Notes under the pieces: generated by a model
Told to the model about the DNA's origin: nothing
The model's input: the letters and a program-made list of their open reading frames with translations, nothing else
Database searches by the model: none
Program-made: the position numbers and the translations under genes
In this document: positions 1-64,000 of the stretch, piece after piece
Layout: the number at the start of each line of letters is the position of its first letter
Numbering within the stretch: the stretch's first letter is position 1
NCBI RefSeq assembly: GCF_021028975.2
Contig: NC_059428.1
Location: forward strand, 80,290,001-80,354,000
Source of the DNA: Sphaerodactylus townsendi
Taxonomy: Eukaryota
Direction of reading: 5' to 3'
DNA: 64,000 nucleotides

Positions 1-649
1 ATTACAAAAAAATTGGCTTGGAAAATACAAAATTTGTGGATTTAAAGTCATTACAGATTGAAAAGTACCTAATTGTGGCAACAACTGGCAGTGATGAGGG
101 GGTCTTGGATTGATCTAAAAACATTTGAGATATCCTTTGGTAAAAGCAAAAGACTAGGTATGCTGAGCTCAGTTTGGGCTGAGATTTGCTAGAAGATTTT
201 CAGCTCTTACTGTATTTTTAAGACTGCTCTTACTGGACCATGAGAATAAGAGTCAGTTATCTCAAGCTTCTAATAAACAACCATTTGCTGGAATCATGTT
301 GTCATTTGTGAATTAAGGAGAAATGCTTTGATTCAATGCTGCCTTCCTAAGGATTTTTAGGTGAAGCTATACTAAAATTTATCATTATTCAGTCTGAGAC
401 AGTTTCATACCTATCATAACATAGCTGCTTCTCACTGACAGTTGGGAACAGATGCAGCTAATATCTTTAAAAGTAAACAATCATTCTTTTGAGTCTTGCT
501 GATAACCCCTATTCATCCGATTGAAAAAACTTTATTTACTCAGAAACATTGCTGCCACTTACTGGAATAGAGATAATCTATTCAGCTTCAGTCAGTTTCC
601 CTGAAAATAAGCATATTTGAACATGAAGGAGAATTTTAAGCACTTGAAA

Positions 650-1400
650 CAAATTCAGTGAATTAAATTTTAATATCAGAGAACATTTAAAGAATCACCT
701 GCAGACTATAAGACAGGAATCTGTTTATATTTAATACTTTAAATCTGTTTATATTTAATGGAAAACTCCAGAAGAATGTCCCCCAAGACACAGACCCAAT
801 TGGATTTTTTAGCCAAGTAAACTATCAACAACCAGATCCTAAAAAAGAATTTGTTGAGAATCAATCTATGAAAACATATTCCAGTTAATGAAGATCTTTT
901 CGATGTTGAGCGGACCTATAAAGAACTATAAGTAGAAAGGGAGAATTATATACTAATCTTCCAAGACCTACCAAACACACTTCTGATGAAAAGTGAGTTT
1001 AACTCTTCAAGACATGTTCCTTTCATAGAAGAAAAAGAATATAATTGGGAAATTTTACTCACCTTAGAAAGGCTCCTAGATACAGAGAAAATAATTTTAA
1101 AAACTATACATCAAGCAAAATAATTGGCAACACATCTTACAGAAGAAGACTCCAAGAATTACTTCAGAGAAAATCTACCAAAAATTATAAAAGGTCAATC
1201 CCTCAGGAAATTGCAAGAAAATGGATAGACTCTTCCAATATTTTAAGAACATTCTGTGGAGGAAAAAAAAGATATTTTAATTATCATTCACCAGATTGTA
1301 AGAAAAAGAACTATGAACAATCAAGTTTATGCTGGGAATGCTGTGAGAAATCTGTTATATTTTTGGTAGGTTGGAAGATATAAAATATATGGATATTATT
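650..1400 (+). mobile_element. Highly decayed L1-like remnant (ORF1 C-terminal part plus possible ORF2 Cys-rich tail)
   Basis: Around 900-1010 the sequence translates as FDVERTYK...ILIFQDLPNTLLMK, resembling the L1 ORF1p IxIFQDL motif. CWECC at ~1330 resembles the L1 ORF2 C-terminal CWxC. Many stops and frameshifts; boundaries approximate. Confidence 0.4.
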
Positions 1401-1523
1401 TATTCTGAGAAGTTAAAATACCATATAGATAATGATATATAATTTTAATACGAACTAACTATATGAGTATGATAGTCGAAAGGAACTGCCAAATTTATGT
1501 GCTAAGTCTTTTTTCTTCTCCTT

Positions 1524-1659
1524 GAGCACTTTTGCACATGCAGAATAATGCACTTTCAATCCACTTTCACAATTGCGTGTGAATTTTGCTATTTTGCACT
1601 GTAAAATTCAGCTGCAAAGTGGATTGAAAGTGCATTATTCTGCATGTGTGAAAGTGCCC
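1524..1659. mobile_element. Palindromic PIF/Harbinger-like MITE
   Basis: Long terminal inverted repeats: GCACTTTTGCACATGCAGAATAATGCACTTTCAATCCACTTT versus AAAGTGGATTGAAAGTGCATTATTCTGCATGTGTGAAAGTGC. A related copy lies at 50601-50741. Confidence 0.75.
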
Positions 1660-2362
1660 TTAATCTTTATTATATTATTTAGAAAAGCATTTGGCATTTT
1701 TAAAAAATATGTTTATATCTTACCAATATGATTTTGATGTTTAATAGTACAACTTAATGTATACCCTCTTTAATACATATAATTTTAATATGAATCTATT
1801 TACTAACTATAGCAGGTGTAATTGATGTCTCTATTTGAAAGTTAAAAAGAGTTCCCACTTAAAAGAACTGAGAAGTTACAGTGAGAGAAAACTTTTGTAT
1901 GACAAAAACAAATTGAATAGAAGTATAGAATATAACTAAAAGTGAATGAAGAGCCCTGCTTTAAATATTATAGCAGATAAAGTAGTTTTAAGTTTTATTA
2001 ATATCATTTTATTTTTTATTAATATCATTTTAATGTACAAAATAAATGTTGTATTAATATTGATTAAACATTAATGATGTTTTATCAATATCATTTTAAT
2101 GTACAAAAGAAAAAATCAATGTTTATTTTTCAATAAGCATGTCAGTATGAAAGGATTGTGAAATTCATATATCAAGCTTGCTTTTTTCTTTTTTAATTAT
2201 ACTTTGAATTGTCTAACTAGTTGTTAATGTAAATTCATTTAATTTCTCTCTCTTTCTTCCTTTCCCTTTTTTGTATTTGTTTCTATTTGTATTTGTGGAA
2301 AATTAATTTAAAATATTTTTAAAGCAATAAGAGATAAAAGAATATGTTAAAAGAAGCCTAAC

Positions 2363-2795
2363 ATAGTGGTGGCGCAGGGGAGAGAGTAGAGGTATAGCTG
2401 GGCCATATTGTGCCTGTTGCACACTCTGCGTTTTCTGCCGCCCCCCCCCCCTGCCCCCCATACACACACACTAACCTTAGTTCAGTCTGAAAGTGCAGGC
2501 TGGAAAAAGCGGCCTGTTCATTTGAGGCTGAAAACAGCTTGGTGGGAACTACACTTCCCACAAGACCTTGGGGCTCGCAAGGTCTCATGGGAAGTGTAGT
2601 TCCCATCAGACCATTTTCAGTCTTAAGTGAACAGGCTGCTTTTCCAGCCTGCACTTTCAGGCTGAATTAAGGCAAGTGTGGGGAGAGCTGCCAGGGAGGG
2701 CCTCATGGATGGGATGTAAGGCAATTTTCTGCCCCCCCCCCCAGGGAAGTGCCTGGTGCAATGTGCACCCCACCCCACCCCCTGGTAGCTCTGCC
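2363..2795. mobile_element. GC-rich non-autonomous DNA transposon-like element with a ~200-bp internal hairpin
   Basis: GC-rich block in AT-rich flanks. Near-perfect inverted repeat spanning 2475-2672, centred on GGGGCTCG. Outer boundaries approximate. Confidence 0.55.
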
Positions 2796-3559
2796 TCTGG
2801 GAGAGAGAGAGATTCACTCTGAATAATTGCCAGTTTGTCAGAGGGAAATATGAACATAAGAACAGCTAATATAGAGAAATGTAATTAAGTACCAAAAACA
2901 TCCCAAAGAAAGCTAATAGAACTTTTTATCTCACAAGAAGACATCTCTGACCTGATCCTTCTTACTCATTATGTACATAGGCACTTTTGAGGATATTAAA
3001 GAATCATAGTGCAGAAGACAAGCAGCAATGGTCTTTTTGCAAATTTTCATCTTGACTAACTAAATAGCGTACATAAATATTCATATAATGGAGTGCTGCA
3101 TGCTTCCTCTTGATAAAGTTGATAATAAAATAATTACTATTAATACTATTATTAATAATTGATATTAATAAAAACTCAAGATGTTGTACACTATAAAATA
3201 TATAACTCTTTCTGTTCCCATGTGGGGGTGCGGATTATGCTATCCATATTATCAACTTCTTGGTGCCTTTTTCACCAGAACTGTCTTTTTCTGTTCCTTA
3301 CATGTCTTCAATAAAATCCTTAAAAACTCACAAGCATTTTATTGTCTGAGCAGGGGACTGACAGTCAGTGAAGGAGCATTTACCCATTTCTAATAGCAGT
3401 ATGGCATTTGAAACATAATTTGGTACACTTTAAAAAGTATCGGGTCATAGGTTACATAAAAGACTTCAACCTGATACTCTGAAAAGTCATTGCAAGTCTA
3501 AGGAAACAGTATTGACCTTGAAGAACCAATGGTCTGATTCAGAATAAGGCAGATTTATG

Positions 3560-4460
3560 TAGACATTTTAGGAGTGTAGGAACCTTCCTGACAACCTGAA
3601 GCAAACCATTCCACATCACGGGTGCCACTACAGAAAAGGAACATTTATGAACTGCTGTTGATCTCTGTGTCTGCAGGGTGATACCTACAGGTCAGATGAG
3701 TGAGACTGTCAAACTGGGCACAGTGAAGAAGTTGTCTTGCAAATATGAGGGCCCAAGACCATGAAAGGCTTTTTACATGATAGTCAGTGCTTTGAACTGA
3801 GTTTGGTAACTGATGGACAGCCAATGGAGTACATTTATAACTAGTGTAAAATGCATGCTCTGCCTATGTTCCAATAATAACCAAACTGCAGCATTCTACA
3901 TCAGCTAGAATCTCCACTTTTTAAAAAGGAAACCTATATAGATTGAATTAGTGATCTAGTCTTAATGGATCCAAGAGGCAAAATCATCAAGGTCAAGGCA
4001 AGTTGCCATCTTCTGAGCTAAACTGAGTTGAAGATTTTTAAAAAGTGTTTTGTTTTGTTCTGATTTGCTTTGCTTTTTGCCACTGCTTTTTGCTATTAAC
4101 ATACTAATCCAGCAATAATACTGAGTCCACGATAATTCATAAACTCTTACCTGATTCAGTAAGGGTCAGCTGAATATCAAAAGTTGGAAGCATGATGTCG
4201 TTCAATACCACAGCCATCCCAACCAGAATTGCTTCTGCACAGTCTGAGTTCAGTTTCAATTTGCTCACTTTCAGCCTTTTAACCACAGCAGTGAGATAAT
4301 GCCTCAAGACCTCTATGTATTGCCAGGGGATTTAGATGTAAAGTTAAGGAGCTGGTTCTTATCACTATATTGATGACATCCAATTCTAAATCTATGAATG
4401 ATTTCTCCTAATAGCATGGGGAATAAGATTGCACCCTGTGGAACCCCACAGCATAACGTA
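3560..4460 (-). mobile_element. Decayed L2-clade LINE fragment (RT and 3' region)
   Basis: ORF 4313-4546 contains CGVPQGAILFPML...CHQYSDKNQL, the L2 GVPQGxILxP and YADDTQL motifs in decayed form. Confidence 0.75.
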
Positions 4461-4689
4461 TTAGACATAATATGTGAAATAATGCAGGAAATAGTATTAT
4501 ATAAGTAGAAAACAATGCAGTGAGAGAAAGACAGTACATATAGCAAACAGATAATACTACCACATGCCTTTAGATTTCAAAGAGGACATTCGTTTGATAC
4601 AGAAACAGGATACTTTACTATCTGGTTCTGAATGTAACCAGTGCCCTCTGAAAGTATTTGTGAAGTTACCTTTCCTTATTATTATTATA

Positions 4690-4875
4690 GATTTCACAGC
4701 TACCATGTCTTTAGCTGATTGTTGGCCTTTCATTACAATTCGAGCCTCACCCAGTGGCCTAGGAAGTTGTAATGTATCGGCGTAGTATTCATGCGGATCC
4801 CAGCAGGGCTGCCTTCTGAATTTGACAGATGTTAATTTTGTCAATTCAAAGATGTTTCAAGTGCTGCCCTAGTTG
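4690..4875 (-). mobile_element. Dong/R4-clade LINE 3' end (5'-truncated)
   Basis: Minus strand reads LGQHLKHL*IDKINICQIQKAALLGSA*ILRRY, an R4/Dong C-terminus. Flanked by (ATT)n and (GTT)n microsatellites. Confidence 0.75.
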
Positions 4876-4924
4876 TTGTTGTTGTTCTTATTAATTTAAT
4901 ATCACAGCTGCCAGTTCTTTAGTT

Positions 4925-5421
4925 TGTTGTTGTTGGCCTTTCATTACAACTCGAGCCTCACCCAGAGGCCTAGGATGTTGTAATCTATCAGCATAGTATT
5001 CATCAGATCCCAGCAGGGCTACCTTTTGAATCCAATAGATTTTGATTTTGTCAATTTGAAGGTGTTTCAAGTGCAGCTCTAGTGTTTTTTGAATGGCATC
5101 CAGGGTGCAGATTACTGGTGAGACTACCTCAATTGCACACTATACTTCTGTCTTTTTGATGGTTGGTCCCCTTGTAGCCCACATGTCAACACATGCCCAG
5201 GGACTTCAGCATGAAATGCAGCTCTTGTTAACCTGCACAATGACCAATGTAGTATAGGATTCTTTTGTATTTGTTTCACCATATTGTATGGGTTGGTGAA
5301 CACTCTTAATCTGGTTTATCGGTCAAGACCTGTCTGGCTTCAGAGACCCTTCTGGTAAAATACACGACCTCCAGCATTGCTCTCAAAGTCATCCTCATGA
5401 CCAGGGAGTGTCTGTGAGGGG
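4925..5421 (-). mobile_element. Internally deleted Dong/R4 element retaining both 5' leader and 3' end
   Basis: 4925-5130 repeats the R4 3' end seen at 4690-4875. 5250-5421 is homologous to the R4 5' region at 7690-7746 and 8201-8330. Ends in (ATT)n. Confidence 0.7.
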
Positions 5422-6282
5422 ATTATTATTATTTTGTTTTTTCCCCTGCCCCTTACTACAGTCTCAGGGCTGTATTATCCTTCACCTAGATAAGGGGAAA
5501 ACATAGTCAAAGGAATGAATCTTGGAAGACTTGCTCCCTGAAGCTTTATCATTTCTGTGATCCAGATATGCATGTGACTACTCTGACATTACAAGAATGC
5601 CAAATGGTTGGTCATTTTTCTTCTGCTCTGCATGATGAAAAAAGAAATGTCAGATAAGTTTTCAGCAGCAATATTTAATCTAAAGAATGGTTAGAGCAAA
5701 AGTGAAGACCAATATTGAAATCAAGATTGTATACAAGGAAAGAAAGATGGTATTCCTGTGGTGTAAAGAAGAGTTAGAGGAGGTGAGTGGAAATGGGATT
5801 TTTCTGCCTAATATATTACTATTTGGGATGGAGGAGAGAATGCATTGATTCATACCTACCACTGGGCTCTCCTCAATGACATATCAGCATGAAGTCTAGC
5901 ACCTACTGGTTAATAGACATTTCCAATAAGATCAATACAGGCTCATCACACAGCTGGCAATATTAAGCATCTTTTCATGGTTGAGCATGTAGTGTTGAGA
6001 TTCTGCCTTAGTTACCTAATTCTCACCTCATGGTTTTTGATGACACAGCTCTAATGTGGTTTTGAATGTGAATAATAATAGATAGGAAAAGACTATGTAC
6101 ATGAACTTCCTGACACTTCTCAGGAGTTTGGTTCTGCATTCAATCTTAAAATACATTTGCCATAAATATATGAAGGTGACTACAAGAAGGCAAAGAAGGG
6201 TAATAAATACAGTGCAAGAACACATTGTATGTACTATGATGCTAGATATGTACTATGACACTATGATATTGTACAGTCACAA

Positions 6283-6490
6283 TACCAGTGTGTTAGATAA
6301 GAAGCTAGATTAGAATATCCCAGACCAAATCTCCATTCTGCCATAAGGTTCACTGGGTGGCCTTGAACCAGTGGCACGCTCTCGCTCTCTCTCTCACACA
6401 CACACACACTTAACTCACAGGTTTATTGTAAGAATAAAATGAAGGGCAGAACCATTCCAGCATCCAAGAGAAGGTTGGATTAAGTACTAG
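6283..6490 (+). mobile_element. Decayed tRNA/CORE-type SINE
   Basis: Contains CTGCCATAAGGTTCACTGGGTGGCCTTGAACCAGT...CTCACAGGTTTATTGTAAGAATAAAATG, a core similar to copies at ~46104-46207/47105-47205 and ~54385-54560. Confidence 0.55.
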
Positions 6491-7489
6491 ATAAATATTA
6501 AGATACATGTACTTATTTTACATGCTGCATATAAGCTCAACAATTCCTTCATGTTTTATTTTTTCTTATCAAGTAACAAATGAAGACAATTTCACAAAAG
6601 TGACTTGTCTTCACTTGAAATTTTAAAGAGGAAAATTCCCTTGCTTATGTTAATAAGGACTGGAAGCCTGGTTTAGATAAATGTAGCATTTCATCATGTT
6701 GACACACACTTTGTAATTTTTCTGTTTGTTTTCATGTCCAAGTAGTAGAAAGTACCATAAAGCATGGTTTAATGCATGTGCCAGACAAAGAATCACCCAG
6801 AGGATTCTAAGAATTTTCTATGTTCTTAATGATGGAAGCTGCATGGAACAAACCAAGGTAAAGCTAAGTACATGAAAGCAAAGCCAAACAATATTTGAAC
6901 TTCTCTACTTCATAAACAGCATTCATATGGGATGATCACAAATTTTCCCTTAGGAAGATTTTCAAATGCTTTGGAGATTTGTATTTTGTAATGCATTGAA
7001 TATTTTCTTCTGCATTTCTTCGGTTTACCGTCCATTGCTTGGTGTGACTCCCCTCTACCCCCAGCTTTGTTGATCTAGTTTTCCTTAACAGAACAAATAA
7101 TGTTCTCTGAAGAAACTGAGAAGAACCCACAATTCACATCTAACTATTACACAAGACAGAAACCTCAGCTTAACCTGTCTATTCCATAATAATAAGGATA
7201 GATATAAGAATGTCTTGGATGGAAGAGAGAGCACAGCATTATGTTGAAAGACTGTGATCTCTTGCCAAGGACAGAGGAGAAAGGGAACTGGTTGGTTTCC
7301 TCTGAGAGATAAGTACAGTGAGAAGTCATAAGAAAAGACAGCTGAGAGCATACCCTGAGAGAACTGAAGAAGTGACTGTTGTAATACCAATCTGAGCTGG
7401 AGTGCAGCAGTCTGAGAAAACTGCAGCTACAAGAATTGACATTTGTGAGAAGTTGCCTAGTTTCTGGTGTACCCCCACCCTATTTTACT

Positions 7490-8117
7490 AGCACTTCACT
7501 TTCTTCATCTCATGTTTCTGGACTATATACAGTTCTTTCTTCTGGTGTTACAAGTGATTTTTTTCCCCACAATTTTTCTGAATTTCTTCCAATCTCTCTA
7601 AACACTTTATTCCATACAATGAATCACCTTTGGACTGCCAGTCTTTGCTTAGTAATATTCTAATCTGGATGCTGTTGATTGCCAATGCAGTATGGAATTA
7701 TTTTGTGTTTGTTTCACCATATTGTATGGGTTGGTGGACACTCTTAGACCCTTTCCTCAAGGAAAAAGTAATGCGGGGCACAGCCAGGATAGATCAGCCT
7801 GGTGCAGCCCCAGGTCATTCACATGCCTCCGTGCGGGCAGCCCCAGAACCAACGCAGCTGGGTGATGCACTTTTGCATGGAGGTGCATCTGTTGTGACTG
7901 TCCCTGGCCCTCTCCACTACGTTGCAACATATGACCCCCACAGCCATACAGCTACACAGGAGAGGGGAGGAAACAATAGAGTCGTGTCAAAGTAACACGC
8001 CTCCCATGAGGGGCCATTCACTCAGCAGTGGCTCCAACCCAGGCTTCCTAAAAAGAATTGCGATTCTCATTTAAACCAGATTGGAGCAGGTAACGCAGGG
8101 ACGGGAACCATGCAAAG

Positions 8118-8150
<33 letters not shown>

Positions 8151-8330
8151 AGTTTAAACCCGTGGGTAACCTGCATTTACTGGCCTGTGCAGAAAGTGCC
8201 TTAGTTTGGTTCCTTGGTTGAGACCTGTCTGGCTTGGGATACCATTCTGGTAGCATGCCTTCAGCATAGCTCTCAATGTCATAGAAGCACCCAAGCCCCT
8301 TTTCCACGACAAGGGGGTTTCCATGATAGG
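7490..8330 (-). mobile_element. Dong/R4 LINE 5' portion (leader and ORF N-terminus), interrupted by a Harbinger MITE
   Basis: Minus translation near 7570-7680 reads HPD*NITKQRLAVQR*FIVWNKVF, resembling the R4 N-terminal EQRLADQxRxI motif. The 5' leader CCCCTTGTCGTGGAAAAGGGGCTTG abuts an (ATG/ATA)n microsatellite. Confidence 0.65.
7747..8200. mobile_element. PIF/Harbinger-like MITE with TTA target-site duplication
   Basis: TTA|GACCCTTTCC...GCAGAAAGTGCC|TTA. The paralogous R4 copy shows the empty site ACACTCTTAATCTGG at 5300-5314. Confidence 0.75.
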
Positions 8331-8449
8331 ATGATAATGATGATATTTGTTTGCATTGCTTTCCAGCTCTTCAATTCTAGCCCACTGCATTGTTTTATTT
8401 ATTAAAGATCTATGCTGATTGTCTAAATTTAATTTCATATTAATTTCAT

Positions 8450-9240
8450 ATCCTTGTATAAGCTCCTCTGTATTATTTTCACTTATGATGTCTGAGGCTG
8501 TGCTAATAGTGTCTGTCCTTCTGAAGACTGGGGCCTACTTCTGGTGATTACATTTACTGGCTTAATCTGATTTATCATTGCCCAGTAAAATAGATACCTC
8601 TCTTTTCCCAGGACTCCCAGACTCCCATTTTCCCTGGAAGTCTTTGTACTTAGGAATTTCTGCCAGTTTCACTTCAAACACATGCCCACTAATCCCTAAT
8701 ATGATAGGATCAGCCTGGCAAATACTGGTCTTTCTGTACCAGATGGGATTTAATTAAAGTGACTTCTGCCCCAAGCCTACCAACTCTTCATCATTTATTG
8801 CTACAGCATCCACATAGTCCTTGTTTAGATCATCTTTAACTTTCCAGATATGCAAGATTTTGGCTGGTCTCTCAGGTTGGCTCTCCTCAGCTTGAACAGG
8901 GATTGTTGGTTTGGTTTGTGACAGGATCTGCCTTTTTAATAAATTTGACAGATTTGGCAGAAGTTGGTGTTCTGGCTTTCTTTAACTTTGGACAATGGAA
9001 TTTTATATGTCCCTCTTCTTGGCAGTAATAACTAGTGATCCCTCCCTTTCTGCTATGTGAGGGAAAGTTCTGCCTCACAGGGTTGGTTTCTGATGGATCA
9101 AACTTCTCTGAGAGGCCCCAAACTTTACTTTTCTTGCTAGGTATTAAGAATATGAACCCGCCCATGTCCCCTTCTATTTCATCATGGTTTATTCCACTGT
9201 TTTTGCTTTTTGTCACTCAAGAACCAACTAAATTGTGAGG
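8450..9240 (-). mobile_element. Gypsy LTR-retrotransposon gag/protease remnant (Gmr1-like)
   Basis: Zinc knuckle SYYCQEEGHIKFHC (first Cys lost), followed by protease-like GAEVTLIKSHLV...GISG...ILLGND. Confidence 0.65.
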
Positions 9241-9369
9241 CAACATGCTTATACAGCAGTTTCAAACCTACTAGACTTTTAAAGTTCTTCATAAGTTTGA
9301 ATTGTATTTCACTCAATCCACCTAGTCAAAGCTCTATCTAGGCAGAATCCTAATTAGGCATAGAGCTAG

Positions 9370-10083
9370 AATTGCTGGTGTGCTGCAGACAGGCAGGGCA
9401 TGATCAGGTCCAGTCTCGCAGGACAGAACAGGCGGCAGACAAGGGAGTAGTCAGAAGACAGTCCAACGTGTCAAGGCAGGCGGCAGGCAAAGGCTTGGTC
9501 ACTGATCAGTTCAACAGGCATGGCACAGGAGATCAGGTAAACAGACTGGGAATCAGCAGTAGGCCAGCAGTAGGCACACAGAATCAGCAGTAGGCACACG
9601 GAGGCAACAGGAAACATACTTGTTGCACCCAGGCAGAAGCAAGCTCACAGCAAAGCTTATATAGAAAACTTTGTCCAAGGAATTGGGATTCTGCAAGGAG
9701 TTAATCCTCATCAGATACAGATACTTCTATCTTTCCATATCTTGCTGCAATATAAGCACTCCTCTTTTGCTTCTGCAGCAGCTGCCCTCTGCTTCTGCCT
9801 CCTGTGCACAGCTGACTCATTACTTGGCCTTGCTGGCAGGGGCTGATGGGAATTGTAATTCATGAACATCTGGAGTGCCATAGGTTCGCCACCAGGGCCC
9901 TAGGAGGATCTGCAGGCTCCTCCACCTGAATGTCATTAGGCAGGAAAGGTCTAGGAGTTGGATCTGCTGCCTGGTCTTCCTCAGGAGCAGCCAACTCTGA
10001 CTGCACCGTGTTGTCAGGTTCTGCCTCACAGTGCTCTGTATTCTGGTATATACCCAGATGGATCAAACAGATGGCTCATGACA
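9370..10083. mobile_element. Probable Gypsy solo-LTR-like sequence containing half of a hAT MITE
   Basis: Ends in ...GGCTCATGACA (TG...CA-type terminus) and has repetitive CAGGCAG-rich content. 9825-9897 matches the right arm of the MITE at 14691-14836. Confidence 0.45.
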
Positions 10084-10089
10084 CCTGGG

Positions 10090-11310
10090 TAGGATGAAGG
10101 GTTTTTGGACAAATCAGTGTAAGCCAGAACCTCCAGAAGTGTTGAACCAACTGCTTACTTCTTCAGAGACTAGTACCACAGGGGGGAAATGCAGTAAAAA
10201 TAGGAGTACCACTATTCCTATTTTGCAATTAGGTTTATTGAGACCAGTGAAAACAAATCACAGTGAATAATTTGTGGCAAAGTTTTGCCAAACCGTGCAA
10301 TGTTCCCTGAAAAAATGTGCCATCATTTTGAGGGGGTCCATCCAGAATGCAAGGGCAAACCAACTGATTTCTTCAGAAGGAAGTACAGTGAACTTACAAA
10401 AGCTCAGAAAATTATATTCTATCACTTAAAAAGAGTTAACGAAAAGGCTTTGATGGCATCCTGCTATGTCAGTTACTGAGGTGCTCAAGCTGGCAAACCC
10501 CATACCATTGCTGAAAATCTTATCAAACCTTGCATAAAAGATATAATTGAATGTATGTTGGATGGAAAAGTGATGGAACTATTAGGCATCGTTCCTTTGT
10601 CAAATGACCCAATTGTGTGATGAATTGGGGACTTAGCAGAGACATGAAAACTACTTTACTGTCATGGATACAATACATTAAATTTTCATTCCAAATGGAT
10701 AAATCAACAGATTTGGCCATGTTGTAAGTTTTAATAGTATTTAATAGTACCAGTACTTGGAGTCTTTTCAAGAGGATCTGCTTCTCTGCAAGCCATTAGT
10801 GACTGTGGTGCTGAAATTTTCAAATACATACATGATTTTTTCACAATGAATGGCATTCTATGGGATAACTGTGTTGATGTGTGCACAGCCAGTGCAAAGG
10901 CCATGACTGGAAAGACATCTGGTGTAATCTCAAGAATAAAACAAAAAGTCAAGGAGTGAAGCAGTAGCTACTGCTTTCTCTGGGATGGCTTTCTCATGGC
11001 AAAACTTTGACTCAGCTCTTCAAAATTAAAACTGAAGTCAACTTCCTGATTGAAAACAACTTCACTTTGGGAGACAGGTTGTATGAGTTGGCTTATAAAA
11101 TTGGTGTATTTCGCAGATTTTTTTTAAAAAAAGTTAATGATTAGATTCTTTCACTTCCAGGAAAACAGTAAGTGTTTTTTATGCCAGTGATAAAAGTATA
11201 AGTGTTCAAAAAGAAAATCAAGTTTTGGGTGGAATCAATAAAACATGGAAATCGAGACAGCTTTCCAATGTTAAAAGAATTTAGAGAAGAACTAGATTCT
11301 GATATACCTA
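10090..11310 (+). pseudogene. hAT (Buster/Charlie; ZBED5/SCAND3-like) transposase remnant
   Basis: Reads MFPEKMCHHFEGVHPECKGKPTDFFRRK...NEKALMASCYVSY, then AGKPHTIAENLIKPC, FSFQMDKSTD and WDNCVDVCTASAKAMTG, typical Buster-type transposase blocks. Many stops and frameshifts. Confidence 0.85.
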
Positions 11311-25475: not shown

Positions 25476-25502
25476 TCTTGTGTATGAGAGTCATCATCTT
25501 CT

Positions 25503-25682
25503 GGTGTGTGTAAGCTATCAAGTCACAGTCAACTTATGGCAACCCCAGTAAGGGGTTTTCAAGACAAGTGAGAAGCAGAGATTATTTGCCATTGCTTTCT
25601 TGTGCAAAACCTTCCTTGGTGGTTTCACTTTCAAGTATTGAATCTGCTTAGTTTGCAAAACCTGATGAGATCAGGCTACATC
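25503..25682 (-). mobile_element. 5S rRNA-headed SINE with Sauria/BovB-type tail
   Basis: Minus-strand head TAGCCTGATCTCATCAGG..AAACTAAGCAG..TACTTG..ACCACCAAGGAA resembles 5S rRNA. Tail reads GCAATGGCAAA...CTTGAAAACCCC...GCCATAAGTTG..TGACTTGA. Confidence 0.65.
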
Positions 25683-26935
25683 ACACTGTCTTCCATTGTC
25701 TTCCATTCTAGAGATCTTATTTCCTACAAAAGCTCTTGGTTATCTTCCAGGCATAATTCAATGTATTGATTTTTTCCATAAAGCATTCAATGACTGAATT
25801 CTAACTAGTCTAAGAGACTTCATTTTAACTATACTATGTATGCATGTTTAGAAATGATGGTTATAAGGCTACAGTCACTTCTCCAGGAGTAAACCCCACT
25901 TGATAACATGGGATTATTTTGAAGCAAAGATACTTTGAATTTCTTGTAAATTTATATAAAGAGGCATTCTCAGTAACGGTTCTGCAACTATGGATCTCAC
26001 TTCCCTCAGATGGTAAATTAAATATGATAAAGGTTGACAAATCAAATGAAGATCAACTTTGAAATCTAGCAACAGTTTTGTTCTTTTGAAGAGAAGCAAC
26101 CATGATCATATTTTAATTATTTTCCTTTGGAAAGACAACTAATTAAAAAGACAGTGGCCCTGTTGAAAGCTTGTTAGCGAATTTAATTTTATTCTAATGA
26201 GTAATCTCAAAACTATAAGTGGAATTTCTCACCTGTGTAAAACTGAACATATTTAAATGGTTTGCTGGATTGAGGCCAGTGATAGTATAATTAAGTACAC
26301 TTATAATTTGGAAGTGCTCATTTAACAAGTTTATAATTAAGAAAAAAGCTTCAGTCTAAATTATATCATAAATATAATGGATGTCAGTCTTTACAAAGAG
26401 GTGAGAAAGTATAGCTGCACATCTCAAGATATTATATGTGCAATGTGTAGTGTGAATGTTAAAATTAATCACTATACCTATACAAAGCATTTATTTATTT
26501 AGTGGGATGGGAAATAGCTTACAGCCCTGATACACACAAACTACTTATACATGGGGTTTTTTTTCTAATCGAGCTGCCAAGACTGCATACAGATAGCATC
26601 AACAAACTTTCAATTGTTTGGCAGACATCATAATGGGAACTGTATACAACCTACCCACTCCAGTAACTATCCTCATTGAACAACCAATTGCAGGTACTGC
26701 TAATTTGCAAATAGGACAACACACAAATATATCTACATATGTCTATGGATGAGAAACCAGGTAACAAATAAATGGTGAGAATGTGGTGCTCCATTCTAAT
26801 TGCTGGAGCTGTCTATGTATGACCCTATTACTTAAAACAACTATGATCAGTTGATCAGGAGAGAGGCACGTGTATGTCAACTGGCTGAACTGGGGCAATA
26901 ATCTCACATGCCTAATTTTCAGGTTTATTGTTTCA

Positions 26936-27594
26936 CTAGCAGTAAAGCCCATTTTGTGCTCCAATAAAAAGGGCTCTAGATGGGGGGAGGGCAGGGGAAT
27001 AGGAGTCTGGTGTCTGGTGGGTGACAAGCCATTGCTGCCCCAGTGGGCCCTGGCTTGGTGTTTGGACTGGGTGTCACCAGACAGAAAAATGGGAGGCTGG
27101 TGCCTGGGGGCAGTGGGTCAACAGGCTGCAGCCCTGGTTTGGTATTTGGGGTGGCGGGAGACCAGATTGGGGAATGGGAGGCTGGTGCTGAGGCAGAAAG
27201 CCCCAGCTAGGTGTTTGGAGCACGGAAGGTGAGGTGGGGAAATGGAAGGAACAGAGGCCAGACAGGAAAATGGGAGGCTGGTGCTAGTGACCAGCAGTGC
27301 CCTGGGCATAGGGAGGGCAGGGGAGTTGGGGTAGGGGTAGCTTGGGCAAGGGAATGGGAGGGACAGGGTGTTCAGGCAGTGGAATGGGAGGCTGGTGCCA
27401 GGGGCTGGCAGGGCAACAGGTGCATGTCACCACTGCCCTGGCTGGTCCAGCTTGGTGTTTGGGACAAGGGGAGAGCAGTGGGGGACTGGCAGTGTGCCAG
27501 TCATCATACGGGACTCAATCCCACACACAACTGAGTCCTGCACAGCAATTAGCTAGGAGTGAGCCATCATGACATAGGCAATTATACGTTTAGA
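26936..27594 (-). mobile_element. Non-autonomous Helitron
   Basis: Minus strand reads A|TCTAAACGTATAA...GCCC-loop-GGGC hairpin TTTACTG CTAG|T. No TSD. Internal decayed repeats ATGGGAGGCTGGTGC. Confidence 0.65.
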
Positions 27595-28108
27595 TTAGTT
27601 AAGGAGCAAAGTAGAACCTACTACACCAAGGCAAAAGCAAAACTACAGGAATGCAAAATATATTACATTTAATGTAAAAAAACAAATAAAAATGTGTATA
27701 TCACCCACACACACCCCAAAAAATTGCATAAATGGGTGCATTAATCTAACATGTCATAATTCCATAACAGAAGCATTGGTAATTGAACAGGTATTAAGTT
27801 CAAAAGATTCTGAAGTAATGTCCCACAGAACAGGGCCCTCTTGTAATTGTTGAAAGATTCAATGATTAGTCACATATGAAAGCCACATATGAACAATGAA
27901 GACAGGGAATTCTGGATAAGTCACCCGTTTCACCCTCAGTGTCATGGGACTGATCACTTACAACAACTTAATAGCATGTCCTATCTTGGGAGTCAATATG
28001 AGACATCTTATAATATAAATACAAAAATAACTGAAGGCTTAAAAGCATAAATATCATAAATATAGTATCATGTAAAATACGGTAGTACTAAGTTATAAGA
28101 AGTAGTCT

Positions 28109-29718
28109 TTGGCCCCCACACCCGTCCGGGTGGGGGTGCTGCTGGACTGGCTGCAGCATTATCCCGACAGGCACGTGGTGCGCATGCTGGGTGATGGTTT
28201 TTCGACAGGTTTCAGGATTCCCTATCGCGGCCTCAGGAAGGCCTACCAGGCGAACAACTTAAAATCTGTTCGCGATCACCCTGGCGTGGTGGCCGATAAG
28301 CTTGATAAAGAAAATAGGGCCGGTCGCATCGCTGGCCCCTACAGCCACCCGCTTCTCCCCAACCTCCGGGTCTCCCCCATCGGCATAGTGCCCAAGAAGG
28401 CCCCGGGGGAGTTTCATTTAATTCAGCACCTCTCCTACCCCTGGGGCGACTCAGTGAACGATTACATCGACCCTGAGTTTTGCACAGTCCGGTACGCCAC
28501 CCTGGACGAGGCCGTCAGTCTCATCAGGCAGGCCGGCACAGGTGCCTCCTTGGCAAAATGTGACATCCAGTCGGCCTTCCAGCTCCTGCCCATTTCCCCG
28601 CTGGATTTCAAGCTTCTGGGCATCCACTTCCAGGGCATGTGGTACGTGGACAAGGCCATGCCCATGGGCTGCTCCTTTGCCTGTGCCGCTTTCGAGGCTT
28701 TTAGCACCTTCCTCGAATGGGCCTTCAGGCAGCGGGTGCCCTCCGGGCTGGTGACCCATTACCTAGATGATTTCCTGTTCATTGGCAAGCAGGGCACCAG
28801 GGAGTGCGAGGTCGCCCTGCAGGCTTTCCAGACAATGGCTGCCGAACTGGGGTCCCCCTGCCCCCCAACAAGACGGAGGGCCCCACCCCCGCCCTCAGCT
28901 ACCTGAGCATCCACCTGGATACGGTCCTAGGCACGTCATCACTCCCTTGTGACAAACTCCTGGCCTTAACCAACCTGCTTCAGTCCGTTCTCCCCCTGCG
29001 CAAATGCAGGGTGCGCCTGGTGCAGTCCTTACTGGGCCACCTCAATTTCGCCTGCAGGGTGGTGGCACCAGGCAGGGCTTTCTGCTCCCAGCTGGCGAGG
29101 TCGTTGTCTGGCTGCAAGTCCCCTGACCACCACATCAGGGTCTCCCGGGGCCTGAAAGACGATCTGCGGGTCTGGCTGTCCTTCATCCAAGGCTTCAATG
29201 GCATCTCCTTGTGGCAGACACCTCTGGAGCCCGGCCTGGAGTTGCAGGTGCACTCTGATGCCTCGGGGGCTCACGGTTTTGGCGTGTATTTCCAGGGTCA
29301 GTGGGCACAGGGCCTCTGGCCTCCAGCATGGCACACACAGGGCATCACCAGGGACCTCACTTTTCTAGAACTGTTCACCATCTTGGTGGCGGTGCACATT
29401 TGGCACGATCTCTGGCTCAATAAATGGGTGCTTTTTTGGTGCGATAACCAGGCGGTGGTGCGTGTGGTGAACAGGCAGTCGAGCAAAGCTGCACGGGTTA
29501 TGCGTTTGGTTCGCAATCTTGTCCTCACCTGCCTCACCTATAACATTTCTTTTAAAGCTGCTTTCGTTCCAGGTTTGCAAAATGCGATCACTGATGCCTT
29601 ATCTCACCAGCAGGTGGATCGATTCCGGCACCTGGCCCCCGGGGCGGAGCTGTTCCCGGCGACAGTGCCGGCGTCCCTGTGGAACCTTGGCAGCGAGCCG
29701 TCATCACAGGTGTTTTGA
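28109..29718 (+). pseudogene. Ngaro pol: reverse transcriptase plus RNase H (one frameshift near 28855-28870)
   Basis: RT motifs VSPIGIVPKK, AKCDIQSAF, AMPMGCS and HYLDDF (YLDD at 28760-28771). RNase H motifs HSDASG, FLELFTI, WCDNQAVV and NAITDALS. Confidence 0.93.
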
Positions 29719-30556
29719 ACTCGTTGGCACCGGCCACGCGCAGGCAGTACGACAGAGCCGTGCGCGACTTCCGGAACTACGCAGCGTCCAAGGGGCGCCC
29801 TGTCCGTGGCGGGGTAGACACGGGTCTTCTACTTGAGTATTTGGTAAAACTCCACGGTCGGGGGATGCACCCACGCTCTATGGGGGTGCAACTGGTGGGC
29901 ATCGCCTTTTACTGCAGGGTTTCGGGCTTCCCAGATGTGACCAAGGCGTTTGTAGTTCGCTGGCTGGTGGCGGGCTGGCGGCGGGTGGGCTCCAGACAGA
30001 GGGACCTCCGGCGCCCGGTCACCAGGGAGGTGTTAAGGGCGGTCACTGGGGAGCTGCGGCAGGTGTGCGCTTCACGCTATGAGCGTTTACTCTTCGCAGC
30101 CGCTTTTCACCTGGCGCATCATGGGGCTTTTAGGCCCAGGGAGCTAGTCGCCCCCACCGGGGACCGGCCATCCAGCACTGCGCTGCAAAGGGAGCACCTA
30201 GTCCTGTCCGGGGACATGGTCTATGCGTGGCTTGCCCATTCCAAAACCGACCAGGAAGGCCGCGGTGCCCCCTCGCCTCCCTCATCTCTTGGCTCTGGCA
30301 CAGGCCTCGCATGGGTGGCATGCTCCTGGTACACGAGGACGGTTCCCCCCTCACCAGGTTCCAGATTCTGGCGGCGTTCAGGGCATGCTTGGCTCGGGCC
30401 GGGCTGCCAGTCGCCGAGTTCGGGTTGCACTCCTTCTGAATTGGGGCCGCCATGGCCGCTGCGCAGGAGGGCAGGGCCCAGGAGGACATCCGCACCTTGG
30501 GGAGGTGGCGGTCGGGGGCCTTTGGGGCTTACATCCGCCCCCATCTGACTTGTTGA
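29679..30556 (+). pseudogene. Ngaro tyrosine recombinase (frameshift near 30270; H-x-x-R Arg replaced by a stop at 30437)
   Basis: SLAPATRRQY, GAFRPRELV, HSKTDQ.GRG, LTRFQ, GLHSF*IGAA and GRWRSGAFGAYIRP. Confidence 0.92.
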
Positions 30557-30568
30557 TTCCCTTCACAG

Positions 30569-31177
30569 TGCCTCCAGGGACGCCGCAGACTGTTTTTCGA
30601 CAGGTGTGGGTCGTGGGGCACAGCCTCGTCAACGGAGTCGGGGACTACGCCTGCTCATCTGACTGGGGCCAGCATCTTGGACTCAGGGCTCATGTAAGGA
30701 TCACCTGGCTGGGGCAAGGGCACATGCTTTGGCATGAACTCGAGCCCAAGCTCATCGAGTACATTTTCCAGTTGGCCACGCCGGATCTCCTAGTTATTCA
30801 CCTGGGGGAGGAGGATCTCTCGGCCAGGTCCGGTCTGGAACTCCGTTGGGCGGTGGCCGCCACGCTTCGGAGCCTCGCCAGGCATCGGCCCGGCATAACC
30901 TTGGTCTGGTCCGAGCTGTTGCAGCGGGTCCACTGGAGGGGAGCTGTGGACCCCACTGCCGTGGACAGGGCTTGCAGAAAAGTCAACAGGGCGGCCGCCA
31001 AGGTGGTGCTCTCCCTCGGGGGGGGCGGTGGTGGACCATGCTGAGATCACCCAGGACAACAAAGAACTTTTTGAGCCGGATGGCGTCCGCCTGTCCCGCT
31101 GGGGCATGGACTTGTGGCTTCAATCGGTCCGGTACACCCTCCTCCGCTGGGTCCGGTCCAGACAGGCTCAGGCTTGA
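30569..31177 (+). pseudogene. SGNH/GDSL hydrolase-like ORF of the Ngaro element (frameshift in the G-run near 31020)
   Basis: VWVVGHSLV (block I), WLGQGHMLW (II), LVIHLGEEDL (III), LVWSELLQR, LFEPDGVRLSRWGMDLW (V). Confidence 0.85.
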
Positions 31178-31344
31178 GGAGCTTGGGCGGGGAGCTGCAA
31201 GGGGGGCAGCTCGTGGTGGGTTTGCAATGGGTGTCGCACATCTGGGGAGAAAACGAGCCTTCCGGCTGGGTCTCCCAGGCTTGTGCCCTGTGGAAGGGCC
31301 GGGGGGTGGGGCGGGCAGGCTGGCAGGCCGGCAGGCCGGGCCGC

Positions 31345-31475
31345 TGCCCGACACCCCAGGGAGTGGGGTTGGGTCGGGCCGATAGGCGGCCAAGGGCTTA
31401 GCCGGTGCCCGACACCCCAGCAAGCAAGGAGAGGAGGGTGGGCCGATAGGCGGCCATGGGCTTAGCTGGTGCCCG
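31345..31475 (+). repeat. ~62-bp tandem direct repeat in the Ngaro 3' region
   Basis: The unit TGCCCGACACCCCAG...GGGCCGATAGGCGGCCAWGGGCTTAGCYGG occurs twice plus a partial copy. Confidence 0.85.
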
Positions 31476-32559
31476 TCTCCTCAGCAGGGGCGGGAAGGGT
31501 GAAGCCGGAGTGTTATCTCTGGGGCTTCCCTTCCCGTCAGTTTCCCAATGGAGATTGGGATGTGATGTGCGACCCGTTTGCCGCCCAGCTCTTTTGTACA
31601 TAGTTCATGTTGATTATGTTATTGAATAATTAATAAACTGGGCTGCGGCCCATTCCTTTCCAGCCTGTCGTTGTTGTGTGATTATTGAGCGAAGTAAAGT
31701 CTCACCATCTGCAGCAATAATGACTTGTTATTCTTTCCCCTTCATTTTTGACAAAATACAGATTTTATGGAATCTCTTCACATACCATTTGCCTTAATAA
31801 AATCTGTTGGGCTGGATTAAAAGAGGAATCACAAAAGAAAACATTAATTGTTAATCAAGCAGAGACGGAGATATGGCCAACTGGTATGGCTAGAACTGGC
31901 TAAATCTCAGGACACAATTACATCCATCTCCTGACACCACTACAATATTTTGATCAAAATGTAATAAAAAGGAATTCCTACAAATCAAATACATTGGATT
32001 AGTTACTAAGCAACACAGATAAACAAGGTCAATAACTGTGTATGCTGTAAAACTGTGCTTTTAACCTCCCTGTCCCATGCAATCTTCTATGTGATCTGGA
32101 CCCTGGCTACATTCATATCACATGTTAATATCAATGGTAGGTGCACCTCAAAATGTGACTGGTTTTATTTTGTTTCTGGGATACCACTGTCTGCTAGCTC
32201 AGTGCTCCATACTGATTCCTCATTTTTAATCTGAATCTTGTTAGAGTAATAAAGCTACTTGCTGGTTGAGTGTTTTGGCTCTCTTCTATTCTTCCTTTGT
32301 CTTAGATTTAATCTGAAATTCCACAATCCCTCACTCATGTCTCATCCCTTATCTTTAATCTGTAATAAACAAATTTGCTTCACCATCTTTTTAAGCACTT
32401 GCTGTTGAAGTGCTTCTTTGTAAGTGAAGAGAAGTCCTTCCCATTGAAACCATGTAAACCTTATTTGGTTCTTCCTTAAAATGTCCACCAAACATGCATA
32501 GTCTTTCCTTTTCTGTAAGACTCCTAAAGGTATTTTTTCCCATCACAATGGACTTGGCA

Positions 32560-32885
32560 TACACGCACTACATGTAGCACCAAGGCATATATTTACCTTA
32601 TCCAATGCCCATGTTCACTTCTGTACATTGGGATGTCTACTAGGGTGCTATGCTCACATTCAGTGGAGCATTGGTCAAAGATTAGAAATAAATGTGCAGA
32701 TGCATCATTGGTGCAACATTTTATGGAAACGGGGCATACCCAAGATGACTTTAAATTTTCTGTACTGTATGAATGGAAGAGCTGCCCCTTTAAACGAAGC
32801 AATATTAAATGCAGATAGAAACCAAGCTTATTTTGCCTTCCATTCATGTTTTCCTACTGGTATTAATAATGAGATAAAGTAGTCT
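32560..32885 (+). pseudogene. Penelope-like element GIY-YIG endonuclease C-terminal remnant
   Basis: TCSTKAYIYLIQCPCSLLYIGMSTR...EHWSKIRN...LVQHF..GH...FKFSVL, then FPTGINNE, typical of Neptune-type Penelope elements. Confidence 0.8.
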
Positions 32886-32980
32886 TGTTTTATGTGATAT
32901 GGTTATGTTTGCTGTTGTCTCTTTGGGGATGTGATTCTTTGCTCTTCATGCTTGTTCTTGACATATATTTGTAAAACCAA

Positions 32981-33300
32981 GGCCTTTTCCGCATGGGCCA
33001 AAAGCCGTGACCTGAGAGGTAAAACGCCGCCCCCAGGCGCCCGTCCCCAGGCGGCTGCTGGCAGCGGCATGAGCCGACCTACCCTTCCTCCCTCAGGGTG
33101 GCGTCAGAACCTAAAACAACCTTTAAAGGGTTGTTTTGAGGACAGCGTCTTCCCGGCCTTGGTGCGAACAGCACCGCCGGGGCTCGCTGTTTCCCCTTCC
33201 CTGTCCCACTTACCTCTCGCTTTCATTGTCCTGCTGGCCTCCTAAGTCCCTCCCTCACTGTCCTCTGACCCCCGGAGGTCGGAGGGCGATGTGCCGAGGC
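32981..33300. mobile_element. Harbinger-like non-autonomous element (one end)
   Basis: TIR GGCCTTTTCCGCATG. Internal GGAGGTCGGAGGGC is shared with 34173-34690. Confidence 0.6.
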
Positions 33301-33609
33301 TTAGGAGAACCAACAGGCTGTGGCTAAGGATGAGTAAGTGGGAAGAAGGAAGAGCTCTGCTCTCCCCGTGGGGAGCTCCTTGCTCTTGGCCCGCTTTGCC
33401 CCATTCCAAACTGCGAAACCGGCCAATGACCAGAGGAAAGCAAAGAGAATGGAGAGGAAACAAAGGAAGGTGAGTAGAAATGGAAGCAAGAGAGAAGGAG
33501 AGTGAGAAAAGGCTGCAACCAGTCTCCTTCCGGGCCTTACACGAGACACCAACCAGCACTACCATGCCTTGCTGGGTCTCGCCGCCGGGAAGGGTGCGGA
33601 CTGGGAGAG

Positions 33610-33660
33610 GCGTCCTTATATATCCTGGCTCCTCCCGCCTTTACGGCTGGGAGCCAATCA
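33610..33660 (-). promoter_or_regulatory. Compact Pol II promoter-like motif set (CCAAT box, GC box, TATA box)
   Basis: Minus strand reads GATTGG (33659-33654)...GGCGGG (33639-33634)...TATATAA (33622-33616) in canonical order within a CpG-rich block. Confidence 0.4.
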
Positions 33661-34172
33661 TTGCACCCGGTTCTGCAGCATGCTGCCAAGCCATGCATGC
33701 CCCTTATTTTGCTACGTTGCTCACCCCGGCAGCAATGGCTGCCCCCCGGTTATTCGGGTGCATCTAATTTACTGAAGTCAGAATTTCTTAGATAAAGATA
33801 TGGGGGAAGTTTGCAAAATTCACATCCACACAAAACATTAGCAGTTTTATTGGCTACTGAATGTCCCATCAAAATATGTCTTTTCCCTTACCAATCAGCC
33901 AGATTTTCTCGCACCACCCTAAATAGCTTCACATAAGTGAGTGCCATGTTCATTGCTACCATCAGCACTAAGAAGCCTTTTCCATAATGTTTTTTGCTAA
34001 CAAAACTGTTCTTACTGCACCCCTATGAAGCAAATGCTATTAATATATTTGACAGATATTTTTATTAAATGAGTAATATTTTGATGGAGGGAAAGTTGTG
34101 TAGCTATTCCCCCCCACACACACACACACTTTTTTCTTGTCTACATGTTTGATACCCTCTTGTTATCTGCAA

Positions 34173-34690
34173 GGCCCTTTCCGCATGAGCCAATAACGAC
34201 TCCCTGGGGATGGCAAAAACGCCGTCCTTAGGGAGCCGTTCACACAGGCGGCATTGCCAAATTGCAGCAGCGCCAACCTGGCTCCCTTCCCCCTCCCCCA
34301 GGGCGGCCTCAGGCCGCCTCCAAAAACCTCCCTCCTGGAGAGTTTTTTTTGGGTACAAGCGCATTCAGTACGACTGCTTGGTGCGACGGCACCGCCGGGG
34401 AGAATGCTGTTATCCGATCCCCTCTCCCACTCACCTTGTCGCCGTCGTCGCCTGCAGCCTCTGAAGGCCCTCCTGCATCCTCCAACCCCTGGAGGTCGGA
34501 GGGCAACAAAGGGCGGAGTCACGAGCCAGCAGAGCGGCGACAGCGACAAGGTGAGTGGAAAAACGGCAGTGAGCCCGTGGCGCTGTTGTCCCAGCCGGTT
34601 CTGGGACCGTCCATGCGGACAGTCCCAGCGTCGTCGGGTCGGCATTCATTACACCGACCTAAGCCCTTCCGCCTCCGTGCAGAAAGGGCC
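34173..34690. mobile_element. Complete PIF/Harbinger MITE with 3-bp TSD (CAA)
   Basis: CAA|GGCCCTTTCCGCA...TGCAGAAAGGGCC|CAA. CpG-rich. Confidence 0.85.
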
Positions 34691-35365
34691 CAAGTCAGGC
34701 AGTTCTCCACAACCTGCCTCCAGAAGGAAGAAGAGAAAATACAGTACTATTTTAGAGGCTCTGGTTTGGATACCTCTGCTTTCAGAGATCAAGCATGTTG
34801 CACCTAGGAGAAGACTTTCTTTTTTTTTTCCCAATAAAGCTTTTATTATAATTTGCAAATATACATAAAAAAATTAAGTTACATTGTTCTTTGTCATGTC
34901 TTACATTTACAAATGCCTTCATATAGAAAATTCAATTACGCAATTTACTACTGTTATATCTAAATTTATATAACAAAATTAAAATCAAGAACTTCCTCTG
35001 CAACCGCTGAGATATCAAAGAAAAGAAGGAAAGCAACTTCATGTATCTATTATAACTATTAATCATACACCTATATATTTGTATATTTCTTCCTCTTTTT
35101 GATTTCTGTTTTTAAACTATTGTACAAATCAAAGTGCCTCTACTATTGTACTATCAATATATAAAACTTATTTACATGTAGATGTTTATATTAAAATAAT
35201 GCATAGAAAAGCATCAGATGACTCTTCCTTTGTAGACTGGAGATTTCCATTCATAATTCTACTTGCTTGAATAAAAAAGAAAGAAAATTAATATAAGATG
35301 AAGAGCATAGCCAGTGCAGTTTTATATAACTGGTACATAATCTTATGTTTATATATTTAGTTGAT

Positions 35366-38300
35366 TTATTTTTTTCCCAAATATTGAATGAATGGTTCCC
35401 ATGTTTTCTGGAAGCTAGTTGATGGCAGATCTTTCAGGCTAACAGATAGTTTATCTGTGTTCATAATTTCTACTACCGCTTTGAACCAGGCGTTAATACT
35501 GGGAGGTCTCCTATTTTTCCAGAATTTTGCCACTTGGATTCTTGCTATTGTTGAGAAGTACAGAAACAATTTAATGTTATCTACTCTCTCATTATCTTGG
35601 AAAATTCCCAATAAATAATTTTCAGGTAACATTTGAAATTTGTGACCCAAGATCTTCTGAACTTTTTTATGGATTTTTTTCCAAAACCTTTTCACTTTTT
35701 TACAACTCCACCATTGGTGAAAATATGTGCCTATCTTTTTATTGCACTTCCAACAGTACGGGGATTTTGTTTTATCAATTTTCGCTAATTTAAGAGGTGT
35801 AAGGTACCACCTATGAAATACCTTATTAAAGTTTTCTTTCAAATCTATACTCTGGGTGTATTTACCGTGGTTTTTCCATGTTTCTTCCCAATTTTTGTAC
35901 ATCAAGTTTTTGCCTATATCTTGGGCCCACTTAATCATCACTTCTTTTATAGTTTCATGCTCCAAATTTGTTTCTAAAAGAAGTTTATATATTTTACTAA
36001 TCAATTTAGTTTCAGATTCCCATAGAATCATGTCTAATTTGTTAAATTTACGTTCAAACCCCATAGTATGCGCATCTTTTAGAAAACCTTCTCTAAGTTG
36101 CGCGTAAGTAAACCAATGACAATTATCTGTTCCTATTAAAATATCATCTCTATTTTTCAAGATCGGTTTATCGTTATCCCATCTTATTAGATTTTTATAC
36201 ATTGGCCATTCGTTGTTTGCATAACATTGTCTATTTTGGGAGGCTTCCAATCTTGAGACCCATAGTGGCACTTTACTATAAAGGTTCCTCTTATATTTCT
36301 CCCAAATTATTATTAGGGGTCTTCGTATGGCATGATCTTTAAAATTTGCCATTGATTTTTTTGATGCAGGCCAAAGATATTCGTGCCAGCCCCAACTATT
36401 ATCAAAACCTTCCAACTGCAAAATTTGATTGTTTGTTAATGTGATCCACTCTCGAATCCATATCAAGGCATTAGTGTCATGATATAGTTTAAGATCGGGT
36501 AGTGCCCAACCCCCTCTCTCTTTGGTATCTATCAGTGAGGTGGATTTAATTCTGGGTCTCTTGTTATTCCATACAAATTTTGTTAAAGTTTGCCTCCATT
36601 CTGTAAATATTTTAGTAGATGTAATAATTGGGATGTTTCTAAACAAATACATCAATTTTGGCAGTATTATCATTTTTATAAGGGCAATTCGTCCAGAAAA
36701 AGAGATGTTTAAATTTTCCCATTTTTTTAGATCTGTCTTTAATTCTCGCCATAATTTCTCATAGTTATTTCTGTATAGATTATTTCCAGAAGGATTCCAA
36801 GATATTTTATCTTTGATGTTTGATTTATGCCTGTCATATTAATTAATTTTTCTTCTTGTCTTTTTGTCAGATGATATGGAAACATTTTGGTCTTTTCTTT
36901 ATTGAGGATGAATCTTGCGTTATCCCCGTAATCTTGTATTAGTTGTAATAATGGAATTAATTTTTCCTCAGAGTTGTCTACAAACAAACTTCTTATGTCT
37001 CGCGGCTTTGAGTTTTATCTTTTTTTGATTTTTATTCCCTCGAAATTTTGATTTTCTCTTATTTTATTTAACAATACTTCTAATGTCGCATTAAACAATA
37101 GGGGTGACAATGGGCAACCCTGTCTTGTTCCTTTGTAAATATTAAAGCTTTCTGATAGGTTGCCATTAATTTGAAGTTGTGCAAGTTGTTGATTATATAT
37201 ACTGTGGACCGCTTTCCGCCAAAAGGACACAACATTCATTTCATTTTGTAAGGATAGTTCCAACTAATCCAGAAACTTTTTTTCAGCGTCAAATACTATA
37301 GCTAATGGGTGCTTTTGATCTTTTTTGCCAATTCAATAATATTGAGTACTGAATTAGGCATTACATGATGCCGCCCTTTCTTGGAACCTCGCAATGTTTT
37401 CTTTCTTATATTCATTCATCGCGGGAATCTTTCGGCCAAGATAGATGTAAAGATTTTGTAATCGTTGTTTAACAACGATATCGGCCTAAAATCCTTAGGT
37501 TGTAAACTATTTGATTTTTCTTTTGGTATAAGGGAGATATAAGTTTGTTCCCAAGATTTCGGGAGGGATCCTTTTTGTAATATATTATTCATTACTATCA
37601 TTAATTGAGGTGACAGTATGTCTATGAATTTTTTATAAAATTTTATAGGAAGACCATCTGGTCCTGGAGATGTTCCTGGCTTGGCTTTTTTTATTGCAAT
37701 TTTAATTTCTTCTATAGAAATGGGTTCATTCAGAATTTTTCGTTGGTTGTCACTCAATTCTTGAATGTTTTCATTCTCTAAATATCGTTGAATTTTTTCC
37801 CATTTTGGATCTTTTTCTTGATAGAGTTTTTCAAAATATTGTTTTAGTTCATTTTGAATCGATTTTACATCATTGATAATTTTTTCACCTATTTTTAAAT
37901 TATTTATTTGTCTCTGTTCTTTTTCTTGTTTTATTTTGGCCATTAGCCATTTTCCTGGTTTATTGGCCAGACCAAAAAATTTTTGCTTAATAAATTTCAG
38001 ATTTTTTGCCATTTCATCTGACCACATACCTTGCAGTTTTTGCCTTTTAATAAATAATCTATCTTTGATTTGTTTACTTCTTGGTTTTTTCTGAAGTTGC
38101 CTTTCTAACGACCGAATTTCATTGAGGATCGTATTTTTTCTTTTTCTTTTTTCTTTTTGACTATACATTCATTTTGTATTAATAGACCTCTTGGGTATGC
38201 TTTGCATGTTTCCCATACTATTTTTTCATCCTGGATAGAGCCTTTATTAATTTTAAAAAATTCTGTCAATTCATTTGCGACCTTCTCTACTGTCTTGTCA

Positions 38301-39073
38301 TTATCCAAGAGCCAGTCTTTCATTCTCCATGTTCGGTATTTCCTTTGTGTTTCTATTTCCCACAAAATTGATCCATGGTCAGATATCACTTTCGGTCCAA
38401 TTTTTATCTCTTTTGTTCTTTTTAATAGATTACCTGTGGCCCAAATCATGTCAATCCTCGATGAGGATTTATGTCTGTATGAGTAGTATGTATAGTCTCT
38501 AACATTTATATTCTTTTCTCTCCAGATATCTTTTATTTGAGTCAAATCTATCAGATCATTAAATGATTTTGGAAGCATCCCAGTTTTCATTCTTTTTAAT
38601 CTTTTTTTGTTTGGGTTGCTTTTATCATTCATTGTATCCATTACACCATTGAAATCTCCCAAAATTACAATATTGTCATGATTTTGATCTAATAGGAAGT
38701 TCGCAAGGTTAGCATAAAACTCTGATTTATTATTATTTGGTGCGTATATACCTACAAATAGGATTTTTTCTCCCTCTACTATGGCTTCTACGGCCAAAAT
38801 TCTGGCCTCACTATCTCTAAAAATTTCTGTTGGCGATAGCGTATCTTTTATATAAATAGCAACTCCACGTTTTTTTCTTTTGTAGCCATTATGAAAAAAC
38901 TTTCCTAAGGCCTCTTTTTGTATATGGTTTTCCAAGCCCTTTTTAATGTGTGTTTCCTGCAGGCATATCACATCACAATATTGTTTTTTTAAGTAATGGA
39001 ATATAAGCTTTCTTTTGCCCGGATTATTCATCCCGTTCACATTGTTTGAGAAAATTTTTAAAGACATTTTCAT
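35366..39073 (-). pseudogene. L1 ORF2p (APE endonuclease, RT, Cys-rich domain), disrupted
   Basis: NVNGMN, CLQETH, GDFN, SRID, SDH (endonuclease); SPGPDG, FRPISLLN, GTRQGCPLSPLLF (RT); CWKC...HQWWSC. Frameshifts at ~38150 and clustered in ~36700-37420. Confidence 0.93.
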
Positions 39074-39678
39074 TGATTAATACAATTACAATTTCAAGAA
39101 GCAATAATAAATTATTTTGTTTGACACTATTTCTATATCTATAGGTATCTTATAAATATTGTTTTAACTTCTTTCAATCAAAGCCAGGCAGGAGAGGGGG
39201 TGCCTGGTTTTCTCATAAAAGTGCATAGTAGAAAAAATTAAATGAATGGGGGGGAAATATATAATAGAAAGAGAGTAAATTATGAGGAAAGGAATAATTT
39301 ATAAATTATACATTATGAGGGGGAGCAGATAAAGGGGGCGAAATTCAAAATATGTTAGATTTCATCTCCATTATCCTGTTCTTCATTTTGAAAATCATTC
39401 CGCTACCAATCAAACCCAACCACACACCTACACACACAAAAAATCATACATTATTTATAAAAGTTGAACAATGTGTCAAAAATGCTAAATTAATAAAAAG
39501 AAAAGTGCGGTAAACATCATAAGGCATTACATCAGTTTTTATATTTATTTTAACTATGTTTTTCTATCCCTCCTCTCCCCCTTATTTCATGCATATATGA
39601 GTATCGTTATAGCTTGGCTATACAAATCAATATCTAAATATAGAACAATTCTCCTACCAGAATATTTAGCTGTAGTCT

Positions 39679-40479
39679 CTATACTAAGCCCAGTTCTCTC
39701 TTATTTTTCTTTAAGAATTCGTCTATTTTGGGCAATGAGTCGATATTTACTCTCTTCCCTTTAAATGAGAAAGTCACTCCTTCAATTTGGTTCCATTTAT
39801 ACAAAATGCTCTTTTTCTTTAAGGTTTCTGTTAGTGGGGCATATTCTTTTCTTCGTCTCCTTATTGAAATGGGGATTTCTTTGTAGATAACTAAGTTTTG
39901 TCCTTCTAGTTGAATCTTTTGGGTCGAATGTTTATGGAGGATTTCCTCTTTTAATGATCTTTTTGTAAAGTTGATCAGGATATCCCGTGGCAATTTATTT
40001 TCCAAGGCAAATCTAGAGTTTATCCTGAAAATGTCATCTATTTCTAAATCAAAGTTGTCCTCTTCCATGTTGATGGCTTCTGCAAGCACAGGGACTATTC
40101 TGGATCTTAAATTTTCATTTTCCATTTCTTGTACTCCTCTTACTCTTATAGTTCGTTCTTTTTGTTTTATTTCCATATACAATATTCTGTCCTCCAGACT
40201 TTCTACTTTTCTAGTTTGTACTGTAGTTTCCTCTCTTAGATCCCTTACTTGGACTTTTGTTTCAATCATATCTTGATTTAGCTTCAATATTGTTTCTTCC
40301 ATCTTTTTGACTTGAGAAACTTCTTCTCTTACTAGTTGTATCTCCTCCTCTATCTTGTTCAATCTAGTTGCAATCCCTTCCAATAATTGTTCCATTCTTT
40401 GAGTGCCTTCCATAGTACTCTTTTCAGGTGTTTTGGAGTCACCATTCACTAGTTTTGTATTATTTCTCTTTGATGCCAT
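39679..40479 (-). CDS. L1 ORF1p (coiled coil, RRM, CTD), open, 266 aa from the first ATG
   Basis: Heptad-rich N-terminal half, followed by TIRVRGVQE, IDDIFRI, PRDILINF and LVIYKEIP..IRRRRKEY. Confidence 0.9.
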   Translation of the reverse strand: MASKRNNTKLVNGDSKTPEKSTMEGTQRMEQLLEGIATRLNKIEEEIQLVREEVSQVKKMEETILKLNQDMIETKVQVRDLREETTVQTRKVESLEDRILYMEIKQKERTIRVRGVQEMENENLRSRIVPVLAEAINMEEDNFDLEIDDIFRINSRFALENKLPRDILINFTKRSLKEEILHKHSTQKIQLEGQNLVIYKEIPISIRRRRKEYAPLTETLKKKSILYKWNQIEGVTFSFKGKRVNIDSLPKIDEFLKKNKRELGLV

Positions 40480-41961
40480 TCCTAATTGTCTCTTTAAATC
40501 ACTTTCCCCTCCCAACGTATGCAACTGTTAGGCACCCTCCTCTCCCAGCACCGGTTAGTTTAGCAGTTCATTCGCAAAAGGGTTTCTGTAGGTCTCTATG
40601 GGTCTCCTTTTCTTTTTGTTGTTTGATTATTTATTTTGTGTTATGTCGTTTTGCACCTTTCCCCCTTCCGCAATATCATAGTATCTCTTGTTTACCTGGA
40701 ACGTCACTTCCACTTTCCTTCACTCTCGTTTCTTCTCGCGCTCGCCCACGCGCACGCGGCTTTCCGTCTGGTTTTTTTTTAAAGAGCCCCCGTCCAATGC
40801 ACAGTCTCTTTAAAAAATATTACAGTAAGTTTGTTATAAGTTTATACTATTTCTCTTTACCTTCTGTCTTGACGTTTTGAGGAGTGGGGGTTAGTGAGTG
40901 AGAGTTGAGCTGGAAATTCCTTTCATCTCGTCTCACTTTGCACTCGGCATCTCTTCCTCTTATTTTCTCAGTAGTCTTTTCTCGCGACTTTGCATGTACC
41001 TTTACTCCGGCAAGTAGAAAGTTTCTTTTGCACTTTGTCAGTGATTCTCAGCGTCGATATCCTCCCGTTTCCTTGTGCTTGATGTTCTCATTGACCAAGG
41101 AAAACTAACAGAGGTGGTTGAGCTTTGGGCTTTTGGGCTTTTTTCGCCCCTCCTTGCACAGTGCAATGGGATCGCCTTTGCCGGTTAAACCCTGTTCTTC
41201 AGGCGAATTCCCATGAAGTTGTCCAGGCTGACACCCCTCTCTTACGATAGGGGTGGGAGTCTGAAATTATCAGACCTTTGTGCACCTGCACAATTATGTT
41301 ATTTTTTTCTCCGTTTTTTGCGCGGAGAAGAAAAGCCGCCCGTCTTCCCTCAACCGGAGGAGAAGACTTTCTCAGTAGTGGCACCAAAACTCTGGAACAC
41401 TCTCCCCAATAAAAGCCAGCTGTAATAAGGAGTTTCAAAATAATTTCTAAGTCCAAACTCCAGGTGTGACTTTCAAGAAAAATAAAAAAGTTTATTGAAA
41501 AGTAGCAAAAGAGCAGAGCTACCCAAAGGGAGTCTGTTCCAGAAGTAACTCTTTCTGGGCACCAAGTGCACTCCTTTTATTACAGTAAAGTCATTAATCC
41601 AATATACATCTTCACTGTTGATAGCTACCAGCCCACCTTTACACAAGCCTTTAAAGTTAAGAAAGTGTGAAGGTGGGGCTTTCATATTCAATTGGGTCAT
41701 AAGGTTTCTCTTTGTCATTCTGCCAGACTGTCTTAGCACCTAACCACAGTGGGCTCACCTCAAGCCAGCCTTCTGTATGAAAATTAACCTAAGGTTTCTC
41801 TCACCAAGATACCTTCATAGACAATGTGTCTCATTTAGGGTCACAATGTACAGTACTATTCCTTAGTCATAACTCTGTTGGGCATCTTGTCAAAGGAAGG
41901 GTGGGCTTGTATTGTCTCCAGCTGACCACAATAGAAATTGAAAGCAGAATGCCTTACAAAA

Positions 41962-42472
41962 TCTATATATATATATATAAATGTATCAGTGCGTTTTCTG
42001 CTGACAGGTAATCTCCCAAACTACGGGACCGAAATTTTCATACATCGCATTCGAGTGCAGTCAGGTTTCCATACTGTTTCCACACCTCCTGTTGTGTACA
42101 TGTCACAACTGTGCCAGTTATTGTGTACATGCCACACCTGTGACAGTTGGAACCACAGTTCTGTTCCGCAACAGCGCCATGTGCTGGCCGTCAAAGCAAC
42201 ACCCTCTGATACAAGGGAAACAACCATGCCTTCTTTGAAAACCGCTGCCATCTGGAGTGAAAGGGATGGCCTCACTATCTGTACATGGCCCACCCACCCT
42301 ACCGGAGGAAGGGGAAGGTGAGGGAGGGTTCAGGGTTTTGCTGGACCAAACGCTCTGAAATTTGAACACAACGTAGCTCATGCCTCCCAGCGTGTTTTAA
42401 GCTACTTACCTAGCTCATGTACCACACTGGCCAAGGTAAACCATGATAACAAGCTATGTTCCGCCCAGTTCA

Positions 42473-42548
<76 letters not shown>

Positions 42549-42984
42549 AACCGAAAGTCAAGTAGAAACAGATAACCTTTCATACACACATCTCTTAGGA
42601 GTGCGTTTCAGTCAAACTGTGAGTTATATTGTGTACCTGCCACACCTGTGACAGTTGGAACCATGGTATGGTTCCACAAAAGCGTCATCTGATGGACGTC
42701 AACAGCAACACACTTCGCCTGCAAGGGAACGGAATGAAAGGAACAGGGTCCGCCATCTGGACATGGGCCACCCACACTAACAGAGGAAGGGTAACATTAG
42801 GGAGGGAGGGGCGGGGTGCCATGCAAGGGAAAGGGGGAGAGGGAGGGGAGCGAGGGGCCCCTTGCCCCTCCCCTCCCTTGCAAGCATTGTTCAATGACAC
42901 ATGTTCGAACCGTTTGCTTTCCCTTTTCTTTCTTTTCCACTTCACCAGACTGAAGCCACAGCAACGTGTGGCCGGGCACACTAG
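41962..42984 (+). mobile_element. Non-autonomous Helitron
   Basis: A|TCTATATATA... 5' end; 3' hairpin GCCACAGCAACGTGTGGC followed by GGGCACA CTAG|T. Internal duplication (~42120-42320 versus ~42630-42790) and a (CA)n tract. Confidence 0.85.
42475..42546. repeat. (CA)n microsatellite
   Basis: About 35 uninterrupted CA units. Confidence 0.98.
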
Positions 42985-45900
42985 TTTATAATAAACTTGA
43001 AGTCCCTCTCCTTACCAAAAACACCTTTGAAGACAAATTGCAATAACTTTTACAATAGCAATATGAAGATCTCAGACAAGTTGAATTTAATACTGGCAGC
43101 GTAAGGCACTTCTTAGCTTAACTATACTAAACACTATGATATAAGTTTTCTTATTTAAACAATACTATTCTATCTTAGCTTATGGCTTATAACTTCACTT
43201 CCAAAATTTATAGCTTGTCTCAACTCACTTAATACTTGTCAAATAATACTTTAAATAACATATGCATATTAATTTCTAATTATTATTATTATTTCTATTC
43301 CATCACCCAGGGAGATTCATCTGTCCCCTTCTGTCACCATATTCTGCCAGCAGATAAAGACTGGGGGGAGGGGGGCATTATTTCAGTGATCCCTCCTCCC
43401 TGCACAATATTATTAATTGTTGTTTTTGCTTTGTTTGTATTTTAGTTCTGGTTTTAATTGTGTTGATAATGTTTCAGGAGGTGGTTTCAGTGGTTTTAAA
43501 ATGTGGTTTTAATGTGTATGCTTTAGTTTGTTAGCTGCTTTGGGTAGGACACAAATGTGGCATATACATTTTGTTAGCTGCCTTGTGAGGTCAGAAATGT
43601 GGTGTATACATTTTGTAAAATAAATAAATAAACCAGTGCATATGCTCATTTTTCCTTCACCCCAAAAATGGAAAAGGAATAATTTGACTAACTTCTTACA
43701 ATGGTAATCACTCTCAGAATATCTTTCAATTTTTCTGTACATATGAAAAACTGCAAAATCCAATTAAGATTAAGATTCAACTCTAAACTGGAGCTACAAA
43801 TAATACAAGGGATGAAGATGAACCACACGAATGTAGTTATTTGTATGCATTTCAGTAATTGCTCAAGTAATAGTCCGACAATCCCTATCATGAGCAGATG
43901 TCACATGCTCTGAGCTGGACCCAGTATGAAGTAGCAAATGTTCACTCACCTGCTGGCTGATGGAAATAACTGACTCTAGGGAACAAGCTGTAAAATCAAT
44001 TATTCACATCTACTCTGCCACTTCCACCTACACGTTCAGCAGCAGCACTGTGAAAACCAAAAATGTTTTAGCTGAGCTTAATGCGTGTATATCTATGCAA
44101 CTTACAGCTGAAATCCTATGCATGTTTATCAGTAAGTCTCAAGGAAATTGTGTTATTTACTTCTGAGCAAACACATCTATTTCTGTGAAAAATATCTGTA
44201 AAAAAAGCAAATGAACTTAACATTTGATTTTTCATAAAGTCTAGTGCATGGAATAAAAGTAAAGAGTCATTCTTGCTCTCTGTCCAAGAAAGATGCATGC
44301 TTCCAAAAGAGAGTTATATATAGATGAATAAAATTAGAAAGAAGTATTGCTGAATAGGTCCCTTCTGGAATAAACCATTCCGACTGGTTTGCAAAATATG
44401 TAGCTCATTTGCAGCATCAAAGCTACTGTGGCATTCTACTGATGCATCATGAGACGCAACTTACTCTCAGCCCCAGCCTCAAGAGAGGACACAGCATCTT
44501 CAACATTGTAAAGTAGGTCAAATATATGCGATAGAAAAATTCCAGGACTGGGGTTAAAGTGCACATCCTGGAACACAAAATGCTTAGACCTAATAATTTA
44601 AGCAGCTTCAATTTTTATTTATTTATTTTTTGCACTTATATCCCGCCAAACCCCCCCCCCCCAAAGGGCTCGAGGTGGCTGAGAATTCATGGAAACAGGA
44701 AGGCAATTAGCAAACAAGAAGTCCAGTGGCAACAAATCCAAAGTGACACATGCCTTTTGCAGAAGAGTATTTTCATAAATTGTTGTATCCAATATTAGCA
44801 AAAGGAAATTGCACCCAGGTACATAGGAAACTAGGTCATTCAGAAGCAAGCTTGAACATTTCAGCTGATATCCTGAGGGACTAGATATTGCGACTTTGAG
44901 TCACTTTACTTGGATATTTTTTCACAATCCACCCAGAGAAATGCTTCATCCTCTGTATGTAATCGGGAATCCTTTTATCTTTGTACATCTCTCAAGCTGT
45001 AAAGGGAATAAAGGCAAGTCAGCAGCACAGAGTCACAATTCAAAGTTGAGCTGGGCCAAGCACAGCCTAAAGCAACTTAACCTCCATTGCACTCCTGACT
45101 GTATGAAGCAGAATCATCAAAGCAGCACTAATACGGCCACCCAGCTCAAATCATAAGTCATGCTGCTCCTTTCATTGGGATGCTCAGAGCACTGGGAAAA
45201 CACAAGGACATGCCGTTCTGAACTAAAATAAGGGAACTCAGCAGTGACCGCTTCTATTAATCCTCCTCTGCCATGTCATTATTGAAACCCCCCTGAAAGG
45301 ATGGGCAGTGTGGTTATCTTGGCCATTTAATGGGGCAGTCTTTATTTTTCCTGCCTGCTGCATACAGTTTTGGCCAGCGCATAACTGCACTGTGTGCTCT
45401 AGCTAAAAAGCTTTCCTAATCTTGCCAGAAATGAAATCACATTGATAAGAGATTATGAAGGATGCAGTAAAATGCATTGGTTTACAGGCCTTTAAAAATT
45501 AGGCCACAAACCTAAGGACACATTCATGGAAGTAAGTTTCATTGAATAACATGGGAATTACTTCTGAATAGACCTGCTTACGATGGTTGTCTTAAAGTAT
45601 TACCCACCTCTTGCCTGTAATATATGTGTTACTGCACAAATGATGTAACAAAGATAATGTTTGTATTTGCTCCATCATATTTCTTCATACATTGGATATG
45701 AACTGTAAAGAGGATCTCTGCTCCTGAAATGCAGAATGCACAGGCTCAAACCATGCAAATCTGAGACAATACTGGTCATATGACTTGAGCCTACTTGCTT
45801 TGCCCTCTATGCTTATGAACCCTATTTAATCACTATGTGAGATTCAGACTTTTAATTTTCGAATTAATATTTTGAGGGCAGGCCAGATGATATTGTAGAT

Positions 45901-46103
45901 GACTTCCAAAAAAAGAACAGATGAGGAACATTACACAGTTTTCCAAACCCACAGAATTTCTGCTTGCTGTTTATATTTTGAAAAGATTAGACATTTGGTT
46001 TACAATCAGAAGCACACATCATTTCTTATGAACCTTTTTATTACAAATCTAAAAACAAAGTTAGTAGAAAACAGTCTTTTATAGGTACCAATGGTATTAG
46101 TTT

Positions 46104-47205
46104 GAGTCAGTGTGGCATAGTAGTTACACTGTTAAACTAGGTTCTAGGCGACTAGGTGCAAATACCCACACTGCCATGAAAGCTTGCTTGATAACTTGAT
46201 ATGCCAAATACCATGGGACATGTGGGGACAAATATCCCCAGGCAGTGCCCATTGAGTCACATGGGGGGTGGAAAATGACTTCTCCACCCCTGCCCCCTTG
46301 GCCACCTCCCAGCCAGCTGCCAGGGCCTCATGCCCCACCCCAGCCCACTTATGTGACTCGCCAACCTGCGCAGCTCCCCTCCCCTCTTCCCCAGCCTGAC
46401 TGGCTGCAGTCTTTGCCCCACCATCATCCACTCCCTCCCTCTATGCAGGTAGGCAGGCAGGCATGATGTGGCCCAGGGCACGGGCATTACTGATGGTGGG
46501 GGGCTTCGGTGGACACCCTGATAAGCTTGCTGTCCAGCCACCTCAGCAGGGGGGGAGAGAAGTGCCAGGCCTGCCGAGGGGCCACCTGCATGAGCCAGGG
46601 TGCAGGGAGCCACCTGGAGCGCTGTCCACCCAAGGTGCCATCGGGGCTGCTTCTGCTTGGTAAAGCAAGCGAGGGGGGCATGCAAAGTGTATGGCGGGAC
46701 GCCCATGGCCATGGGCGGCTGGGCATGGCAGGGGCGGGCAGCAGGTGGGGACTGATGGCACTCCACTTCCCCCCACAGAAGAGCCACTCTTCAAGGCCTG
46801 AATGCAGCAGGTATAGCCACCCAGCAGCTCGACCTCAACTCCACACCCACTACTCCTCCAGCAGATGCAGTAGGTCTATCCCCCCCGGGTGGGCAGGGAA
46901 GGTGGAGTGCCCGGCTGGGCCTGGAGTCTTGGACACAGTGCCCAGGTGAGCCCTTGGGGACTGCAACTATATCAGGTCTGGGCTTGACTGTGCCTGGGTG
47001 GCTGTGGGTGTTTGGCTGCCTACAGGCAGTGTTGGGGTGACACGGGGGGGGGGAGAAAACTCACTTCTTGCCTTGGACTCAATTTTCTGTCGATAAGTCA
47101 CTGTCAATTACACTCTCGGCATAACTTATCTCACAGAGTCATTGTGAGGATTACATAGGAAGTGAAAGACTATGTATACTGCCCTGAACTTCTTAGAGAA
47201 AGGAA
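46104..47205 (+). mobile_element. tRNA-type SINE split by a ~0.9-kb GC-rich DNA-transposon-like insert (~46210-47103)
   Basis: The SINE head (GTGTGGCATAGTAGTTA...GGTGCAAATACCC...GCCATGAAAGCTTGC) resumes after 47103 (CTCACAGAGTCATTGTGAGGAT...GCCCTGAACTTC). Confidence 0.55.
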
Positions 47206-47356
47206 GAGAATGCCCAGGTGTCACAGATACAAACTGCCTTAGCCTTGTCAGGCCTCAAAAGATTTCCAGCCGGATCTCTGACAGACTCACTCCAGCTTGG
47301 TGAACTATGCCTGCATTCTGAGGAACAGATATCTGTGCAATGGGTAGCATCATTAT

Positions 47357-47590
47357 TAGGGATGCCAGGTCCCCCTGGTCACCACTGGGGGGATGTGGGG
47401 TTAGGATTGCCAGACAGTTTGGAAAACTTGGGGATGGAGCCTGGAGAGGGCAAGGTCTTCAGCAGGGTATAATGCAATATAGTCCATCCCCCAAAGCAGC
47501 CATTTTCTCCAGGGAAATTGATATCTGTAGTGTGAAGCTGAGCTGTAATTCTGGGTGACCCCAAGTTCTACCTGGCGGCTGGCATCCCTA
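47357..47590. mobile_element. hAT-type MITE
   Basis: TIRs TAGGGATGCCAG / CTGGCATCCCTA. TSD not recognisable. Confidence 0.65.
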
Positions 47591-47704
47591 GTCAGGATGC
47601 CCTTTTGTGAGAACTGAACTTGCAGCTTGAAGCTGTTTTTCCTGTTCTGAAGACACGTTACTCAAAAAAAAGAGACTATTTTTGGACTATGACAGACAAC
47701 CTGC

Positions 47705-47952
47705 AAGGGCCTGCAAAACGGACCTGTTCCACCAGGCATTTGGCCAGCCAGGCTGAAGTATGTTCCATCGTCCCGACCTCAAGTGGGCTTGGCGGGAGGG
47801 GGGGGGCTGGGAGAGGGATTTTATTGCCATCTGTGTCTTAGTTTTAATATTGTACAGTAGGTTTTAGTTATTGTTATATTATAATGTTGTACGTCGCCCT
47901 GAGCGTTTCGGGGGAGGGCGACTAATAAATTGAAAAATACAATAAAATAAAC
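47705..47952 (+). mobile_element. L2 3' terminal fragment
   Basis: AAAACGGACCTGTTCCACCAGGCATTTGGCCAGCCAGG...GCCCTGAGC...GGGAGGGCG plus an A-rich tail, closely similar to 63450-63700. Confidence 0.75.
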
Positions 47953-48075
47953 TTGAAATAATGCCAAAGATACTGTGGAACTTTTCATCCATGCTTGTTC
48001 CTTAACATTTATACATTCTTTTATGATAAAAATCAGAAAGGGGCATAGTGTTTCAGATGCTCATCACTATTCTGC

Positions 48076-48375
48076 AGGAGGAGGAGGAGTTTGGATTTAT
48101 AACCCCCTTTATCTCCTGTAAGGAAACTCCAAGGGGCTTACAATCTCTTTTCCCTTCCCCCCTCACAACAAACACCCTGTGTGGTTGGTGGGGCTGAGAG
48201 AGCTCCGAAGAACTGTGATTAACCCAAGGTCACCCAACTGGCATGTGTTGGAGTTCACAAGCTAATCTGGTTCACCAGATAAACCTCCACAGCTCAAGTG
48301 GCAGAGTGGGGAATCAAACCCAGTTCTCCAGATTAGAGTGCACCTGCTCTTAACCACTACACCAAGCTGGCTCTC
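48076..48375 (-). mobile_element. tRNA-derived SINE (gecko/squamate type)
   Basis: Minus strand has A box TGGTGTAGTGGTTAAG, B box GGTTTGATTCC and a (CCT)n tail. Confidence 0.85.
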
Positions 48376-50600
48376 ATAGAATAATCCCATTAATGAAATC
48401 TCTCCTTTTTCTGGTTGCCTAAAGCAAAGGGAACTGAACAGTTCAATGGTTCCCTAAAATCCTAGTCTTACCAGCCTCCCCAAAAGATCCTAGTCTTACT
48501 AGCCTCTCCACTAGCAATAGGCCAGTCTCTACAGAGATGCCATAAGTCCGCCCTTCTACCCTTAAACTTTCCACTGCTTTGGAAGATAAAAGTATACATT
48601 AATAAGTGAATTACAAATATGCAGCCTGCAAAATAATTATTGTACTTACTCAATGCTCTAATGTTATGAGAACCATTGTTTCTTTATATTTTGAGGTACA
48701 GTGTTTGTGCATCTCTCAATTAATGACCTAAACAACACATCACAGAAATGTCTGAGAAATGTGTATCATAGTGCACTACTGGAATGTCAGGAAATCATTT
48801 ATTCCAAACTCTTTGTTTACCAAGTGCATTTATCTTCAAAAAGTAAAAAAATATCCTTGCCAATGTGATAATCCCAAAAAGAACCAAAAGTCATGGTTAT
48901 AACAAACAGAAAATGTCTGATATAATGAAACTTATTCTTTTCCACAGTGCCTCCTCCATACAACTGCTCTGAATAAGTCACACAGAATACCCTCAAGGGT
49001 CTGCGTAATTTTCTTTGACATTTCAGTGAAAGGACAAGTTGCATGTGGCAAGTGACTTTTTCCTGACACCTGGGTGACAGCTTAAGACAGCATTTATTGT
49101 GCAATGTCAGCAATATGTCATGTGAACCCAAATAGGTACTTTAGACAAGAAAAAGTAATTTATGATCTGAATGCTTATAGTTTAACAAGAAAGCATGTTT
49201 TACATTGCCTTCCTAAATAATATTACATCCTTCTAAATCAATTAAGGTCAATAGATATCTTATACATGCAAAAGGTTTGTCTTAAGAATATCAGAAAAAT
49301 TAATCATACTTGTGCTATAGGCTTTACTATGGAATGTAAGCCTGACTTGGATAATTTTTCACAGGCCAAAACCCAATAAGGGCCAATGCACACTCTCAGT
49401 GGTGTGGGAGCCATTTTTCTATGGAATGAACCCATGTCATTTCACAAATATGTGTGCAAAGTAGCCATATGAGCACGGCCAATGTACTTGAAACAGTGGG
49501 GCATGTGAGGTGAAATATAAATACAGTAAAAAAATTAATTGTGGTGTTCTGGATAGGGACACATCACAAAACTGTAACTAAAATTCTTGTTGTTTTACTT
49601 TAAGGAAGCATTTTCTTATAATCTGTTACAGAAAGTTCAAGGGGCACCTTGGAAATTCTTTGGCCTGCAAAGCACATTCCATCTGATAGGAAGGCTCTAT
49701 TAATGTCTAACTTCACAGCTTCTGAACTCTCTTTCCCTTCCTTTTCCCTCAGTATCCAGTTCAAAATTATGCCTCTAGTCCCATGCTGCAATCAACCACA
49801 ACAGGTGGTTTATGCCTCAACAGGGGAAGACAGAAACCATTCCAGTAGCCCCAAATGCAGCTTTTTAATTAAAGAACACAAACCTAATTGCAAATTAAAA
49901 GGAATGCAGAAGCGTTCTGGCAATTATTTACACAATGCAATTACTCCACTCCCTCCGACAACCAGGCTTTCTTTGAGAAAATCAGCTGGGACCTCCAAGC
50001 ATACCATAGACTTCAAATGAACTTCACAGAGCACAGGGCCAAAAAGCAACTGTTTTCTATCAAAAAGTGAAAGTGTCTGGAAGTCTTGCCATGAGGGAGA
50101 CCCTTAGATCATCAACCACCCCCTGGTACCCACCAAGGGTAACAACAACAGCCATCAAAAAAGAAAATGGAAAGCAAACACAGTGAATTAAGCTGCGCAC
50201 GAAATTCGTGACAAAAGTTTTGGTGAAATTTCAAACAGAGAGCTGAATTGCGAAGCCTTTCCACTGGCCTCATTTATAGTTATTGCTTTTTAACTGCTGG
50301 AACCTGGCTTCTACAGACATCTGCAGAATACAGCCAATATAGGGAAATGGCCTGTTGCTTCTTCCTTCCAGCCATGTTATTGATATTTTAGAAGAGTAAT
50401 TGAACTTCTCAGTGTTGACTTTTCTCCTTGAACTACTTTCCCCTGTTGATCAGCATGTTTGGGGGCATATGCTGAAATAACCCTAAATCCTAGAATTATA
50501 GAAGATACAATTCTGCTTAAATTTTACCAAGTCTTCTCATTAATTTACTGTTATTTAAGAATACATTCTATAAAAATTAAACCAGTTATGTTGTTTCTTT

Positions 50601-50741
50601 GGCTCATTCCACACATGCAGAATAAAGCACTTTCAAACTGCTTTCAATGCTCTTTGAAGCTGTGCGGAATAGCAAAATCCACTTGCAAACAGTTGTGAAA
50701 GTGGTTTGAAAACACATTATTTTGCGTGTGCAGAAGGGGCC
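50601..50741. mobile_element. Harbinger-like MITE, same family as 1524-1659
   Basis: GGCTCATTCCACACATGCAGAATAA...TTATTTTGCGTGTGCAGAAGGGGCC. Confidence 0.7.
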
Positions 50742-52209
50742 ATAAAGTAATGGATTATGCTGGTATAAGAAACAGAAATGGGTGGCAGAGATACTTGCCT
50801 GAGGAAGGATGGAAATTTAGGAGAAGTTCTCTGATCAAGGATTTGATTTTAGTGTAATCAGGGGAAAGAAGCTGCATAAGTGGACTTCCCTATAGGGTAC
50901 CCATGGCCATCATAGCACCTGCCAATACTTCCCCTGGCAACAGCCAAATTCTTTGGAAAGTTGGCGATTGTGTGGCTGGGCTTGTTATTGGCTGCCCTCA
51001 TTCAAATAAAATTTTTTCAAGCTGCCACTGAAGGATCAGAAGAACTGGTAAGCCTCCAGGTTTTTGGTTCTATTCTCCCTTCAGGGGCTCCTCCTTTTTA
51101 TTCCTCTTTCTCTTTCCTCCCCAGACTTTACTTTGTTCCTTTTTATTTCCATTCTGCAATTCTTTTGCAAAGTGTGCCAGCCATTTGCGGGCTAGCTCTA
51201 CCTTCTTTGGCAGCCATTCTGCAGTGGTGTTTATCACCATTCCAGAGTTGCCCATAGTCTCAAAAAAGGTTAGGAATCCTTGATGTAAATCTAAATGCAC
51301 CCACTGAGTCAATGTTAGGGAAAATAACAGTGACCCCTTCCCCAAGGCTCTTGTTCTGACTCCAGAAGAGATAATGACTATCACTGTAACAATGTATTAT
51401 GTGTCTACTGAAGTGTATCCTCCATTGTTTTTACTGATGCATTAAATGAATAGCTTTGCTTTTAATCTGCAGTAGATCTCCTTTCTGTATAAAAGATTTT
51501 TTTAAAAAAATGCTTCTACATGGAAAAATGAGAAGAAAACTTTTTAAAAGAGTGTTTCATGCCAAAAAGAGAATTCTCAGTAACTAGGACATATGCTACT
51601 TTTCTGAAAATGTGTGACTTAATAGCTAAGTCTTCATGGATTAAAAACAGAAAAATAAGGTTTAGCAAACAGAGAACATGACTGGAATACAGGTTAAGCA
51701 AGAAGAAACAGTTTCTTGCAGCAAGAGTCTGTGTCATGCTGTATAGAAGATGCCAGACTTTCAGCATAACACACTAAGTGCTTTTGCCAGCATGCAACTA
51801 AAACTGTCTTGGTCTAAGGATGCCCTTAGATAATTAGTTCAAAACGAATCCATTACCTATCACATTTTACTTTTGAAAGCTACTGCTTAAGTTCCCATTC
51901 CAAAGCAATGGGGTAATGTCCACACAGCATGGATAACACAGGGAGACATTTTTGCTGCTTGTAGAATAGACATTCTCTTACCAGCAGTCAACATTATACA
52001 CTGTGTGTTAGTTTCCTAGCCTGAACACAATATTATGAACCAGCTCTAGTGTTATTAATTTTTAAAGAACATCCTTTTAAGCTAGCAAAAAGTCAAAAAT
52101 ACATTCATGGTACAGGCATGGCAAAACAATTTTTTTTAAAAAAACGAATTGTTTTGGGAATTAGTACAGGGCCAGTTCCAGAATATGACCTACTGGTTGG
52201 GAAATCAAT

Positions 52210-52504
52210 CACTTCAGTGGATGCGCTTCATGTACTCATAGGTGGACGCACAAAACATCAGGATGATGATGAAGAAGAAATTCTTGGCTGTTGGTCAATA
52301 AAAGGTGGGAGTATATTTAATTATTGTGAGCCAGATTCTTGTGATTGTGACTAAAGAGGCTGAAGAAGACAAGCAGTTGAAAGTATTGGTTTTTCCCGGT
52401 CAATACTCCCACCTTCTATTGACCACAAGCCAAGAATTTCTTCATCATCATCCTGATGTTTTGTGCGTCCACCTATGAGTAAATGAAACTCATCCACTGA
52501 AGTG
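52210..52504. repeat. ~100-bp inverted repeat with an 88-nt spacer containing a decayed hammerhead core (Penelope-like)
   Basis: Arms 52210-52314 and 52403-52504 are near-perfect reverse complements. The spacer contains CTGAAGA A GAC AAGCA GTT GAAA. Confidence 0.75.
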
Positions 52505-55500
52505 GAGTACTTACTAGCATCAGACACTTGGTATCCCTCGCATCTATACCATTAGTGGATCTCTTTGAAAGTGATACCTTTATTACAGAGACTTGATATC
52601 TTAGTATTGTCTTTGGGATCCCCTGTGTGTGTATTATTTATTGGTTTATTGTTATCTATAATATGTATACTTCGTTATTGATTAAGAGTTGTGGGTCTGT
52701 TATATGAATGTTTAAATTATTTTCATTTAAAAATAGGGTTTTTAACATCACACTAGAGCCAGACAGATTTTTCCCTTCTGTAAGCCAGTCACAGTTCTCT
52801 CAGAATTCCTCAGTCCATGCAAAGGCAGGCAATGACTAACCACCTCTGAACATCTCTTGTCTTGAGAACCTCTATAGAGTTATCATGGCACACACATTTT
52901 TAATTGAATCCCGTAGTGGTTATGCTGACCCGACTCTATGGCTTGAAGGGACTTACACTCCTACACTGTAAAGAGCCTTATCTCTTCCCCATGTATGCTA
53001 GAAATGGTGCATCCCCAATTACAGTCATTACTACTATGCTAGAAGCAGGCTCAGCCACAAGCCCTGTTGTTTCTGCTGTGATACTTTTTGATGCACAAGA
53101 GACCACAATGTTGGGTATTGCAAAGAACATTTTAGATCAGTTATTTTAGACCCAGTCTGAAAAACCTACCAACATGGCCTTGAATACTTTGAAGCTTTGT
53201 AAGTCTACAAAACATGTTAAGTAGAATTGCTGCCCTTTAGCCATTTTCTTCAGCAGTGCTTAGCCAGTCTGAGAGGTTTGTAATTCACGCTGATTTACTT
53301 TGATAGGACAAGAAACCACCGGAGTAGTGTTATCCTCTTTTAATTGGTTTGTGAATCACACTGTACAAAATTAGCCAAGCCACTGCGCCAAGCTGATGTT
53401 CTTGAAAGTGCCTGCCTGATATACTTGAGAAAATACATGAATTATTACTGCGTCTGGTTTGTATGTCTGGTACAGCTTTTCAAATGAAGGGTGAAGGTAT
53501 GAGGCAGCTCTACGTCTGAGAAACACAGCAGCTATGAGAAGCACAGCAGCTAGCGTCAATGACTTGCTGCCATCTATTGACCATCCACCCTACAATATAT
53601 GGTGCTTCTTTCAGCATGACTATGAACAATTAATAAAGCAGTCCCAGTTGAGAAAATAAGATAAATTAGACTTATAAAATACAAGCAACATTTACCTGCT
53701 TAAGTTTAAGAATATCAGGGAGTCACATTTCCCACCGGGAAAGTTTGGCCTACATTTGTTTCCTGCAAGCATTGTGTATCGAAGCAGCAAACTCTCTGCC
53801 TCATTTAAGGGTGGTGGTGCAAAGGGATGTAGTCTGGCCTCAAGGACATCATGCTGATACTACCTGAGCCTGACAAATGACTTTTTTATAGATTTTTCAC
53901 TACCACCAAATCCTAGCCTTTTCTGTAAAATAAAACAAAATAAGCCAACAGCAAATATCCCTGACAAGAATTATTGCTGTTTCTAAATGAGCTATTTTTA
54001 AGGCGGTTGTTTGCCAAGACTTTAAAACAACAAATCACTTGGAACAAAATTGTCTCCCTGAAATAACAGGCTTTAGCCTGATTTCTGATAGAACATTTCC
54101 TCTTCTAAATGACATCAACAGCCTGTTATTCATTTATTTTGAAAATTTTGTATTAGACAAACACATACAGTACTAAAAAATTCATCTTCAGTGTTATCAA
54201 GTATGGCTGTTTACATATCATTCCTTGTCTGGAGATGGCAACAGCTCTTCCAAAAGTGCCAGCTCTTGGGAGGGGGGAATATTACAAAACAAGGCAAACA
54301 TTTGTATCTTGGACTATGTTTCTCACAAGAAAATTTGAAGTTGTGTCAAAACTTCATATTGTTTTGAAAAGTAAAATATATTGGTTAGATTGCTTGAGCA
54401 GGGAGACCTGAGTTAACCTCCATTCTTCCCCATGGAAGTTACTGGGTGACCTTGGAACTGTCACAGTCTCTCAGCTTAAACTACCTTCTCACAGAATTCT
54501 TAGGATAAAATGTAAAAACAACATACATCATCCTGAGCACCTTGGAGGGATAAAAAGTGAAACTTGATGCCACTTTTCACACACTCAATCTTTAAGCAAA
54601 TATAAACCAGAATTAGCTGATGCTCGTGTTCACGTTTGGATAGATGAATTTATTTATTTAGTTTTAGTTTTTCTCCCAAACAGACCTGGCCTCAGGCCTG
54701 GTGATTAAATTTTGTTAAACCTCTTAATGAACTATAATCTGGTACTTTCACACAGGACTCTCCCTTTGTAGTTCTTCTGTAGGAGAATGGCAACATTTAA
54801 ATTGGTAATAGAATGTCCTGGAAGACTGAAATGTTCTCACGCTATTTTTTTATAACCATGTCTAAAGTTAGATTTGTATCTATTTATTCTTTTGTACGGG
54901 GAATGAAATCTTGTCCAATGTAGAGACTGTAAGAAAATTGTCAAAATATAGTGACATATATTAGAGAATGAGCATGTGAATTAGGTCAAAATGATATAGT
55001 TGATCTTATTAGAACTTGTAATAATATTCCCTGAGTGTGCATGGGAACAAATTTGTATCATATAGCCTTCTGGAATTGAATCAGCTGACTGCCTTATTAT
55101 TTTGCATTTTTATTTTAAAAATATGTGAGGTGATGACATTTCTGGGTCAACATCTTTTAAGATATTCCTGATTCTATAAATGAGCTCCAAATTCTTCCAT
55201 CGCTGACAACCACATTTTGGCAACAGGAAGCTATTCACTTCAGGTTTATATTCAAAATGTAGAATACTTACTGCTGAAATAGTAAGAGGCATGGCCACTC
55301 ACCATAGGCATGATCTAAAGTGTTATGCCTGGTTTCCTATTTTTGCCAAGGGAGTTTCCTCCTTTTACACACAAGGATGTCTCACTGCACATTTGACTAT
55401 TGTATATAACCCCTCCCCCCCCCCGAATTAGTACATGAGGTATCACATATATAGGGTAAACAAGGTTTTGTTCATCATTTATCTCTATTATTAAAATCCT

Positions 55501-55842
55501 ACATGGGAGTTTTTTAGTATAGGTTGTTGCTAACAGGTATCATCTAAGGATTACCAGAATTGCGGGCAACTCTAGTTTGATTCCAAAGTTTGCTAGTAAT
55601 GTCCTGCCTTCATAGCATCACATAAACTCAGTTAAAATTAGATACCACAAGGCACAAGCAAAATTTACATGGCCAATTACATGCCTATTTTCCTGAGATC
55701 AACTCCTTTTGCACAACTCTGTGTCTACTAGCTTGTCCAACCTAAGGCAAATGGTATAACTTCTGCTAGCAGTCAGTGCAAGTCACTCCAATCTGTGCAA
55801 GTCCCTTAAATTTCTCAGCAACTTCCCCCGCCCCCCCAGGTG

Positions 55843-55975
55843 ATGGTGGGATTCGGCAGGTTCGCACCACTTTGACAGAACCTATTGTTAAAATGGTGCT
55901 TGTAAACAGCCAGTTGTTAAATTATTTGAATCCCACCACCGGAGCTGGTTGTTAAATTATTTGAATCCCACCATT
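55843..55975. mobile_element. Short hAT-type MITE (second copy at ~60893-60992)
   Basis: GGTGGGATTC...GAATCCCACCA inverted termini with a duplicated 3' terminal segment. Confidence 0.6.
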
Positions 55976-56389
55976 CCCCCACCCCCCAATTGCAATGGCA
56001 ATTCCCAAACCAGCTTTATCAATAGGGGATGCTCCCTGGACCTTTAGAATATCATCTAAGTAGCATGTAACATTAATACTACCTGATGCTTGTCAGGATG
56101 TCCACTCCAGCACTGTACTAAATTTTCAAAGGCTGAACAAGTCAAGGAGCAGCCCATGAGGAATGCCTTATCAAAATAATATTGCACCTCAAACTAGAAA
56201 CCTAATAAACCAAAATTGTTCAGGTACATAGGCAACAACCTGAACATTTTCCTAGCAAAGCTTCCTGACTGCAGTCCCAAACCATAGCTTTGGGCGGGCA
56301 GTGGGGGCCATTTTGCAGCAGCTGCACTGGCCAGAGGGGTGTTGTTTCGCCAGGCAGTGGCACATTGGGGTGAGGCCATTGCTCAGTAG

Positions 56390-58135
56390 TAGATCATTTG
56401 TTAAAGCGAGCTGGGAGGGAACATGGAAGCCAGAGGCTCTTGCTTAGGAACAGTTGGCTCTGATTAATGTTACAACCCCCCCCCTTTTTTTCCCCTCCAC
56501 CTGGGTCACAGTTTGGGCATCAATCAGCCAGGCATCAGTGCATTAGGGGCTGCAACTCTACCCCTCCTTCCTCTGTGCATAGCATCTTTTGTGATTTTTT
56601 TTAAAAGGGGAGCTATTGAATGTTTATTTTGAACAATAATACTGATAGTTCCTGTTATCTTACGTGAATCTTTTTGGAATAGTGTGTTTACATGAGCAGC
56701 TTGTTTGATCATTGGAAATATAATGGTACCTAAGCCAAGGTTCCAAGGAACTAGGTCCTGTGACCCCGTCGCAGCAAGAGCTTCAAAGAGGGGGCAGGCA
56801 AATCTGAGAAAGCACGGATACTTGCCCAGCAGCAGTAGGCCCACGCCTGCCCCCATGCTGCCCCAAGGCAAACCCTCAACCCCGCGGACAGCTCAGGCTG
56901 TGGCAACTGCGAGCACTCACAGAACAAAGAGGGGTAAGGGCACTTCACCGCCACCCAGAGCAGGGGCAAGGACTAAGGCCACACTCCCGGCCCCTAGCCC
57001 AGGTACCCTGGCAGTTGTCCCCTTGCTAGTGGGCTCTTTGGGGCATAGTGGCACCCCGCCCACCCCCGCCACCCCAAATTCATGGGTTGCAATGGGTAAC
57101 TTGCTAATGCAAGGTATGGTAAAAACACTCGTCCAGTTCCCTCAGAATCCTAACTGGACGCCGAGCGAACCCCCTCTCCCCAGCACTAGTGCGCAAGCTT
57201 CTAGCCCTGATCCACAGAAGGGTTCCCCAGGGGAAAAATTTCTGCTTCATCCCTACAGGATGGCAGGAAAACCTTCAATGACTCAGCGTCTTCTATAGAA
57301 AGGGAGAGTGTGTCATGGGCTCCTGCCACCCATCCAAGGAAGAAAAGCAGGAAGTTGTCTCACTGGAGAGCTCATCATCAGGCTACGGAGAGCTCGTCGT
57401 CCTATGAGGACTCCTCTGATGAGGACTTTGCCCATGCAGATGGAGCATATTGAGCAGCAATGGGTGGGTTCCCCCTCACTGCCTCCTGTTTTAGCCAAAC
57501 TGATGGACACGAGCCTGGCTTCCTTTGCAGAGGCTCCACTCCACCCCCACAGGCCTGGATAATGACATAGCAGACACCCTATCCCACTCCCAGGTGGAGA
57601 GGTTCCGAGCCCTGGCTCCTGAGGCCAAGGCCCTGCTGGAGCAGTTCCCACATGAGCTTTGGAACATTGGCGACACTGGATAGGACTTAGGATGCTCAAG
57701 TCACTAGCCCCTTCCACTTGGCACACATACCAGGGCACGCAGCATGGCTTTTTAGATTTTCAGAAGGTCCATACTAGCCAGGTCTTGGAAGCTTTCCACG
57801 AGGGATCTCTCCTGAAGTACTTGGACCATCTCCGGTGCACCGGACAATCAGCTAAGACTTTATGTTTATTCTTAGCAGCAGTGGCATTTTTTTTTTTGCA
57901 AGGTCTCATGGTTGCTGATCCTTCACGCTCTTTTCTGGCATGGCAAACTGTTAAGGGATGGGATGGGCCTCAGCCAGGAGACGGGATGGTTGTCATCCCA
58001 TCACACTGGACCTGTTGTCACAGCTAGCAACCATCCTAAAGTTTGCTTTCATCAGTATTAGAAGCTACTGTTTAGGGTGGCATTCTCATTGGCATTCTTT
58101 GGCGCAGCATCAAAATTGTGGCTGCTTCCAGGTGA
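56390..58135 (+). mobile_element. Internally deleted Ngaro-type element (5'/gag part joined to RNase H end and YR N-terminus)
   Basis: Pro-rich ORF 56705-57298, then GLDNDIADTLSHSQVERFRALAP..LWNIG (RNase H end) overlapping EHWRHW..KSLAPSTWHTY...DPSRSF..HPITLDLL (YR). The RT core is absent and the element is truncated by a MITE. Confidence 0.8.
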
Positions 58136-58140
58136 TATTA

Positions 58141-58731
58141 CCGTATATGCTCGTGTATAAGCCGAGTTTTTCAGCCCTGTTTTAAGGCTGAAAAATGCCC
58201 CCTCGGCTTATATACGAGTCACTGCTTACCAGCAGGCTCTTCAGGCCTCTGCCGAGGCTGGGGGCGTGGCCGAGACAACCTCCCTGCAGCTGCACAAGCT
58301 GCTTGTTCCTGCCCTCCTGGGAGGGTGAAGGGGAACCCTGGCTGGCTGGGCTTCCTCAATGACTCCCCCCCCGACACGTTCAAATAAGGAGCTCCCTCCA
58401 CCTCCTGGCTGCCTGGGCTTCCTCAAACCCAGTGGGAGGTGGAGGGAGCTCCTTATTTGGGCAGTGATTCCCCCTGATGTCATTGCTCAAATAAGGAGCT
58501 CCCTCCACCTCCTGGCTGCCTGGGCTTCCTTAAACCCAGCCGGGAGGTGGAGGGAGTTCCTTATTTGGGCAATGACATCAGGGGGAGTCACTGCCCAAAT
58601 AAGGAGCTCCCTCTGCATCCCGGCTTCCCACCTTTGGCTTATATGTGAGTCAATACGTTTTCCCAGATTTTGGTAGTAAAATTAGGTGCCTTGGCTTATA
58701 CACGAGTCGGCTTATACAGGAGTTTATATGG
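58141..58731. mobile_element. Tc1/mariner-pogo (Tc2/Tigger-like) MITE with TA TSD
   Basis: TA|CCGTATATGCTCGTGTATAAGCCGA...TCGGCTTATACAGGAGTTTATATGG|TA. Confidence 0.85.
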
Positions 58732-59555
58732 TATGCAGAATTTTTCCAAGGGAGTCCCAAATCATTCATTATCTACAGTACAGCATGGTTAGTAAAGGCT
58801 TTGCTTCTCAGCTCATTCTTTTCAACTTATTGAAAACAAATTGAGTCACATAGATTTATATGTTCTCTCTCCTCCTTGGGCAACTAATATTTATTCCATA
58901 CCTAATAACATCTGCATATAGCTGCACATTTTTCCTCTGCAGCATTTGCAAATGAATTGGCAAAGATTCTCCTTTCACAGCAGAGAACTTAAGTAGAGCT
59001 GAATGACATATTTGAAGAATCAATTGTAAGCCTCTTTGCATAAATTGACTGAGAAGGAACCTGAGCACAACAGCTGTTTTTATATGCCACTAGTTATACA
59101 GGAAGTATATGTGAGGAGAGTCACCACAAAAAAAAATGCATCTGAAGAAGCCTAGTGTTTTTGACACATAATTCAGAAAGAAATACATTAAGGACTAAAC
59201 CACATGTGACAGATAAAGGTCAGCATTAGAACCCCAACAGGGAAAAATAAATTAAAGAAACTGCAACTTAGTGGTTTTTCAGATGAGGGAGTTCCAGTTT
59301 TTGCTTGCAACTCTTCCCAAACCCACTTTCCCTTCAGCAATGATACAGGCACATTTTACTTTTGCAAACATATGTCTAGAATCCTGCACAGGAGAAGTGG
59401 CTTGGAGAAAGTTGCAGGGAAAAGCAAGTGAAGAGTGTTAAGCACATGTGGTTCAGCACTTCGAACCTCCTCCCAAAGCTACTTATCCCTACGAATTGCT
59501 GTTATCTGATTAGTCTTCCTGGGCATATATCACTGATATTTAAAAGCAACATAAA

Positions 59556-59800
59556 GGCTATTTCTGCACGGTCAAAATATCCTGGGTTGAGCAAGAGAAA
59601 TATCCCGATCTGGCCAAGAAGTTTGCATGTTTCCAGGTCCTAATGCAGGTTTGCCCCGCAATATTTCCCTCATCCCGGGGTATTCAAAAATTGCCAAAAT
59701 GGCAATCCTTTTTAAAAATCCAGCATTGAATCGCATTGAATCGCTTCTTTGCGAAAGCCCTCACCCACCCAACCCAAAGTGGGTTATGAAAATCCAGAAA
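59556..59800. mobile_element. Harbinger-like MITE fragment
   Basis: Begins GGCTATTTCTGCACGG, similar to the other Harbinger TIRs in the window. Right end not found. Confidence 0.45.
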
Positions 59801-62264
59801 ACGATCTAAATAAACAAAATACAATTCAAAAACTCAAATTCACTGAACTATATTCTGGATCCTGTATCTTCAGGAACACAGCTTAAGGGGTCAAGAGTCC
59901 TTTGAGTTTGACCTCTAGCCATAGCTATGGGAGAGAGAAAGAAGCTCCACCTAGCAGCAACTGACAGATGTTAACATCTTCCTCCTTTTGTGTTATTTTA
60001 AAATAAAATTGTTTCTTGTTAATTTGTAAAATTATGTTAAGTAACTGGCAGATATGTTGCCAGAATTCCCCTCCTGTGCTCTAAAGGCATCAACATTGTC
60101 AGACTGATTGGCTGTACGTGATCTAAAAAATTAATGGACACAAACCCACATCAAGTCAAAGAATATAGCCACAGGGCAAAGATATTAGGACAAGTGGAGC
60201 AGTGAAAATACATGGCAACCTGGAATCAAATGAGAGTGCTGCTCTGAAAGTGAGCACAATGGACAAAACTGCCCAATTGACTGAAAATGCTAATTGCTGC
60301 CCAGTGGGGTTATGCCACACTAAAACGTGCTGTATGTCACTGGACAGAGAAGGGGGTGTTCCCTGATGAAAAGTCTGTTGGCTTCATCCTGAGGAATGGC
60401 TCCAGATCACTCTTACCCACACTGGTGTGGGCTTCTGTGACAGTTCACAAGAATTTTATGGGGGGAGGTGCAAATGGACAGATGGAGACAGCGAAGGGCC
60501 ATGCTAGTGCATTTGCTCCCTCAACTGGTGTAACGGTGGAGAGGGCAAAGGTACCCATGGCTGGGCACCCTTTAGTTCCACAGCAGTGAAACCAGGAAGT
60601 GGCCACCATAGAAAAATGCTGGAGTCCAATTGGACACCAGTGCAGGGGGTGGACAGGCTGGGGCATCCGATGTTAGTCGGTTTCCACCGGAGTTTAGGGC
60701 TGAAAACATGGAAGCCCAGGCCTCGGACTTATGCCATCCTTTCATTTAGCTCTATGACGGGCTTTCAGGTAGTGGGGGTTAGTTTTTTCCTGCCTCCCCA
60801 GGCCACCTGAAAGTCCTCAGTGGCAGAGCATGGCAACAGTAGCATACCCAACCTCCTCAGGCTTTGGATTGGGCTGCTCAAGGCCTCTGACCAGAGTTGG
60901 GATTCAGCAGGTTCACACCACTTCGGCAGAAGCGGTTGTTGAAATGGTGCTTGTAAACAACCAATTGTTAAATTATTTGAATCTCACCAATGCCTCTGAC
61001 ATTCTGTTTCCAGGGTCATATCCAATTCAGAGGCGTGGACAAAAGACAAAATTCAACAGCTGAAAGTGTTGAAAAGCAGTCTTTGTGGAGGGTGGGGGAC
61101 ACAGCTCACCTTACTAGTTGTGCTTCAAAAGGGACCAGTCAATAGATTCAAAGCATTGCATCGCATTTTATTTGCTCAATTATTATACAGCTAATTAGCG
61201 AGCTGCTGCTCACATTGCTTCATTTTCAGTGAGGAGAGACAGGCAGAGAAAGATATGAAGTGCTAATGAATAAAGCAGAAACAAAATGTACAGCAAAGAA
61301 AAATGATGCTCCTGCAAAAAAAAAAAAGACCACTCTCTCCTAATGGCTAATATAGCATAAGTGCTATTCACAAAATAAACACTTTCTCTCTTACAGCATT
61401 AGAGCAGTTTACATATGCGGATCCCACAACCTGCATTCTCCACTAAGTGCTGTAGTGATTAAAACCCCATTGTCCACAAAGGCAAACATAAGGAGATGCT
61501 GGTTTTGATTGAGTAGAAAGCTCATCTGTTTGACAGCACTGTATAATAGCAAGTAACTGTGATGATGAACTCTTTCAATAGTACTGTAGATATGATAACT
61601 ATAGTGCATTAACAGCCCTAGAGTTATAATCCAGAAAGTACTTCTGATATAATCCATTATCAAACAATCCATGTTGACAAAAAGAATAGAACCTTCGAGC
61701 TGGAATTAACCATGTCTAATCCTTCAAAAGGCATACTGTTTTTTAAAGTTCTATATAGTTCAATTTGGTAGATTTAAAAAAAGTTCAGTTTTACAGCAGG
61801 AAAGGATTATAATGTAGTATCTGTCCTTCCTTGCAGTTATTCACCAGGTTTGTTTCAGCCAGAATTGAAATTTATTACCTTGGATTCATGCCTTGGATCC
61901 CTGTTTGTTTTAGTTCAGTCTGCCCTTGAAGACTTAAAAGAAAGTATCGTTTAGGAACACACATATACACATTGTACTTCGCAGAGCTGGCATCAGTAGT
62001 CAGCAAGGTCAAACAGATACCAAAGCCTGAGGGCTTCCCAGGGGCCAACCTGTTGTGGAATAATTGTGTTATTTTCATACAAGGAAAATTCAGTGGCACT
62101 GTAAAGACTAGCAACTACCATTTGCCACTGTAGGTAAAGGACAGAGATTCAGGTTTCAGAGAGTGGACACCAGGGGGCATAAAAGCAAGCAATAATAAAA
62201 CAATTAAACTCCATAGCAATAATTCATACCAAGCATTGACTTCTCACTCCTCTTCACCATAAGG

Positions 62265-63700
62265 TAAGGTAATTGAGAGAGCAGTGGTGGATCAGCTCCA
62301 GAGGTTCCTGGATGATGCTAATGTATTGGATCCCTTCCAGTCTGGTTTCTGCTCAATTTGGATAGAGGTAGTTTGGCACTGCTGGTGTTATTAGATCTCA
62401 CCACAGCGGATCATGGTGATCATGGATCATGGCCTTTTGGTCCACCGCCTCACTGATATGGGAGTTCAAGACTGGCTAGCCTCATTTCTCCAAGACTGGG
62501 GACTGCAGGTAACATTGGGGGGAGAGAACTCCAGGCATCATCCCATAATTTGTTGGGTGCCACAGGGGGCGATCCTCTCTCCAATGCTTTTTAATGTCTA
62601 TATGCACCCCCTGGTGAGTTTGGTCCAGAGTTTTGGGCTGCAGTGTCACCAATATGCGGATGACACCCAGCTCATGTTCACGATGGAGTTCACGATCTTC
62701 AGCCCCTGGAGCTCTCCAGCATTGTTTAGAGGCTGTGGCTGGTTGGTTGAGAGCGAGCCAGCTGGAAGTTAAATCCTGCAAAGACAGAGGTCCTATGGTT
62801 GGGTCTAGGGGAGCAACCGGTGGACCTTTGCCTGCCTACACTGAACAACGAGGCTTTGCATTTAGCCTCATCTGTCAGAAACCTGGAAGTGACCTTGGAC
62901 CCAACATTGACACTTGAGGCCCAGGTCACTTGGACAGGCCAGGTAGTGTTCCATCACTTGAGGCAGGCAGGACAACTGGCCTCATATCTCTCCCGTTCTG
63001 ACCTGGCCATAGTGATCCATGCAATGGTCACCTCCAGGCTTGATTATTGTAACTCGCATTATGCTGGCCTGCCTTTTACTGTGATCCGGAAACTGAAATT
63101 CATGCAACATGCGGCAGCCAGACTCCTTACTGGAGTGTCTAGCCAGGACTGAATTATACAGGTTCCCATACCATCTGCACCAGCTGCCCATTGAGTTCCA
63201 GATCATATTAAAGGATTGGTTTTCACCTTGAAGGCTATAAGCGGCCTTGGGCCTACATACCAGAGGGACCACATCTCCCCATATTGCCCCACTAGGTGCC
63301 TATGCTCCTCGGAGGAGAATCTATTAGTGGTCCCTGGCCCGAAGGCCATCTGGTTGGCCTCTTTTGCAGCCCTGGCCCCTATCTGGTGGAACAGGCTCCC
63401 TAGAGAGACCAGGGCCCTGCAGGACTTGCACAGTTTCTGCAGGGCCTATAAAACGGACCTGTTCTGCCAGGCATTTGGCCAGCCAGGTTGATTGTCATCA
63501 GCCCTGTTCCATTCTAGGCCCCTCGTGGGCATGGAGAAGGGTGGGAGTTTATTGCCATCTGCTACAATATTGTTCCTTTTATGCTAATTTATTCTGAGTA
63601 TGGTTTTATTGGTTTTACTGTATGTATTTTAGATTTTTATAGTTTTACTCTGTTGTTCACTGTCCTGAGCCCTTCGAGGGAGGGCGGTTTATAAGTTTAA
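62265..63700 (+). mobile_element. 5'-truncated L2 LINE
   Basis: LDPFQSGF, VPQGAILSPMLFNVYM, HQYADDTQL, HAMVTSRLDYCNS, QHAAARLL and WWNRLP, with a typical L2 tail CTGAGCCCTTCGAGGGAGGGCGG. Confidence 0.9.
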
Positions 63701-63737
63701 TAATCATCGTCGTCGTCGTCGTCATCATCATCATCAA

Positions 63738-64000
63738 TGTTAAAAGCAAAAAACAGAAAAAAATGCAACACTTTGATTTTGGAAAGATTCTGGGAAAACG
63801 AGAGAGATTACAACAGAAAGGTGCAGTGGATAAAAGATTTTGAAAAAGATGTTGGCCAGAAACAAATGCAAGAGATGGAAATAACAACTGATATGATAAC
63901 AAATCGAAGCAAGAAAGTGAAAAACTGGACAACATCAGGACATGATCAATTGCATGGCTTCTGGCTCAAATACCTAACCAGTTTGCATCCGACAATGGCC
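63738..64000 (+). mobile_element. 5'-truncated Dong/R4 LINE inserted in the microsatellite tail of the L2 (runs off the window)
   Basis: FWENERDYNRKVQWIKDF...EITTDMI...KVKNWTTSGHDQLHGFWLKYLTSLH, the R4 pre-RT motif, directly after (TAA)(TCG)n(TCA)n. Confidence 0.8.

Follow-up and report, generated by a model that had tools for sequence, protein, structure and literature searches.

Retroviruses and errantiviruses express env from a spliced mRNA, and among these cases is an env that keeps the first codons of gag. Ngaro retrotransposons with a hydrolase are described, in the accessible parts of the respective papers, with the gene order gag, RT/RNase H, tyrosine recombinase (YR) and hydrolase, with split direct repeats and without a methylase (PMC7192593, PMC4157794, PMC6681497, PMC3783388). 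According to similarly partial accounts, Ngaro elements are usually free of ORF overlaps (PMC3266345), and the YR of fungal Ngaro can share the frame of RT-RH or be frameshifted relative to it (PMC3783388). The accessible text of PMC7192593, PMC9341512, PMC6681497, PMC3266345, PMC3783388, PMC8547959, PMC5633606, PMC4495291, PMC4157794 and PMC13583293 does not explain by which route the ORFs of YR retrotransposons are expressed. Likewise, no splicing or frameshifting route to YR, hydrolase or pol of Ngaro or DIRS elements was found in the accessible literature; the original Ngaro papers and review by Goodwin, Poulter and Butler, which lie outside it, or Repbase may mention spliced ESTs. Ribosomal frameshifting of the +1 type has been described, in the accessible parts of the sources, for influenza PA-X at UCC_UUU_CGU, where a CCC codon in the E-site lowered shifting without abolishing it (PMC3498833), and for amalgaviruses at UUU_CGN (PMC5009743, PMC5052127). 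DIRS and Ngaro elements are not mentioned in the accessible text of the frameshift paper PMC5009743.

The window, i.e. the whole stretch of 64,000 nucleotides of the Sphaerodactylus townsendi genome (1.81 Gb) that was analysed, contains one of the many copies of an element family designated family A (Table 1). This copy is 5'-truncated just past the gag stop and its 3' end is the B repeat. Gag and the gag donor are missing, and each remaining frame is interrupted: the RT region (whose RNase H stop is TGA 29716-29718) by the loss of 1 nt near 28848, the C-terminal half of YR by a 40-nt deletion near 30265 and the hydrolase, which lacks a conserved ATG of its own, by a 1-nt insertion near 31018. 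Consequently, the window copy cannot itself use the site as proposed below, and the signal has to be regarded as a property of the family. The inverted 5' piece, which lies 1.6 kb from the gag-less copy, holds an A repeat with a TATA-like box, the 5' leader and the first gag codons and stops short of the gag donor; both pieces are possibly two halves of one rearranged insertion. The window furthermore contains long inverted repeats at 14683-14844, 2467-2680, 52210-52504, 58380-58647 and 1526-1657, which resemble small non-autonomous DNA transposons.

By its repeat and gene organisation the element is a Ngaro-type retrotransposon. Self-alignment of L032 revealed split direct repeats in the order A..B A B, with a 208-nt A at both sites and a 509-nt B present twice. 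Full-length relatives carry a gag-like ORF, RT/RNase H and YR in this order on one strand, the YR homologues carry a Phage_integrase domain, and the optional Ngaro hydrolase ORF is present 3' of YR, with the motifs GHS, GEED and DGV. No methyltransferase domain was found after RNase H, the pol of intact copies ending about 40 residues past DALS. A DIRS1-like retrotransposon was rejected on the grounds that the terminal repeats are direct, not inverted, and that a methyltransferase is absent. Gene order, split direct repeats and the absent methylase are shared with the Ngaro elements with a hydrolase as described in the accessible accounts, which report overlapping ORFs or a frameshifted YR and no expression route, whereas in the present element the overlap, a donor, acceptors and a shift motif are conserved. 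Many family A copies (L031-L050) end after a single B repeat like the window copy, others show B A B. In several divergent families (L081, L084, L085, L087, ~2100-3800) units of 65-145 nt are arranged in tandem arrays in the 5' part.

Table 1. Coordinates of the element and of its predicted expression signals; positions refer to the window unless a locus is named.
Feature	Position	Strand	Basis or remark
Ngaro-type retrotransposon copy, family A	28104..31717	+	93% identical to L032 element positions 1850-5495
RT/RNase H coding region	28106..29718	+	RVT_1 Pfam match, E 1.6e-7
Branch-point-like CTGAT; its TGA is the last YR-frame stop	29591..29595	+	TGA in 29/30 family copies
Predicted YR 3' splice site, pyrimidine-rich run with tandem CAG CAG	29596..29613	+	other families have a single CAG at the homologous place
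Dual-coding stretch, in which the end of RNase H overlaps the codons predicted to open the YR exon	29614..29718	+	translation
YR coding region, no ATG	29614..30556	+	catalytic block HSFRIG..Y at end of intact copies
Predicted hydrolase 3' splice site	30545..30577	+	CTGAC 30545-49, YR stop 30554-56, CAGs 30566-68 and 30575-77, both phase 1
SGNH/GDSL-like hydrolase coding region	30569..31175 (end approximate)	+	Lipase_GDSL_2 at E 0.016, short of the cut-off
Inverted 5' piece of family A	33362..33771	-	92% identical to L032 element positions 8-417
Site homologous to the YR splice site in copy 3 (divergent, internally deleted)	57577..57599	+	CCCTATCCCACTCCCAG|GTGGAG
Predicted +1 frameshift site CCC TTT CGG, gag end of divergent minus-strand copy	19902..19910	-	sequence
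CCC TTT CGN in L034	L034, 5150-5158	reverse	sequence

We consider it highly probable, judging from the sequence patterns described in the following, that YR and hydrolase are spliced onto a leader encoded by gag. For the YR, the spliced RNA would join a donor inside gag to the CAG that ends the DALSxxQ codons of RNase H, and the product would be a Gag-leader-YR fusion starting at the gag ATG. Splicing of the same donor to an additional acceptor immediately 3' of the YR stop would lead to a Gag-leader-hydrolase fusion. The unspliced RNA would provide Gag and, probably through +1 frameshifting of ribosomes at CCC UUU CGN, Gag-Pol. All products would share a leader of ~200 residues, which has a basic run of Arg/Lys and a run of Ser at its end. 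Two acceptors, the gag donor and the shift would then explain four proteins from one RNA.

The first-pass annotation of the window had stated that the YR frame opens after the TGA at 29592-29594 without an ATG ahead of the conserved SLAPAT block. This is borne out by translation of the window, in which the frame extends from stop to stop over 29595-30548 with no Met before SLAPAT. Relative to the RT/RNase H ORF it lies in -1, with ~41 dual-coded codons and LWNLG of RNase H over VEPW of YR. The overlap had likewise been read correctly in the other copies: copy 3 displays LWNIG over LEHW at the site equivalent to that of the window copy, and the minus-strand copy does have the LEPW noted for its YR frame. 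In addition, LWSLG was found in the RNase H frame of the minus-strand copy, whose DALS site has been lost by a deletion. The equivalent of the dual-coding stretch is stop-free in the YR frame in all of the 26 family A and L100 copies counted.

The consensus of branch points is yUnAy, and the branch-like motif around the TGA is located 19 nt ahead of CAG|29614. Two CAGs (29608-10 and 29611-13) offer possible exon starts at 29611 or 29614. The second AG is favoured, predicting an exon start at 29614 in phase 1 to YR, since the second CAG is the one that has homologues in the other families. For family A, 30 of 40 match places were aligned, and CAGCAG was present in 30/30. Four of these copies have local indels, and among the 26 that are in register over the site an upstream ATG, which had been named as the finding that would speak against the annotation, was present in none. 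Copies within family A are 89-97% identical, too alike for a synonymous comparison to inform.

DNA searches of the genome yielded 139 loci, of which 29 had no in-frame match over the site; removal of 13 duplicates from the other 110 left 97 unique copies in 34 clusters, and 13 of the 97 had no intact anchor. Codons are numbered from the Asp of DALS. As a heuristic rule, an acceptor was taken to be an in-phase YAG 16-33 nt after a stop, with at least 10 pyrimidines in 15 positions and no AG immediately upstream. Such a site follows the last YR-frame stop in 70/84 copies and 0/87 other -1-frame stops in six pol segments, whereby the rule was set post hoc, the copies are related and the independent evidence amounts to about three positions in six clades. 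Among the 14 copies without it are all 4 of family C, which possess the +6 CAG without a branch-like stop.

In family A the last YR-frame stop is located at the Asp codon (CTGAT) and the CAG at +6, and a CAG at -11 occurs in 0/26 copies. In clades B, E and F a CAG is present at -11 in 31/31 copies, and the last stop lies 6-7 codons ahead of it in 30/31 (-17/-18, TAAC). Clade D carries YR-frame stops at +8, +9, +20 and +22, of which +20 and +22 are fixed (CTAAC, CTGAC), together with a CAG at +26 in 12/12 copies counted. Its +6 CAG is retained in just 5/20 copies and has decayed to CAA, CAC or CTC in 15/20, and its +4 Arg is encoded mostly by AGR. In the copies outside clade D, CAG stands at +6 in 73/77 and CAA in none, compared with CAA in 22/85 control Gln codons; two clade B copies with CAC at +6 retain the -11 CAG. 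A conserved ATG of the YR frame was found in none of these groups. On this evidence the predicted acceptor is at three different Gln codons, and the frame boundary shifts together with the CAG. Clade D is predicted to use the downstream Gln codon, the DALSxxQ acceptor having been lost. Clades B, E and F probably use the upstream (-11) acceptor, although both -11 and +6 are open there, which renders the site in use ambiguous. Two stops downstream of +6 in L087 were considered as a refutation and set aside, as they are fixed in clade D and lie upstream of the +26 acceptor. The three acceptor states form clades in an unrooted tree of the upstream pol DNA, which comprises 45 rows, several of them long or poorly filled, from copies of this genome.

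Any Gln CAG in the RNase H frame is automatically in phase 1 to YR, and the pyrimidine counts of used and unused sites overlap. The pyrimidine run is largely a by-product of the amino acids. More telling are the branch-like stop, the choice between CAG and CAA/CAC and, at the Arg codon, that between CGC and AGR. In this respect two claims of the first-pass annotation were modified. A pyrimidine bias at synonymous sites had been expected: the run derives mostly from the encoded residues, while the CAG and CGC choices and the branch-like stop seem to be selected. The statement that the DALSxxQ codons double as a splice acceptor stands insofar as these features appear to be under selection, with DALSxxQ being merely one of three acceptor positions. 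The features of a U2-type 3' splice site are all found for the YR under the heuristic rule, i.e. branch motif, pyrimidine tract, YAG and a phase matching the donor.

For the donor, the GT sites between promoter and YR were scored in the full copy L034 against the donor consensus, with a threshold of 7/9 matching letters. Three sites reach 7/9, and one of them, G|GTGAGT, which follows gag codon 207 at position 4407 of the L034 reverse strand, has phase 1, as the YR CAG requires. GTGAGT is present in 17/20 family A copies and, across divergent families, at the homologous place of gag in 21/21 copies with a located gag end (21 of 42 long loci, the other 21 being left out). In 13 of them it is in phase 1 and the gag frame is open; the 8 copies with downstream indels have it locally in phase 1. 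The residues encoded over the donor vary (GES, SEY, SEL, SES). Its Ser codon is AGT in 19/19 cases, in contrast to TCN in each of the 56 Ser codons immediately preceding it, and T invariably begins the codon that follows. A retro-copied gag-YR or gag-hydrolase junction was searched for in the genome by exact degenerate patterns of family A, with 0 matches, which counts against the splicing reading.

Further upstream, the 5' leader of family A (L034, reverse strand, 3649-3779) contains a possible short intron with GTAAGG in 20/20 copies, a long pyrimidine tract and a variable AG before the gag ATG, and a similar tract and CAG precede the gag ATG of L199. An ATG formed across this leader junction was rejected, as AT precedes the leader donor in 1/20 copies and the ATG would be out of frame.

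That the hydrolase is fed by a 3' splice site of its own had also been suggested in the first-pass annotation, and a matching acceptor was indeed observed. The region 3' of the YR stop holds a branch-like motif along with a pyrimidine tract, and it usually has a pair of YAGs spaced 9 or 12 nt from each other. The hydrolase start could be located in 31 of 42 long loci (11 were left out), and a pyrimidine-rich YAG in phase 1 was present in 30 of these 31 copies; 6 have a YAG in phase 0, and no copy has one in phase 2. At this acceptor CAG and TAG replace each other, the spacer varies from 12 to 55 nt, and an in-frame ATG is found in 3/31 copies. The paired in-phase YAGs (30566-30577 in the window, and homologues) could yield two hydrolase isoforms.

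Pol is in the +1 frame relative to gag. The motif CCC TTT CGN is found in the gag frame ~80 nt before the gag stop in 20/21 gag-bearing copies, with TGG in 1, whereas elsewhere in gag CCC accounts for 31/67 Pro, TTT for 18/32 Phe and CGN for 43/74 Arg codons. The motif may be preceded by as few as 8-10 codons of open pol frame. In the distant metagenome element L199 CCC TTT CGT occurs as well (position 2230), and pol opens 8 codons upstream. A conserved UUU_CGN in the zero frame inside the overlap with a +1 ORF is the pattern known from PA-X, and we regard +1 frameshifting at CCC UUU CGN as the likely route to pol. An in-frame ATG at most 40 codons after the motif in 13/21 copies speaks against it. 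The likeness to PA-X and the amalgaviruses, taken from the accessible parts of those papers, consists in UUU_CGN in the zero frame, a downstream gene in +1 and Arg encoded by CGN, not AGR; it differs in that the E-site codon here is CCC and that the Ngaro site is a predicted one. A pol acceptor was rejected: the CAG before the TPV motif of pol is in phase 0 in family A and not conserved, and phase-1 sites occur in 6/21 copies at scattered positions. The earlier suggestion that alternative 3' splicing from one promoter may feed all genes agrees with the acceptors of YR and hydrolase and is not borne out for pol, which is without a conserved in-phase acceptor.

A protein search with YR returned 27 proteins. 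RefSeq models of the lizard Hemicordylus capensis, which are gene predictions, join one 134-residue leader to YR (P0006, P0034, P0037, P0039) and, at other loci, to the hydrolase (P0040, P0041, P0043, P0044). These models span two subfamilies, and the start of the leader resembles the gag of family A; similarity of the leader to the gag leaders studied here is weak (best E 1.5e-4, low complexity). Their junction Gly is followed by 21 residues up to xEPW, the count predicted for an exon start at 29614. No full gag protein with the Hemicordylus capensis leader was found in a protein search. In the frog models P0002, P0005 and P0017 long acidic Ser-rich leaders are joined to YR nearer to the RNase H stop, which suggests a fourth acceptor position in amphibians. 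Four distant metagenome elements (36-47% identity) were furthermore compared. Three of the four display a stop at the Asp codon, embedded in CTGAT or GTGAT, and the CAG at +6. L197 possesses a hydrolase acceptor in phase 1. In L199 a GTAAG is found in phase 1 within gag, but YR also has downstream ATGs, and L198 lacks the Gln and carries an ATG in the YR frame. A hydrolase-like ORF in L199 (3-614) precedes gag instead of following YR and may be part of a neighbouring copy.

Other ways to produce the YR were weighed against splicing onto the gag leader. Initiation at the NTG of xEPW, which would serve as a near-cognate start, from a subgenomic RNA, by re-initiation or by internal entry, appears very unlikely. 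All 73 copies counted do have NTG followed by G at xEPW, and some RefSeq YR models begin at a Met near xEPW (P0001, P0004), but the NTG is forced by the Leu-Trp codons of RNase H, and an ATG, one synonymous change away, is present in only 4/73. Moreover, such a start would maintain neither the 21-38 stop-free codons upstream nor the donor. Extremely unlikely is a Pol-YR fusion produced by -1 frameshifting of ribosomes in the 41-codon overlap. The overlap is open in both frames, and a frameshifted YR occurs in fungal Ngaro as far as the accessible account goes (PMC3783388); however, an X XXY YYZ heptamer between the last stop and the RNase H stop was found in 1/84 copies, and the gag donor, the co-variation of the CAG and the hydrolase acceptor in a non-coding gap would be left unexplained.

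The two remaining readings concern the acceptor itself and its partner, and both are hardly credible. The look of an acceptor might be a by-product of the RNase H amino acids, with a frame that is open by chance: DALSRFQ, NISFSAQ and PDFFPQ are pyrimidine-rich through their residues, TAA and TGA look like a branch motif, and the copies are related. Yet none of the 87 control stops shows the pattern, the synonymous choices are lineage-specific as predicted (CGC versus AGR at +4, CAG versus CAA at +6), and the by-product reading would leave no expression route for YR. Genuine splicing from another donor, e.g. the GTAAGG that family A carries in its 5' leader, combined with a translation start further downstream, would draw on the constancy of that GTAAGG and on the pyrimidine tract before gag. 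Against it, the leader exon has no conserved ATG, no YR ATG follows downstream before SLAPAT, and the lizard models have a coding leader.

Splicing of YR and hydrolase onto the gag leader resembles the spliced env of retroviruses in that one promoter would serve all genes, Gag and Gag-Pol would come from unspliced and the 3' gene from spliced RNA, and the acceptor lies within the end of pol. It differs in that here the integration enzyme is predicted to be spliced, the gag leader comprises ~200 residues, and two acceptors would serve two 3' genes. We lean, with some reserve, towards the view that animal Ngaro elements follow an ancient retrovirus-like plan, in which a gag leader would be joined to YR or hydrolase by alternative 3' splicing and to Pol by a PA-X-type +1 frameshift, while the YR acceptor would hop among the Gln codons of RNase H. 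The plan comes with predictions at nucleotide level, namely one donor, two acceptors and one shift site. If true, a long basic Gag leader would precede both the recombinase and the hydrolase and could direct them to particles or the nucleus, and a retroelement case would be added to UUU_CGN +1 frameshifting. It would furthermore represent splice signals moving within a protein-coding gene, and RefSeq models in lizards and frogs that are labelled 'uncharacterized' would be accounted for as element transcripts.

Follow-up and report, generated by a model that had tools for sequence, protein, structure and literature searches.

The window is a stretch of 64,000 nt on the forward strand of the Sphaerodactylus townsendi genome (GCF_021028975.2, NC_059428.1, 80,290,001-80,354,000), and all positions are counted within it. 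On its plus strand, at ~28100-31690, lies a Ngaro-type tyrosine-recombinase (YR) retrotransposon, here called the plus copy. Its parts follow in the order RT, RNase H (to 29718), YR (to 30556), SGNH hydrolase (to 31177) and 3' region. An older minus-strand copy and a third, internally deleted copy are also present. The features used below are:

28103-29718, plus strand: RT/RNase H ORF of the 5'-truncated plus copy, with a frameshift near 28860
29591-29613, plus strand: candidate YR acceptor inside the RNase H end, with CTGAT at 29591-95, a tract and tandem CAG-CAG (29610, 29613), phase 1
29614-30556, plus strand: YR ORF, broken by a frameshift near 30200-30250 and an internal stop at 30437-30439
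30545-30549, plus strand: branch-point motif CTGAC (A at 30548), within the last YR codons
30550-30568, plus strand: pyrimidine-rich tract ending in a phase-1 CAG acceptor; the strongest candidate for the 3' splice site ahead of the hydrolase exon
30554-30556, plus strand: stop codon TGA of the YR ORF
30569-31177, plus strand: putative SGNH hydrolase exon, with block I GHS at 30616-30624 and a frameshift in a G-run near 31020
30575-30577, plus strand: alternative phase-1 CAG acceptor, 3 codons downstream of 30568
31178-31690 (end approximate), plus strand: 3' untranslated/terminal region, with AATAAA at 31632
16960-21400 (5' end approximate), minus strand: older decayed Ngaro copy of another family, with gag core (20333-19926), RT/RH, YR and hydrolase (17456-16961)
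56724-58150 (ends approximate), plus strand: third, internally deleted Ngaro copy, in which a gag-leader-like region is joined to the RNase H end, followed by a partial YR
57577-57593, plus strand: YR acceptor region of the third copy, with a phase-1 CAG and 11/14 pyrimidines in the tract

The plus copy starts abruptly inside the RT ORF, and the DNA upstream of ~28100 is AT-rich and unrelated. No gag was found upstream of it; within the window, the gag-core profile matches the minus copy only. RT, YR and hydrolase each carry a frameshift, and YR has an internal stop in addition. In the hydrolase, the catalytic Ser is kept, while block III (GEED) and block V (DGVR) are both substituted. The CpG observed/expected ratio is 0.61 compared with 0.27-0.29 for the window, and the copy is therefore comparatively young. 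An earlier reading of this DNA, the original prediction, had called it young as well; the CpG content agrees with this, but the truncated 5' end, the missing gag and donor, and the frameshifts and stops had gone unmentioned. What remains at this locus is a Ngaro tyrosine-recombinase retrotransposon, truncated at its 5' end and broken, that is itself unable to make the leader-esterase product described below. Its 3' region contains a three-copy tandem duplication with units of 61-64 nt (31340-31486, plus strand).

The assignment to Ngaro is based on several features. The ORF order gag-like, RT/RH, YR is complete in the minus copy, and the plus copy has RT/RH and YR, its gag having been lost by truncation. 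No methyltransferase follows RNase H, as the RH ORF ends at 29718, ~35 codons past the last motif and with no Pfam match. RH (frame 1) and YR (frame 0) share a short overlap of ~105-124 nt in the -1 frame, and an SGNH hydrolase ORF follows YR. Split direct repeats (A1 / B1-A2-B2) were not found in the plus copy, which is without its 5' end, or in the minus copy, which is decayed and ends near an N gap. This assembly gap of 134 N (16546-16679) adjoins the 3' end of the minus copy.

Other repeats occur in the window. Opposite the third copy, a short Ngaro/DIRS-type RT fragment is found at 56045-56244 (minus strand). An L1-type LINE at 35366-40527 (minus strand) comprises ORF1 (Transposase_22, weak), an endonuclease (E=9e-17) and RT pieces, and a decayed LINE RT at 62000-63450 (plus strand; RVT_1, E=4e-13) is L2/CR1-like by eye. 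A fragment at 32588-32767 (plus strand) matches the tail of the chimeric model P0132 and resembles a Penelope-type GIY-YIG region. Self-BLAST detected palindromic MITE-like elements at 14683-14844, 2467-2680, 52210-52504, 58380-58628 and 1526-1657. The Gag ends keep a PFR motif in the minus copy (~19910-19900, minus strand, CCC TTT CGG) and in the lizard Gag proteins P0167-P0198. We take this motif to resemble the influenza PA-X +1 frameshift motif, and by this analogy a +1 slip there is a possible route to RT.

The boundary between YR and hydrolase in the plus copy has the layout of an acceptor, as had been predicted: CTGAC at 30545-30549, the YR stop at 30554-30556, a tract with 11/14 pyrimidines and AG at 30567-30568. 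This AG is the first one past the branch point, and the branch A is 20 nt away from the acceptor G. U2-type 3' splice sites consist of a branch point 18-40 nt upstream, a pyrimidine tract and the first YAG, and this combination occurs in the plus copy only, not in the minus copy. Further AGs ahead of GHS are located at 30577 (phase 1, tract 10/14 pyrimidines), 30588 and 30603 (both phase 0). When all 118 YAG sites in 28100-31700 were scored with a rule written post hoc from the consensus and with the target known (CTRAY 15-45 nt upstream, first AG after it, at least 70% pyrimidine), 30568 was the sole site to pass. In 300 dinucleotide shuffles, this post hoc rule was passed at the observed tract strength by 0.20 sites per copy, i.e., ~0.003 per 60-nt stretch. 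The frame at the junction reads LLIPFT and then V, which matches the tract-plus-junction pattern of the homologues described below. On the preferred reading, 30545-30568 would be what is left of a genuine U2-type 3' splice site, and for the family of the plus copy, use of 30568 appears about twice as likely as use of 30577. With regard to the donor, no site in the window could be tied to the homologous position; the minus copy, 24000-30568 and the third copy were scanned, and the best sites reached 5/7 matches, six of them in the minus copy.

Alternatively, the hydrolase might be a free-standing ORF with an ATG of its own, located inside YR or shortly behind it and used through reinitiation or an internal promoter; the acceptor motif would then result from chance or decay. 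The plus copy speaks to this in two ways. Between the YR stop and GHS its hydrolase frame has no ATG, which bears out the original prediction; the frame is, however, open from 30202 and contains in-frame ATGs at 30223 and 30385, both inside YR, that had gone unmentioned. The junction codon is GTG in the plus copy and ATG in the minus copy, which also fits a start codon. In the minus copy, CTAAT and a T-rich tract are present and no AG occurs between the YR stop and GHS; its hydrolase shares the frame of YR and has ATGs in this frame at 17498, 17480 and 17462. This copy had been described as having the same layout with the acceptor G apparently lost. The site read as the damaged acceptor, 17480, is itself an in-frame ATG, and with no AG in this interval we rejected the minus copy as support for splicing. 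As a test of the hydrolase acceptor it is uninformative or mildly against, and its YR acceptor region is deleted. Since the minus copy has three ATGs and no AG and the plus copy has upstream ATGs, the two window copies alone cannot decide on splicing.

Evidence from outside the window bears on the same alternative. A Met just before block I is annotated in several homologues, and Gazolla et al. (PMC9210276) call all Ngaro ORFs overlapping. Against a start at an own ATG, such a Met (positions -16 to -4) is present in just 14/77 long models, and the same switch residue is found in leader-bearing and leaderless forms, in lizards and in oysters. In addition, an overlap of stop and start codon is absent from the hydrolase frame of both the plus and the minus copy, and the acceptor motif would rarely arise by chance under the post hoc rule. 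Hence, we consider an own start codon improbable. The preferred reading, a Gag leader exon joined to the hydrolase by splicing, is based on the homologous proteins.

A HMMER scan yielded 1006 hydrolase relatives, the best 150 of which were examined. Among these, the named relatives come from lizards, newts, a frog, salmon and oysters, and the closest named homologues of the plus-copy hydrolase are lizard proteins with 41-46% identity. No homologue of the plus copy's own family was found among them, the best match having 46% identity. A word-index protein search gave 0/63 candidates at near length and two proteins only at longer length.

For the leader, residues 1-225 of P0155, a Podarcis model with accession XP_028572635.1, served as query and matched 33 proteins. 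All 33 share this lacertid leader: 20 continue as Gag, 12 into hydrolase and one into YR. The Gag forms, three of which are Logan records, carry core and zinc finger in 19/20 cases. In 11 of the 12 hydrolase forms the switch is at the same Gly, 10 residues before GHS; only P0193 switches later. In 20/20 Gag forms, T or M and then S come after this Gly, which fits a G|GT-A(C/T)G-T donor as read back from protein. In the leaderless lacertid forms P0017 and P0033, the same Gly is directly preceded by a stretch rich in F/L/Y/I/C, the kind of sequence expected when a pyrimidine tract is translated.

For oysters, annotated models agree with Logan proteins at 97-100% identity starting with a Gly 9 residues before block I, and their sequences upstream of this Gly are unrelated. 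The residue preceding this switch Gly is only A or V, matching GCA-G/GTA-G, i.e., CAG/TAG. A newt-type family has G/R-CV[GA]GP as its common junction, for leader, gag-core and YR pieces alike, and near-identical leader-hydrolase models of 306 aa occur at several newt loci. The lacertid matches represent one family and the oyster matches one family, and neither set is to be counted as independent events. The origin of the leader in gag is seen for the lacertid family only. The gag-core profile matches one of the best 150 homologues (P0039), so the leaders of the frog, newt, gecko and oyster families are not tied to a gag of their own.

The same pattern was visible when N-termini were compared. 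From the best 150 of 1006, 36 proteins without the block I anchor and one multi-domain protein were dropped; the remaining 113 comprise 36 short and 77 long N-termini, and 12 short ones had too little upstream sequence, leaving n=24. The fraction of F/L/I/Y/C at -24 to -12 was 0.267 for short (n=24) and 0.132 for long N-termini (n=77; p=2e-4), and the tract-plus-junction signature was found in 8/24 and 4/77, respectively (p=9e-4); as homologues are related by descent, these p-values overstate independence.

The leader-hydrolase fusions could also be gene-prediction artefacts or internally deleted copies, with splicing absent or cryptic only. Most of the evidence is automated annotation: it consists of gene models and ORF calls and is read from protein, part of a RefSeq model can come from ab initio prediction, and prediction programs prefer acceptors that look good. 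In some models it is a YR, RT or gag-core piece that is fused to the hydrolase, which indicates predictor noise. Moreover, the window itself contains an internally deleted copy, and P0055 could be another. P0055 is a Logan protein (1677-nt contig) with leader and hydrolase in one sequence of 394 aa, and its leader matches RefSeq leader-hydrolase models (E=5e-7 among 150), while a search of the ESM Atlas with this leader gave no usable match. If Logan proteins are called without intron models, P0055 is either a spliced cDNA or a deleted genomic copy.

Deletions, however, would not hit one single residue that is flanked by donor-compatible codons in the Gag forms (20/20) and by tract-like residues in the leaderless forms. 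In the third copy, the gag-leader-like part (identified by eye) ends ~45 nt upstream of the phase-1 YR acceptor AG at 57592-57593 (tract 11/14), not at the acceptor, and the third copy is therefore not a spliced cDNA. Several models are also numbered isoforms, which need transcript support in NCBI's pipeline. Artefacts or deletions thus appear as improbable an explanation as an own start codon. We infer that the pairs of proteins with a shared leader reflect splicing, and we estimate a probability of about 0.82 that, at the family level, a Gag leader exon is spliced onto the esterase. To this extent the original idea, in which splicing yields the hydrolase mRNA and adds an N-terminal gag exon, is well supported for the family by the shared leader and the one phase-1-compatible residue, whereas the support once drawn from the minus copy falls.

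YR ORF: The same kind of acceptor as for the hydrolase precedes the YR ORF, a feature that the original prediction did not contain. The first ATG of the plus-copy YR frame is at codon 85, within the N-terminal SAM-like domain. A conserved Trp is codon 26 when counted from the YR acceptor in both the plus copy and the third copy. Two RefSeq models from different lizard families, namely P0196 of Podarcis LOC114596625 and P0014, join the leader to YR exactly 26 residues before this Trp, and residue 224 of P0196 aligns to 29616; these two models are the only leader-to-YR joins. The plus-copy acceptor misses the post hoc rule, failing on the first AG at 29613 and on 70% pyrimidine at 29610, and the third copy has GCAGAC at the place of the branch point, which is not a consensus branch point. 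The CAG at the acceptor doubles as a Gln codon of RNase H, and 25/27 Gln codons in this ORF are CAG, which counts against the YR acceptor. Taken together with the joins in P0196 and P0014, the gag-leader donor is probably also spliced to this second phase-1 acceptor at the YR start.

A different mechanism would be programmed -1 ribosomal frameshifting or readthrough, which would make the hydrolase, and likewise YR, C-terminal extensions of the upstream ORF. It is suggested by the frames, as each ORF of the plus copy is in the -1 frame of the preceding one, the hydrolase frame of the plus copy overlaps YR by ~350 nt, and YR and hydrolase share one frame in the minus copy. For YR, Poulter and Butler (2015), as quoted in a passage of PMC13003380, thought programmed frameshifting probable; PMC13003380 also deals with Bou1, a Ngaro-like element of Pleurodeles with expression in testis. 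No in-frame XXXYYYZ slippery heptamer was found in the RH/YR overlap of either the plus or the third copy, which is weak evidence because these copies are decayed. The YR-hydrolase frame relation differs between the plus and minus copies, and frameshifting leaves the leader fusions unexplained. Hence, it is the least likely of the alternatives. As frameshifting has been the prior guess for YR, splicing of YR would change the accepted view.

The proposed splicing of the gag leader can be outlined as follows. In an intact element, gag would contain a phase-1 donor in its 5' part, downstream of an Arg/Lys-rich basic and a Ser/acidic stretch. Splicing from this donor to the hydrolase acceptor would remove the gag core, RT/RH and YR, and the subgenomic mRNA would encode a Gag leader (short helical segment, disordered linker, basic motif) followed by the SGNH esterase. 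Unspliced RNA would give Gag and RT, and the same donor would probably be spliced to the second phase-1 acceptor at the YR start. The Gag leader may recruit the esterase to the element RNP, where it may act like the esterase ORF1p of ZfL2-1 LINEs. With a slight leaning in its favour, we propose a wider programme of one donor and two acceptors from oysters to lizards, in which the Gag core is swapped for YR or for the SGNH esterase. Three proteins would then share a leader, by which they may be directed to one and the same particle, the YR acceptor inside a coding motif of RNase H would replace the assumed frameshift, and the esterase would be a portable exon captured by host genes.

Hydrolase domain: The AlphaFold2 model of the window hydrolase domain has an SGNH alpha/beta fold (pLDDT 95.5). 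Its best structural match is the SGNH esterase 7c23 (Z 13.1, rmsd 2.8, 134 residues aligned), and the top matches are mostly SGNH/GDSL proteins. By sequence, the best PDB match is the ZfL2-1 ORF1 esterase 4C1B (E=7.6e-12), the next one having 1.4e-3. All three catalytic motifs (Ser, GxND, DxxH) are present in 90/113 homologues, a count for which the anchor itself required a GxN-like motif. The Ngaro hydrolase domains are mostly basic, with a median net charge of +8 and a positive charge in 92% of the 113.

Leader-esterase product: The putative spliced product of lizards is predicted to have two short helices (35-45 and 50-69) and a linker, disordered up to ~227, that is followed by the SGNH domain. 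A self-association prediction for the leader helices, run without an alignment, gave a score of 0.07 and weighs neither way. No transmembrane segment was found in any of 7 proteins (maximal 19-aa hydropathy 0.93-1.44). The product is thus predicted to carry a mostly disordered leader and to be without Gag core, zinc finger or membrane anchor. The comparison with env made in the original prediction therefore applies to the mode of expression only; an env-like protein function was rejected in view of the SGNH fold and the missing transmembrane segment, and the leader has neither Gag core nor zinc finger. By analogy with the ZfL2-1 esterase, the Ngaro hydrolase may bind lipids or membranes. Rather tentatively, and with somewhat less than even confidence, the product could be a soluble, low-turnover, lipid-binding esterase that is brought to the element RNP by the leader it shares with Gag.

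Large host-like proteins with one to six Ngaro-type hydrolase domains were also noticed and form two recurring families; examples are P0006 (Sphaerodactylus), P0012 (Eublepharis, ZNF318-like) and P0089 (salmon, cold-shock domains). Domestication or exon capture is a possible origin of these proteins.

The Ngaro hydrolase ORF is known, and passages of PMC9210276, PMC7192593 and PMC6681497 give its function as unknown. Splicing in Ngaro is not described in the literature searched, which was mostly titles and the starts of abstracts, nor mentioned in the passages retrieved from PMC3783388, PMC4157794, PMC10294476, PMC9341512, PMC5408684 and PMC13003380, so that novelty is provisional.

Splicing from a gag donor addresses two questions, namely the expression of downstream ORFs in YR retrotransposons and the role of the Ngaro hydrolase. 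If a conserved gag donor and two acceptors are real, the exact junctions can be checked in existing RNA-seq, and the real proteins would be defined as leader-esterase and leader-recombinase. Thousands of "uncharacterized" gene models of reptiles, amphibians and molluscs would then be element isoforms, a YR element would reach by splicing an architecture like that of the LINE esterase ORF1p, and a route for the esterase exon into host genes would be given.

Retroviral env: In retroviruses and errantiviruses, a 5' donor is spliced to the env ORF on the 3' side, and pol is left out. The Ngaro hydrolase would likewise have a subgenomic mRNA from which splicing has removed pol, as the proteins with a shared leader suggest. 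Unlike env, its product has no transmembrane segment, an enzyme fold and a long Gag-derived leader.

DIRS-53_XT and DIRS-54_XT: These Xenopus elements (PMC9210276) are alike in having gag, RT/RH, YR and SGNH hydrolase, no methyltransferase and a short RH/YR overlap. In passages of that paper they are described with four overlapping ORFs and a hydrolase "with no proven function", and neither "splic" nor "intron" occurs in its main text as retrieved. Here, in contrast, the hydrolase, and probably YR, are apparent second exons of a Gag leader.

Plant Ty1/Copia shGAG: According to PMC5580714, conserved alternative splicing sets a retroelement protein ratio there as well. That splice gives Gag alone via premature termination, whereas here the Gag core would be replaced by another domain.

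Bdelloid ORF3: The GDSL/SGNH ORF3 of bdelloid LTR retrotransposons (PMC5408684) is also an accessory 3' SGNH ORF in env position and without a TM domain. It belongs, however, to DDE-integrase LTR elements and is described there as captured independently of the LINE esterases, and the passages retrieved contain no Gag-leader fusion.

ZfL2-1 ORF1p: The esterase ORF1p of this CR1-type LINE (4C1B; PMC3905857) is composed of a coiled coil, an Arg-rich motif and an SGNH esterase, to which the predicted N-terminal helices, basic motif and esterase of the Ngaro product correspond. Passages of PMC3905857 describe the ZfL2-1 esterase as slow, as binding acidic phospholipids and liposomes, and as standing behind a dimerising coiled coil. 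The LINE ORF1 is encoded in one piece, whereas the Ngaro esterase would be added by splicing, in a YR element that has a true Gag.
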